This document shows, in pieces, positions 1-32,000 of a stretch of 32,000 bases of DNA. This DNA comes from Methylorubrum extorquens. GTDB taxonomy: Bacteria; Pseudomonadota; Alphaproteobacteria; Rhizobiales; Beijerinckiaceae. How positions within the stretch are numbered: the first letter of the stretch is position 1; each line of letters starts with the position of its first letter. The stretch spans positions 480,001-512,000 of the forward strand of contig LT962688.1 in NCBI GenBank assembly GCA_900234795.1, in the 5' to 3' direction. Made by a program: the position numbers and the translations under genes. The notes beneath the pieces are model-generated. The model had not been told where the DNA came from, did not search any database, and saw only the letters and a list, made by a program, of their open reading frames with translations.

Positions 1-6
1 GGTCGG

Positions 7-930
7 TCATAGGAAGCCTTTGCCGGCGTGGTTCTTGAAGGCCTTCGCCCGGCGGTCGTAGGCCTTGAGGGTCTTCACTTCGCGATGCCGGGTCACATCC
101 ATGACCTTCAGCAGGTCGGCGCCCGCCTCGAGCGCGGAGGTGACGAAGCCGGCGCGCAGCGAGTGTCCGGAGAACAGGGCCGGGTCGAGCTTCGCGGCCT
201 CGGCGTAGCGCTTGACGATGTTGGCGACGGTCCGGTCGGTCAGGTCGAAGACGCGGCCTTCCTTGATGCCGGCGGCGGCGATCCAGTCCTCGACCGCCTC
301 GACCGGCTTCAGCTTTCCGCCACGGGGAATCGCGACGATGTGGCCCTCGCCCTCCTGGTCCGTCTTCGACCGGCGGATATGGACGAAAAGCCCGTCGGGC
401 GTGCGCTCCAGGTCGGCGACCGTGAGGCCGACGATTTCGGACCGGCGGAGCGCTGCGGCGAAACCGAGCAGGAGCACCGCGCGATCCCGCTTGCCGGTCA
501 GCGTCTCGGGCACCTTCTTCAGCATGGCGCCGATCGCGCGGGCCGTGGCCGGTGCCTTGCGCTCGACGGCGACGCCGAGCCGACGCTTGATGCCCCGGAG
601 CACCGCCTTCACGGCCTCCGCGTTGGTCGGCGGCTCGTGCCCGGCGATACGGTGCATGTAGCCGATAGCGGCAGCCCGCCGGACGATCGTGGAGGCCTTC
701 AGCCCGCGGTCGGCGAGGCTGGCGAGGTAGGCCGCGACCGTGGCGGCCGAGGCCGGCGCGACGACCTGGTCGAGCCCCGCAGCCCAGCCGGCGAAATCGC
801 TCCAGTCCGAGGCGTAGGCCCGCCGCGTCGCATCGCTTTTTTCAGCGAGCGCGTACTGCGCGGCCGAGGCCAGATGATCTTGGAAGACAACGACTTCCGC
901 CGGTGCGACCGGCACCGGCAGAGTGGTCAT
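7..930 (-). CDS. Tyrosine site-specific recombinase, Cre/XerC-like
   Basis: 307-aa ORF. The C-terminal catalytic region is GHSLRAGFVTSALEAGADLLKVMDVTRHREVKTLKAYDRR (HxxR...H...Y). The N-terminal core-binding region (TRRAYASDWSDFAGW; VAAYLASLADRGLKASTI) follows the Cre-type pattern. The antisense ORF 28..978 is judged an artefact. Confidence 0.85.
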   Translation of the reverse strand: MTTLPVPVAPAEVVVFQDHLASAAQYALAEKSDATRRAYASDWSDFAGWAAGLDQVVAPASAATVAAYLASLADRGLKASTIVRRAAAIGYMHRIAGHEPPTNAEAVKAVLRGIKRRLGVAVERKAPATARAIGAMLKKVPETLTGKRDRAVLLLGFAAALRRSEIVGLTVADLERTPDGLFVHIRRSKTDQEGEGHIVAIPRGGKLKPVEAVEDWIAAAGIKEGRVFDLTDRTVANIVKRYAEAAKLDPALFSGHSLRAGFVTSALEAGADLLKVMDVTRHREVKTLKAYDRRAKAFKNHAGKGFL

Positions 931-1010
931 GAATGTTCCGGGAACGACCGTTATCGGAAAACCGGAGGCCTACTCTAAAGCCCGGTTTCGAGTGCTTTCG
1001 AGTGGCGGGA

Positions 1011-1262
1011 TCAGCCCGCTTTCCGAGCCCGCGGCATTCGCAGCTCGACGCTGAACGACCGCCTGGCGAACGTGCGCCGGCCGGTGCCGAAGGACAGCAT
1101 CTCAGGGATGCCGACCTGACGCCGGCCCCTGCTCACGAGGGCGAGGATGCGCTTGCAGTGTGCGTCCTTGGCTTCGAGGTACTCGGCTTGATCGCGGAAG
1201 CGCCGACGGCAGAAGGCGCGGGCCTCCTCCTCGATCGCCGTGAAAGTGGCGTGCGCGCTCAT
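1011..1262 (-). CDS. Hypothetical small protein (83 aa)
   Basis: ATG-initiated ORF with high third-position GC when read by hand. The composition looks like a real protein (FTAIEEEARAFCRRRFRDQAEYLEAKDAHCKRIL). No family recognised. Confidence 0.4.
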   Translation of the reverse strand: MSAHATFTAIEEEARAFCRRRFRDQAEYLEAKDAHCKRILALVSRGRRQVGIPEMLSFGTGRRTFARRSFSVELRMPRARKAG

Positions 1263-1565
1263 CGGGGGCCGATCTTAGACATGCTGCCAGCATCCGTCCC
1301 GCCCAGGCAACGCCGTGGCTGTGGGTCGGTTCGAGGGCCAGAAGGGAGCCGAGGCTGAGCCTCAAGGCTGTAGGCGGAAGGACGGCACAGAGGCTGGCGC
1401 ATCAACGAGACAGAAGCTGCTCGTCGAAGGGATGACTTGCGAGGCCATCCACGTCCTTCCGCCCAAGATCTATAGTAGGCGAACGGTTGACGAAACGATA
1501 ACGCCCGGCGGCAATGAAGCCCCGGGCGCGCGTCTCGCGACACTGATCAGATGCAGGGTTTCGCC

Positions 1566-2261
1566 TCAGGGGTCAACCCGTGCCGCGGTCCGTTCGTACA
1601 CGCCGACCATGTCATACACGTCCGGGCTATCTTCAGGGAATATCTTAGCAAGGGACAGCGCACTCCGCGTAGCCTCACCGAGGGCAAATTTCTCTATCTC
1701 GATGCACTCGCGTCGAGACCAGGGCAGCAAATGAACAGAAAGCGCATAAAGCCGAGCAGCGTCTACAATTGCGAGCACTACTCGATCGTTAGGAATTCGT
1801 TCGACATTGCCACCACTTATGCGCTTCCGGATAATTCTCAGCCTTGCCTCATGAACCTGGGACCAAGAGAGCAGTTCAGCGAGAAATTCTGCCTGCGGAC
1901 GATCGACAGCAACTAGTGCGTTTTTTATCTCTGCGATTGCATCGTTCGGTCGCTCTGGCGTCGCAGGGTATTCAGATCTGTTAAGTCGATCATAGACACC
2001 CCCCTTCACCTGGCGGGCCGTACTCAACCAGTTCTCTGCGTATTCAGCTAATCGGCTTAGTGCGTCCGGGAGCGCTACCCTGGCGGCAAATAGTTTCCTG
2101 TCTCGCTCCTCTTTCTCAGTACTCCGTAGATGGTTGATCTGTCGATCAACTCCTCTCAATGTCGCCCATGCGCCTATGATAGCCAAAATACCAGCTATTA
2201 AGGTTTGCCAGTCTTTGAAAAATTTGATGGTTTCAGATAAAAAATCCACGATCCGCTCCAA
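1566..2261 (-). CDS. Hypothetical membrane-anchored protein (231 aa), low-GC cargo gene
   Basis: About 50% GC (30/60 at 1741-1800) against a background of about 70%. One N-terminal TM helix (WQTLIAGILAIIGAWATL) is followed by a helical soluble part. It starts 36 nt downstream of ORF 2298..3215 on the same strand. Confidence 0.6.
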   Translation of the reverse strand: MERIVDFLSETIKFFKDWQTLIAGILAIIGAWATLRGVDRQINHLRSTEKEERDRKLFAARVALPDALSRLAEYAENWLSTARQVKGGVYDRLNRSEYPATPERPNDAIAEIKNALVAVDRPQAEFLAELLSWSQVHEARLRIIRKRISGGNVERIPNDRVVLAIVDAARLYALSVHLLPWSRRECIEIEKFALGEATRSALSLAKIFPEDSPDVYDMVGVYERTAARVDP

Positions 2262-2297
2262 GTGCTGAAGCAGCTTATTATACCAACCGAGGTGCTG

Positions 2298-3215
2298 TCA
2301 CGGCAGTTGATCCCGCGTCGCACGAATGCGCTGTCCCTCGGCGCCCGATGCGGTGTGCAAATGGTCCGCCACCTCGTTCAGCAGCCACCGGAACCGCTCG
2401 CCGATCCGGGCTGCCCCGCGCTCGCCACCACCGACAGTGCAGGCCGCATAGGTGCCGAAGGTGTGGCCCTCGACCAGGATGGCGCGGAGGAGGCGGAGCC
2501 CGACGCCCCCGACAACCTTCTCAATTTTGAGGTTAAGATCCGCGACGACGCGAGCCCGGAACGTTTCGCGGAGCATCCCCATCTCGCGAGACGGAAGCGG
2601 GCCATCGTCGCCACCCGAGGAAACCAGCACTCCGAGCTTGGCGAAGGAGTCCATACGGCGATCGCCGTCCTTCCGTCCGGTCCAGGCATCCTGAAGCAAC
2701 CGCCCGACGGCGAACTCGACATCGGAAATCCGCTGCGGGCGGGCCGAGTGCTCCATGGTGAGCACGTCGAGCTGGCGGTTGACCTGGACCTCGATGAACT
2801 TGCCGAGCGTGGTCGGATCGGTAACGAGCCGGCGCCCGATCTTGATCGAAGCGTCGCGCTCGGTGTGGGGGTTCTTCCGGAGCAGGCTGGCACGTCGACG
2901 GTCCGCCCGGGTTTCCAGCTTCCGGCGGGCTCGCCGCTCGACGGCCCGGCGCTGGATGCGGTCGAGCACCGCGACGCAGGCGGAGCGGTCAGCGGCATCG
3001 GCCGCGCCGGCGGCTTGAGCGAGCTTGGCGCCGAGAGCGGCGCGCTCGGCCTTCGCTGCAGCGCGCTCTTCCGCTTTCGCCTTGATCAAAGCGCGGCGAT
3101 CGGAGGATGCGGGGCGGGCCCGCGTGGTCGGAGAGGTGGAGGAAGACGAAGCAGCGACAGACACGAGCCTGACCTCGGGTAGAGCGCGACCGTTCTGGGC
3201 GCTCGGCAAGGTCAT
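2298..3215 (-). CDS. Hypothetical protein (305 aa): disordered S/T/A-rich N-terminus, very basic helical stretch, globular C-terminus
   Basis: ATG at 3215 is preceded by a GAGGAAGAGGA Shine-Dalgarno-like tract. The basic segment is RRAVERRARRKLETRADRRRASLLRK. The overlapping ORFs 2262..3182(+) and 2378..2998(-) look like GC artefacts. Confidence 0.6.
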   Translation of the reverse strand: MTLPSAQNGRALPEVRLVSVAASSSSTSPTTRARPASSDRRALIKAKAEERAAAKAERAALGAKLAQAAGAADAADRSACVAVLDRIQRRAVERRARRKLETRADRRRASLLRKNPHTERDASIKIGRRLVTDPTTLGKFIEVQVNRQLDVLTMEHSARPQRISDVEFAVGRLLQDAWTGRKDGDRRMDSFAKLGVLVSSGGDDGPLPSREMGMLRETFRARVVADLNLKIEKVVGGVGLRLLRAILVEGHTFGTYAACTVGGGERGAARIGERFRWLLNEVADHLHTASGAEGQRIRATRDQLP

Positions 3216-3460
3216 GGGTCGATTGTCCTCTTCCTCACAGTCAAGAGGAATAATAGCGGCGCGTCACTGCTCCATGCTGCACGCTTCGACGCGACATACC
3301 CCTGCTCTACACCGCGACCATCCACAATCTTTCCTGCAGAGAGGAGCGAGATCAAACACGAGATGTACCGTCTAGCACGGCATAAGAGCGGAGGGCGTTT
3401 ATGAAACAGTGACGCGGACGATTTTCGGTCGTCAGTTATATGGGGCGACCGCTTTCTAAG

Positions 3461-3868
3461 TTACTCGCGCTTGAATCCGGGCGGATCGAATTCAACCTTA
3501 TTTGGGTGTTCGCGACCGTAATCGACACCTTCAAACATAACCTGAGCCATTACCAAGGCGTTCTCGACGTCCTTTGCTCCAAAAATCAATCCAGGTTCGT
3601 TTGGGCTTGTGACAAAAAAACTCGGAAATCTACCTCTTGGGGCGGGAACACTCACATCCCGCATCTCAAGCCATCTGCCTCTGACATTATAGAACTTGTC
3701 AGCATCCAAGTTGCTGTGGATATAGCCGGTAGCTTTGAGATAATCTTCGATGGCAACTTCTACAAGTGACGAACTAGAACGCCGTTCGGCCTGAGCGGCA
3801 GCCTCAATCTGCCGCTTCATCTCGGCAGGGATGCGGATGGTAAGCGTCTCGGTCTTTTCCGGGGGCAT
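3461..3868 (-). CDS. Ribbon-helix-helix (CopG/Arc-type) domain protein with about 85-aa C-terminal extension
   Basis: The N-terminus TLTIRIPAEMKRQIEAAAQAERRSSSSLVEVAIEDYL is a typical RHH beta-strand plus two helices. AGGAG lies 7 nt upstream of the ATG. GC is about 50% (30/60 at 3541-3600). Confidence 0.65.
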   Translation of the reverse strand: MPPEKTETLTIRIPAEMKRQIEAAAQAERRSSSSLVEVAIEDYLKATGYIHSNLDADKFYNVRGRWLEMRDVSVPAPRGRFPSFFVTSPNEPGLIFGAKDVENALVMAQVMFEGVDYGREHPNKVEFDPPGFKRE

Positions 3869-3882
3869 CGCTCACGATCTCC

Positions 3883-3901
3883 TGTGTTCACTTGTAACAC
3901 A
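3883..3901. promoter_or_regulatory. Inverted repeat TGTGTT-N7-AACACA immediately upstream of the RHH gene SD (candidate autoregulatory operator)
   Basis: TGTGTT at 3883-3888 and AACACA at 3896-3901, read directly. They sit between the AT-rich upstream region and the SD of 3461..3868. Confidence 0.35.
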
Positions 3902-4023
3902 TTCGAGTTATTTTGGTTCGGATGCAAGTGTTTTGTTCGCCAGCGTTACGGCGGCAAATGCTCCCATGTCGTGCAGCGGTTTTGGGGCGTCGTCCGTAGC
4001 GCCTCGAGGGTGGCGAGCGCTTC

Positions 4024-4416
4024 CTAATCCGCCTGGTTCTTCGCTACAGCGATCCGCTCGCAGGCCTTGATGCGGCGCCGGTCGAACGTTGCACGCGACC
4101 ACCTGGTGCGCCGGCAGAACTCGGCGATCGATCCGCCGATTTCTCCGTGCGTCGCCATCGAGCGCGCCCAGAGGAGCACGACCTGCCGATCCTCGCTCTT
4201 GTCGCCAAGCACCGTGCCGGAGAAAGCGACGATGTCGAAGGTTGCGTCTGGCACGTCACCGGCAGCGGACTGAAGGGTGTTGCCGCGTGGGGCGTAAATC
4301 GGCGTGAACGGCATCGCGCGGAAGGCCGCCTTCAGCCAGCGCTCCACGTCCCCCCGCGTCCATGGATCGGCATTGTGCCGGGGCGGATAATATCCTCCGG
4401 CAAGGCGGGGCTTCAT
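4024..4416 (-). CDS. Hypothetical phage protein (130 aa), possible C-terminal HTH
   Basis: Its start overlaps the upstream stop (TAATG). The C-terminal segment is GSIAEFCRRTRWSRATFDRRRIKACERIA. No family confidently recognised. Confidence 0.55.
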   Translation of the reverse strand: MKPRLAGGYYPPRHNADPWTRGDVERWLKAAFRAMPFTPIYAPRGNTLQSAAGDVPDATFDIVAFSGTVLGDKSEDRQVVLLWARSMATHGEIGGSIAEFCRRTRWSRATFDRRRIKACERIAVAKNQAD

Positions 4417-4640
4417 TAGGAGGAGGAAGACTCCGCAAGATCAGCAGGCACCTTCGTCGTCTCGCCTGTAAGCGCCGCCTTCACGATCGCTGAAAGCGTT
4501 TCGGCGTCAATGCGCATGTAGAGATCATCGACGTTGCCGTAGTCGAACTTCATCCAAACTGACACGCCGCCATCGGCCTTTACTGCCGTCACTTCCTTGA
4601 TCTGGCGCCTTCCTCCATTGGCACCGATGCGCACGTACAT
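4416..4640 (-). CDS. Hypothetical protein (74 aa)
   Basis: A strong SD (GGAGGGAGAG) lies upstream of the ATG at 4640. The composition is ordinary. It is translationally coupled to 4024..4416. Confidence 0.5.
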   Translation of the reverse strand: MYVRIGANGGRRQIKEVTAVKADGGVSVWMKFDYGNVDDLYMRIDAETLSAIVKAALTGETTKVPADLAESSSS

Positions 4641-4728
4641 CGTCTTCTCTCCCTCCTGGAGTGCCCCGCCGCCTCATTCTGACGGCAGGGCACTTCCAGT
4701 CCTATCAGGTCATCACGCCGCCTGCTGC

Positions 4729-5160
4729 TTAGCCCGCGCGCCTCTGTCCGAGACCGAACCCCTTGGCCATCGCCGATCGCTGGGCCGAGTAGTTCGGTGC
4801 TGTCGTCGGATAGTCGGCTGGCAAGCCGTAGCGCTCGCAGTAGGCATGCGGAGTAAGGCCGTGCACCGCGAGGTGCCGCTTCAGCGTCTTGTACGGCTTA
4901 CCGTCGATGAAGGAGATCAGCGCATCTGGCGTGACCGACTTGCGGATCTGCGCTGGTGTTGGCTTTTCGATCTCGATTTTTTCTGCATCAGGTGCAGCTG
5001 GAGCTTTTCCGATGCCGGATAAAGCGGCATGGACGCCAATAATTAGAGCCGGGAGCTCTTTGGATGGCAGCACATTGTTGCGGACATAGGCGCTGATAAT
5101 CTCAACTGAAAGTTTTACCGATCCATTATCAGGCGGATCCTCGGACGCATTGTTGGACAT
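4729..5160 (-). CDS. mucR: MucR/Ros family transcriptional regulator, zinc-ligand cysteines absent
   Basis: IRKSVTPDALISFIDGKPYKTLKRHLAVHGLTPHAYCERYGLPADYPTTAPNYSAQRSAMAKGFGLGQRR aligns by eye with Ros (VRKSV..[56 protein letters not shown]). The start is taken at the ATG at 5160 (AAAGGA upstream) rather than the ORF-track start at 5196. Confidence 0.85.
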   Translation of the reverse strand: MSNNASEDPPDNGSVKLSVEIISAYVRNNVLPSKELPALIIGVHAALSGIGKAPAAPDAEKIEIEKPTPAQIRKSVTPDALISFIDGKPYKTLKRHLAVHGLTPHAYCERYGLPADYPTTAPNYSAQRSAMAKGFGLGQRRAG

Positions 5161-5212
5161 ATTGAAGTCCTTTCTGCAGAGGCTTCGAAAGCGCAAAATG
5201 AATTACATGGAT

Positions 5213-5671
5213 TTATACGCTTTGTCTTAGAGTATTGTGCGCAATTTGCTTTTGCGATGCCGCGAACAGCCACAGCGGCACGCTGTCGGCAGGGTTGGTC
5301 AGGCCGCGGTCGACCATGATGGAGCCGCGGCGTTCGAGGTGGATCTCGCGCTCGCACAAGGCGATGCAGCGGCGCGGATAGAGCGAGACGAGGGCGCCCG
5401 TGCTGTCCGACCGCAAAGCGCCGGCCGCGCGGTGGACGCCGAACAGCGCTTCCGTGGTCCATCCGAGATCCGCGGCGGCCTCGCCCCAATCGTCGAGGAA
5501 GACGAGCATCGCCCGGCGCACCGAGCGCCAGACCCCTTCGCGGCCACCCTCGCCGGCCTCGCGCCAGATCATGCCGGGGCAGGGCACATGGTCGTCCGGC
5601 AGGCTGAGCACGCCGGCCCGCCAAGAGGCGACGAGGCGGGCGGAATCGGGGAGGGCGAGGGCGGCGCTCAT
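5213..5671 (-). CDS. Hypothetical phage protein (152 aa)
   Basis: The start is chosen at the ATG at 5671, which forms an ATGA overlap with the stop of 5668..6459. No family recognised. Confidence 0.55.
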   Translation of the reverse strand: MSAALALPDSARLVASWRAGVLSLPDDHVPCPGMIWREAGEGGREGVWRSVRRAMLVFLDDWGEAAADLGWTTEALFGVHRAAGALRSDSTGALVSLYPRRCIALCEREIHLERRGSIMVDRGLTNPADSVPLWLFAASQKQIAHNTLRQSV

Positions 5672-6459
5672 AGCAACGCCGCCTGCATCGGACGCGGCGC
5701 GGGAGCCGTCGGCATCCACCGTGCCCGGTCGCCCCGGATCTGCGCATAGTTCGTCGGGTGCTGGGCCTCGAAATCAGGCGTCCGATCGCAGCGAACCCAT
5801 CCGCCGCACTCACCGCGCTCCAGCCAGCCCCGAGGGCAGAGCCAGTTCGTCGGCGAGAGCTGGAGCGCCTTAAAGTCAGCGCGCGTCACAGCACGCTCTT
5901 CGAGGATCACCGACAGCCGGATCGCCTTCACCTTCCAATCGCTCAGCTTCACCGGCGCCGATGCGCCGGCCTGGACGTCCGGCACGTACTCAGGGACCGG
6001 GCAGCGCTCCGGCGGCGCCCACGGGTGCCATTCGTCTGAGCCGAGGCCGGTCCGCTCGTCGGGCAGGTACGGGGAGAAGGGATTGCCCCAGCGACCGCCG
6101 TGCTTGAGCGGGTCGGTGTGGAGCCGGAGCACGGTCACGCCGAGCGCCGCACAGATCCGGACGAGATCGGCGTTGCACTTCTCCGCCGGGACCAAAACGG
6201 CCCGGCAATCCGGCCCCGCCGTCGTGCCGTAGTGCCATCCCTCGCGATACGGGAGGATCTGCGACACGACGCGGGCGTTCAGCGCCAGCTTCGCCTCGAT
6301 ACCGATTTGGAAGCCGTCGGCACGAACGAGCAGAATGTCGAAGCCCGCCGTCTCGGGATAGGCGACCCACTTCGGCAGGTCTCGGCGCTCCTGCGTCGGC
6401 ACCGCGGCGATGAAGGCCGCGCAGAGATCGGCCTCCGACATCTTCGGAGCGGTACTCAC
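5668..6459 (-). CDS. Hypothetical protein with N-terminal PD-(D/E)xK-like nuclease motif
   Basis: GFDILLVRADGFQIGIEAKL supplies D...ExK with typical spacing. The C-terminal half is rich in W and C. It overlaps the upstream gene by 4 nt. Confidence 0.55.
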   Translation of the reverse strand: MSTAPKMSEADLCAAFIAAVPTQERRDLPKWVAYPETAGFDILLVRADGFQIGIEAKLALNARVVSQILPYREGWHYGTTAGPDCRAVLVPAEKCNADLVRICAALGVTVLRLHTDPLKHGGRWGNPFSPYLPDERTGLGSDEWHPWAPPERCPVPEYVPDVQAGASAPVKLSDWKVKAIRLSVILEERAVTRADFKALQLSPTNWLCPRGWLERGECGGWVRCDRTPDFEAQHPTNYAQIRGDRARWMPTAPAPRPMQAALL

Positions 6460-7202
6460 GCGACCCGCTCCTTCTGCGCCGACGCCTTGGCATCGAGCCG
6501 CGCGGCGAGCTGCGCGAGCGAGCCGACGGCGACCTCGCGGAACTTGGCGCCGTGCTCGTGCAGCACGTCCTCACGCGCCGCAGCGACGGCTTCGGGCGAC
6601 GGTCGAGGGCGCCCAGGCTCCGCGTCGCCTCCCCGGTTCAGCCACGCCGCCGCCGCGGCCTGGACCTTTGCCCGGTCCTCGTCCGACGGCGGCACGTAGA
6701 CCTCCGCCTCGAGGATCTGCCGGATGTGGACGAGTTTCGCCCGAAGCGGGATCAGCCCTTGCCGGGCCTCGTCCGCGAACTGCGCTGGCGACGGGCGCCA
6801 AGCCGGATCCCAACGCAGGATCGTCGCCTTGTCGCGAAACCGGCTGGCGGCGGCCTGGATGACTGCCAGCGGCAGACCTTCCAGCGCCTCGACGTACTCG
6901 GCGACGAGGAGCGCGTTCTCGGCACCGCCACGGCCGCGCCCCTGCTCGAACCCGAGCAGGATGCGGGCGACCACCGTATCGACGTGAGCCCGCACCCGGC
7001 AGGGCTTCAACTCGGCCTCAACCCGCTCGGCGACGGCGGATAGCGCTCGACGCTCGGCTGTCGTAGCCGCCTTGTCCTGCGGCACGCAGAACCGCGTCGG
7101 CTGGCCGTCCACCGGAACCAGCCTGCCACGGAGTTCCGTAATCCGATCCTCGGCTTGCGCCAGCATCGGGGTCGTTAGCGTCGATGGAAGGCGGCTCGAC
7201 AT
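6456..7202 (-). CDS. Hypothetical phage protein (248 aa) in the putative replication region
   Basis: Third-position GC read by hand is high (about 80%) from the ATG at 7202 onward. No family recognised. Confidence 0.6.
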   Translation of the reverse strand: MSSRLPSTLTTPMLAQAEDRITELRGRLVPVDGQPTRFCVPQDKAATTAERRALSAVAERVEAELKPCRVRAHVDTVVARILLGFEQGRGRGGAENALLVAEYVEALEGLPLAVIQAAASRFRDKATILRWDPAWRPSPAQFADEARQGLIPLRAKLVHIRQILEAEVYVPPSDEDRAKVQAAAAAWLNRGGDAEPGRPRPSPEAVAAAREDVLHEHGAKFREVAVGSLAQLAARLDAKASAQKERVA

Positions 7203-7542
7203 CGAAGGCTCCCGTCAGGGATTGCTCGTAATTGCGGATGATGTGGGCGGCTAAGCCGGTGGGGGCGGGGGCAGGACGAGAGCCACCGCGGGGGCCGAAT
7301 GGAGACGGCCGGTCGAGTTCATCCCGGCGCTTCCGCAGCCGGGATTCGACCCAGGTCGAGAAGTCGGCGAGCTCCCGGCCGTCGGCGTCCTCGATGACGT
7401 CGAGCACGACCGCAGCCTCGTCCCGAGCAATGCCGAGCCAGTGGCCGATCAGGGCGCGGGCCGAGCGACGCGACCGCCCGGTGTTGGCGCTGATCAGGTC
7501 CACGCCGATGGTCAGCAGGGCTTGGCGGTTCGACCGAGCCAA
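7018..7542 (-). CDS. Hypothetical phage protein; the last ~60 codons overlap 6456..7202 out of frame and look non-coding
   Basis: The N-terminal ~110 aa look genuine (ALLTIGVDLISANTGRSRRSARALIGHWLGIARDEAAVVLDVIED). In the overlap, GC3 drops to about 60% and the composition becomes R/G/A/S-rich. Confidence 0.45.
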   Translation of the reverse strand: MARSNRQALLTIGVDLISANTGRSRRSARALIGHWLGIARDEAAVVLDVIEDADGRELADFSTWVESRLRKRRDELDRPSPFGPRGGSRPAPAPTGLAAHIIRNYEQSLTGAFDVEPPSIDANDPDAGASRGSDYGTPWQAGSGGRPADAVLRAAGQGGYDSRASSAIRRRRAG

Positions 7543-7616
7543 TTCCGCCGCTTCGCCGCCCGCCTGCCCGGCATCGCCGGCCGAGCCGTCAGGCTCGGAA
7601 CCGGGGTTGGCGGGGG

Positions 7617-7883
7617 TTAAGGGGTGGAGGTGCAGGGGAGGCGGGGGCCATCCGGGGGGGAGGCAGGGGGTAACGCGTTACCGCCGTTACCAGCGTTACT
7701 TGCGTTACGGTGCGTTTCACGGTGGCGCCGGACCCGCACCGCGGTCAGCGCCCGCCGCTTCTCGGTCTGGGCGTCAACCTCTTCGGCCTCGGCCTTCTCG
7801 TCGGCGGCGACGGCAGCCACCAGCATCTCGGCCGTGGCGCCGGCCGCGAGCATGGCCCGGAGAACTTCGGATCGAATGGCCAT
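7617..7883 (-). CDS. Hypothetical small phage protein (88 aa) containing the iteron array
   Basis: The N-terminus MAIRSEVLRAMLAAGATAEMLVAAVAADEKAEAEE looks genuine. The NASNAGNGGNA segment is encoded by 9-bp DNA repeats. The Pro-rich tail is encoded by the G-tract region. Confidence 0.5.
   Translation of the reverse strand: MAIRSEVLRAMLAAGATAEMLVAAVAADEKAEAEEVDAQTEKRRALTAVRVRRHRETHRNASNAGNGGNALPPASPPDGPRLPCTSTP
7675..7720. repeat. Four tandem 9-bp repeats with GTTAC core plus one degenerate unit, preceded by the 14-bp palindrome GGTAACGCGTTACC (7669-7682)
   Basis: Read directly: gcgttaccg / ccgttacca / gcgttactt / gcgttacgg / (t)gcgtttcac. GTTAC cores start at 7677, 7686, 7695 and 7704. Confidence 0.6.
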
Positions 7884-7887
7884 GGCT

Positions 7888-8502
7888 CTACTCCGCCGCC
7901 ATCGGCAGCACTGCGGGTTCGGGCTCGTCGACGAAGTCCTCCCAGGACAAGCGCCCGAGCGTCGTCGGGCCTCGATGTGAGCGATCCCAGACGAACCACG
8001 CGAAGGCCGTCATGCTGGTGGCCTTGGGGCCGTCCCAGCCGTCGCGGTGCATCATCGGCAGCCGCTTCCGGAAGACGTGGACGCGGGCCAGCGTGCCGGT
8101 GTCGAGCAGCGAGCCGCGCGTGATCCCCTCGTAGAAGGCGAGCCGCAGCAGCATCATCACGCGCGGGCAAAGCTCGACGGCTTTCTCGGCGAAGGCGCGG
8201 GCGTGCTTGTAGGGGGGATTCGTGACGATGCAGTCGACCCCGAACGGGGCGCCGTGCAGCTTCAGGAAGTCCATCTCCGCGACCTGACCGGGGCAGCCGT
8301 AGGAGACGAGATCGGTCGGCACCACTTCGTGGCCGGCCGCGCACAGCTCACGCACGATCGCGCCCGGTCCGCAGGCCGGCTCCCAGATCCGCTGCGGCAG
8401 CCATTCGGTCGCGAGCAGCGCCCGCACGGCGACGGCCGGCGTCTCGTACAGGTCGTTTCCGCGCTCGGCGTGCGGATGAGCCTTGTTCTCGCGGTAGCTC
8501 AT
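7888..8502 (-). CDS. Orphan DNA N6-adenine methyltransferase (phage type)
   Basis: The AdoMet motif I-like EPACGPGAI is followed by the catalytic motif IV TNPPY. No adjacent restriction endonuclease. ATGA overlap with rusA. Confidence 0.8.
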   Translation of the reverse strand: MSYRENKAHPHAERGNDLYETPAVAVRALLATEWLPQRIWEPACGPGAIVRELCAAGHEVVPTDLVSYGCPGQVAEMDFLKLHGAPFGVDCIVTNPPYKHARAFAEKAVELCPRVMMLLRLAFYEGITRGSLLDTGTLARVHVFRKRLPMMHRDGWDGPKATSMTAFAWFVWDRSHRGPTTLGRLSWEDFVDEPEPAVLPMAAE

Positions 8503-8966
8503 GCCGCCTCCAGCGCGCCCGAGCGCGGCCAGATCGGGGAGACGGATTCGAGCAGGAAGCCCGGCGGCACGGCGCGCACGGTCGCCGCCAGTTCGGCGTG
8601 CTCGCGGTGCCAGTCGAGCACCACCCGCCGCGCCTTCCGGTCGTTGTCGATGACGCCGTGCGCCTGGAGGAGATCGCTGGTCGCCTTCGACAGGTTGTCG
8701 AGGTCGGCCTTCGTCTCTGTCTCGGGGACGGCGAGCAGCAGGATATACGCGCCCGGCACACGGCCGGGACGCTGTTCGAGCAGGCGCCAGCCCGCATCCC
8801 TGATCCAGGCCGAGTAAGCCTTGGAGCGCACCGGCCGGCCCGGCGCGTGGTCGTGCAGGTCGTTGGCCGACGGCGGGATCGGCAGCAGGATCGTCACCTC
8901 GTCCACGACGCGGCGGACCGCGGCCGAGGACGGGACGATTCGGGGGGAGGGCGAGCGGCGGGCCAT
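8499..8966 (-). CDS. rusA: RusA family crossover junction endodeoxyribonuclease
   Basis: LLPIPPSANDL and ADLDNLSKATSDLLQAHGVIDND match the RusA signatures (LPxPPSxN; DLDNLxKAxxDAL...DD). Confidence 0.85.
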   Translation of the reverse strand: MARRSPSPRIVPSSAAVRRVVDEVTILLPIPPSANDLHDHAPGRPVRSKAYSAWIRDAGWRLLEQRPGRVPGAYILLLAVPETETKADLDNLSKATSDLLQAHGVIDNDRKARRVVLDWHREHAELAATVRAVPPGFLLESVSPIWPRSGALEAA

Positions 8967-8969
8967 GGT

Positions 8970-9488
8970 TCAGCCCCGCGCCGCGATCGCGTCTTCGATA
9001 TCGACCTGCGCACCAGCCGAGCGGATCTGCTTCGCGGCCTCGCGCATCACGGTGCTGGCGTTGGCGCCGATGGTGACGGTGACGCCCTCCATGCCGGCGA
9101 AGGCGCGGGAGACCTTGTCCCCGACCTGCTGGCGCAGGCTCCGCTCGCTGCCGCCGCGGTTCCGGCCTGTCTCCCGTTCGATCGCAGCCTGCCCGAGCGG
9201 CGTGTCCGCCAGCATGCCGAGCGCCTGCATGTAGAGTTCGAGGATCGCCTCCTCTTCCATGCGCTCGTCGTAATCGCGCTTGCGCATGGCGATGATCTTG
9301 CGAATGACCTTCGTGTCGAAGCCGTTCGCCTTGGCTTCCGCATAGACGTCCTTGACGTCACCCGCGATGCCGGCCTTCTCTTCTTCGAGCCGTTCAATAC
9401 GCTCGATGATGGTTTTCAGTTGATCGGCCGCGACCGAGGATGGATCGACTTGCGAGGCAGGCGCACTTCTGGCATTCATTTGGCTCAC
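8970..9488 (-). CDS. DUF2312/GapR-like DNA-binding protein with about 85-aa C-terminal extension
   Basis: [71 protein letters not shown] aligns by eye with Caulobacter GapR ([61 protein letters not shown]). Confidence 0.85.
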
Positions 9489-9550
9489 CTAGATCTCGGA
9501 CATTGCAGCCGCCCGGCACCCGCTCCCCAGCAGGCCGGGCGGTTCGCGTT

Positions 9551-9871
9551 TCAGGGGTGGGGACGGCCCGGCGGCAGACCGTTGCCGTTGCGCGGGCGCG
9601 TGGGATCGCCGCCGAGGGCCGGACGCCGCGGCACGCGCGGCTCGTCGATCGCGGGCAGGTCCGTCGCCGGCAGAGCCGTCGCAGCACCGGCCCGCAGCCG
9701 CTCTTCCGCCTGCGTCAGGCCGAGGAGCGCATAGCGCCGGCACTGCACGAGGCTCCTCGCCGCCGGTGACACGTCCCCGCGCAGCAGGTCGTTCCGGCGC
9801 ACGATCTCGTCGCGCACCGTGTCGATCACGTCCGCGAGGCCGGCGTCGCTCAGATCGGCGAGGGCGCTCAT
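9551..9871 (-). CDS. Hypothetical protein (106 aa)
   Basis: The internal ATG at 9871 lies 3 nt after the stop of 9874..10170. The N-terminal half is ordinary (MSALADLSDAGLADVIDTVRDEIVRRNDLL). The longer ORF-track version 9551..10207 overlaps the neighbouring gene and is rejected. Confidence 0.5.
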   Translation of the reverse strand: MSALADLSDAGLADVIDTVRDEIVRRNDLLRGDVSPAARSLVQCRRYALLGLTQAEERLRAGAATALPATDLPAIDEPRVPRRPALGGDPTRPRNGNGLPPGRPHP

Positions 9872-9873
9872 GG

Positions 9874-10170
9874 TCAGGCGACCCGGCCGAGATCGTCGTG
9901 GGCGCGGTCGCCCTGCACGTCCCCAGGCAGGCTGGCGCGGCCGGGCTGGAAGACCGACCGGTTCAGCGCCATGAAGCCCTGCTCGATGGCGGTGCGGCCG
10001 ATGGAGAACCAGCGCGGATCGACGGTGCCCGCCGGCATCGCGGCGAGCTTGTCGAGCTGACGAAGCACCTGCTCCTCCAGCGCCTTGTTCTCGTTGACGA
10101 GGGCGACCTTCTCCTCGCTCTGCGGCTTGTAGCCGGCGACCGGGAGGCCCTGGTGCTGCTGGTTCGACAT
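9874..10170 (-). CDS. Acb2/Tad1-hairpin-like small protein (candidate cyclic-nucleotide sponge)
   Basis: 98 aa. The pattern GYKPQSEEKVALVNENKALEEQVLRQLD...DPRWFSIGRTAIEQGFMALNRSVFQP matches my recollection of the family signature (GY..(Q/L)S......N..K..EE.....D...RW..I.R...E.GFM..NR..F.P). Confidence 0.6.
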   Translation of the reverse strand: MSNQQHQGLPVAGYKPQSEEKVALVNENKALEEQVLRQLDKLAAMPAGTVDPRWFSIGRTAIEQGFMALNRSVFQPGRASLPGDVQGDRAHDDLGRVA

Positions 10171-10222
10171 GGTGGCTCCTCAGGGAAGCCGGGCGGCCCG
10201 ATGCCACCCGGAAGGGGCGGGG

Positions 10223-10807
10223 TCAGGCGGCGGGGACGATCATCCAGTCGTCGGCGAGCATGTCCGTCTGCGACGCGAGCCAGCCCATCAGGATCTCGCC
10301 CGTGGCCGTCTTCATCGTGATGCAGGGGAGCACGACAGCGCTGCCGCCGTTGGACAGGGCGAAGGCCTCGTTGTGCGGCGACCAGAACTTGTCGGCATCG
10401 ACCCGGCGCCCGCCGAGCACGCCGCTCAGCGCGAGCCACATCGCCTTGCCGTTCCAGCCCGTGCGGGCCACGCGATGCCCGGCCTTCAGGGCAGCCAGAG
10501 CGTCGCCGAAGGACATCGCCGAGGACTTCGAGACCGCCGCATAGCCCGCCTCGAACACGTCGCGCGGCGAGTGGGAGAGGTAGCCGTCGGGCTCGCTCTC
10601 CGTCGGCGCGTACCGCACCAGCATGTCGCCTTCGCTCACGGCGCCGGGGCGACGCAGGAAGCCGGCCGGGACCGGAACGACGATGTAGCCGTGCTCCGGA
10701 TGGTGCACGCCCACCTTGCCCGAGCCGTCGGCCTGGAACTCGGCCGCGCCGATCGGATAGGCCTCCACCTGCTTGTGGCTGACGTGGGTCGGGTTGAAGG
10801 GGGACAT
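10223..10807 (-). CDS. DUF2829 (Tad2-type) domain protein with unknown ~95-aa N-terminal domain
   Basis: The C-terminus MSFGDALAALKAGHRVARTGWNGKAMWLAL...ITMKTATGEILMGWLASQTDMLADDWMIV matches the DUF2829 hallmark (A...L..GK.v.R.GWNGKgm...; WlASQtDmLAeDW). The start is chosen at the ATG at 10807, preceded by AAGGAGAG. Confidence 0.75.
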   Translation of the reverse strand: MSPFNPTHVSHKQVEAYPIGAAEFQADGSGKVGVHHPEHGYIVVPVPAGFLRRPGAVSEGDMLVRYAPTESEPDGYLSHSPRDVFEAGYAAVSKSSAMSFGDALAALKAGHRVARTGWNGKAMWLALSGVLGGRRVDADKFWSPHNEAFALSNGGSAVVLPCITMKTATGEILMGWLASQTDMLADDWMIVPAA

Positions 10808-10827
10808 GCTCTCTCCTTGCTCAGCGG

Positions 10828-11283
10828 CTACGGCCGCGGCTCCATCGCCCCGAACAGGGGCAGGTCGGTCAGGTCGGAGGCAGCCGGCCGCCGCGAGCGG
10901 CGAGCAGCCGATCCCAGAAGCGGCGGCGCCACGTCCGCACCCGGTTCCACAGCGGCGCACTCCGCCGCGCGAAGAAGAGCCTCACCCGCGCGAACAGCAG
11001 CGTGGTCAGACCCGGCAGCGGCGGCGGTGAGCAGGACTTCATCGGCGAGCTTCCTGAGTTGACGCTCGCGCTCGGCGGCGTGGATGGCTTCGAGCCGGGA
11101 GAGGACGTGAGACGCGATTTCCTTCGGGGGCCGGTATTTCAGCGCCCAAAGCTTGGAGAAGGGGACGCGGGCCCGAGTAGCGACCCGGCGCATTGCGTTG
11201 CCGGCATCGCCCCAACCTGTCGCTTCCCAGCGGATCAAGTCGTCGGCCCAGGTCTGGGCCCGTGAAACGTCAGCGCTAGACAT
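10828..11283 (-). CDS. Hypothetical protein (151 aa)
   Basis: The start is chosen at the ATG at 11283 (MSSADVSRAQTWADDLIRWEATGW...). It overlaps the stop of the upstream ORF (AATGTCTAG). Confidence 0.5.
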   Translation of the reverse strand: MSSADVSRAQTWADDLIRWEATGWGDAGNAMRRVATRARVPFSKLWALKYRPPKEIASHVLSRLEAIHAAERERQLRKLADEVLLTAAAAGSDHAAVRAGEALLRAAECAAVEPGADVAPPLLGSAARRSRRPAASDLTDLPLFGAMEPRP

Positions 11284-11677
11284 TTGCGCCACCCACAAAA
11301 GCTTTTTGCACACCCTCAAATCCCTCTGTGGTTTCTTCGGACCACTGAGAGAGGACGTGCAGATGAGGGAGGGAGCGGAACGCACGAGGCACAGGAGCGC
11401 GACGGCCGACGGCTTGGCGGCAGAGGCAGGCGCGCGAGTAGGATTGGCCCGAGAAAAGGGCCGCCCCCGCGGAAACGGGAGCGGCCAAGTCCTTGGGAGG
11501 AACCCCCGTCACGGGGGCGTCAGCCGCGGGGCGGCGGCGGACTTCGGAGGCGCCGCGGGAACGGCGCGAAAGGGGACGCCCGACCTCGTCGGAAACGGTG
11601 ACCTTCGGGGGAAAGGTCGGCCGGGCGATCACGCGGTTCATTCCGCGCGATGGGGAAAGGAGGAGGGCGGCCGTCAT
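11276..11677 (-). CDS. Possible low-complexity R/P/A-rich protein (133 aa)
   Basis: Third-position GC is high when read by hand. Its ATG forms an ATGA overlap with the upstream small ORF, and its stop overlaps the start of the next gene. The sequence looks disordered, so the call is weak. Confidence 0.3.
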   Translation of the reverse strand: MTAALLLSPSRGMNRVIARPTFPPKVTVSDEVGRPLSRRSRGASEVRRRPAADAPVTGVPPKDLAAPVSAGAALFSGQSYSRACLCRQAVGRRAPVPRAFRSLPHLHVLSQWSEETTEGFEGVQKAFVGGANV

Positions 11678-11823
11678 GGCGACACCCACGAAGCGAGCCA
11701 GCACAGCCCGCATGCCGCTGCATCGACCACGCCGACAGCGAGCGCCGAGGGCGACCCGCGCAACGCAGCGCGAGCGAAGCCGGCAACAGCGCAGACGGCG
11801 AAGATAACGGCGAGCGCGGCCAT
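11674..11823 (-). CDS. Possible small hydrophobic peptide (49 aa)
   Basis: MAALAVIFAVCAVAGFARAAL...GLCWLASWVSP has two hydrophobic segments and high GC3. No convincing SD. Confidence 0.3.
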   Translation of the reverse strand: MAALAVIFAVCAVAGFARAALRGSPSALAVGVVDAAACGLCWLASWVSP

Positions 11824-11954
11824 CTCAGGCGCGCCCCACGACGAGCGACCTACCCCGCGTGCGCAGGGCAACGGTCGCATGAGCTTGGCCGACACGGGTG
11901 AAGAGCCGCCCGGCCGCCGCTATCATCGCTGGAGCGCGATGACCGGAGACGACC

Positions 11955-12212
11955 ATGCGTCCCGAGGACTTCGACGACATCATCGCCGAGCAGGCCGCGC
12001 AGCAGCAGGTGTTGCTGATGGCGCTCCGGCGGATCGCGGCGCTCACCCGTGCGAGCGGGAAGGATCCGGCCACCGTGCGCGCATGGTGGAAGGAGGACGG
12101 GCACGAGGCGATGGACGAGGCGACCTTCCTCGTAGCGCCCGGCCACGACCGCATCGTCCGGACCAAGGCGAAGGCGCGGCTCGACGAGATCATCGAGATT
12201 GGCCTTCGGTAG
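11955..12212 (+). CDS. Hypothetical acidic protein (85 aa), opposite strand inside the leftward early operon
   Basis: GGAGA lies 5 nt upstream of the ATG. GC3 is about 90% by hand. The composition is ordinary (MRPEDFDDIIAEQAAQQQVLLMALRRIAALTRASGKDPATVRAWWKEDGHEAMDE...). Its 3' end overlaps the 3' end of 12190..12564 by 23 nt. Confidence 0.55.
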   Translation: MRPEDFDDIIAEQAAQQQVLLMALRRIAALTRASGKDPATVRAWWKEDGHEAMDEATFLVAPGHDRIVRTKAKARLDEIIEIGLR

Positions 12213-12564
12213 CGAGGCCCGCCGAGCCGTGCGGAGATAGGCAGCGCAGCGGCTTCGCACGCTCGCTGGCGAACGGTCCGCCATCTGACGCGGCGCCGGA
12301 CCTGCGCTCGCCAGCCTGTGCGGCTCGAGCGGCGAGCCGCTCGGCTTTCCGCCTGGCCCGCAGTTCGGCCAGCATCCCCATGTCAACGCCGAGCGAGAGG
12401 CGCTCGCTCGCGGCCACGACCGCCGACCAATGGTCCGGCGCGATCGAGTCGCGATGCTTCATGACGTCGACGTGCTTGATGTCGATGCCCGTCTCAGTCG
12501 CGAAGCGCTCGCGGCCTTGGAAGGTCACGTCAATCAGGTCGCGGAAGGAGGCAGGCTCGCTCAT
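12190..12564 (-). CDS. Cro-like / YdaS-type DNA-binding protein, first gene of leftward operon
   Basis: It diverges from the CI-type repressor across an 83-bp operator region. The N-terminus FRDLIDVTFQGRERFATETGIDIKHVDVMKHRDSIAPDHWSAVVAAS follows the Cro/YdaS pattern (G....v..Wk.R..IP...W..i). The true C-terminal end is uncertain. Confidence 0.6.
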   Translation of the reverse strand: MSEPASFRDLIDVTFQGRERFATETGIDIKHVDVMKHRDSIAPDHWSAVVAASERLSLGVDMGMLAELRARRKAERLAARAAQAGERRSGAASDGGPFASERAKPLRCLSPHGSAGLATEGQSR

Positions 12565-12573
12565 GGCGTCATT

Positions 12574-12590
12574 ACTTACGTTGCGTAAGT
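12574..12590. promoter_or_regulatory. 17-bp perfect palindrome ACTTACG-TTG-CGTAAGT (operator) in the CI/Cro-like divergent region
   Basis: Read directly. On the minus strand it lies between TTGCGT (-35-like) and TAAGTA (-10-like), the latter ending 8 nt from the Cro-like ATG. A further TGTAAGT half-site lies at 12620-12626. Confidence 0.55.
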
Positions 12591-12647
12591 TATCGACGCA
12601 AGCCCATTCTCTGACCCAATGTAAGTTTCCAACCGCTATGGCGGCTC

Positions 12648-13292
12648 ATGCCCCGTAAAGCGGCCCCACCGGATCTGAGCACGCAAGGCGGCCGCCTCAT
12701 GGCCGCTCGCCTTGACGCGGGCATATCGACCCGGCCGGAGGCGGCCGAGATGTTCGACCTGCCGAAGTCGACATACGAGTCGCACGAAACCGGGCTCCGG
12801 GGCGGCGCCCGCGGCATCCCGATTGAGAACGCGCGGCGGTACGCGCGGCGCTTCGGTGTGTCGTTGAGCTGGCTGCTGACTGGCCAGGGCCCGCGCAATG
12901 CCAGCGAGGCAATCGAGATCCGGGGCTATATCGGCGCAGGTGCCGAAATCGAGGACCAGGACGGCGCGTCCCGCTTCGAGGAAATCGGCATTGAAGTCGC
13001 CGACCAGGATGCGTTCGAGTGGTACGAGGTTCGAGGTGACTCGATGCAGCCGCGTGTCTATCCGGGCGAATTAATTGCTTTCGAGCGCCGGGAATACGAG
13101 CCGGCGCAACTGCTGCGGCAGGAATGCTTAGTTCTTCTTGAGGATGGCCGGCGCTTCTTCAAGAAGTTGAACCCTGGAAGCGCGCCGGGTTATTTCGACC
13201 TAATCTCCTACAACGACGCGGACCGCCCCGACGAGCGGGTCATCAGCGTGGGAAAGGTCGCGATGATCGTCTCCAGGCCTAGAAAGGCATAG
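12648..13292 (+). CDS. CI/LexA-type phage repressor (XRE HTH + S24 peptidase domain)
   Basis: The HTH is AEMFDLPKSTYESHETGLRGGARGIPIENARRYARRFGVSLSWLLTG. The S24 catalytic Ser is in VRGDSMQP and the catalytic Lys in RRFFKKL. Confidence 0.9.
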   Translation: MPRKAAPPDLSTQGGRLMAARLDAGISTRPEAAEMFDLPKSTYESHETGLRGGARGIPIENARRYARRFGVSLSWLLTGQGPRNASEAIEIRGYIGAGAEIEDQDGASRFEEIGIEVADQDAFEWYEVRGDSMQPRVYPGELIAFERREYEPAQLLRQECLVLLEDGRRFFKKLNPGSAPGYFDLISYNDADRPDERVISVGKVAMIVSRPRKA

Positions 13293-13548
13293 GCACGATC
13301 TGGGTCAGGATCTGCGTCGGCACCTGACCGTGAACCTCCAGCAGCACCGGGTCGTCGAACTCGTCGAGATCGGGATCTCCGGAACGCGCTAAGGCAACAG
13401 CCCCCGCGCATCGTGAGGCCGTCCTCGCTGCCTGACGGCAGGCATCATCTGCGGACGAGCAGGCCAACGGCTCGCCTACGGCAAGTGCTCCTTTCCTCGT
13501 CCTCACCACCGGCACGACAACGGCAACCGTCTTTCGCCCCACGCTCAA
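13279..13548 (-). CDS. Possible hypothetical protein (89 aa), convergent with the repressor gene
   Basis: TTG start, moderately high GC3, 14-nt 3' overlap with the repressor gene. No family recognised. Confidence 0.3.
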   Translation of the reverse strand: MSVGRKTVAVVVPVVRTRKGALAVGEPLACSSADDACRQAARTASRCAGAVALARSGDPDLDEFDDPVLLEVHGQVPTQILTQIVPMPF

Positions 13549-13679
13549 CCTCCCGTTTCGATACCCCTAAATGAGTACGAAACGAGAACGCGCGAAAGAG
13601 GTGCACCCTGTGGATAACGGGGATCGCCGAAAGTAGTAGAGGGGCTGGACGGATAACTTACAAAACGTCATTTTAAGGC

Positions 13680-13708
13680 TTGACGCATACCTTACACATT
13701 GTAAGTTA
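13680..13708 (+). promoter_or_regulatory. Putative rightward early promoter TTGACG-N16-TAAGTT with embedded operator CTTACA-CAT-TGTAAG (13691-13705)
   Basis: Read directly. It has the same CTTAC-N5-GTAAG architecture as 12575-12589 and lies 24 nt upstream of the ATG at 13732. An extra half-site ACTTACA lies at 13656-13662. Confidence 0.5.
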
Positions 13709-13731
13709 CATCCATCGCCGCTCACCGAGCG

Positions 13732-13959
13732 ATGGAGCCTCCGGTGCCCCAAACCACCCCCACCGATTACTGGATCGACCGCCTCGACGGCGCCTTCGCC
13801 GTCTTCTCTGCCTCGGGCGTCGAGCTTGAGGGCATCGAGAGCCGCGGCGACGCGCAGAACCACATCCTCGACCTGATCGAGCGCGACCGCGTCGCGACCC
13901 AGGAGGAGCGCGCCGCGCTCGCCGACTTCGAGGCCCAGCAGCTCGCCGAGGCCGCGTGA
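13732..13959 (+). CDS. Hypothetical protein (75 aa), first gene of rightward operon
   Basis: ATG ORF directly downstream of the promoter/operator. Ordinary acidic composition. Confidence 0.6.
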   Translation: MEPPVPQTTPTDYWIDRLDGAFAVFSASGVELEGIESRGDAQNHILDLIERDRVATQEERAALADFEAQQLAEAA

Positions 13960-14102
13960 TGATCGCGTTCCTCAACTCCCTCCCGCCGCTCCAGGCTGTC
14001 GCGGTCCTGGCCCTAGGGCCCGGCATCTGCGCCGTCGGTGTCGCCTTCTGCCTCTACGAGGCCGGACGGTTCGTCCGCCTCGCGATGACGGGGCGGCTGT
14101 GA
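13959..14102 (+). CDS. Small membrane peptide (47 aa), not in ORF track
   Basis: The ATG overlaps the preceding TGA by 1 nt (GTGATGATC). MIAFLNSLPPLQAVAVLALGPGICAVGVAFCLYEAGRFVRLAMTGRL has one TM helix. Its stop overlaps the next start (GTGA). Confidence 0.45.
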   Translation: MIAFLNSLPPLQAVAVLALGPGICAVGVAFCLYEAGRFVRLAMTGRL

Positions 14103-14362
14103 TGGTGACGGCCCTCGTTCCCTGCGCGTCCACCGGCGAGATCGGCGACGCGCTCAATCAAGCGCTGGATCAGGCTGAGCAGGCCCTCGCCGGGACGATC
14201 AGCATCCACGACGGCATCGCCTCCGATGTTCGGCTCGGTGACTGTGTCTGGAAGCTCAAGCTGCTCCGCGAACGCGCCGCCAACCTCGTCGCGATGTGTG
14301 ACTGCATCGCCGCGATCGACGCCGACCCCTTCCTCATCACCGATTCCCGCGAGGCCGCATGA
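14099..14362 (+). CDS. Hypothetical protein (87 aa)
   Basis: Translationally coupled at both ends. Ordinary composition. Confidence 0.55.
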   Translation: MMVTALVPCASTGEIGDALNQALDQAEQALAGTISIHDGIASDVRLGDCVWKLKLLRERAANLVAMCDCIAAIDADPFLITDSREAA

Positions 14363-14499
14363 GCGCCGCCCTCGAATACCTGCCGGGCGCGCTCATCCTC
14401 GCCGGCATCGCCGCGCTGATCCTGGCGCCGCTCGCCTCCTACACCGACGGCCTCGCCCAGAGCGCGGCCGACGACGGGGAGGGCTGCGACCGTGGCTGA
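14359..14499 (+). CDS. Small membrane peptide (46 aa), not in ORF track
   Basis: ATGA overlap with the preceding stop. MSAALEYLPGALILAGIAALILAPLASYTDGLAQSAADDGEGCDRG has one TM helix. Confidence 0.45.
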   Translation: MSAALEYLPGALILAGIAALILAPLASYTDGLAQSAADDGEGCDRG

Positions 14500-14692
14500 G
14501 GACACGCCCCTCAACCTGTTCGTCGAGCGCACCGACGCCGGCCCGCGCCTCGTCGCGATCCGAGCGGACGGCGAGCGCGTCGCCGAGTTCGACATGGACC
14601 GGGACGGCGCCCGCACCATCGCCGCCGCCTTGCTCGCCGCGACCGGCGACGCCTTCGAGCGGACCTTCACCACGGAGGCCGCCCGTGGCTGA
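14492..14692 (+). CDS. Hypothetical protein (66 aa)
   Basis: GTG start overlapping the preceding gene. Acidic, ordinary composition. Confidence 0.5.
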   Translation: MAEDTPLNLFVERTDAGPRLVAIRADGERVAEFDMDRDGARTIAAALLAATGDAFERTFTTEAARG

Positions 14693-14909
14693 CGCCTCCC
14701 ACCCGTGCCCGCACTGCGATCGCGCCTTCGGCGATCCGAACGGCCTCTACTGCCACGTGAAGACGAAGCACGGGCGGAAGAAAGCCCAGGCTGTGCGGCC
14801 CGCTCCGACGGTCGAGCCGAGCATGGCCGACCTTCACGTCGCCGCCCTTGAGGCCCGCGCCTGCGGCGAACCCGTCGACCCCGATCTCGCCGAGATGTTC
14901 GATGTCTGA
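14685..14909 (+). CDS. C2H2-type zinc-finger protein (74 aa)
   Basis: The GTG at 14685 is in frame with the tail of ORF 14226..14909. CPHCDRAFGDPNGLYCHVKTKH gives C-x2-C-x12-H-x4-H. Confidence 0.6.
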   Translation: MADASHPCPHCDRAFGDPNGLYCHVKTKHGRKKAQAVRPAPTVEPSMADLHVAALEARACGEPVDPDLAEMFDV

Positions 14910-15261
14910 CCGCACCCCCGAGCAGCAGGCGCTCGCCCACCTATTCCTGGCCCTCGGCATCCGCCTCCCGATCCGCGCCGGCGGGATGCACGGCCGCGGT
15001 CTCTCCGAGGCCGACGGGACGCCCCTGTTCATGGGCGCGCCGACCGGCAGCCTGTCCACCGACAGGGCCCGCGCGTTGGCCGCCGCTGCCGCGATCAACA
15101 CGGCCACCGGCACGCCGGACCACGAGGCCGCGCCGCTCCCGGTGCTGCGGCCGCTCACCGCCGACGTGATCCGTGCGGCGTCCGACCCCTTCGACCCCGA
15201 ACACCTGATCGCCGTGGCGCGCGCCGCCCGGATCGCCCCTCGCGCCGACGCAGCGGAGTGA
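14902..15261 (+). CDS. Hypothetical protein (119 aa)
   Basis: The ATG at 14902 overlaps the preceding stop by 8 nt (MSDRTPEQQALAHLFLALGIRLP...). Confidence 0.5.
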   Translation: MSDRTPEQQALAHLFLALGIRLPIRAGGMHGRGLSEADGTPLFMGAPTGSLSTDRARALAAAAAINTATGTPDHEAAPLPVLRPLTADVIRAASDPFDPEHLIAVARAARIAPRADAAE

Positions 15262-15989
15262 CCCTCATGGAGATGATCGACAAGGCCGGGATGCGGCCGA
15301 CCGTGCGCATCCACCACGACCTGCACCAGGGCACCGAGGAGTGGCTCGCGGCGCGCTGCGGCCTGCTCACCGCGAGCGAAATGGGGCTGATCATCACCCC
15401 CGCGACGCTCAAGGCCGCCAAGAACGAGAAGGAGCGCGCCCACCTCTACGAGCTGCTCGCCCAGCGCATCAGCGGCTACGTCGAGCCGCACTTCGTCAGC
15501 TTCGACATGATGCGCGGCCACGAGGACGAGATCGAGGCGCTCGCCCTCTACGCGAAGCACTTCGCCCCGACCGAGGCCGTGGGCTTCGTCACCAACGACA
15601 AATGGGGCTTCACCATCGGCTATTCGCCCGACGCCTTCGTCGGCGCCGACGGCTTGGTCGAGACGAAGTCCCGACGGCAGAAATACCAGATCGAGACCTT
15701 CGTCGTTCACGTCCTCGCGGAGACGATTCCCGCCGATTACGTGATCCAGATCCAGACCGGGCTCCTCGTCACCGAGCGGGCGTGGTGCGACCTGATCTCG
15801 TACTCGGGCGGCCTGCCGCTGGCCCGCATCCGCGCGTACCCCGACCTCAAGATCCAATCCGCGATCGTCGAGGCGGCCGAGGGCTTCGAGACCCGCCTGG
15901 AGGAGGCCCGCGCCAAGTACCTCGAAGCCATCGAGAAGGCGGGCAACATTCCGACCGTGCGCCGCGTCGAGGGGGAGATCCTCGCGTGA
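15258..15989 (+). CDS. YqaJ-type viral recombinase exonuclease (lambda Exo-like PD-(D/E)xK)
   Basis: QGTEEWLAARCGLLTASE is the typical YqaJ N-terminal motif, and SPDAFVGADGLVETKS supplies D...ExK. The start could instead be the ATG at 15267. Confidence 0.85.
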   Translation: MTLMEMIDKAGMRPTVRIHHDLHQGTEEWLAARCGLLTASEMGLIITPATLKAAKNEKERAHLYELLAQRISGYVEPHFVSFDMMRGHEDEIEALALYAKHFAPTEAVGFVTNDKWGFTIGYSPDAFVGADGLVETKSRRQKYQIETFVVHVLAETIPADYVIQIQTGLLVTERAWCDLISYSGGLPLARIRAYPDLKIQSAIVEAAEGFETRLEEARAKYLEAIEKAGNIPTVRRVEGEILA

Positions 15990-16618
15990 CCGACCTGTCG
16001 CAGACGATCGCCCCCAAGAGCGACCAGCTCAACGCCGACGACCTGATCGGTGGCCCCCGCACCATCAAGGTCACGCGCGTCTCGCCGATGCGCGAGCCCG
16101 ACCAGCCGATCGCGATCTTCTTCGAGGGCGACAACGGCAAGCCCTACAAGCCCGGCAAGTCGATGCGGCGCGTGCTCGTGCGCGTGTGGGGCGTTGACGG
16201 GGCCGCCTACGCCGGCCGTCGGATGACGCTCTACCGCGACGATTCCGTGATGTTCGGCGGCGTCGCCGTCGGCGGCATCCGCATCAGCCACATGTCGGGC
16301 ATCAGCGAGAGCGTGACGCTTCCGCTCACGGTGACCCGCGCGAGCCGCAAGCCCTTCACGGTGAAGCCGCTTCCGGCCGAGCGCGCCCCGACCGGCGAGG
16401 ACACGCGGACCAAGCTCCTCCGCATGGCCCGCGAGAAGGCCGCCCTTGGTGCCGCCGATCTCGATGACTGGCTCGGCAAGCTGAAGCCCGACCACCGCGC
16501 CGTCGTGGACGAGATCGAGGCCGAACTGCGCGACCGCGCGGCCGAGGCCGACGACCGCCTGCCGCTGGACGACGACGGCTTTCCCGGATTTGCTCCCGCC
16601 GACGAGGAGGTCGCTTGA
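15986..16618 (+). CDS. Conserved phage protein of unknown function (210 aa), downstream partner of the exonuclease
   Basis: GTG at 15986 with a GTGA overlap. Motifs KPYKPGKSMRRVLVRVWG and FGGVAVGGIRISHMS. The C-terminus is acidic. Confidence 0.6.
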   Translation: MTDLSQTIAPKSDQLNADDLIGGPRTIKVTRVSPMREPDQPIAIFFEGDNGKPYKPGKSMRRVLVRVWGVDGAAYAGRRMTLYRDDSVMFGGVAVGGIRISHMSGISESVTLPLTVTRASRKPFTVKPLPAERAPTGEDTRTKLLRMAREKAALGAADLDDWLGKLKPDHRAVVDEIEAELRDRAAEADDRLPLDDDGFPGFAPADEEVA

Positions 16619-16619
16619 T

Positions 16620-17186
16620 ATGGCCGCATCCCCGCAACCCACGGACCCGCGCAGCGCGCACGAGGCTGTCGCGCGCATCCGCGCCATCCAACAGCGGCAA
16701 GAGGAGGCCGCTCGACGCCGGGTCGAGCAGTCGGGGTCCCGCGAGGCGATGGAGGCCGTAGCTCGCGCCGAAGCCGAAGTCGTCAGCCTGCGGACGATGC
16801 TTCAGGTTGAGCGCGAGGAGAACGAGGCGCTTCGCCAGCGAGTGCGGGCCCTTCAGGACGCTGTCACGTCCGAGATCGCTCCGCCCCCCGAGTGGGGGCT
16901 CAGCCCGCAAGAAACCACGCTGCTGCTTGCGCTTCGGCGCGCTGGGCACCTTGTCCTGACGAGGCGTCAGGCATTGGTCGCGCTGTTCCCCGAAGATGCA
17001 GACGCGCGGCACCCCGGATCGGCTGCGGCGACGCTGGCCCGGTTGCGTCGTCGCCTCGCCGTCGCGGGCGCCGCCATCGAGATCGAGACACACGAACGAC
17101 GCGGCTATCGCCTGTCGCCGGGGAGCCTCGCGATCGTCGATGCCGCGCTGATGCGCGCCCCCGTCCGTCTCGGGGGCGCCGCATGA
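16620..17186 (+). CDS. Coiled-coil protein with OmpR/PhoB-like winged-helix DNA-binding C-terminus
   Basis: GAGGAGG precedes the ATG at 16620. LSPQETTLLLALRRAGHLVLTRRQALVALFPE...ATLARLRRRLAVAGAAIEIETHERRGYRL follows the Trans_reg_C pattern. There is no receiver domain. Confidence 0.6.
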   Translation: MAASPQPTDPRSAHEAVARIRAIQQRQEEAARRRVEQSGSREAMEAVARAEAEVVSLRTMLQVEREENEALRQRVRALQDAVTSEIAPPPEWGLSPQETTLLLALRRAGHLVLTRRQALVALFPEDADARHPGSAAATLARLRRRLAVAGAAIEIETHERRGYRLSPGSLAIVDAALMRAPVRLGGAA

Positions 17187-17647
17187 GCGCCCTCGGCATC
17201 TACTGCGCCGATTGCGGCACCGAGTGCGAGCGCCTCACCGGCCGCGAGGCCGGCGCCCGCGAACCCGACCTGATCGACGCCCAGGTCTGGGCCTGCCCGT
17301 TCTGCCCCGATGCGTGGGCCCCGAGCGCGGCCGATGGTTCGGCGGTCGGGCTCCCGGCCGGCGAGGAGACCCGCAACGCCCGCGCCCTGCTGCGCGAGCG
17401 CCAGGTCGAGCGGTTGATCGCCGTGGCCCTGCGCCACTGCCCGAACGGCCGTCCCATCGCCGAGGAGCGCGTCGCTGCCTTCCTCGCGCACGAACTGCGC
17501 CTGCCGACCGGCGAGGCGGCGATCGACCGCCTCGACATTGTTTGGTGCCGCCGCGCGTGGCTTGCCCTGAAGGGCGCCTCCTACGCCGACGTCGTGCGGC
17601 ACGCCCAGACCTATCGCCCGAGGAAAGCTGCCTTATGCGCCTGCTAA
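17183..17647 (+). CDS. Zinc-ribbon protein (DUF3268-like)
   Basis: ATGA overlap. The CxxC pairs are CADCGTEC and CPFCPD. The family assignment is from memory only. Confidence 0.5.
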   Translation: MSALGIYCADCGTECERLTGREAGAREPDLIDAQVWACPFCPDAWAPSAADGSAVGLPAGEETRNARALLRERQVERLIAVALRHCPNGRPIAEERVAAFLAHELRLPTGEAAIDRLDIVWCRRAWLALKGASYADVVRHAQTYRPRKAALCAC

Positions 17648-18024
17648 CGAATGGAACGACGCGCCTCGTGCTGGTGATCGGGCACTACGCCATCAAGATC
17701 CCGCGGAGCCAAACGGGTCGCCGCTGCAATGCCCACGAGGCTGAGATCTGGCGCGAGTCCTCACCCGAGCGGAGGGCGATCTTATGCCCGATCCTGGCGG
17801 CGCTGCCGGGCGGTTGGCTTGTCGTCATGGCCGCGGCCGAACCGATCAGCGAGACCGAGGCAGAAGCGCTGCTCGAAGGCTGGGGCTTTCCTGACTGGGA
17901 TTACGTGCCCGGCGGCCGGGGCGAGCCCTTCGAATACAAGGCGTCCGATTGGGGCCGCCTCTCCGGCAAGCTCGTCGCCGTCGACTATTCGGCACCTGCT
18001 CTCGACGTGGATGAGGAGGGCTGA
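17635..18024 (+). CDS. Hypothetical protein with protein-kinase-like motif order (129 aa)
   Basis: AGGAAAG precedes the ATG at 17635. AIKIP (VAIK-like Lys), EAEIW (helix-C Glu), FEYKASDWG (catalytic-loop-like) and LVAVDY (DFG-position Asp) occur in the canonical order. Confidence 0.5.
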   Translation: MRLLTNGTTRLVLVIGHYAIKIPRSQTGRRCNAHEAEIWRESSPERRAILCPILAALPGGWLVVMAAAEPISETEAEALLEGWGFPDWDYVPGGRGEPFEYKASDWGRLSGKLVAVDYSAPALDVDEEG

Positions 18025-18026
18025 TC

Positions 18027-18455
18027 GTGGTCGCCTATTCCTTCAAAAAGCGGTTCGGCCCGCCGATCCTCGCCGGCACGAAGGCGCAGACGATCCGCGC
18101 CGACCGAAAGCGTCATGCCCGCCAGGGCGAGCAGCTTCAGCTCTACACCGGGATGCGGACGAAGCACTGCCGGCTCCTCGGCCGGCCGACCTGCCTCTCC
18201 GTCATGCCGGTGCGCCTGTGCTTCTCCGAGCGCAGCGCGACCGAACTGTTCGAGGTCGGCGGCGAGATGCTGAGCCCGGCCCGGATGGACGACTTCGCCC
18301 GCGAGGACGGCTTCGAGAGCGTCGAGGACATGGCCCGGTTCTGGTGGGCCGAGCACCCGCCGGAGGAGGGCGATCGCATCGCCTTTGAGGGCGTGCTGAT
18401 CCGCTGGCCGCCGCTCATCCAGGCCGCTCCTCAGACCGAGGAGCAGGCGGCGTGA
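18027..18455 (+). CDS. ASCH domain protein
   Basis: FKKRFGPPILAGTKAQTIRADRKRHARQGEQLQLYTGMR matches the ASCH N-terminal pattern (F...I..G.K..T.R......G..l.ly). GAGGAGGG precedes the GTG start. Confidence 0.7.
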   Translation: MVAYSFKKRFGPPILAGTKAQTIRADRKRHARQGEQLQLYTGMRTKHCRLLGRPTCLSVMPVRLCFSERSATELFEVGGEMLSPARMDDFAREDGFESVEDMARFWWAEHPPEEGDRIAFEGVLIRWPPLIQAAPQTEEQAA

Positions 18456-18766
18456 TGGGCGACCTCTTTAACATGGAACGCACCCTGACGCCGAGCGAGC
18501 GCCGGCGTCTGCGCGGCGGCACCCAGGCGAAGGGCTATGCTGCGATGCCCGGCACTGGTCCGAAGGGCGAGACCTGCGGATCCTGCGACCACCTGGTGCG
18601 GAAGCGCCTCGCCAAGGTTTATCGCAAGTGCGGGCTGATGCGCGCGCATTGGACCGGCGGGAAGGGCACCGACGTGCTCACGACCGCGCCGGCTTGCCGG
18701 AACTGGCAGGCGATCGAAGTCACTCCAATCTCATCCACCACCAGCGCACGAGGTCCCTGTGGGTAG
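18452..18766 (+). CDS. Hypothetical Cys-containing protein (104 aa)
   Basis: Coupled start (GTGATG). ETCGSCDHLVRK...CGLM...APACRNW suggests a metal-binding cluster. Confidence 0.5.
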   Translation: MMGDLFNMERTLTPSERRRLRGGTQAKGYAAMPGTGPKGETCGSCDHLVRKRLAKVYRKCGLMRAHWTGGKGTDVLTTAPACRNWQAIEVTPISSTTSARGPCG

Positions 18767-19064
18767 CGCCCGCGCCTCGGCTCCGGCCCAGGAGCCATCC
18801 TGCCTGTATCCCGACGAGGCCGAACTCGCGCGAGTCGTGCTCGGCCCAAAGCGGGCGAAGGCGTGGGGCGGTCTCGCTGCCGTCCTCGAGCGCAGCGGCC
18901 TCCCGAAGGTCGATCCGATGATGGGCGGTCGCTACTGGCCCGCCGTCCGAGAATTTCTGGACCGCTATCACCATACCGGCGACCATGCCTCCACCCGGCA
19001 CCAGGGCCGGAGGGAGGAGGGTGTCCATGCCAGCGGAGCACGAGTTGCACGCGCCCGGTCTTAA
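18759..19064 (+). CDS. Hypothetical protein in the excisionase position upstream of int
   Basis: High GC3. LYPDEAELARVVLGPKRAKAWGGLAAVLERSGLPKVDPMMGGRYWPAVREFLDRYH. The function is not established from sequence. Confidence 0.4.
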   Translation: MGSARASAPAQEPSCLYPDEAELARVVLGPKRAKAWGGLAAVLERSGLPKVDPMMGGRYWPAVREFLDRYHHTGDHASTRHQGRREEGVHASGARVARARS

Positions 19065-20229
19065 ACGGATGAAGCGCCACAACGGGCGCGTCGATCTCTA
19101 TTGGGTGGCCGACGAGAAGCTCGTCGCCAAGGGGTTCACGCCAAAGACGGTTCGCCTGTTCGGAGACTGGCCCTCGCAGGAGATCGCCTCGCGCTGCGCG
19201 ATCCTGCAGGCCGAGATGTTGGAGTGGGCCGCCGGCCGCGAGCCAGGCCGGAACGCGTTCGCCCTCGGCACCATCGGCTGGATCTGTCGCGCCTTCGAGA
19301 CCGACCCCGATTCGCCGATCCATGAGCGCCGGCGAGACACCCGCGTCTTCTACGGCAAATATATCCGCCACCTGGTGGTGGCCGCCGGTGACGAGCACAT
19401 GGCCGACATCATCGGCCGCGACGTGCGCCGGTGGCACCGGACTTGGACGGACGAGATCGGCGAGCGCGGCGCCTACGCCTGCATCCAGACGCTCCGCCGG
19501 GTCGTGAATTATGGGTGCGAGCTTCGAGACCGCGACGCGATCGAACTGGCCCCTGTGCTGACGAAGACGACGTTCCGGCAGCCGCGCGCCCGCAAGCTCC
19601 GCCCGAGTCACGAGATGATCGTCGCTCTGCGCACCGCCGCCCACGATGCCGGCCGGCCGAGCATCGCGCTCGCGGTAACGCTTCAGTTCGAACTCGGGCT
19701 TCGGCAGAAGGACGTGATTGGCGAGTGGGACCGACCGGACGCCGAGGCGCGCAGCCGAATCGCCGGGGCCATCACGGACGGCGCATGGGTCTGGGATTGG
19801 GGCCTCATCTGGAACCACATCGACGGGACGATCCTGCGCAAGCCGACGTCGAAGTCGAACGGCAACGAGGTCGCAGAGCACGATCTCAGCCATTACCCCG
19901 AGTTGCTCGCCGAGCTGCCGCCACGCGGCGTCGGTCCGCTGGTCATCGATGAGCGGTCCGGCCTGCCGTGGAAGCGCTCGCACTTCAGTCGGACGTTCCG
20001 CGAGATCGCCAGGGCCTCCGGATGGCCCGATGGCATCTGGAACATGGACAGCAGGGCAGGGGCGGTCAGCGAGGCCTTCGAGGCGGGCGCGGCGCCGGCC
20101 GACGTGATGCGCACCGCGACCCACACTCAGATGTCGACGACGATGCTCTATAACCGGGGATCGGTGGTGCAGTCGGGTCGCGTGGCCGAGCTACGAACGG
20201 CGCGGCGGAAGGCGAAGCCTGCGGGCTGA
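19027..20229 (+). CDS. int: Phage tyrosine integrase
   Basis: Catalytic signatures LGLRQKDV (Arg), SRAGAVSEAFEAGAAPADVMRTATHTQMSTTMLY (R...H...Y). The start is chosen at the ATG at 19027, 6 nt after GGAGGAGG; the ORF-track start 18985 is possible. It is adjacent to tRNA-Asn. Confidence 0.9.
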   Translation: MPAEHELHAPGLKRMKRHNGRVDLYWVADEKLVAKGFTPKTVRLFGDWPSQEIASRCAILQAEMLEWAAGREPGRNAFALGTIGWICRAFETDPDSPIHERRRDTRVFYGKYIRHLVVAAGDEHMADIIGRDVRRWHRTWTDEIGERGAYACIQTLRRVVNYGCELRDRDAIELAPVLTKTTFRQPRARKLRPSHEMIVALRTAAHDAGRPSIALAVTLQFELGLRQKDVIGEWDRPDAEARSRIAGAITDGAWVWDWGLIWNHIDGTILRKPTSKSNGNEVAEHDLSHYPELLAELPPRGVGPLVIDERSGLPWKRSHFSRTFREIARASGWPDGIWNMDSRAGAVSEAFEAGAAPADVMRTATHTQMSTTMLYNRGSVVQSGRVAELRTARRKAKPAG

Positions 20230-20250
20230 AAACACCCGGAGAACAACGGC

Positions 20251-20268
20251 GGTAACAGGCGCGGTAAC
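20251..20268. repeat. Two direct GCGGTAACA repeats 12 bp apart between int and the tRNA (candidate arm-type sites)
   Basis: GGTAAC at 20251-20256 and 20263-20268, read directly. Confidence 0.3.
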
Positions 20269-20306
20269 ACGCCTCGGCCGATGTCTAGCTAAGTGATTGA
20301 AAGATT

Positions 20307-20382
20307 TGGCTCCCCGAGCAGGACTCGAACCTGCGACAAAGCGATTAACAGTCGCTTGCTCTACCAACTGAGCTATCGGGGA
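20307..20382 (-). tRNA. tRNA-Asn (anticodon GTT), CCA encoded
   Basis: The reverse complement folds by hand into a cloverleaf: TCCCCGA-TA-GCTC-AGTTGGTA-GAGC-A-AGCGA-CTGTTAA-TCGCT-TTGTC-GCAGG-TTCGAGT-CCTGC-TCGGGGA-G-CCA. Confidence 0.95.
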
Positions 20383-20625
20383 TCACCGGTCCGCCTCAGC
20401 GGCGGTGGCGGGTCATTAGCCTTCGCCGGTTTCGGACGCAAGGGTCCTATCACCGCTTTTTGCGCCTTCTGAGCCGACGACGCACTTTTTTCACCGGGTC
20501 GCGGTGCGGCGGCGGCGTTTGTGTCGATCGAGCGACAAGACCGTTGCCGAGCGGGTCAAGCGTCTGCTAGAGACGCCTCGCTCCGGACCGGCCGCTCGGC
20601 CCGGAGTGTCGCGCATTCGCGACGA

Positions 20626-20699
20626 GGCCTCGTGGCGGAGTGGTTACGCAGAGGACTGCAAATCCTTGCACCCCGGTTCGATTCCGGGCGAGGCCTCCA
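20626..20699 (+). tRNA. tRNA-Cys (anticodon GCA), CCA encoded
   Basis: GGCCTCG-TG-GCGG-AGTGGTTA-CGC-A-GAGGA-CTGCAAA-TCCTT-GCAC-CCCGG-TTCGATT-CCGGG-CGAGGCC-T-CCA. Confidence 0.95.
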
Positions 20700-20866
20700 A
20701 ACTTTTCGATACCCCTGACAATCTGCTCGTTTCTGGCCATGCAAGGCGCTCGTGCGAGCCTTGCAATTCCGGGAACGATCCACGACAACCCGACCCGCTC
20801 GGGCCGGCGCCGCTCGACGGGCGGGCGGGGAAACGGTCTGGCGCGGCGGCGAGGGATGGACGGCTC

Positions 20867-21517
20867 ATGCTCGATTATGCTCAGGCGCGGCGCCTCATGG
20901 TCGATTGTCAGCTCCGGACCTTCGATGTGAACGACGTCGCGGTGCTCGATGCCTTCGACACCGTACCCCGCGAGCGCTTCGTCCCGCCGGGCCGCGAGGA
21001 CTTCGCCTATATCGATCAGACGCTGACCTTCGATACGGGCGCGGACGGGATTCGCGCGATGCCGGCCCCGATGCTGCTGGCGCGCCTGATTCAGGCGCTC
21101 AAGATTCGTCCGGGCACCCGCGCCCTCGATGTCGGCACCGGCTACGGCTACGGCGCGGCCATGCTTCGGCAGCTCGGCGCCGAGGTCGTTGCCCTGGAAT
21201 CCGACCCGGATCTCATCGGCGCCGCCCGCGAGCGCCTCGGCGACACCGTCGACCTCGTCCAGGGCGCCTTGACCGCTCCGGCCAAGGGCGGGCCTTTCGA
21301 CGCCATCCTCGTCGAGGGACGAGTCGAGGCCCGGCCGCAGGCCCTGCTCGATCAGTTGCGCGACGACGGGCGCTTGGTCTGCGTGCTCGGTCCGCACCGC
21401 AACGCCAAGGCGACCCTGTTCGTGCGGGCGGGCGATGCCTTCGGGGCACGCCCGCTCTTCGATGCCTCGCTGCCGGCCCTGAAGAGCTTCGCGACCGAAC
21501 CCGGCTTCGCGTTCTGA
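20867..21517 (+). CDS. pcm: Protein-L-isoaspartate O-methyltransferase
   Basis: MLDYAQARRLMVDCQLRTFDVND...ALDVGTGYGYGAAML (AdoMet motif)...FDAILVEG. The start is at the ATG at 20867, because the ORF-track N-terminal extension runs through tRNA-Cys. Confidence 0.85.
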   Translation: MLDYAQARRLMVDCQLRTFDVNDVAVLDAFDTVPRERFVPPGREDFAYIDQTLTFDTGADGIRAMPAPMLLARLIQALKIRPGTRALDVGTGYGYGAAMLRQLGAEVVALESDPDLIGAARERLGDTVDLVQGALTAPAKGGPFDAILVEGRVEARPQALLDQLRDDGRLVCVLGPHRNAKATLFVRAGDAFGARPLFDASLPALKSFATEPGFAF

Positions 21518-22148
21518 GCGCGCTCACAGAGCCATATCCGACCTGATTGCATCAGGGCGGCGTCTCTCGGCCTTGTTTCAACGCGCTTTCTTTCGCCGAA
21601 CCGGTGACCACTTCGTCGGAAAGCGTTTTGGCGCTCCCGGCCACCGCTCGTCTTCCCTCCGGACACGGCGGCACGGCGAGCGCTTTCTGAGCGGCACCGA
21701 GGCTGCGCCGGGGCTGTCGTCAGGCCCCTGACCCCCTCGCAATCCGGGCGCGTCGCGCCCGGCCGATGAACCGAATCCATTCCATCTCAGGCCGACTGCC
21801 GCGCCGGGTACGGTGACCGCCGAAAACCGCGCGAAAGCACGCGTGCGCGCCGGCACACGGCCATGAGGGATTAGTCCGCTGGGGTGTCGCTTTTTTGAGG
21901 CACCCGCCCGCAATCCGACGACGCGGTGCGGTAAGCCCTGTCGTCGGTAACGCAAGCTCGGCTACTCTCGGGCACGAGGCGGGCTAGCCATTCCATCGCA
22001 TGGGTGTGCATGCGGCATCCCTGTCGCGACCCTCACGGTGCGGGTCGTCCTGCAGATGTCCTCCGGGGCATCTGCTGAGGCGACGCACCGGAGCGGACAC
22101 GGCAGTGCGGCGGGACGGCATATCGAGAAACCGCAAGGGCTGATCGAC

Positions 22149-23549
22149 GTGAAAGAACGGAACCCTGCGGCGCGGTCCGCGCTTCGGCTGGCTGGCGCCG
22201 TCGTCTCGGCACTGGCTGTCGCAAGTCCGGCGGCTGCCGAGACCCTCGAGAGCGCGTTGTCCCGCGCCTATCAGGCCAACCCGGCGCTGAACGCGGCGCG
22301 GGCGAACCTGCGCGCGACCGACGAGGATGTGAATCGCTTCCAGGCCGGCTACCGACCGAACGCCGCGCTTTCGGCTGACATCGGCATCCAGCAATTCCAG
22401 GGTAAGATCGGCGGCGTCGGCGCGAGCGGGCCGATCAATCTCACGACTCGCCCGGGCGGCGCCGGCCTGACCATCAACCAGAACGTCTTCGACGGCTTTC
22501 AGACCGACAACCGGGTGCGCGCGGCCGAATCGACTGTGCTCAGCACGCGGGAAGGCCTGCGCCAGACCGAGATGAACACGCTGTTCAATGCCGCTCAGGC
22601 CTACATGAACGTCCTGAGCGACACGGCGACGTTGGAGCTTCAGCGCAACAACGTCGAGGTGCTCGAAGAGCAGCTCCGTCAGACTCGCGACCGCTTCAAT
22701 GTCGGCGAGGTGACCCGCACCGACGTCGCCCAGGCCGAAGCACGCCTCGCCGGCGCCCGCTCCCAGGTGAGCGCGGCGGAGGCGGCCCTGCGTGCCTCGA
22801 TCGGTATCTTCCGGCAGATCGTCGGCGTCGAACCGCGCCAGCTCGCCCCTGGGCGCCCGCTCGACCGCTACGTGCCGGCCTCACTCGATCAGGCGATTCT
22901 CATCGGCCTGAAGGAGCATCCGCAGATCCTGGCCTCGCTGCACGCCGTGGACGTGGCGGAGCTGCAGGTGAAGGTGAACGAAGGCGCGCTCTATCCGCAG
23001 GCCCAGATCACCGGGGCGGTGCAGCAGCGGTACGATCAGCAGTTCCCCGGCGACAACGGCGTCACCGCCTCGATCGTCGGACGGGTCAACATTCCGCTCT
23101 ATCAGGGTGGCGCCGAATACGCCGCGATCCGGCAGGCCAAGGAGAATGTCGGGCGCGCCCGCCTCGTCGCCGACCAGGACCGCGACACCATCCGCGCCTC
23201 GATCGTGCGGACCTGGGGCAATCTCGAAGCCTCGAAGGCGCAGGTGATCGCCTCGCAGGCGCAGGTTCAGGCCAACGAGGTGGCGCTGAACGGCGTGCGT
23301 GAGGAGGCTCGCGTCGGCCAGCGCACCACCCTCGACGTGCTGAACGCGCAGCAGGAACTGCTCTCCGCGCGCGTCGCCCTGATCCGCGCCCAGCGCGACC
23401 GCGTGGTGAACTCCTACGATGTCGTCCAGGCCGTCGGCCGGCTCACCGTCCGCTTCACCAGCCTGCCGGTCACCCCGTACAGCGCCCGCGAACATCTCGA
23501 TCAGGTGCGCGATCTCTGGTTCGGCCTGCGCACCCCCGACGGGCGCTGA
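22149..23549 (+). CDS. tolC: TolC family outer-membrane efflux protein
   Basis: Signal peptide RSALRLAGAVVSALAVASPAAA/ETLESAL. Typical TolC repeats are present (LESALSRAYQANPALNAARANLRA; NVGEVTRTDVAQAEARLAGA; GQRTTLDVLNAQQELLSARVALIRAQRD). The start is taken at the GTG at 22149; an upstream start is possible. Confidence 0.85.
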   Translation: MKERNPAARSALRLAGAVVSALAVASPAAAETLESALSRAYQANPALNAARANLRATDEDVNRFQAGYRPNAALSADIGIQQFQGKIGGVGASGPINLTTRPGGAGLTINQNVFDGFQTDNRVRAAESTVLSTREGLRQTEMNTLFNAAQAYMNVLSDTATLELQRNNVEVLEEQLRQTRDRFNVGEVTRTDVAQAEARLAGARSQVSAAEAALRASIGIFRQIVGVEPRQLAPGRPLDRYVPASLDQAILIGLKEHPQILASLHAVDVAELQVKVNEGALYPQAQITGAVQQRYDQQFPGDNGVTASIVGRVNIPLYQGGAEYAAIRQAKENVGRARLVADQDRDTIRASIVRTWGNLEASKAQVIASQAQVQANEVALNGVREEARVGQRTTLDVLNAQQELLSARVALIRAQRDRVVNSYDVVQAVGRLTVRFTSLPVTPYSAREHLDQVRDLWFGLRTPDGR

Positions 23550-23674
23550 CGGCCTCGCCGCGGACGACGTTTTCCTGTTGGCCGGCGGCGGACCATGGTT
23601 GATGCCGGGCAAGGCGATGCAATAGTTCGTTAACCAAGTCATCGTCTTGTCAATCGTCACCGAGTATCGTCCCG

Positions 23675-24274
23675 ATGAGCGCAGCGAGCCCTAAGGTTCA
23701 GGACAAGACGCAGGAGCCCTCCATGGAGGAGATCCTGGCTTCGATCCGCCGCATCATTGCCGACGACCAAGCTCCCAAGTCTGTCGAGGCCGAAGCGCCG
23801 CCCGCGCCGGCCCCCGCACCGCCGCCGGACGACGACGTGCTCGATCTCGCCGAAGTGGCAGAGCCGGTGCGCAAGCCCGAGCCCGTTGCCTTCGACATCC
23901 CCGAAATCGATTTCCGCATGCCGGATTTCGACCCGGAGCCGGAGCCCGATTTGGAGCCCCCGGCGGCAGCCAAGCCGGACCCCTTCGACTTTGCCCCCGA
24001 GCCGCCTCCCGCCCCGAGAGTGACCGATCGGGTCCGCGCGGCGGTCGAGGAAGAGGTGACGGAACGGCTCGTCTCGTCCAGCACCGGCGAGAGTGTCGGT
24101 CAGAACTTCCAGCTCCTCGCCCACACAGTGCTGTCGCAGAACGCCCGCACGCTCGAGGATCTCGTCAAGGACATGCTGCGGCCGATGCTGAAGAGCTGGC
24201 TCGACGAGAACCTTCCGCACATGGTCGAGCGGCTGGTGCGCATCGAGATCGAGCGGGTCGCCCGCGGGCGGTAA
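23675..24274 (+). CDS. popZ: DUF2497 / PopZ-like polar organizing protein
   Basis: The N-terminus is SMEEILASIRRIIADD, followed by a Pro/acidic linker. The C-terminus is TLEDLVKDMLRPMLKSWLDENLPHMVERLVRIEIERVARGR. The position next to valS matches other alphaproteobacteria. Confidence 0.8.
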   Translation: MSAASPKVQDKTQEPSMEEILASIRRIIADDQAPKSVEAEAPPAPAPAPPPDDDVLDLAEVAEPVRKPEPVAFDIPEIDFRMPDFDPEPEPDLEPPAAAKPDPFDFAPEPPPAPRVTDRVRAAVEEEVTERLVSSSTGESVGQNFQLLAHTVLSQNARTLEDLVKDMLRPMLKSWLDENLPHMVERLVRIEIERVARGR

Positions 24275-24597
24275 GCCGTTCGGCCCTCGATCACGGGGTG
24301 ATTGCACCACGACACTTGCAGAGCCGTCGATCGAAGCCGCTTGGGCGGCTTCGCGGCGCGAAGAGCGCCGCGCGGAGCGTGCTTTTCGGGGCATGAGCCC
24401 CGGAAAGCATCGAGCGGAGCGGCAGCCTGAGGCCGCGGAGGCGGCCGCCGGCGCTTGAGGCTAGAAGAAAACCAGGGTGATCGCTTCAAGCGATTGCCCG
24501 CGGCACTGACGGGCCGATGGTTGACGACGGCCCCGCGGCGGGCCGATAGCGGCGGCGACATCTTTTAGAACGCCGCCTCGAAAAGCCCGCCCCGCCC

Positions 24598-27318
24598 ATG
24601 ATGGACAAGACCTTCGACCCCGCCGCCGTCGAGGCGCGCGTCTCCGCGGCCTGGGAAGAGGGCCAGGCCTTCCGCGCCGGCCGCCCCGAGCGGGCCGGCG
24701 CCGAGCCCTTCAGCATTGTGATCCCGCCGCCGAACGTGACGGGCTCGCTGCATATGGGCCACGCGCTCAACAACACGATCCAGGACATCCTCGTCCGCTT
24801 CGAGCGGATGCGGGGCAAGGACGTGCTGTGGCAGCCGGGCACGGACCACGCCGGCATCGCTACGCAGATGGTGGTCGAGCGCAAGCTGATGGAGACGCAG
24901 CAGCCGGGCCGCCGCGAGCTGGGACGCGAGGAATTCCTGCGCCGGGTCTGGGCCTGGAAGGAGGAATCCGGCGGCACGATCATCGGCCAGCTCAAGCGGC
25001 TCGGTGCCTCCTGCGACTGGTCGCGGGAGCGCTTCACCATGGATGAGGGCCTGAGCCGCGCCGTGCTCAAGACCTTCGTCGATCTGCACGCGCAGGGGCT
25101 GATCTACCGCGACAAGCGCCTCGTGAACTGGGACCCGAAGTTCCAGACCGCGATCTCGGACCTCGAAGTCCAGCAGATCGAGGTGAAGGGCCATCTCTGG
25201 CACTTCGACTACCCCGTTGTGGACGAGGCCGGCACGCCGACGGGTGCGATCATCACCGTAGCGACGACCCGCCCCGAAACGATGCTCGGCGACACGGCGG
25301 TCGCCGTCCATCCGGACGACGAGCGCTACCGCGACCTCGTCGGACAGCGCGTGCGTCTTCCTCTAGTCAACCGGCTGATCCCGATCGTCGCCGACGTCTA
25401 TTCCGATCCGGAGAAGGGCACCGGCGCGGTCAAGATCACCCCGGCCCACGACTTCAACGACTTCGAGGTCGGGCGCCGCAATGGCTGCCGCCCGATCAAC
25501 GTCCTCGATGCCGAGGCGCGGATCCAGATCGCCGGCAACGCCGATTTCCTCGACGGCGCCGAGCCGGAGGACGCCGCGCTGGCGCTCGACGGCCTCGACC
25601 GGTTCGAGGCCCGCAAGCGCGTCGTCGCCCTGATGGAGGAGCGCGGCCTGCTGCGTCTGGTCGAGCCCAACACCCACGCGGTGCCGCATGGCGACCGTTC
25701 GGGCGTGGTGATCGAGCCTTACCTGACCGACCAGTGGTACGTGAACGTCAAGCCCCTGGCCGAGCGCGCCCTCCAGGCGGTGCGCGACGGGCAGACTCGC
25801 TTCGTCCCGGACAACTACGAAAAGATCTTCTTCCAGTGGCTGGAGAACATCGAGCCGTGGTGCGTCTCGCGCCAGCTCTGGTGGGGCCACCAGATCCCGG
25901 TCTGGTACGATGCCGAGGGCGGCATCTTCGTCGCCGAGAGCGAGGCGGACGCGGTCGCGCAGGCGAAAGCCAAGCACGGCCGTGAGGTCGCGCTGACCCG
26001 CGATCCCGACGTGCTCGACACGTGGTTCTCCTCCGCGCTCTGGCCGTTCTCGACGCTCGGCTGGCCGGACAAGACGCCGGAACTGGCCCGCTTCTACCCC
26101 ACCAACACCCTGGTCACGGGCAAGGACATCATCTTCTTCTGGGTCGCCCGGATGATGATGATGGGCCTGCACCTCACCGATCAGGCGCCGTTCGAGACCG
26201 TCTACCTGCACACCCTCGTCCGCGACGAGAAGGGTGCGAAGATGTCGAAGTCGAAGGGCAACGTGGTCGATCCGGTTGATCTCATCGACCGTTTCGGTGC
26301 CGACGCGCTGCGCTTCACGCTGGCCGCGCTCGCCGCCCCCGGCCGCGACATCAAGCTCGGCCCCCAGCGGGTCGAGGGCTACCGCAACTTCGCGACCAAG
26401 CTCTGGAACGCGGCGCGCTTTGCCGAGATGAACGGCTGCGAACTCAAGGCCGATTTCCGGCCCGAGGCCGTGCGCGAAACGCTCAACGCCTGGGCGCTCA
26501 CCGAGGCCGCCAAGGCGGTGGCGGAGGTGGCGCAGGGCATCACGGTCTACCGCTTCAACGATGCGGCGGCCGCGGCCTACCGCTTCGTCTGGAACGTGTT
26601 CTGCGACTGGTATCTCGAGCTCGCCAAGCCCGTGCTTCAGGGCGAGGGCGTCGATCCGGCGGCACGCGCCGAGACGCAGGCGACGGTCGCCTTCCTGATC
26701 GACCAGATCGCCAAGCTGCTGCACCCGTTCATGCCCTTCCTCACGGAGGAGCTGTGGGCGATCAAGGGGCAGGTGCTGCCGACACCGCGCGGCCTGCTCG
26801 CGCTCGAATCCTGGCCCGAGCTCTCGGCCTATACGAACAAGCAAGCCGAGGAAGAGATCGGCTGGCTGGTCGATCTGATCTCCGAGGTCCGCTCGGCCCG
26901 CTCCGAGACCAACGTGCCCGCCGGCGCCCAGGTGCCGCTGGTGCTGGTGGGTGCCGATGAGGGCGTCCGTGCTCGGGTCGAGCGTTGGAGCGAGACGCTG
27001 ACCCGCCTCGCCCGCCTCTCCGAGATCGGTTTCGCCGACGCTGCGCCGAAGAACGCCGTCCAGCTCCTCGTGCGGGGCAGCGTGGCGGCCCTTCCGCTCG
27101 AGGGCATCGTCGATCTCGCGGCTGAGGTCGCGCGGCTGAAGAAGGAGGCGGGCAAGGCGCGGGCCGAGATCGGCAAGATCGATGGCAAGCTCGGCAACGC
27201 CGACTTCCTCGCCCGCGCGCCGGAAGAGGTGGTGGACGAGCAACGCGAGCGCCGCGACGCGGAGGCGGCCCGGCTCGTCAAGATCGAGGAAGCGTTGGTC
27301 CGGCTCAGTGAGGCATGA
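24598..27318 (+). CDS. valS: Valine--tRNA ligase
   Basis: 906 aa. The HIGH motif is in PPPNVTGSLHMGHAL and the KMSKS motif is present. The C-terminus is coiled-coil. Confidence 0.97.
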   Translation: MMDKTFDPAAVEARVSAAWEEGQAFRAGRPERAGAEPFSIVIPPPNVTGSLHMGHALNNTIQDILVRFERMRGKDVLWQPGTDHAGIATQMVVERKLMETQQPGRRELGREEFLRRVWAWKEESGGTIIGQLKRLGASCDWSRERFTMDEGLSRAVLKTFVDLHAQGLIYRDKRLVNWDPKFQTAISDLEVQQIEVKGHLWHFDYPVVDEAGTPTGAIITVATTRPETMLGDTAVAVHPDDERYRDLVGQRVRLPLVNRLIPIVADVYSDPEKGTGAVKITPAHDFNDFEVGRRNGCRPINVLDAEARIQIAGNADFLDGAEPEDAALALDGLDRFEARKRVVALMEERGLLRLVEPNTHAVPHGDRSGVVIEPYLTDQWYVNVKPLAERALQAVRDGQTRFVPDNYEKIFFQWLENIEPWCVSRQLWWGHQIPVWYDAEGGIFVAESEADAVAQAKAKHGREVALTRDPDVLDTWFSSALWPFSTLGWPDKTPELARFYPTNTLVTGKDIIFFWVARMMMMGLHLTDQAPFETVYLHTLVRDEKGAKMSKSKGNVVDPVDLIDRFGADALRFTLAALAAPGRDIKLGPQRVEGYRNFATKLWNAARFAEMNGCELKADFRPEAVRETLNAWALTEAAKAVAEVAQGITVYRFNDAAAAAYRFVWNVFCDWYLELAKPVLQGEGVDPAARAETQATVAFLIDQIAKLLHPFMPFLTEELWAIKGQVLPTPRGLLALESWPELSAYTNKQAEEEIGWLVDLISEVRSARSETNVPAGAQVPLVLVGADEGVRARVERWSETLTRLARLSEIGFADAAPKNAVQLLVRGSVAALPLEGIVDLAAEVARLKKEAGKARAEIGKIDGKLGNADFLARAPEEVVDEQRERRDAEAARLVKIEEALVRLSEA

Positions 27319-28067
27319 GAAAGCTGCGGCGGCTCGGTCTGGCCTTTGCCGGACTGGCTTTGGCCGGGCTGGCCGCCGCGCTCCTCGCGCTCACGCTGTG
27401 GACGGCCCGTCCCGGTGACCCGAGCCTCTACCCGCCGGCCGAGCCGGATACGCAGACGGTGCTCCTCGTCAGCCACGGCTGGCATTCCGGTCTCGTCCTG
27501 CCGCGCGACAGCCTGACGGGGGAGGGGGCGGGCACCGCCCTACGCAATCTCGCCACGCGCTTTCGCGCCAACGACGCCCTGGAATTCGGCTGGGGCGAGG
27601 CGCGCTTCTACCGGGCGACGCCGACACTCGCCGCCTTCGACTGGCGGCTGGCCCTCTCGGCACTGTTCACGCCCGGCGGGAGCGATGGCGTGATCCAGGT
27701 CGTCGGCCTCGCACGCCCCGCCCGAGCAAGCTTCCCGCAGGCCGACATCGTCCCGGTCCCACTCTCGCGCAAAGGCTTGGCCCGGCTCCTCGCGCGCTTG
27801 GAAGCGAGCTTCCGGCTCACCGATGGCCAGCCGGCCGCTCTCGGCCCGGGGCTCTACGGCCCGAGCTTGTTCTACGAGGCGCATGGGCGTTTCTCGTACA
27901 GCAACGTCTGCAACCACTGGGCGGCGGATCTCCTCAACGCAGCGGGTTTGCCGATCACGCCGGTGCTCGACACGCATCCGTCGGGCCTCCTTGCCGACCT
28001 GCGCTGGCGCTCGGGCCTCACGGCCTCGGCGCCCGAGGAGGCGGAGCCGGACCTGTCCAAACCGTAA
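27315..28067 (+). CDS. DUF2459-like (TIGR02117-type) membrane-anchored hypothetical protein
   Basis: ATGA overlap with the valS stop. N-terminal TM/signal anchor. The VLLVSHGWHSGLVLPR motif is recalled for this family. Confidence 0.55.
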   Translation: MRKLRRLGLAFAGLALAGLAAALLALTLWTARPGDPSLYPPAEPDTQTVLLVSHGWHSGLVLPRDSLTGEGAGTALRNLATRFRANDALEFGWGEARFYRATPTLAAFDWRLALSALFTPGGSDGVIQVVGLARPARASFPQADIVPVPLSRKGLARLLARLEASFRLTDGQPAALGPGLYGPSLFYEAHGRFSYSNVCNHWAADLLNAAGLPITPVLDTHPSGLLADLRWRSGLTASAPEEAEPDLSKP

Positions 28068-28180
28068 TCTTCGCGCCATCCGGCGGTCAGGCTCCGGCCT
28101 CTAGGAGTCTCCTCACGGATCGCCGCCCCGACGTTCAACGGAAGGGCAGCCGACCGGCCCATTTCCCGTCGGAGACCTCC

Positions 28181-29692
28181 ATGACCATGACTGTCCGCCG
28201 CCGCGCCTTCGCCTCCGTCGCCGCAGCCGCCCTCGTCGCGGGCGGCGCGGCCGGGTTCGGCCTGACCGAGCCCATGACCCAGGCCTACGCCCAGGCCCTG
28301 CCCAAGACCCCGATCGAAGCGCCCGAGCACCCGCCGGGCTCGTTCGCCAACGTCGTCGACAAAGTGAAGCCGGGCGTCGTCGCCGTGAAGGTGAAGCTCG
28401 ACAACAGCGCCGACGATGACGACGACAGCGCGGGCGGCCCCAACCTGCAGCAGGTGCCGCCGCAACTGCGCGAGTTCTTCAAGCGCTTCGGCCAGGGCGG
28501 TCCGGGTGGTCAGGGCGGGCGCGGCATGCCGCAGCGTGGCGAGCGCGGCGCGGTCGGCTCGGGCTTCATCATCTCGGCGGACGGCTACGTCGTCACCAAC
28601 AACCACGTCGTCGACAAGGCCAAGACCGTGCAGGTCACGCTCGACGACAACCGCACCCTCGATGCCAAGGTGATCGGCAAGGATCCGAAGACCGACATCG
28701 CGCTCCTCAAGATCACCGAGAGCGGCAGTTACCCCTACGTCCAGTTCGGCAAGAGCGCCCCGCGCGTTGGCGACTGGGTCGTCGCCATCGGCAACCCGTT
28801 CGGCCTCGGCGGCACGGTGACGGCGGGCATCGTCTCGGCCCGCGGTCGCGACATCGGCGCCGGCCCCTACGACGACTTCCTGCAGATCGACGCGCCGATC
28901 AACAAGGGCAATTCCGGCGGCCCGACCTTCAACGTCAACGGCGAGGTCGTGGGCGTGAACACGGCGATCGCCTCGCCGTCCGGCGGCTCGGTCGGCCTCG
29001 CCTTCGCGATCCCCGCCGAGACCGTGCAGACGGTGGTCGATCAGCTCCGCACCGACGGCAAGGTGGTCCGCGGCTATCTCGGCGTGCAGGTCCAGCCGGT
29101 GACGAAGGACATCGCCGACGGGCTCGGCCTCGACAAGGCCAAGGGCGCGCTGGTCGATCACGCCGAGAACGGCACGCCCGCCGCCAAGGCCGGTTTGAAG
29201 TCGGGTGATGTGATCGAATCGGTCAACGGCGCCCCGGTCAACGATGCCCGCGACCTCTCGCGCCGCATCGCCGGCCTCAAGCCCGGCACCGAGGTGAAGC
29301 TCGCCTATCTGCGGGGCGGCAAGAGCGACGTCGCGACGGTCGAACTCGGCACGCAACCGACGGACGCCAAGGTCGCGAGCCGCAGTGACAGCACGTCCGG
29401 TGGCCAAGCGCGCCTCGGCCTGAGCCTGGCCCCTGCCAGCGAGATCGGCCTCGGCGACGAGGGCGTGGCGGTGATGGATGTCGATCCCGACGGTCCGGCC
29501 GCGGCCAAGGGCATCGCCCAGGGCGACGTGATCCTGGATGTCGCCGGCACCAGCGTCTCGAAGCCCTCCGAGGTGCAGGCGCAGATTCGCGCCGCAGAAT
29601 CGAACGGCCGCAAGGCGGTGCTGATGCGGGTGAAGAGCGCCAAGGGCCAGACCCGCTTCGTCGCCGTCGCCCTCGGCAAGAAGGAGGGCTGA
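28181..29692 (+). CDS. degP: DegP/HtrA (Do family) periplasmic serine protease, two PDZ domains
   Basis: Signal peptide. The catalytic triad contexts are TNNHVV, DIALLKI and GNSGGP. Two PDZ-like segments follow (GALVDHAENGTPAAKAGLKSGDVI; GVAVMDVDPDGPAAAKGIAQGDVI). Confidence 0.92.
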   Translation: MTMTVRRRAFASVAAAALVAGGAAGFGLTEPMTQAYAQALPKTPIEAPEHPPGSFANVVDKVKPGVVAVKVKLDNSADDDDDSAGGPNLQQVPPQLREFFKRFGQGGPGGQGGRGMPQRGERGAVGSGFIISADGYVVTNNHVVDKAKTVQVTLDDNRTLDAKVIGKDPKTDIALLKITESGSYPYVQFGKSAPRVGDWVVAIGNPFGLGGTVTAGIVSARGRDIGAGPYDDFLQIDAPINKGNSGGPTFNVNGEVVGVNTAIASPSGGSVGLAFAIPAETVQTVVDQLRTDGKVVRGYLGVQVQPVTKDIADGLGLDKAKGALVDHAENGTPAAKAGLKSGDVIESVNGAPVNDARDLSRRIAGLKPGTEVKLAYLRGGKSDVATVELGTQPTDAKVASRSDSTSGGQARLGLSLAPASEIGLGDEGVAVMDVDPDGPAAAKGIAQGDVILDVAGTSVSKPSEVQAQIRAAESNGRKAVLMRVKSAKGQTRFVAVALGKKEG

Positions 29693-29759
29693 TCCCCTCG
29701 CAGATCACGGCGGGGCCGCCTCCGGCCCCGCCGACCGCCCTGCATCTCATCCCGACTTC

Positions 29760-29787
29760 ACGCCCGCTCCTAGAGCGGGCGTTTTTT
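29760..29787 (+). terminator. Rho-independent terminator after degP
   Basis: Stem CGCCCGCTC (29761-29769), loop CTA, stem GAGCGGGCG (29773-29781), then TTTTTT (29782-29787). Confidence 0.7.
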
Positions 29788-30068
29788 CGTTCGGTCTCGA
29801 CGCTCTGCGACGCGCAGACGGCGCCTCACCAAGCGGCGCAACGGCGCGGTCCGCCGCACCCGGTTTTGCGACAAGCGTCGTTCGAGTTCGAAGGAGGCGG
29901 CACGACCCGCCTGAACGCTCTCTCAAGTTACCTGAACATCCTCAGGTCAGCTGTCTGGTCTTTATGCATAACTGCCGACTTATGAGGCTCCGACCATCGT
30001 AAGTTAAGATCCCGGAAAGGCGTCATTCGGCATAACGAGACAACATTTGTTCGCTCGACGGCAGTCTG

Positions 30069-32000
30069 ATGAAAACCGGTATTCGCACGCGTCTCTACGG
30101 CGGATTTTCAGCATTGGTCGCCTTGTCCTGCGGTATGGGGGCGTTCTCCTACACGCAGCTCGACAGTCTCGACGAGATGTTCCGTGCGCGGGCTCAGCTC
30201 GAATCCGCAGCCCGGACCCTCTACACCATCAATGGTCTGTCCGACCGGTTGATCGGTCAGGCTGCCCAGTACAGGCTGACCCAGGCGCCCGACTACACGA
30301 CCGGAATGTTCGCGTCGTTGGACTCGATCCGGCAGGGCTCCGAGAAGCTCATCGAGAGCACACCGAGCGCGGAGCGGCGCGCGGCCTATGAGCGGCTTCG
30401 GGATCAGTCCACCGATCTCGGCAAGGCGCTGCCGAAGCTGGTCGAACTCGGCGCGCAGATCCGCGAGAACCGGGCCGGCGTCTACGCCAACGGCGACGAC
30501 CTGACCAAGGCCTCCGGCGTCCTCGTCGCCCAGTTGCGGGCCACGGGCCAGGATGCGCTGATCGCTCAGGCCGTGGAGGTCGAGCGCACGCTGCTTCTGT
30601 TCCGCATCATGAACTGGCGCTTCCTTGCCACCAAGGATCCGAAGGGCCGTGCCCTCTCGGCCAACGCCTTCGGCAACGCCGAGGCGGCCCTGGCGAAACT
30701 GAAGGCTCTCGATCTCGCCGCCGCCGACCAAGAGACGGCAAAGCTCGTCGGCGAGACCCTGAACCGGCTCAACAAGAGCATCGTCGCCGCCTCACAGGCC
30801 ATCGTCGAAAGCGAGGCGTTCTTCGAGGAGACGCTGAAGCCCAGGGTGGACGGTATCAACGCGACGGGCCTGTCGGTGCGCAGCAAGCTCGAGACGGCGC
30901 TTCAGGACGGAGTCGAGCAGAGCAACGCCCTGATGACGCGGGCGAAGACCGTCCAGCTCATCCTGCTCGGCCTGATCCTGGCGACCGGCGCCGCCCTGGC
31001 CTTCCTGATCGCCCGCAGCCTGATCCGCCCGATCTCGGGGATGACCGCCGCGATGAGCCGCCTCGCCGCGGGCGAGACGGCCATCGAGGTGCCGTCTCGG
31101 GACGCGGTGGACGAAATGGGCCGGATGGCCGAGGCGGTCGAGGTGTTCCGGCAGAACGCCGTGGCCCGCATCGAACTCGAGGCGGAGCGGGTGGCCCAAC
31201 AATCCGCCCGCCAGCGCCGGGCCGACCGTGTCGATGGGCTGGTGCGCGGTTTCGAGGAAAAGATCGCGGCCTCCATCGCCATCGTGACCTCGGCGGCGAC
31301 CGAACTGGACAGCACCGCCCGATCGATGACGCAGGTCGCCGACAACACCAACGGGCAGGCGGTCGCCTCCAGCGCCGCGGCCGAGGAAGCCACTGTCAAC
31401 GTGCAGACGGTCGCCGCAGCGGCCGAGGAGATGGTCGCCTCGCTCAGCGAGATCGAGCGGCGCGTCCAGCAATCCAACGACGTGGCGGGTCATGCCAGCC
31501 ACGAGGCCCGGACGACGACCGATTCGATGAGCCATCTCAGCCGCGCGGCCGAGAAGATCGGCGAGGCGGTGACGATGATCTCCGGGCTCGCGAGCCAGAC
31601 GAACCTGCTCGCCCTCAACGCCACCATCGAGGCGGCGCGGGCCGGCGAGGCGGGCCGCGGCTTTGCCGTCGTCGCCACCGAGGTCAAGGAACTCGCGGCG
31701 CAAACCGCCCGCACCACGGAGGCGATCTCCGATCAGGTCAGCGCGATCCAGACCGCCTCGACCCAGGCACTCGGCGCGATCCAGCAGATTGGTCGGACCA
31801 TCGTCTCGGTCAACGACATCACCGCCTCGATCGCGGCAACCGTCGTACAGCAGACCGCCGCGACCAACGAGATTGCCCGCAACGCCTCCGAAGCAGCCCG
31901 CGGCACCCAGGACGTATCGATGAGCGTCGCACAGGTACAGGCGCTGTCGAGCGAGACCGGATCGGCCGCGCAGCAGGTGATGATGGCCTCGTCCGAGCTC
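30069..32000 (+). CDS. Methyl-accepting chemotaxis protein, 3'-truncated by the window end
   Basis: The frame is open from the ATG at 30069 to the window end (644 codons, read by hand). There are two TM segments, a HAMP region ([25 protein letters not shown]...[15 protein letters not shown]) and the conserved signalling hairpin [39 protein letters not shown]. It is not in the ORF track because it has no stop. Confidence 0.88.

Follow-up and report, generated by a model that had tools for sequence, protein, structure and literature searches.

A candidate Acb2-family signal sponge beside a Tad2-like gene in a recombination slot of a Methylorubrum prophage

Our analysis covered a window of 32,000 nt from Methylorubrum extorquens (contig LT962688.1 of assembly GCA_900234795.1, forward-strand positions 480,001 to 512,000), in which an initial annotation had singled out a 98-aa ORF on the minus strand as a candidate cyclic-oligonucleotide sponge. 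The ORF lies exactly where it had been placed (9874..10170; ATG at 10170-10168, TGA at 9876-9874), and the translation quoted for it is the one we computed. GC content at its three codon positions is 0.74, 0.42 and 0.95, the coding signature of a 68% GC sequence, and no other ORF over 9874-10170 passes the GC3 filter. As read from the sequence, a Shine-Dalgarno element, GAGGAG (10176-10181), stands 5 nt 5' of the ATG, within a 52-nt spacer (10171..10222, minus strand) that runs from the stop codon of a Tad2-like gene to the start of the acb2-like gene; the acb2-like stop is followed after 2 nt by the start of the next gene. The identical 98-aa protein is present in 32 blocks of public assemblies. 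Because of the GC3 value of 0.95, the GAGGAG site and the recurrence of the identical protein in many public assemblies, we regard 9874..10170 as confirmed to be a real gene. A dN/dS of 0.41, which is weak evidence as it comes from one independent pairwise comparison with 24 substitutions, suggests purifying selection; none of the 10 amino-acid changes in that pair falls on a ligand residue.

The gene is carried by a prophage whose right end (18985..20382) is marked by an integrase gene (18985-20229, plus strand; phrog_1) and a tRNA-Asn gene (20307-20382, minus strand; ARAGORN and Rfam). Host housekeeping genes (PCMT, TolC, ValRS, DegP) begin at 20504, and the prophage extends beyond the left edge of the window. 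No att direct repeats of the tRNA-Asn end were found within the window, and an Rfam scan of the window returned two tRNAs and nothing else. The prophage also has RusA, YqaJ and methyltransferase genes, and an S24/LexA-type repressor gene (12648..13292, plus strand; Pfam Peptidase_S24 and HTH_19) that is divergent from the strand with the sponge genes; between the repressor and the sponge cluster there are a gene in convergent orientation and a hairpin that resembles a terminator. The integrase at tRNA-Asn and the S24 repressor support the view that the small protein is phage-borne. The initial annotation had assigned the gene to an early operon. Its position near the divergent repressor agrees with this, whereas a scan of 9400-13400 for sigma-70 promoters found none; we infer early expression from gene order.

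The acb2-like product belongs to the Acb2/Tad1 hairpin family, as had been proposed from its size and motifs. Pfam PF24729 (Acb2_Tad1_hairpin) matches along the whole profile (1-58 of 58; E = 8.3e-19, 68 bits against a gathering cut-off of 27) and is the precomputed annotation of every listed homologue except P0101. The AF2 monomer model (pLDDT 81.8) is a two-helix hairpin with helices at aa 19-43 and 52-74, and in a Foldseek comparison with the PDB ranks 1-8 are all Acb2 (8H2J/8H2X) or Vs.4 (7UQ2), with a probability of 1.0 and TM scores of 0.55-0.63; matches after rank 8 are generic hairpins with E ~1. Sequence searches of the PDB agree with the fold: phmmer aligns both hairpin halves with PaMx33 Acb2 (E = 4.5e-5), and a clade profile matches Acb2 (E = 7e-11) and T4 Vs.4 (E = 3e-8). 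TAL-effector rows from the profile search were set aside as spurious, their scores being summed over repeats with no single stretch above threshold. The joint naming of Acb2 and Tad1 held on its Acb2 side and not on its Tad1 side, since no Tad1 chain was matched by phmmer or the clade profile against the PDB (E up to 10) or appeared among the top 50 fold matches; from the sequence and the model, we therefore assign the protein to the Acb2 branch and reject Tad1 membership. NCBIfam has nothing for the Acb2-like protein, the Tad2-like protein or their neighbours, and a search for a natural tandem Acb2 fusion as a stand-in for a dimer found none. Homologues occur in phage contigs and in isolated phages, namely RcapMu and RcWaterboi (Rhodobacter) and phages of Caulobacter, Rhizobium and Brevundimonas. 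Since relatives are already labelled as Acb2/Tad1-domain proteins in NCBI and UniRef, the 98-aa protein is of a known kind, and adds a member rather than a new family.

The motif layout that drew attention to the protein (G-Y, a Lys 15 residues on, then RW..I.R...E.GFM..NR..F.P) is seen as described, far beyond chance: G13-Y14, K29 and R53-W54..I57.R59...E63.G65-F66-M67..N70-R71..F74.P76. The hairpin core (aa 13-75; 9946..10134, minus strand), delimited by the Pfam envelope, holds Y14/K29 and R53/I57/T60 as predicted pockets. Residues map to PaMx33 and JBD67 Acb2 as Y14 to Y11, K29 to K26, R53 to R67, I57 to I71, T60 to T74 and P76 to P90. The initial annotation had named Tyr11 and Lys26 as ligand contacts of Pseudomonas phage Acb2 and had equated them with Tyr14 and Lys29; the alignments set the residues on one another in just this way, and the literature gives Y11 as the pi-stacking residue and K26 as the residue that makes a salt bridge, cGAMP binding being abolished by Y11A and K26A (PMC10312549). 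Binding of cA3 is lost in R67A and ~100-fold weaker in T74A, and with all four residues in place JBD67 Acb2 binds cGAMP at ~99 nM and cA3 at ~3.5 nM; the R67/T74-type trinucleotide pocket is restricted to a broad-spectrum subset of Acb2 proteins (PMC10312549). Y14, K29 and R53 do not vary among 58 homologues of the window protein, and T60 is conserved to 90% or more. By residue equivalence, Y14/K29 would form a cyclic-dinucleotide pocket and R53/T60 a cyclic-trinucleotide pocket. A hairpin-tip segment present in PaMx33 Acb2 (~18 residues; ~30 relative to JBD67) is missing here, and R53 therefore falls right where helix 2 begins, so that the trinucleotide pocket may have a different geometry. 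Q17 stands at the position of PaMx33 L14.

Conservation among the same 58 homologues extends to terminal segments outside the hairpin that PaMx33 and JBD67 lack or have in another form. At the N-terminus, H6, G8, L9, P10 and V11 (H6-x-G-L-P-V) are each either invariant or conserved to 90% or more. At the other end, a clade-specific extension (aa 76-88; 9907..9945, minus strand) carries the motif G77-R78-x-x-L81-P82-x-D84, in which R78 never varies and the conservation of L81 and D84 is 90% or higher; the extension runs past the ends of PaMx33, JBD67 and T4 Acb2, and its G-R-x-x-L-P-x-D motif is missing from JBD67 and PaMx33.

The neighbour had been described as a DUF2829 (Tad2-type) gene, and this was borne out. 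The gene, 52 nt upstream (10223..10807, minus strand), encodes 194 aa when its start is taken as M52 of a longer ORF, following public contig calls, and the product has two domains. The Tad2-like domain (aa 98-191; 10235-10516, minus strand) matches PF11195 (Tad2-like/DUF2829) over profile positions 1-73 of 73 (E ~1e-23 to 1.5e-23), and PDB matches of the protein include AcrIIA7/Tad2 8KBI (E = 2e-15), SptTad2 and SPO1 Tad2. We consider the gene a Tad2-type candidate sponge. The N-domain (aa 1-96; 10520-10807, minus strand) is OB-like and unnamed; its AF2 model (pLDDT 92.1) has five strands and one helix. Against the PDB, phmmer found no match to the N-domain and Foldseek nothing at E <=1e-3; the best folds are generic OB folds (phage L Dec, LysRS, ExoVII, SSB) with E values of 0.017 or worse, and against BFVD only unnamed viral proteins were matched. 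With generic OB folds alone, and no PDB match at E 1e-3, we rejected Lockin or another solved sponge fold as its identity. By hhalign, it matches aa 1-86 of gp68 of Pectobacterium phage CB1 (RyR Tad), with a probability of 97.3% and E = 2.4e-11. A word-indexed search with the N-domain alone returned 2 proteins, so that exhaustive and full-length searches were needed. Fusion proteins combine the domain, in one order or the other, with Tad2, Acb4, Sequestin, Acb2 and RyR Tad domains, and the domain also stands alone as an ORF.

Because the N-domain is fused to five sponge families, "guilt by fusion" would mark it as a functional immune-evasion module in its own right. The discovery of Sequestin reportedly came through the same signature. 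It is possible, though not what we would expect, that the locus is a three-module anti-signalling cassette in which the N-domain either represents a sixth sponge family, directed at a further signal, or acts as a universal dimerising adaptor. As an adaptor, it would be something on which several unrelated sponge families depend. The fold of the RyR Tad N-domain was left as "unknown function" in a 2026 preprint (bioRxiv 10.64898/2026.06.04.730250), and its ties to five sponge families open its role to direct testing.

The acb2-like gene lies in a recombination slot with a constant 5' edge, the N-domain, and an invariant 33-nt block at its 3' edge. Break-points from blastn against two related prophage loci (L021 and L023), together with locus maps, define a replaceable segment (9913..10537, minus strand) that comprises the Tad2 domain, the spacer and Acb2 aa 1-85. 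The 33-nt block (9874..9906, minus strand) encodes the last 10 residues, RAHDDLGRVA, and the stop codon; from locus comparison and an exact-match scan of IMG/VR, it is 100% identical downstream of Acb2, Acb4 and unknown-domain modules alike, and P0155, P0164, P0173 and P0175 share the C-terminal RAHDDLGRVA. RNA structure was rejected as the cause of this invariance (z = -0.24). Residues 89-98 lie outside the Acb2 fold and are read from the constant 3' edge of the slot. In related and otherwise similar prophages the slot is occupied by Tad2 plus Acb2, or by a single Acb4, Tad2' or unknown module. The 52-nt spacing between Tad2 and Acb2 is identical in five mosaic prophages (L001-L005), and among the loci with homologues the Tad2-Acb2 cassette with the RAHDDLGRVA tail is confined to the nearest Methylobacterium-type prophages. 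Since the helical module of P0175 occupies, in sister prophages, the same position as the Acb2 and Acb4 modules, we consider it a further candidate sponge by analogy.

Acb2 proteins are encoded by phages and mop up the cyclic nucleotides that raise the alarm in bacterial CBASS immunity, and they are built as interlocked homo-hexamers with three dinucleotide and two trinucleotide sites. We propose that the window protein is probably a canonical Acb2-family signal sponge of a lambda-like prophage in a Methylobacterium/Methylorubrum-type host, and that its most likely function, judged from residues and model, is to bind cGAMP-type dinucleotides and cA3/cAAG. By analogy with PaMx33 and JBD67 Acb2, it would form a homo-hexamer, in which pairs of N-terminal regions would clamp 3',3'-cGAMP-type dinucleotides, with Y14 on the base and K29 at the phosphate, while cA3 or cAAG would be held at the threefold axis by three protomers through R53 and T60. 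CD-NTase products would be sequestered rather than degraded, leaving CBASS effectors inactive during phage replication. The gene is probably co-transcribed with the Tad2-type sponge gene 52 nt upstream, and once the prophage is induced or the phage infects, the two sponges together would be expected to dampen cGAS-like (CBASS) as well as TIR (Thoeris) signalling.

It is unlikely, though worth weighing, that the Acb2 fold has been retargeted here, such that its main ligand is a TIR-derived signal (3'cADPR or another gcADPR) or some other nucleotide signal, and not a CBASS signal. Ten of 46 tested Acb2 homologues, about one in five, inhibit type I Thoeris, and at least one of the family, Acb2_43, which does not inhibit CBASS, uses additional strands at both termini to bind 3'cADPR (PMC12393519). 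The strongly conserved residues outside the hairpin of the window protein (H6, G8, L9, P10, V11, R78, L81 and D84) would, on this reading, shape the pocket through the H6-x-G-L-P-V and G-R-x-x-L-P-x-D segments as in Acb2_43. The C-terminal extension with R78, L81 and D84, which lies beside P76, could reshape the dinucleotide pocket, and may act as a lid that alters the ligand range. However, the Tyr/Lys and Arg/Thr pocket pairs are both kept and conserved, which is the signature of CBASS-binding Acb2 proteins, and with a Tad2-type sponge next door, a family whose founding members are anti-Thoeris, a second Thoeris sponge would be less needed. Of the initial proposal of an anti-CBASS or anti-Thoeris protein, the Acb2 part is thus upheld, while the anti-Thoeris part finds no specific support save the published binding of 3'cADPR by some Acb2 homologues.

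We think it improbable that the protein is a relic of the Acb2 family, or a hairpin that is not a sponge, carried as a passenger in a recombining accessory slot. The dN/dS value given above, from its one comparison with 24 substitutions, amounts to only mild constraint; the C-terminus reads through into slot-boundary sequence, showing that recombination gave rise to the ORF; and a sister allele (L026) has W54R, adjoining R53. Against this, the ORF is intact, has a good ribosome-binding site and is unchanged in many samples, and the functional residues are all invariant across distant phage homologues. Mu-like phages carry a homologue beside a capsid gene, which might suggest another role, but the Acb2 genes of JBD67 and PaMx33, also beside a capsid gene, encode proven sponges (PMC10312549). 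Lastly, a Tad1-type protein, with a gcADPR pocket as well as a cyclic-oligonucleotide pocket, is suggested by the joint definition of PF24729 for Acb2 and Tad1, and we consider it very improbable given the failure of phmmer, profile and fold searches to match Tad1 and an AF2 model in which 98 aa make up the hairpin, short tails and nothing else.

A canonical Acb2 sponge at this locus would give the Acb2 family, already known as widespread, an alphaproteobacterial member from a temperate phage. As the protein is of minimal length and yet keeps both predicted pockets, it would lend itself to asking whether cA3 binding requires the insertion at the hairpin tip. More useful than the Acb2 call itself is the context of the locus: the precisely bounded slot can serve as a natural catalogue in which to look for new inhibitors of immune signalling, and it illustrates the exchange of such inhibitors among temperate phages by recombination. 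Panoptes-type guard systems are triggered by sponge-carrying phages, and the cassettes should therefore predict which prophages those systems sense.

The closest characterised relatives are the Acb2 proteins of PaMx33 (8H2J, 8H2X, 8IXZ) and JBD67, which, like the window protein, are small and phage-borne, match PF24729, fold as a two-helix hairpin and have the four ligand residues, together with the G-Y, N..K, RW, G.M and QP motifs. Identity to these characterised proteins is only ~26-33%. The window protein differs in lacking the tip segment (~18 residues in PaMx33, ~30 in JBD67) and in adding the clade-specific G-R-x-x-L-P-x-D extension and the 10-residue slot-boundary tail; its gene lies near the repressor among early-type genes, whereas those of PaMx33 and JBD67 lie beside the major capsid gene. 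T4 Vs.4 (Acb2; 7UQ2) shares the fold and the N-terminal [IV]-x-G-Y-K-P...K cGAMP motif. By contrast, it lacks an Arg in the place of R67 and has a geometry that excludes cA3, the binding of which is set in T4 Acb2 by the kink and helix angles and not by residues alone (PMC10312549); in the window protein, Arg and Thr are both present. Acb2_43 (Hadary et al. 2025), which we compared by its description, belongs to the same family and likewise has extra conserved segments at both termini, but it binds through the beta-strand residues T4, H5, L6, V7, K19 and K55 and does not inhibit CBASS (PMC12393519), while the window protein has the canonical Tyr/Lys pocket. The homologues in the Rhodobacter, Caulobacter, Rhizobium and Brevundimonas phages, and the "DUF7681 / Acb2/Tad1 domain-containing protein" of Methylorubrum and Methylobacterium genomes, are 50-97% identical and share the short hairpin and the C-terminal motif.

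At the level of the locus, the arrangement resembles Acb4-Tad2, Acb4-Sequestin and RyR Tad (Tal et al. 2025; bioRxiv 10.64898/2026.06.04.730250), in which several sponge modules likewise share a locus or protein. Unlike the Acb4-Tad2 and Acb4-Sequestin fusions, the Tad2 and Acb2 of the window are separate ORFs, and the slot belongs to a temperate alphaproteobacterial prophage, whereas the known hot spots are in an N4-like lytic phage. For the RyR Tad N-domain, domain-swapped dimerisation is reported, and its homology to the N-domain of the Tad2-like protein is seen in profile and predicted fold.

The gene described in the initial annotation is confirmed: an ORF of 98 aa runs from ATG to TGA at 9874-10170 on the minus strand, with position and translation as quoted, and behaves as a real gene. 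It is the sole ORF over its stretch to pass a GC3 filter, with codon-position GC of 0.74/0.42/0.95 in a window of 67.7% GC; a GAGGAG Shine-Dalgarno sequence can be read 5 nt upstream of its ATG, 2 nt separate its stop codon from the ATG of the next gene, and the identical protein is present in 32 indexed blocks of public assemblies. The motif layout that had suggested the Acb2/Tad1 family is exact (G13-Y14, K29, R53-W54..I57.R59...E63.G65-F66-M67..N70-R71..F74.P76), and the family reading is upheld, as the Acb2 branch.

Pfam matches the protein to PF24729 (Acb2_Tad1_hairpin) over the whole profile (1-58/58; E = 8.3e-19, 68 bits, with a gathering cut-off of 27 bits). NCBIfam returned no match and PHROGs only an unnamed family; relatives are already labelled "DUF7681" or "Acb2/Tad1 hairpin domain-containing protein" at NCBI and UniRef. 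Searched as a single sequence against PDB sequences, the protein retrieves PaMx33 Acb2 ("p26"; 8H2J, 8H2X, 8IXZ and others) with E = 4.5e-5, in an alignment that takes in both the N-terminal and C-terminal halves, and T4 Vs.4 with E = 0.09; with a profile of 58 homologues the values are 7e-11 and 3e-8. TAL-effector rows in the profile output are repeat artefacts, with no stretch passing alone. An AlphaFold2 model built from the 58-sequence alignment (mean pLDDT 81.8, > 93 over residues 21-70) folds as a hairpin of two helices (19-43 and 52-74). The first eight Foldseek matches in the PDB are Acb2 and Vs.4 chains (probability 1.0, TM 0.55-0.63, 24-27% identity), below which lie generic helical hairpins with E ~1. 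Given that no Tad1 chain appears in the PDB sequence, 58-homologue profile or Foldseek searches, we place the protein in the Acb2 branch of the joint family. It is an Acb2 homologue already within reach of standard profiles, and as such of modest interest.

In PaMx33 Acb2, Y11 stacks on a base of the cyclic dinucleotide and K26 forms a salt bridge to the ligand; Y11A and K26A each abolish cGAMP binding (PMC10312549). These residues align with Y14 and K29 of the window protein, so the ligand residues named in the initial annotation, Tyr11 and Lys26 with equal spacing, are correct. A separate pocket for cA3/cAAG lies on the threefold axis and involves R67 and T74 and, in a contributing role, A70 and I71; cA3 binding is abolished by R67A and weakened by T74A (PMC10312549). 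The aligned residues in the window protein are R53, T60, S56 and I57, respectively, and P76 corresponds to P90. None of the 58 homologues departs from Y14, K29 or R53, and T60 is kept in at least 90% of them. JBD67 Acb2 retains the full set of four and binds both cGAMP (~99 nM) and cA3 (~3.5 nM); in T4 and in CHI14 Acb2 one member of the Arg/Thr pair is missing, and only dinucleotides are bound (PMC10312549). We propose that the window protein most likely acts as a hexamer that would sequester CBASS cyclic di- and trinucleotides, alongside the adjoining Tad2-type sponge. A near-identical allele in one viral contig (L026, IMGVR_UViG_3300031088_000021) carries W54R, S72A and P82S; W54R adjoins the trinucleotide-pocket Arg and represents natural variation at a Trp that is otherwise at least 90% conserved.

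The gene lies in the right-hand part of a prophage whose right end is marked by an integrase gene (18985-20229) and a tRNA-Asn gene (20307-20382, minus strand), beyond which are the host housekeeping genes for PCMT, TolC, ValRS and DegP. No att repeat was found within the window, so the prophage extends past its left edge; IMG/VR contigs with the same cassette are 56-64 kb. A second, XerC/D-like tyrosine recombinase gene (7-930, minus strand; Phage_integrase and SAM-like N-domain matches) is located ~18 kb away from the integrase gene that abuts tRNA-Asn. Divergent from an S24 repressor gene (12648-13292, plus strand), a minus-strand series encodes a 161-aa protein, the 194-aa Tad2-like protein, Acb2, a 106-aa protein, a GapR-like DNA-binding protein (8970-9488; PF10073, E = 4e-34), RusA and a DNA methyltransferase. 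In all sister prophages the GapR-like gene is conserved downstream of the sponge position, followed by RusA and the DNA methyltransferase. We infer from this arrangement that Acb2 belongs to an early operon. Between the repressor gene and the sponge cluster lie a convergent gene for an 85-aa protein (11955-12212, plus strand) and, upstream of the cluster, a gap of ~640 nt without a minus-strand gene (non-coding stretch 11314-11954). Within this gap is a strong hairpin of terminator type (11459-11486, minus strand), with 10 G-C among its 12 pairs and CTTTTCTC after it. Given the hairpin and the convergent gene, the sponge cluster may have its own promoter, or may need antitermination; no promoter was detected for it.

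The sponge genes occupy a bounded recombination slot. The five nearest relatives (L001-L005) have the 194-aa Tad2-like gene, a 52-nt spacer and the 98-aa Acb2 gene with identical spacing, in prophages that are otherwise mosaic. In other sister prophages one gene alone fills this position, with unchanged neighbours on both sides, and in it the N-domain of the Tad2-like protein is joined to Acb4 (PF13876; 198 aa, in L021 and L022), to an unnamed helical module (199 aa, in L023 and L024) or to a different Tad2 domain (214 aa, in L025 and L028). In their DNA, the sister loci resemble the window across the stretch that encodes the N-domain (10875-10538, 84-90% identity); the similarity is then lost and picks up again at 9912-9917, already at approximately aa 86-87 of Acb2. 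Every sister slot gene ends in RAHDDLGRVA, as the window Acb2 does; the 33-nt block that encodes these ten residues and the stop codon (9874-9906, minus strand) shows 100% identity across the four locus types (L003, L021, L023 and L025-L028), whether the module is Acb2, Acb4, the other Tad2 or the unnamed one, in flanking sequence that is ~88-92% identical. Residues 89-98 of Acb2 therefore come from the constant 3' edge of the slot and lie outside the Acb2 fold, which accounts for a length of 98 aa versus 77-90 aa in most relatives. No RNA structure of note was seen in the block (z = -0.24), which probably serves as a recombination arm or encodes a shared C-terminal peptide. In a single comparison, between the two available alleles, Acb2 has a dN/dS of 0.41 and the Tad2-like gene one of 0.32. 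The unnamed module (P0175, aa ~95-188; L023 5001-5600, L024 2026-2625) is mostly helical, ~95 aa long, and without a match in Pfam; its place, held by Acb2, Acb4 or Tad2 in sister prophages, makes it a candidate for a new anti-signalling module.

The constant N-domain itself (10520-10807, minus strand; residues 1-96 of the Tad2-like protein) is an OB-like beta domain of ~90 aa with no match in Pfam, NCBIfam or PDB sequences. Its model (pLDDT 92.1) has five strands and one helix; in the PDB only generic OB folds resemble it (best E = 0.017), BFVD adds just a few unnamed viral proteins, and an exhaustive phmmer search returned only 31 clusters. Among 35 carriers (including P0069, P0122, P0155, P0175 and P0243-P0270), Pfam identifies Tad2 in six, Acb4 in five, Sequestin (PF21825) in four, the Acb2 hairpin in two and RyR in one, in the orders Acb4-N-Sequestin, Acb4-N, N-Acb4, N-Sequestin, N-RyR, N-Tad2 and N-Acb2; stand-alone versions of 89-126 aa also occur. 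PF13876 is Acb4 (PMC11722364), and Sequestin was itself found through fusions to Tad2 and Acb4 (PMC12265669). The N-domain of RyR Tad (gp68 of Pectobacterium phage CB1), described as of "unknown function", forms a domain-swapped five-stranded sheet in the crystal, aids dimerisation, and alone does not inhibit type I Thoeris (bioRxiv 10.64898/2026.06.04.730250). Aligned to gp68 aa 1-94 by hhalign (probability 97.3%, E = 2.4e-11), the window N-domain is the same domain. Its candidate roles are either a dimerising adaptor that the five sponge families would share, or a sponge that would bind another signal. The bounded slot and this recurrent domain are the parts worth following up.

Compared with characterised Acb2 proteins, the window protein is only 26-33% identical and has a shorter hairpin tip, by ~18 residues relative to PaMx33 and ~30 relative to JBD67, which puts R53 in the first turn of helix 2; in the alignment, D51-P52 before R53 resembles E64-P65-G66 before R67 at the PaMx33 kink. 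Since the T4 protein indicates that pocket geometry counts, not residues alone (PMC10312549), cA3 binding is likely, with less certainty than dinucleotide binding. The alphaproteobacterial clade conserves an N-terminal H6-x-G8-L9-P10-V11 and an extension after P76 (G77-R78-x-x-L81-P82-x-D84, with R78 invariant in the 58 homologues). P90 of PaMx33, the equivalent of P76, touches the bound base (PMC12393519), and we infer that the extension could influence the dinucleotide pocket. An unlikely alternative is that the window protein is an Acb2 with a retargeted ligand; we retain it because type I Thoeris is inhibited by 10 of the 46 Acb2 homologues tested, among them Acb2_43, which uses extra terminal strands to bind 3'cADPR and leaves CBASS uninhibited (PMC12393519). 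Sequestration of CBASS nucleotides remains our preferred reading. Among isolated phages, RcapMu and RcWaterboi carry homologues of 68-70% identity, and Caulobacter, Rhizobium and Brevundimonas phages carry others; P22-like and other viral contigs have them without a Tad2 neighbour. Four homologues (P0034, P0036, P0066 of 144 aa and P0104 of 150 aa) are extended at the C-terminus by additional domains of 60-70 aa, which offer more fusion partners to mine. In the Mu-like phages JBD67 (L019, 22985-23311) and RcWaterboi (L020, 24643-24933) the Acb2 gene directly follows the major capsid gene, whereas in the prophage family of the window it lies near the repressor, suggesting that the same sponge is deployed under different expression programmes.

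Follow-up and report, generated by a model that had tools for sequence, protein, structure and literature searches.

A Tad2 sponge domain preceded by a predicted Dec-like OB-fold domain in the early operon of a prophage in a Methylobacterium/Methylorubrum-like chromosome

Characterised Tad2 (DUF2829) proteins are single-domain proteins of about 90–105 residues. In the window analysed here (the whole stretch of DNA, 32,000 nucleotides long), however, a gene at 10223..10807 on the (−) strand, stop codon included, encodes according to its open reading frame and translation a 194-residue protein in which the Tad2 domain follows an extra, OB-like domain of 96 residues. This arrangement raises the question of what the N-terminal domain is and whether it has a function of its own. 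We consider it fairly probable that the product is a modular anti-defence protein, i.e., a Tad2 sponge joined to an N-terminal domain with an autonomous second activity, encoded in a small anti-signalling island. The gene is an ordinary member of a widespread, functionally half-characterised architecture, in contrast to the rarity implied by the original prediction, as the same layout is found in the phrog_872 family, in gp49 of phage N4 and in the majority of close homologues.

Gene structure and prophage context

The ATG of the gene is located at 10807, 20 nt past the stop codon of the upstream gene (at 10828). The sequence just 5′ of the ATG is AAGGAGAGAGC, the Shine–Dalgarno sequence preceding it is AAGGAGAG, and the ribosome-binding site was graded good. 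Met98, the internal methionine with which the Tad2 domain begins, follows CGGTCTCGAAGTCCTCGGCG and has no Shine–Dalgarno sequence, and a profile search showed that the N-terminal half is conserved at the protein level across thousands of clusters. Thus, an internal start that removes the N-terminal domain, which had been named as a way in which the fusion might prove illusory, is not supported.

A full-length AF2 model built on 89 homologues exhibits a mean pLDDT of 91.9 and a pTM of 0.59, and its pLDDT falls to ~72 at residues 91–100. The modest pTM combined with the high pLDDT indicates two rigid domains connected by a flexible tether, with no fixed inter-domain interface. This linker (residues ~89–97, 10517..10542, (−) strand) was delimited by the pLDDT dip and by the point at which related prophages switch to other C-terminal domains. 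The family phrog_872 matches nearly the whole protein (residues 6–191, E=3e-35), and searches of the protein against the PADLOC and NCBIfam libraries returned no match.

The region corresponds to a prophage early operon, the prophage being integrated at a tRNA-Asn gene in a Methylobacterium/Methylorubrum-like chromosome. This follows from a divergent S24/HTH CI-like repressor gene (12648..13292), genes encoding GapR-like, RusA-like and methyltransferase proteins near the query gene on the same strand, an integrase gene (18985..20229) that abuts the tRNA-Asn gene (20307..20382), and, beyond the latter, housekeeping genes for ValRS, a TolC-like protein and a DegP-like protease. The closest relatives come from Methylorubrum rhodesianum (88%), followed by other Methylobacterium and Methylorubrum species. 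When the DNA of the locus was compared with GenBank phages, the sole match was the Acb2-like gene described below, showing that no close phage has been sequenced.

The next gene downstream (9874..10170, (−) strand) encodes an Acb2-like sponge of 98 residues and possesses its own GAGGAG Shine–Dalgarno sequence. It was assigned by the Acb2/Tad1 hairpin family PF24729 (E=8e-19, 68 bits against a cut-off of 27), and the solved chains closest to it are those of Acb2 p26 (8h2j and 8ixz, E ~5e-5), with T4 Vs.4 matching weakly.

Comparison with related prophages revealed that the domains encoded at this position vary. The protein P0033 has an N-terminal domain 99% identical to that of the query, followed by an Acb4 domain (PF13876, E=2e-26), PF13876 being the Acb4 sponge family (10.1101/2024.12.30.630793). 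Between 11736 and 10532 (residue ~92, in the linker), the window shares 94% identity with the contig of P0033, L001, which diverges past 10532 into the Acb4 domain and regains homology at 9911..9859. The two sequences differ at 3 nt in 276 nt, which makes a count of synonymous and non-synonymous changes uninformative. A second locus, L004, is 84% identical to the window down to 10542, continues into another, helical-looking domain, and resumes homology at 9917; in both L004 and L005 the N-terminal domain is followed by this third, unassigned domain type (phrog_26726), with the same two breaks. In the M. rhodesianum loci L006 and L007, the N-terminal domain and Tad2 are kept, and a stand-alone Acb4 gene replaces the Acb2-like gene of the window, with breaks near 10164 and 9883. 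The downstream boundary of the cassette is conserved (9859..9917, (−) strand, where homology resumes); it comprises the C-terminal tail DRAHDDLGRVA, which closes all variants, including P0033, P0042, P0051 and P0053, and the first part of the conserved gene that follows. These cassette variants, together with the Acb2-like neighbour, mark the locus as an anti-signalling hot spot. In these loci, recombination exchanges sponge domains not only at gene boundaries but also, which is less usual, within a gene at the linker, and the locus offers a clean example of prophages reshuffling sponge domains in-gene, exactly at the domain linker.

The C-terminal Tad2 domain

The C-terminal half was confirmed to be a bona fide Tad2/DUF2829 domain (residues 98–194, 10226..10516, (−) strand), as the original prediction had proposed from its DUF2829 hallmarks, and its gcADPR pocket is intact. 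The profile search that it had suggested gave a full-length match to PF11195 (Tad2-like, formerly DUF2829), which covers residues 98–191 and profile positions 1–73 of 73 with E=1e-23 and a score of 84.1 bits against a gathering cut-off of 25. The Tad2 fold consists of an N-terminal helix and an antiparallel sheet with inserted loops. This fold was recovered by AF2 with pLDDT >90 across the region, and Foldseek aligned the C-terminal half with the solved Tad2 structures 8wjd, 8kbj, 9eib, 8smf and 8v3e (E=6e-8 to 1e-4) at target-normalised TM scores of 0.67–0.88. A phmmer search against PDB sequences matched residues ~95–191 to HgmTad2, SptTad2, SPO1 Tad2 and ModTad2 (E=1e-15 to 5e-9), the best match being HgmTad2/AcrIIA7 (8kbi, E=1e-15). 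Taken together, the Pfam, PDB sequence and Foldseek matches establish Tad2 membership as firmly as can be done from sequence and predicted fold.

In HgmTad2, gcADPR is contacted by W21, N22, G23, M76, W87, L88, S90, T92 and D93 (Li et al., 10.1101/2023.11.15.567273). In a pairwise alignment, all nine of these residues are identical in the query, while A78 and V84 of HgmTad2 are replaced by T and L, respectively. The pocket motifs GWNG (residues 117–120) and GWLASQTD (residues 175–182) lie within the C-terminal 97 residues and are identical to those of SPO1 Tad2, HgmTad2, SptTad2 and ModTad2. The query also shares with HgmTad2 and SptTad2 a long insertion (~35 aa) that separates the second strand from the last strands. 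Such an insertion, together with the pocket residues R31, S47, F70 and N85, characterises the cyclic-dinucleotide-binding Tad2 proteins of the HgmTad2/SptTad2 type (10.1101/2023.11.15.567273). However, despite the long insertion, the query differs from HgmTad2 in having S in place of R31 and M in place of N85, which places it outside this subgroup; S47 and F70 fall in a region where the query cannot be aligned. With R31 and N85 replaced, the broader ligand range should not be assumed for this Tad2 half. By analogy with its family, the Tad2 half would form a homotetramer with pockets at the protomer interfaces and would sequester gcADPR.

The N-terminal domain, its relatives and its partners

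The N-terminal domain (residues 1–96, 10520..10807, (−) strand) is predicted to adopt a Dec-like OB fold, based on its AF2 model and on family matches obtained with hhalign. Modelled alone, it reaches a pLDDT of 92.7 and a pTM of 0.82, with strands at residues 13–24, 30–36, 40–46, 62–66 and 77–80 and a helix at residues 82–88. Searches of residues 1–96 against Pfam (to E<=10), NCBIfam and PADLOC returned no match; another Pfam search gave a weak hit to a family of phage cement proteins, PF22758 (E=0.034). The original prediction of a separate N-terminal domain that belongs to no assigned family is thus borne out, the domain combining a pLDDT of ~93 with the lack of a Pfam or NCBIfam assignment.

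Profile comparisons place this domain among phage proteins. With hhalign, it aligned to residues 4–69 of the RyR Tad protein gp68 (97.9%, E=3e-13), to N4 gp49 (98.4%, E=6e-15), and, over ~70 residues with the same strand order, to the OB fold of phage L Dec (95.2%, E=3e-8). Dec (6e3c) was also the one solved structure found when the N-domain profile was searched against the PDB with hmmsearch (E=8.5e-4). By these comparisons, the domain and the N-terminal domains of gp68 and N4 gp49 are members of one family. As for structure, the comparison of both predicted domains by Foldseek, suggested earlier, recovered the Tad2 fold for the C-terminal half, and only weak OB-fold matches in the PDB for the N-terminal half; the best of these had E=0.016, Dec was in the top two, and the others included the LysRS anticodon-binding domain, ExoVII, RecO and SSB. 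Against BFVD, only uncharacterised phage proteins and one MazG fusion were found.

Homologues share an N-extension motif, K-x-V-x-A ... G-[DY]-[YML]-LV-x-Y ... G-Y-x-S-x-S-P-x-x-x-F-x-x-x-Y, and very distant members keep K12, Y66, G75-Y76, S78, S80-P81, F85 and Y89. In the query, the domain is net acidic.

Several known sponges were considered as candidates for the N-terminal domain and rejected. It does not match the Sequestin family PF21825 at E<=10, and it is beta-rich, whereas Sequestin is alpha-helical (60–80 aa). The hhalign probability against LockinA–C and their homologues is 0.05%; moreover, Lockin has been reported absent from INPHARED, whereas the N-terminal domain occurs in 125 INPHARED records, so that the domain is not Lockin. 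TadIV-1 is helical, corresponds to T4 vs.3 and is limited to Straboviridae. Acb4 was rejected as well.

Two relatives resemble the query in their overall layout. Escherichia phage N4 gp49 (ABK54417.1, 160 aa) contains the N-terminal domain at residues 8–79 and a Tad2-like domain at residues 83–159 (PF11195, E=8e-24). Its N-terminal domain, however, is a short form (~70 aa) lacking the long β2–β3 excursion of the query, and it is encoded by a lytic N4-like phage in a hot spot adjoining the virion RNA polymerase gene; no functional study of this domain was found in the literature. The second relative, RyR Tad, is gp68 of Pectobacterium phage vB_PatP_CB1, in which the homologous N-terminal domain and a linker precede a C-terminal RyR-like domain that sequesters gcADPR (10.64898/2026.06.04.730250). 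In contrast to the query, this C-terminal sponge is all-helical and RyR Repeat12-like, and RyR Tad is a dimer. The same preprint, of June 2026, reported that residues 1–86 of gp68 alone are inactive against type I Thoeris, that the C-terminal domain works without the N-terminal domain, and that both domains mediate dimerisation (10.64898/2026.06.04.730250). In the crystal, the gp68 N-terminal domain forms a domain-swapped dimer in which β1 completes the five-stranded sheet of the partner (10.64898/2026.06.04.730250). The authors noted Tad3 in the same hot spots, yet they described the N-terminal domain as a fold of unknown function (10.64898/2026.06.04.730250).

The extent of the family was assessed by an exhaustive search of 1.84 billion cluster representatives with a profile built from 42 N-terminal domains. 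The profile matched 8,194 representatives at E<=1e-3 and 4,070 at E<=1e-10; some of the 8,194, e.g., P0124, are repeat proteins that were matched spuriously. The best 150 of the 8,194 by score, rather than a random sample, were used for a census of partners, and 147 of these were classified after P0124 and two proteins already among the close homologues had been dropped. In 88 of these 147 top representatives, the domain is N-terminal and followed by an extension of 35–231 residues; it stands alone in 34, is C-terminal in 12, occurs in tandem in nine and is internal in four. The survey proposed earlier thus found the domain both alone and fused. A partner recognised by Pfam is present in 29 of the 147: Sequestin (PF21825) in ten, the Acb2/Tad1 hairpin (PF24729) in nine, Tad2 in five, Acb4 (PF13876) in four and RyR in one. 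In none of the 147 did a Pfam family cover the N-terminal domain itself. Fusions to a MazG pyrophosphatase also occur (phrog_37613; BFVD A0A384WK77), and nearly all of the best 120 homologues of the query carry an N-terminal extension of 45–130 residues. The N-terminal domain therefore represents a large, unnamed family that lacks Pfam cover and is repeatedly tied to signal-binding domains.

In sequenced phages, a tblastn search with the short-type domain accounted for the 125 INPHARED records mentioned above, one of which is the model phage N4. Over 450 further matches were confirmed in the viral contigs of IMG/VR. From the latter, 80 loci were fetched with an alignment of stand-alone members, a sample therefore biased to stand-alone genes, and most of the 80 hold stand-alone genes that rarely adjoin a known sponge. 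Among the immediate neighbours of stand-alone genes in IMG/VR, known sponges make up three of 119 (two Acb4 and one Acb2/Tad1), so that the splitting of fusions does not by itself account for the stand-alone genes.

Possible roles of the N-terminal domain

In the mechanism that we favour, the Tad2 half would assemble as the usual homotetramer and sequester the TIR-made Thoeris signals (gcADPR isomers), so that the ThsA effector would not be activated, as expected from family membership and the conserved pocket residues. The N-terminal domain would be a separate Dec-like OB-fold module on a flexible linker, and its homology with RyR Tad suggests that it probably dimerises by swapping its first β-strand. 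It most likely provides a second, autonomous activity rather than only a scaffold, and this activity would consist in binding another small molecule or a protein involved in phage–host conflict. Together, the query gene and the Acb2-like gene would constitute a small anti-signalling island whose cargo is exchanged by recombination at conserved gene boundaries and at the linker between the domains.

Support for an autonomous function of the N-terminal half comes from three observations: its stand-alone and tandem forms, the scarcity of sponges next to the stand-alone genes, and the pairing of the domain with either Tad2 or Acb4. The last of these, in which a nearly identical N-terminal domain precedes two different sponges, suggests two independent beads on a string rather than a joint pocket, and all three together argue against both a mere clamp and a pocket shared between the domains. 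The proposal in the original prediction that the fusion adds a second function is thus probably right, although the particular roles it named, i.e., a second ligand pocket, an enzymatic activity or targeting, are unproven. A second ligand pocket is possible, but the inactivity of gp68 residues 1–86 against type I Thoeris weighs on it. An enzymatic role finds no support in a match to a catalytic family or in the fold, a small OB-like barrel.

Should the N-terminal domain have a target of its own, the anti-signalling repertoire of phages would gain a major family, the unannotated partners of the domain would constitute a catalogue of further sponge or inhibitor domains, and the domain could be used as a search handle for new families among these partners. 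We tentatively suggest, at somewhat less than an even chance, that it defines a very large family (at least 4,000 clusters) of autonomous counter-defence modules, acting as signal sponges or as binders of phage or host proteins. The Tad2 half and sponge fusions as a theme are already known; the useful lead is the N-terminal domain, half-noticed in one preprint. It is abundant, present in the model phage N4 and absent from domain databases. The architecture also has precedents in sponge–sponge fusions, e.g., Acb4–Tad2 of Pasteurella phage Pm86, Sequestin–Tad2, and Acb4–Sequestin of phage Ab09, which likewise join a known sponge to a second small phage domain and, like the query architecture, swap partners among sponge families. 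In these fusions, however, both halves are proven sponges, whereas the N-terminal half of the query is a candidate only. Sequestin itself was exposed as a sponge by its fusion to both Tad2 and Acb4 (Tal et al., 10.1101/2025.07.12.664507), and the fusion spectrum of the N-terminal domain mirrors, by analogy, the pattern that revealed Sequestin.

We rank the possible roles of the N-terminal domain in the order of an autonomous second activity, a dimerisation scaffold, a new nucleotide sponge, and the binding of capsid or other structural proteins. The scaffold reading, in which the domain is only a clamp that stabilises or cross-links sponge oligomers, with neither a ligand nor a target for itself, is a serious contender that we nevertheless regard as rather unlikely. 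The gp68 N-terminal domain is a β1-swapped dimer that is inactive alone against type I Thoeris (10.64898/2026.06.04.730250), and these two properties fit a pure scaffold as well as a second activity. Sponge pockets sit at protomer interfaces, and the known partners are all even-numbered oligomers (the Sequestin dimer, the Tad2 and Acb4 tetramers, and the Acb2/Tad1 hexamers), with which a dimeric add-on is geometrically compatible. However, the gp68 C-terminal domain is active without such a clamp, about a quarter of the sampled representatives stand alone and some are in tandem, where a lone clamp would have no reason to exist, and the IMG/VR loci, biased though they are to stand-alone genes, seldom place one beside a known sponge. 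The polar and aromatic residues conserved in distant members, listed above, also speak against a purely structural role. A further reading is that the domain is a new nucleotide-signal sponge, to be placed beside Tad1, Tad2, Acb2, Acb4, Sequestin, Lockin and TadIV-1, which would make the query a two-sponge fusion. We doubt this reading, and consider it quite unlikely, despite several attractive features: the domain is short and confined to phages, it often occurs alone and probably forms homo-oligomers, its basic and aromatic residues are conserved, the OB fold is the classic oligonucleotide-binding fold, and the fusion pattern is the same as the one that led to Sequestin. The fusion screen of Tal et al. 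was Pfam-based and the domain has no Pfam model, making it invisible to that screen. On the other side, residues 1–86 of gp68 failed to counter type I Thoeris, the version of the domain in the query is net acidic, and a structure-guided screen of ~65,000 short phage protein clusters did not report it (10.1101/2025.07.12.664507).

The similarity to Dec raises an alternative of a different kind, namely that the domain retains capsid binding and attaches to a phage structural protein, thereby masking a defence trigger or localising the sponge. The Dec matches by hmmsearch, hhalign and Foldseek and the weak match to the cement protein family all agree with this idea, and Dec contacts the capsid through its N-terminal part, which is an opened OB fold (PMC6449081). 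We consider it improbable, since the case comprises fold and sequence homology only, the gene is located in an early operon by the repressor and away from the structural genes, and Dec, a capsid-binding structural protein with no link to anti-defence, lacks the SxSP motif typical of the family and possesses a C-terminal trimer spike that has no counterpart after the N-terminal domain. Database names for DUF2829 proteins suggest yet another identity for the query as a whole, i.e., an AcrIIA7-like anti-CRISPR or a type I toxin of the 'MW1434 family'. Its best PDB sequence match was deposited under the name 'Inhibitor of Type II CRISPR-Cas system / AcrIIA7', the annotation of one phage homologue reads 'anti-CRISPR protein', and the 88%-identical M. 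rhodesianum protein is named 'MW1434 family type I TA system toxin' by NCBI. We regard either identity as very improbable: no NCBIfam model matches the query, the genomic context is that of an anti-signalling island, the discoverers of Tad2 make the case that DUF2829 proteins counter Thoeris rather than CRISPR, and AcrIIA7 is HgmTad2, which was shown to be a sponge for gcADPR and cyclic dinucleotides (10.1101/2023.11.15.567273).

Adjacent sponge genes and the early operon

Directly 3′ of the gene encoding the target, i.e., the 194-aa N-domain–Tad2 protein, lies a gene for a 98-aa Acb2-like cyclic-oligonucleotide sponge (9874..10170, minus strand; PF24729, E=8e-19). The closest solved chains to this Acb2-like protein are those of Acb2 p26. 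Since the immediate downstream gene of the target thus encodes an Acb2-like sponge, two sponge genes are adjacent. Within the locus, only the Acb2-like gene resembles sequenced phages of alphaproteobacteria at the DNA level (RcapMu and phages of Rhizobium and Caulobacter). The early-operon neighbours on the minus strand encode a GapR-like DNA-binding protein (8970..9488; PF10073, E=4e-34), a weakly matched RusA-like resolvase (8499..8966) and a methyltransferase with an NPPY motif (7888..8502), and an S24/HTH CI-like repressor is encoded divergently (12648..13292, plus strand).

Cargo exchange and domain partners

Comparison of window 9859..10542 with the related Methylobacterium/Methylorubrum prophage loci L001, L004/L005 and L006/L007 showed that the conserved flanks are the same, whereas the cargo between them differs. 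In these related prophages, the cargo is an N-domain–Acb4 fusion, an N-domain joined to an unassigned domain (phrog_26726), or an N-domain–Tad2 protein followed by a stand-alone Acb4 gene. One breakpoint is intragenic and, at about 10532-10542 of the window, coincides with the linker between the domains, and every cargo variant ends with the peptide tail DRAHDDLGRVA.

Among the best-scoring cluster representatives of the N-domain profile search (P0123-P0270), 80 extensions that are 40 aa or longer and sit on either side of the N-domain gave no match to the known-sponge-family seeds used. These extensions are highly diverse, with a biggest cluster of three, and small groups recur, e.g., P0233/P0257/P0270 and P0157/P0230/P0240; such extensions are candidates for additional, uncharacterised anti-defence domains. 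A second type of N-terminal extension, MG-x-[FY]TKKPVT[VI]EA ... GDWI[IL] ... YPCKPDVFEATY, was found on the Tad2 homologues P0034-P0038, P0047, P0056, P0087, P0088 and P0103. Its motif order is similar, and it may be a remote relative within the OB-like superfamily to which the N-domain belongs.

Phage N4 gp49 and database names

Like the target, gp49 of Escherichia phage N4 (L002 1477-1959, i.e., EF056009.1 34003-34485) combines an N-domain with a Tad2-like domain, and this matching architecture makes it a tractable model system. Although Pfam took the name of PF13876 from 'N4 Gp49', that family corresponds to Acb4, and the gp49 in EF056009.1 is a Tad2-type protein.

The target itself matched none of the NCBIfam models. 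Its 88%-identical homologue from Methylorubrum rhodesianum (P0005) carries the NCBI name 'MW1434 family type I TA system toxin', and one phage homologue is annotated as 'anti-CRISPR protein'. Both names look like labels carried over for DUF2829 rather than functional evidence.

Right end of the prophage

A phrog_1 integrase gene (18985..20229, plus strand) adjoins tRNA-Asn (20307..20382, minus strand), and to the right of both lie genes for ValRS, a TolC-like protein, a DegP-like protease and a PCMT-like methyltransferase, an arrangement that marks where a prophage inserted at tRNA-Asn ends on the right. Another tyrosine recombinase, of the XerC/D-like kind, is encoded at 7..930 (minus strand). 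Because tRNA-Cys (20626..20699, plus strand) lies within ORF 20504..21517 as listed mechanically, the PCMT-like gene must in fact start downstream of the listed position.
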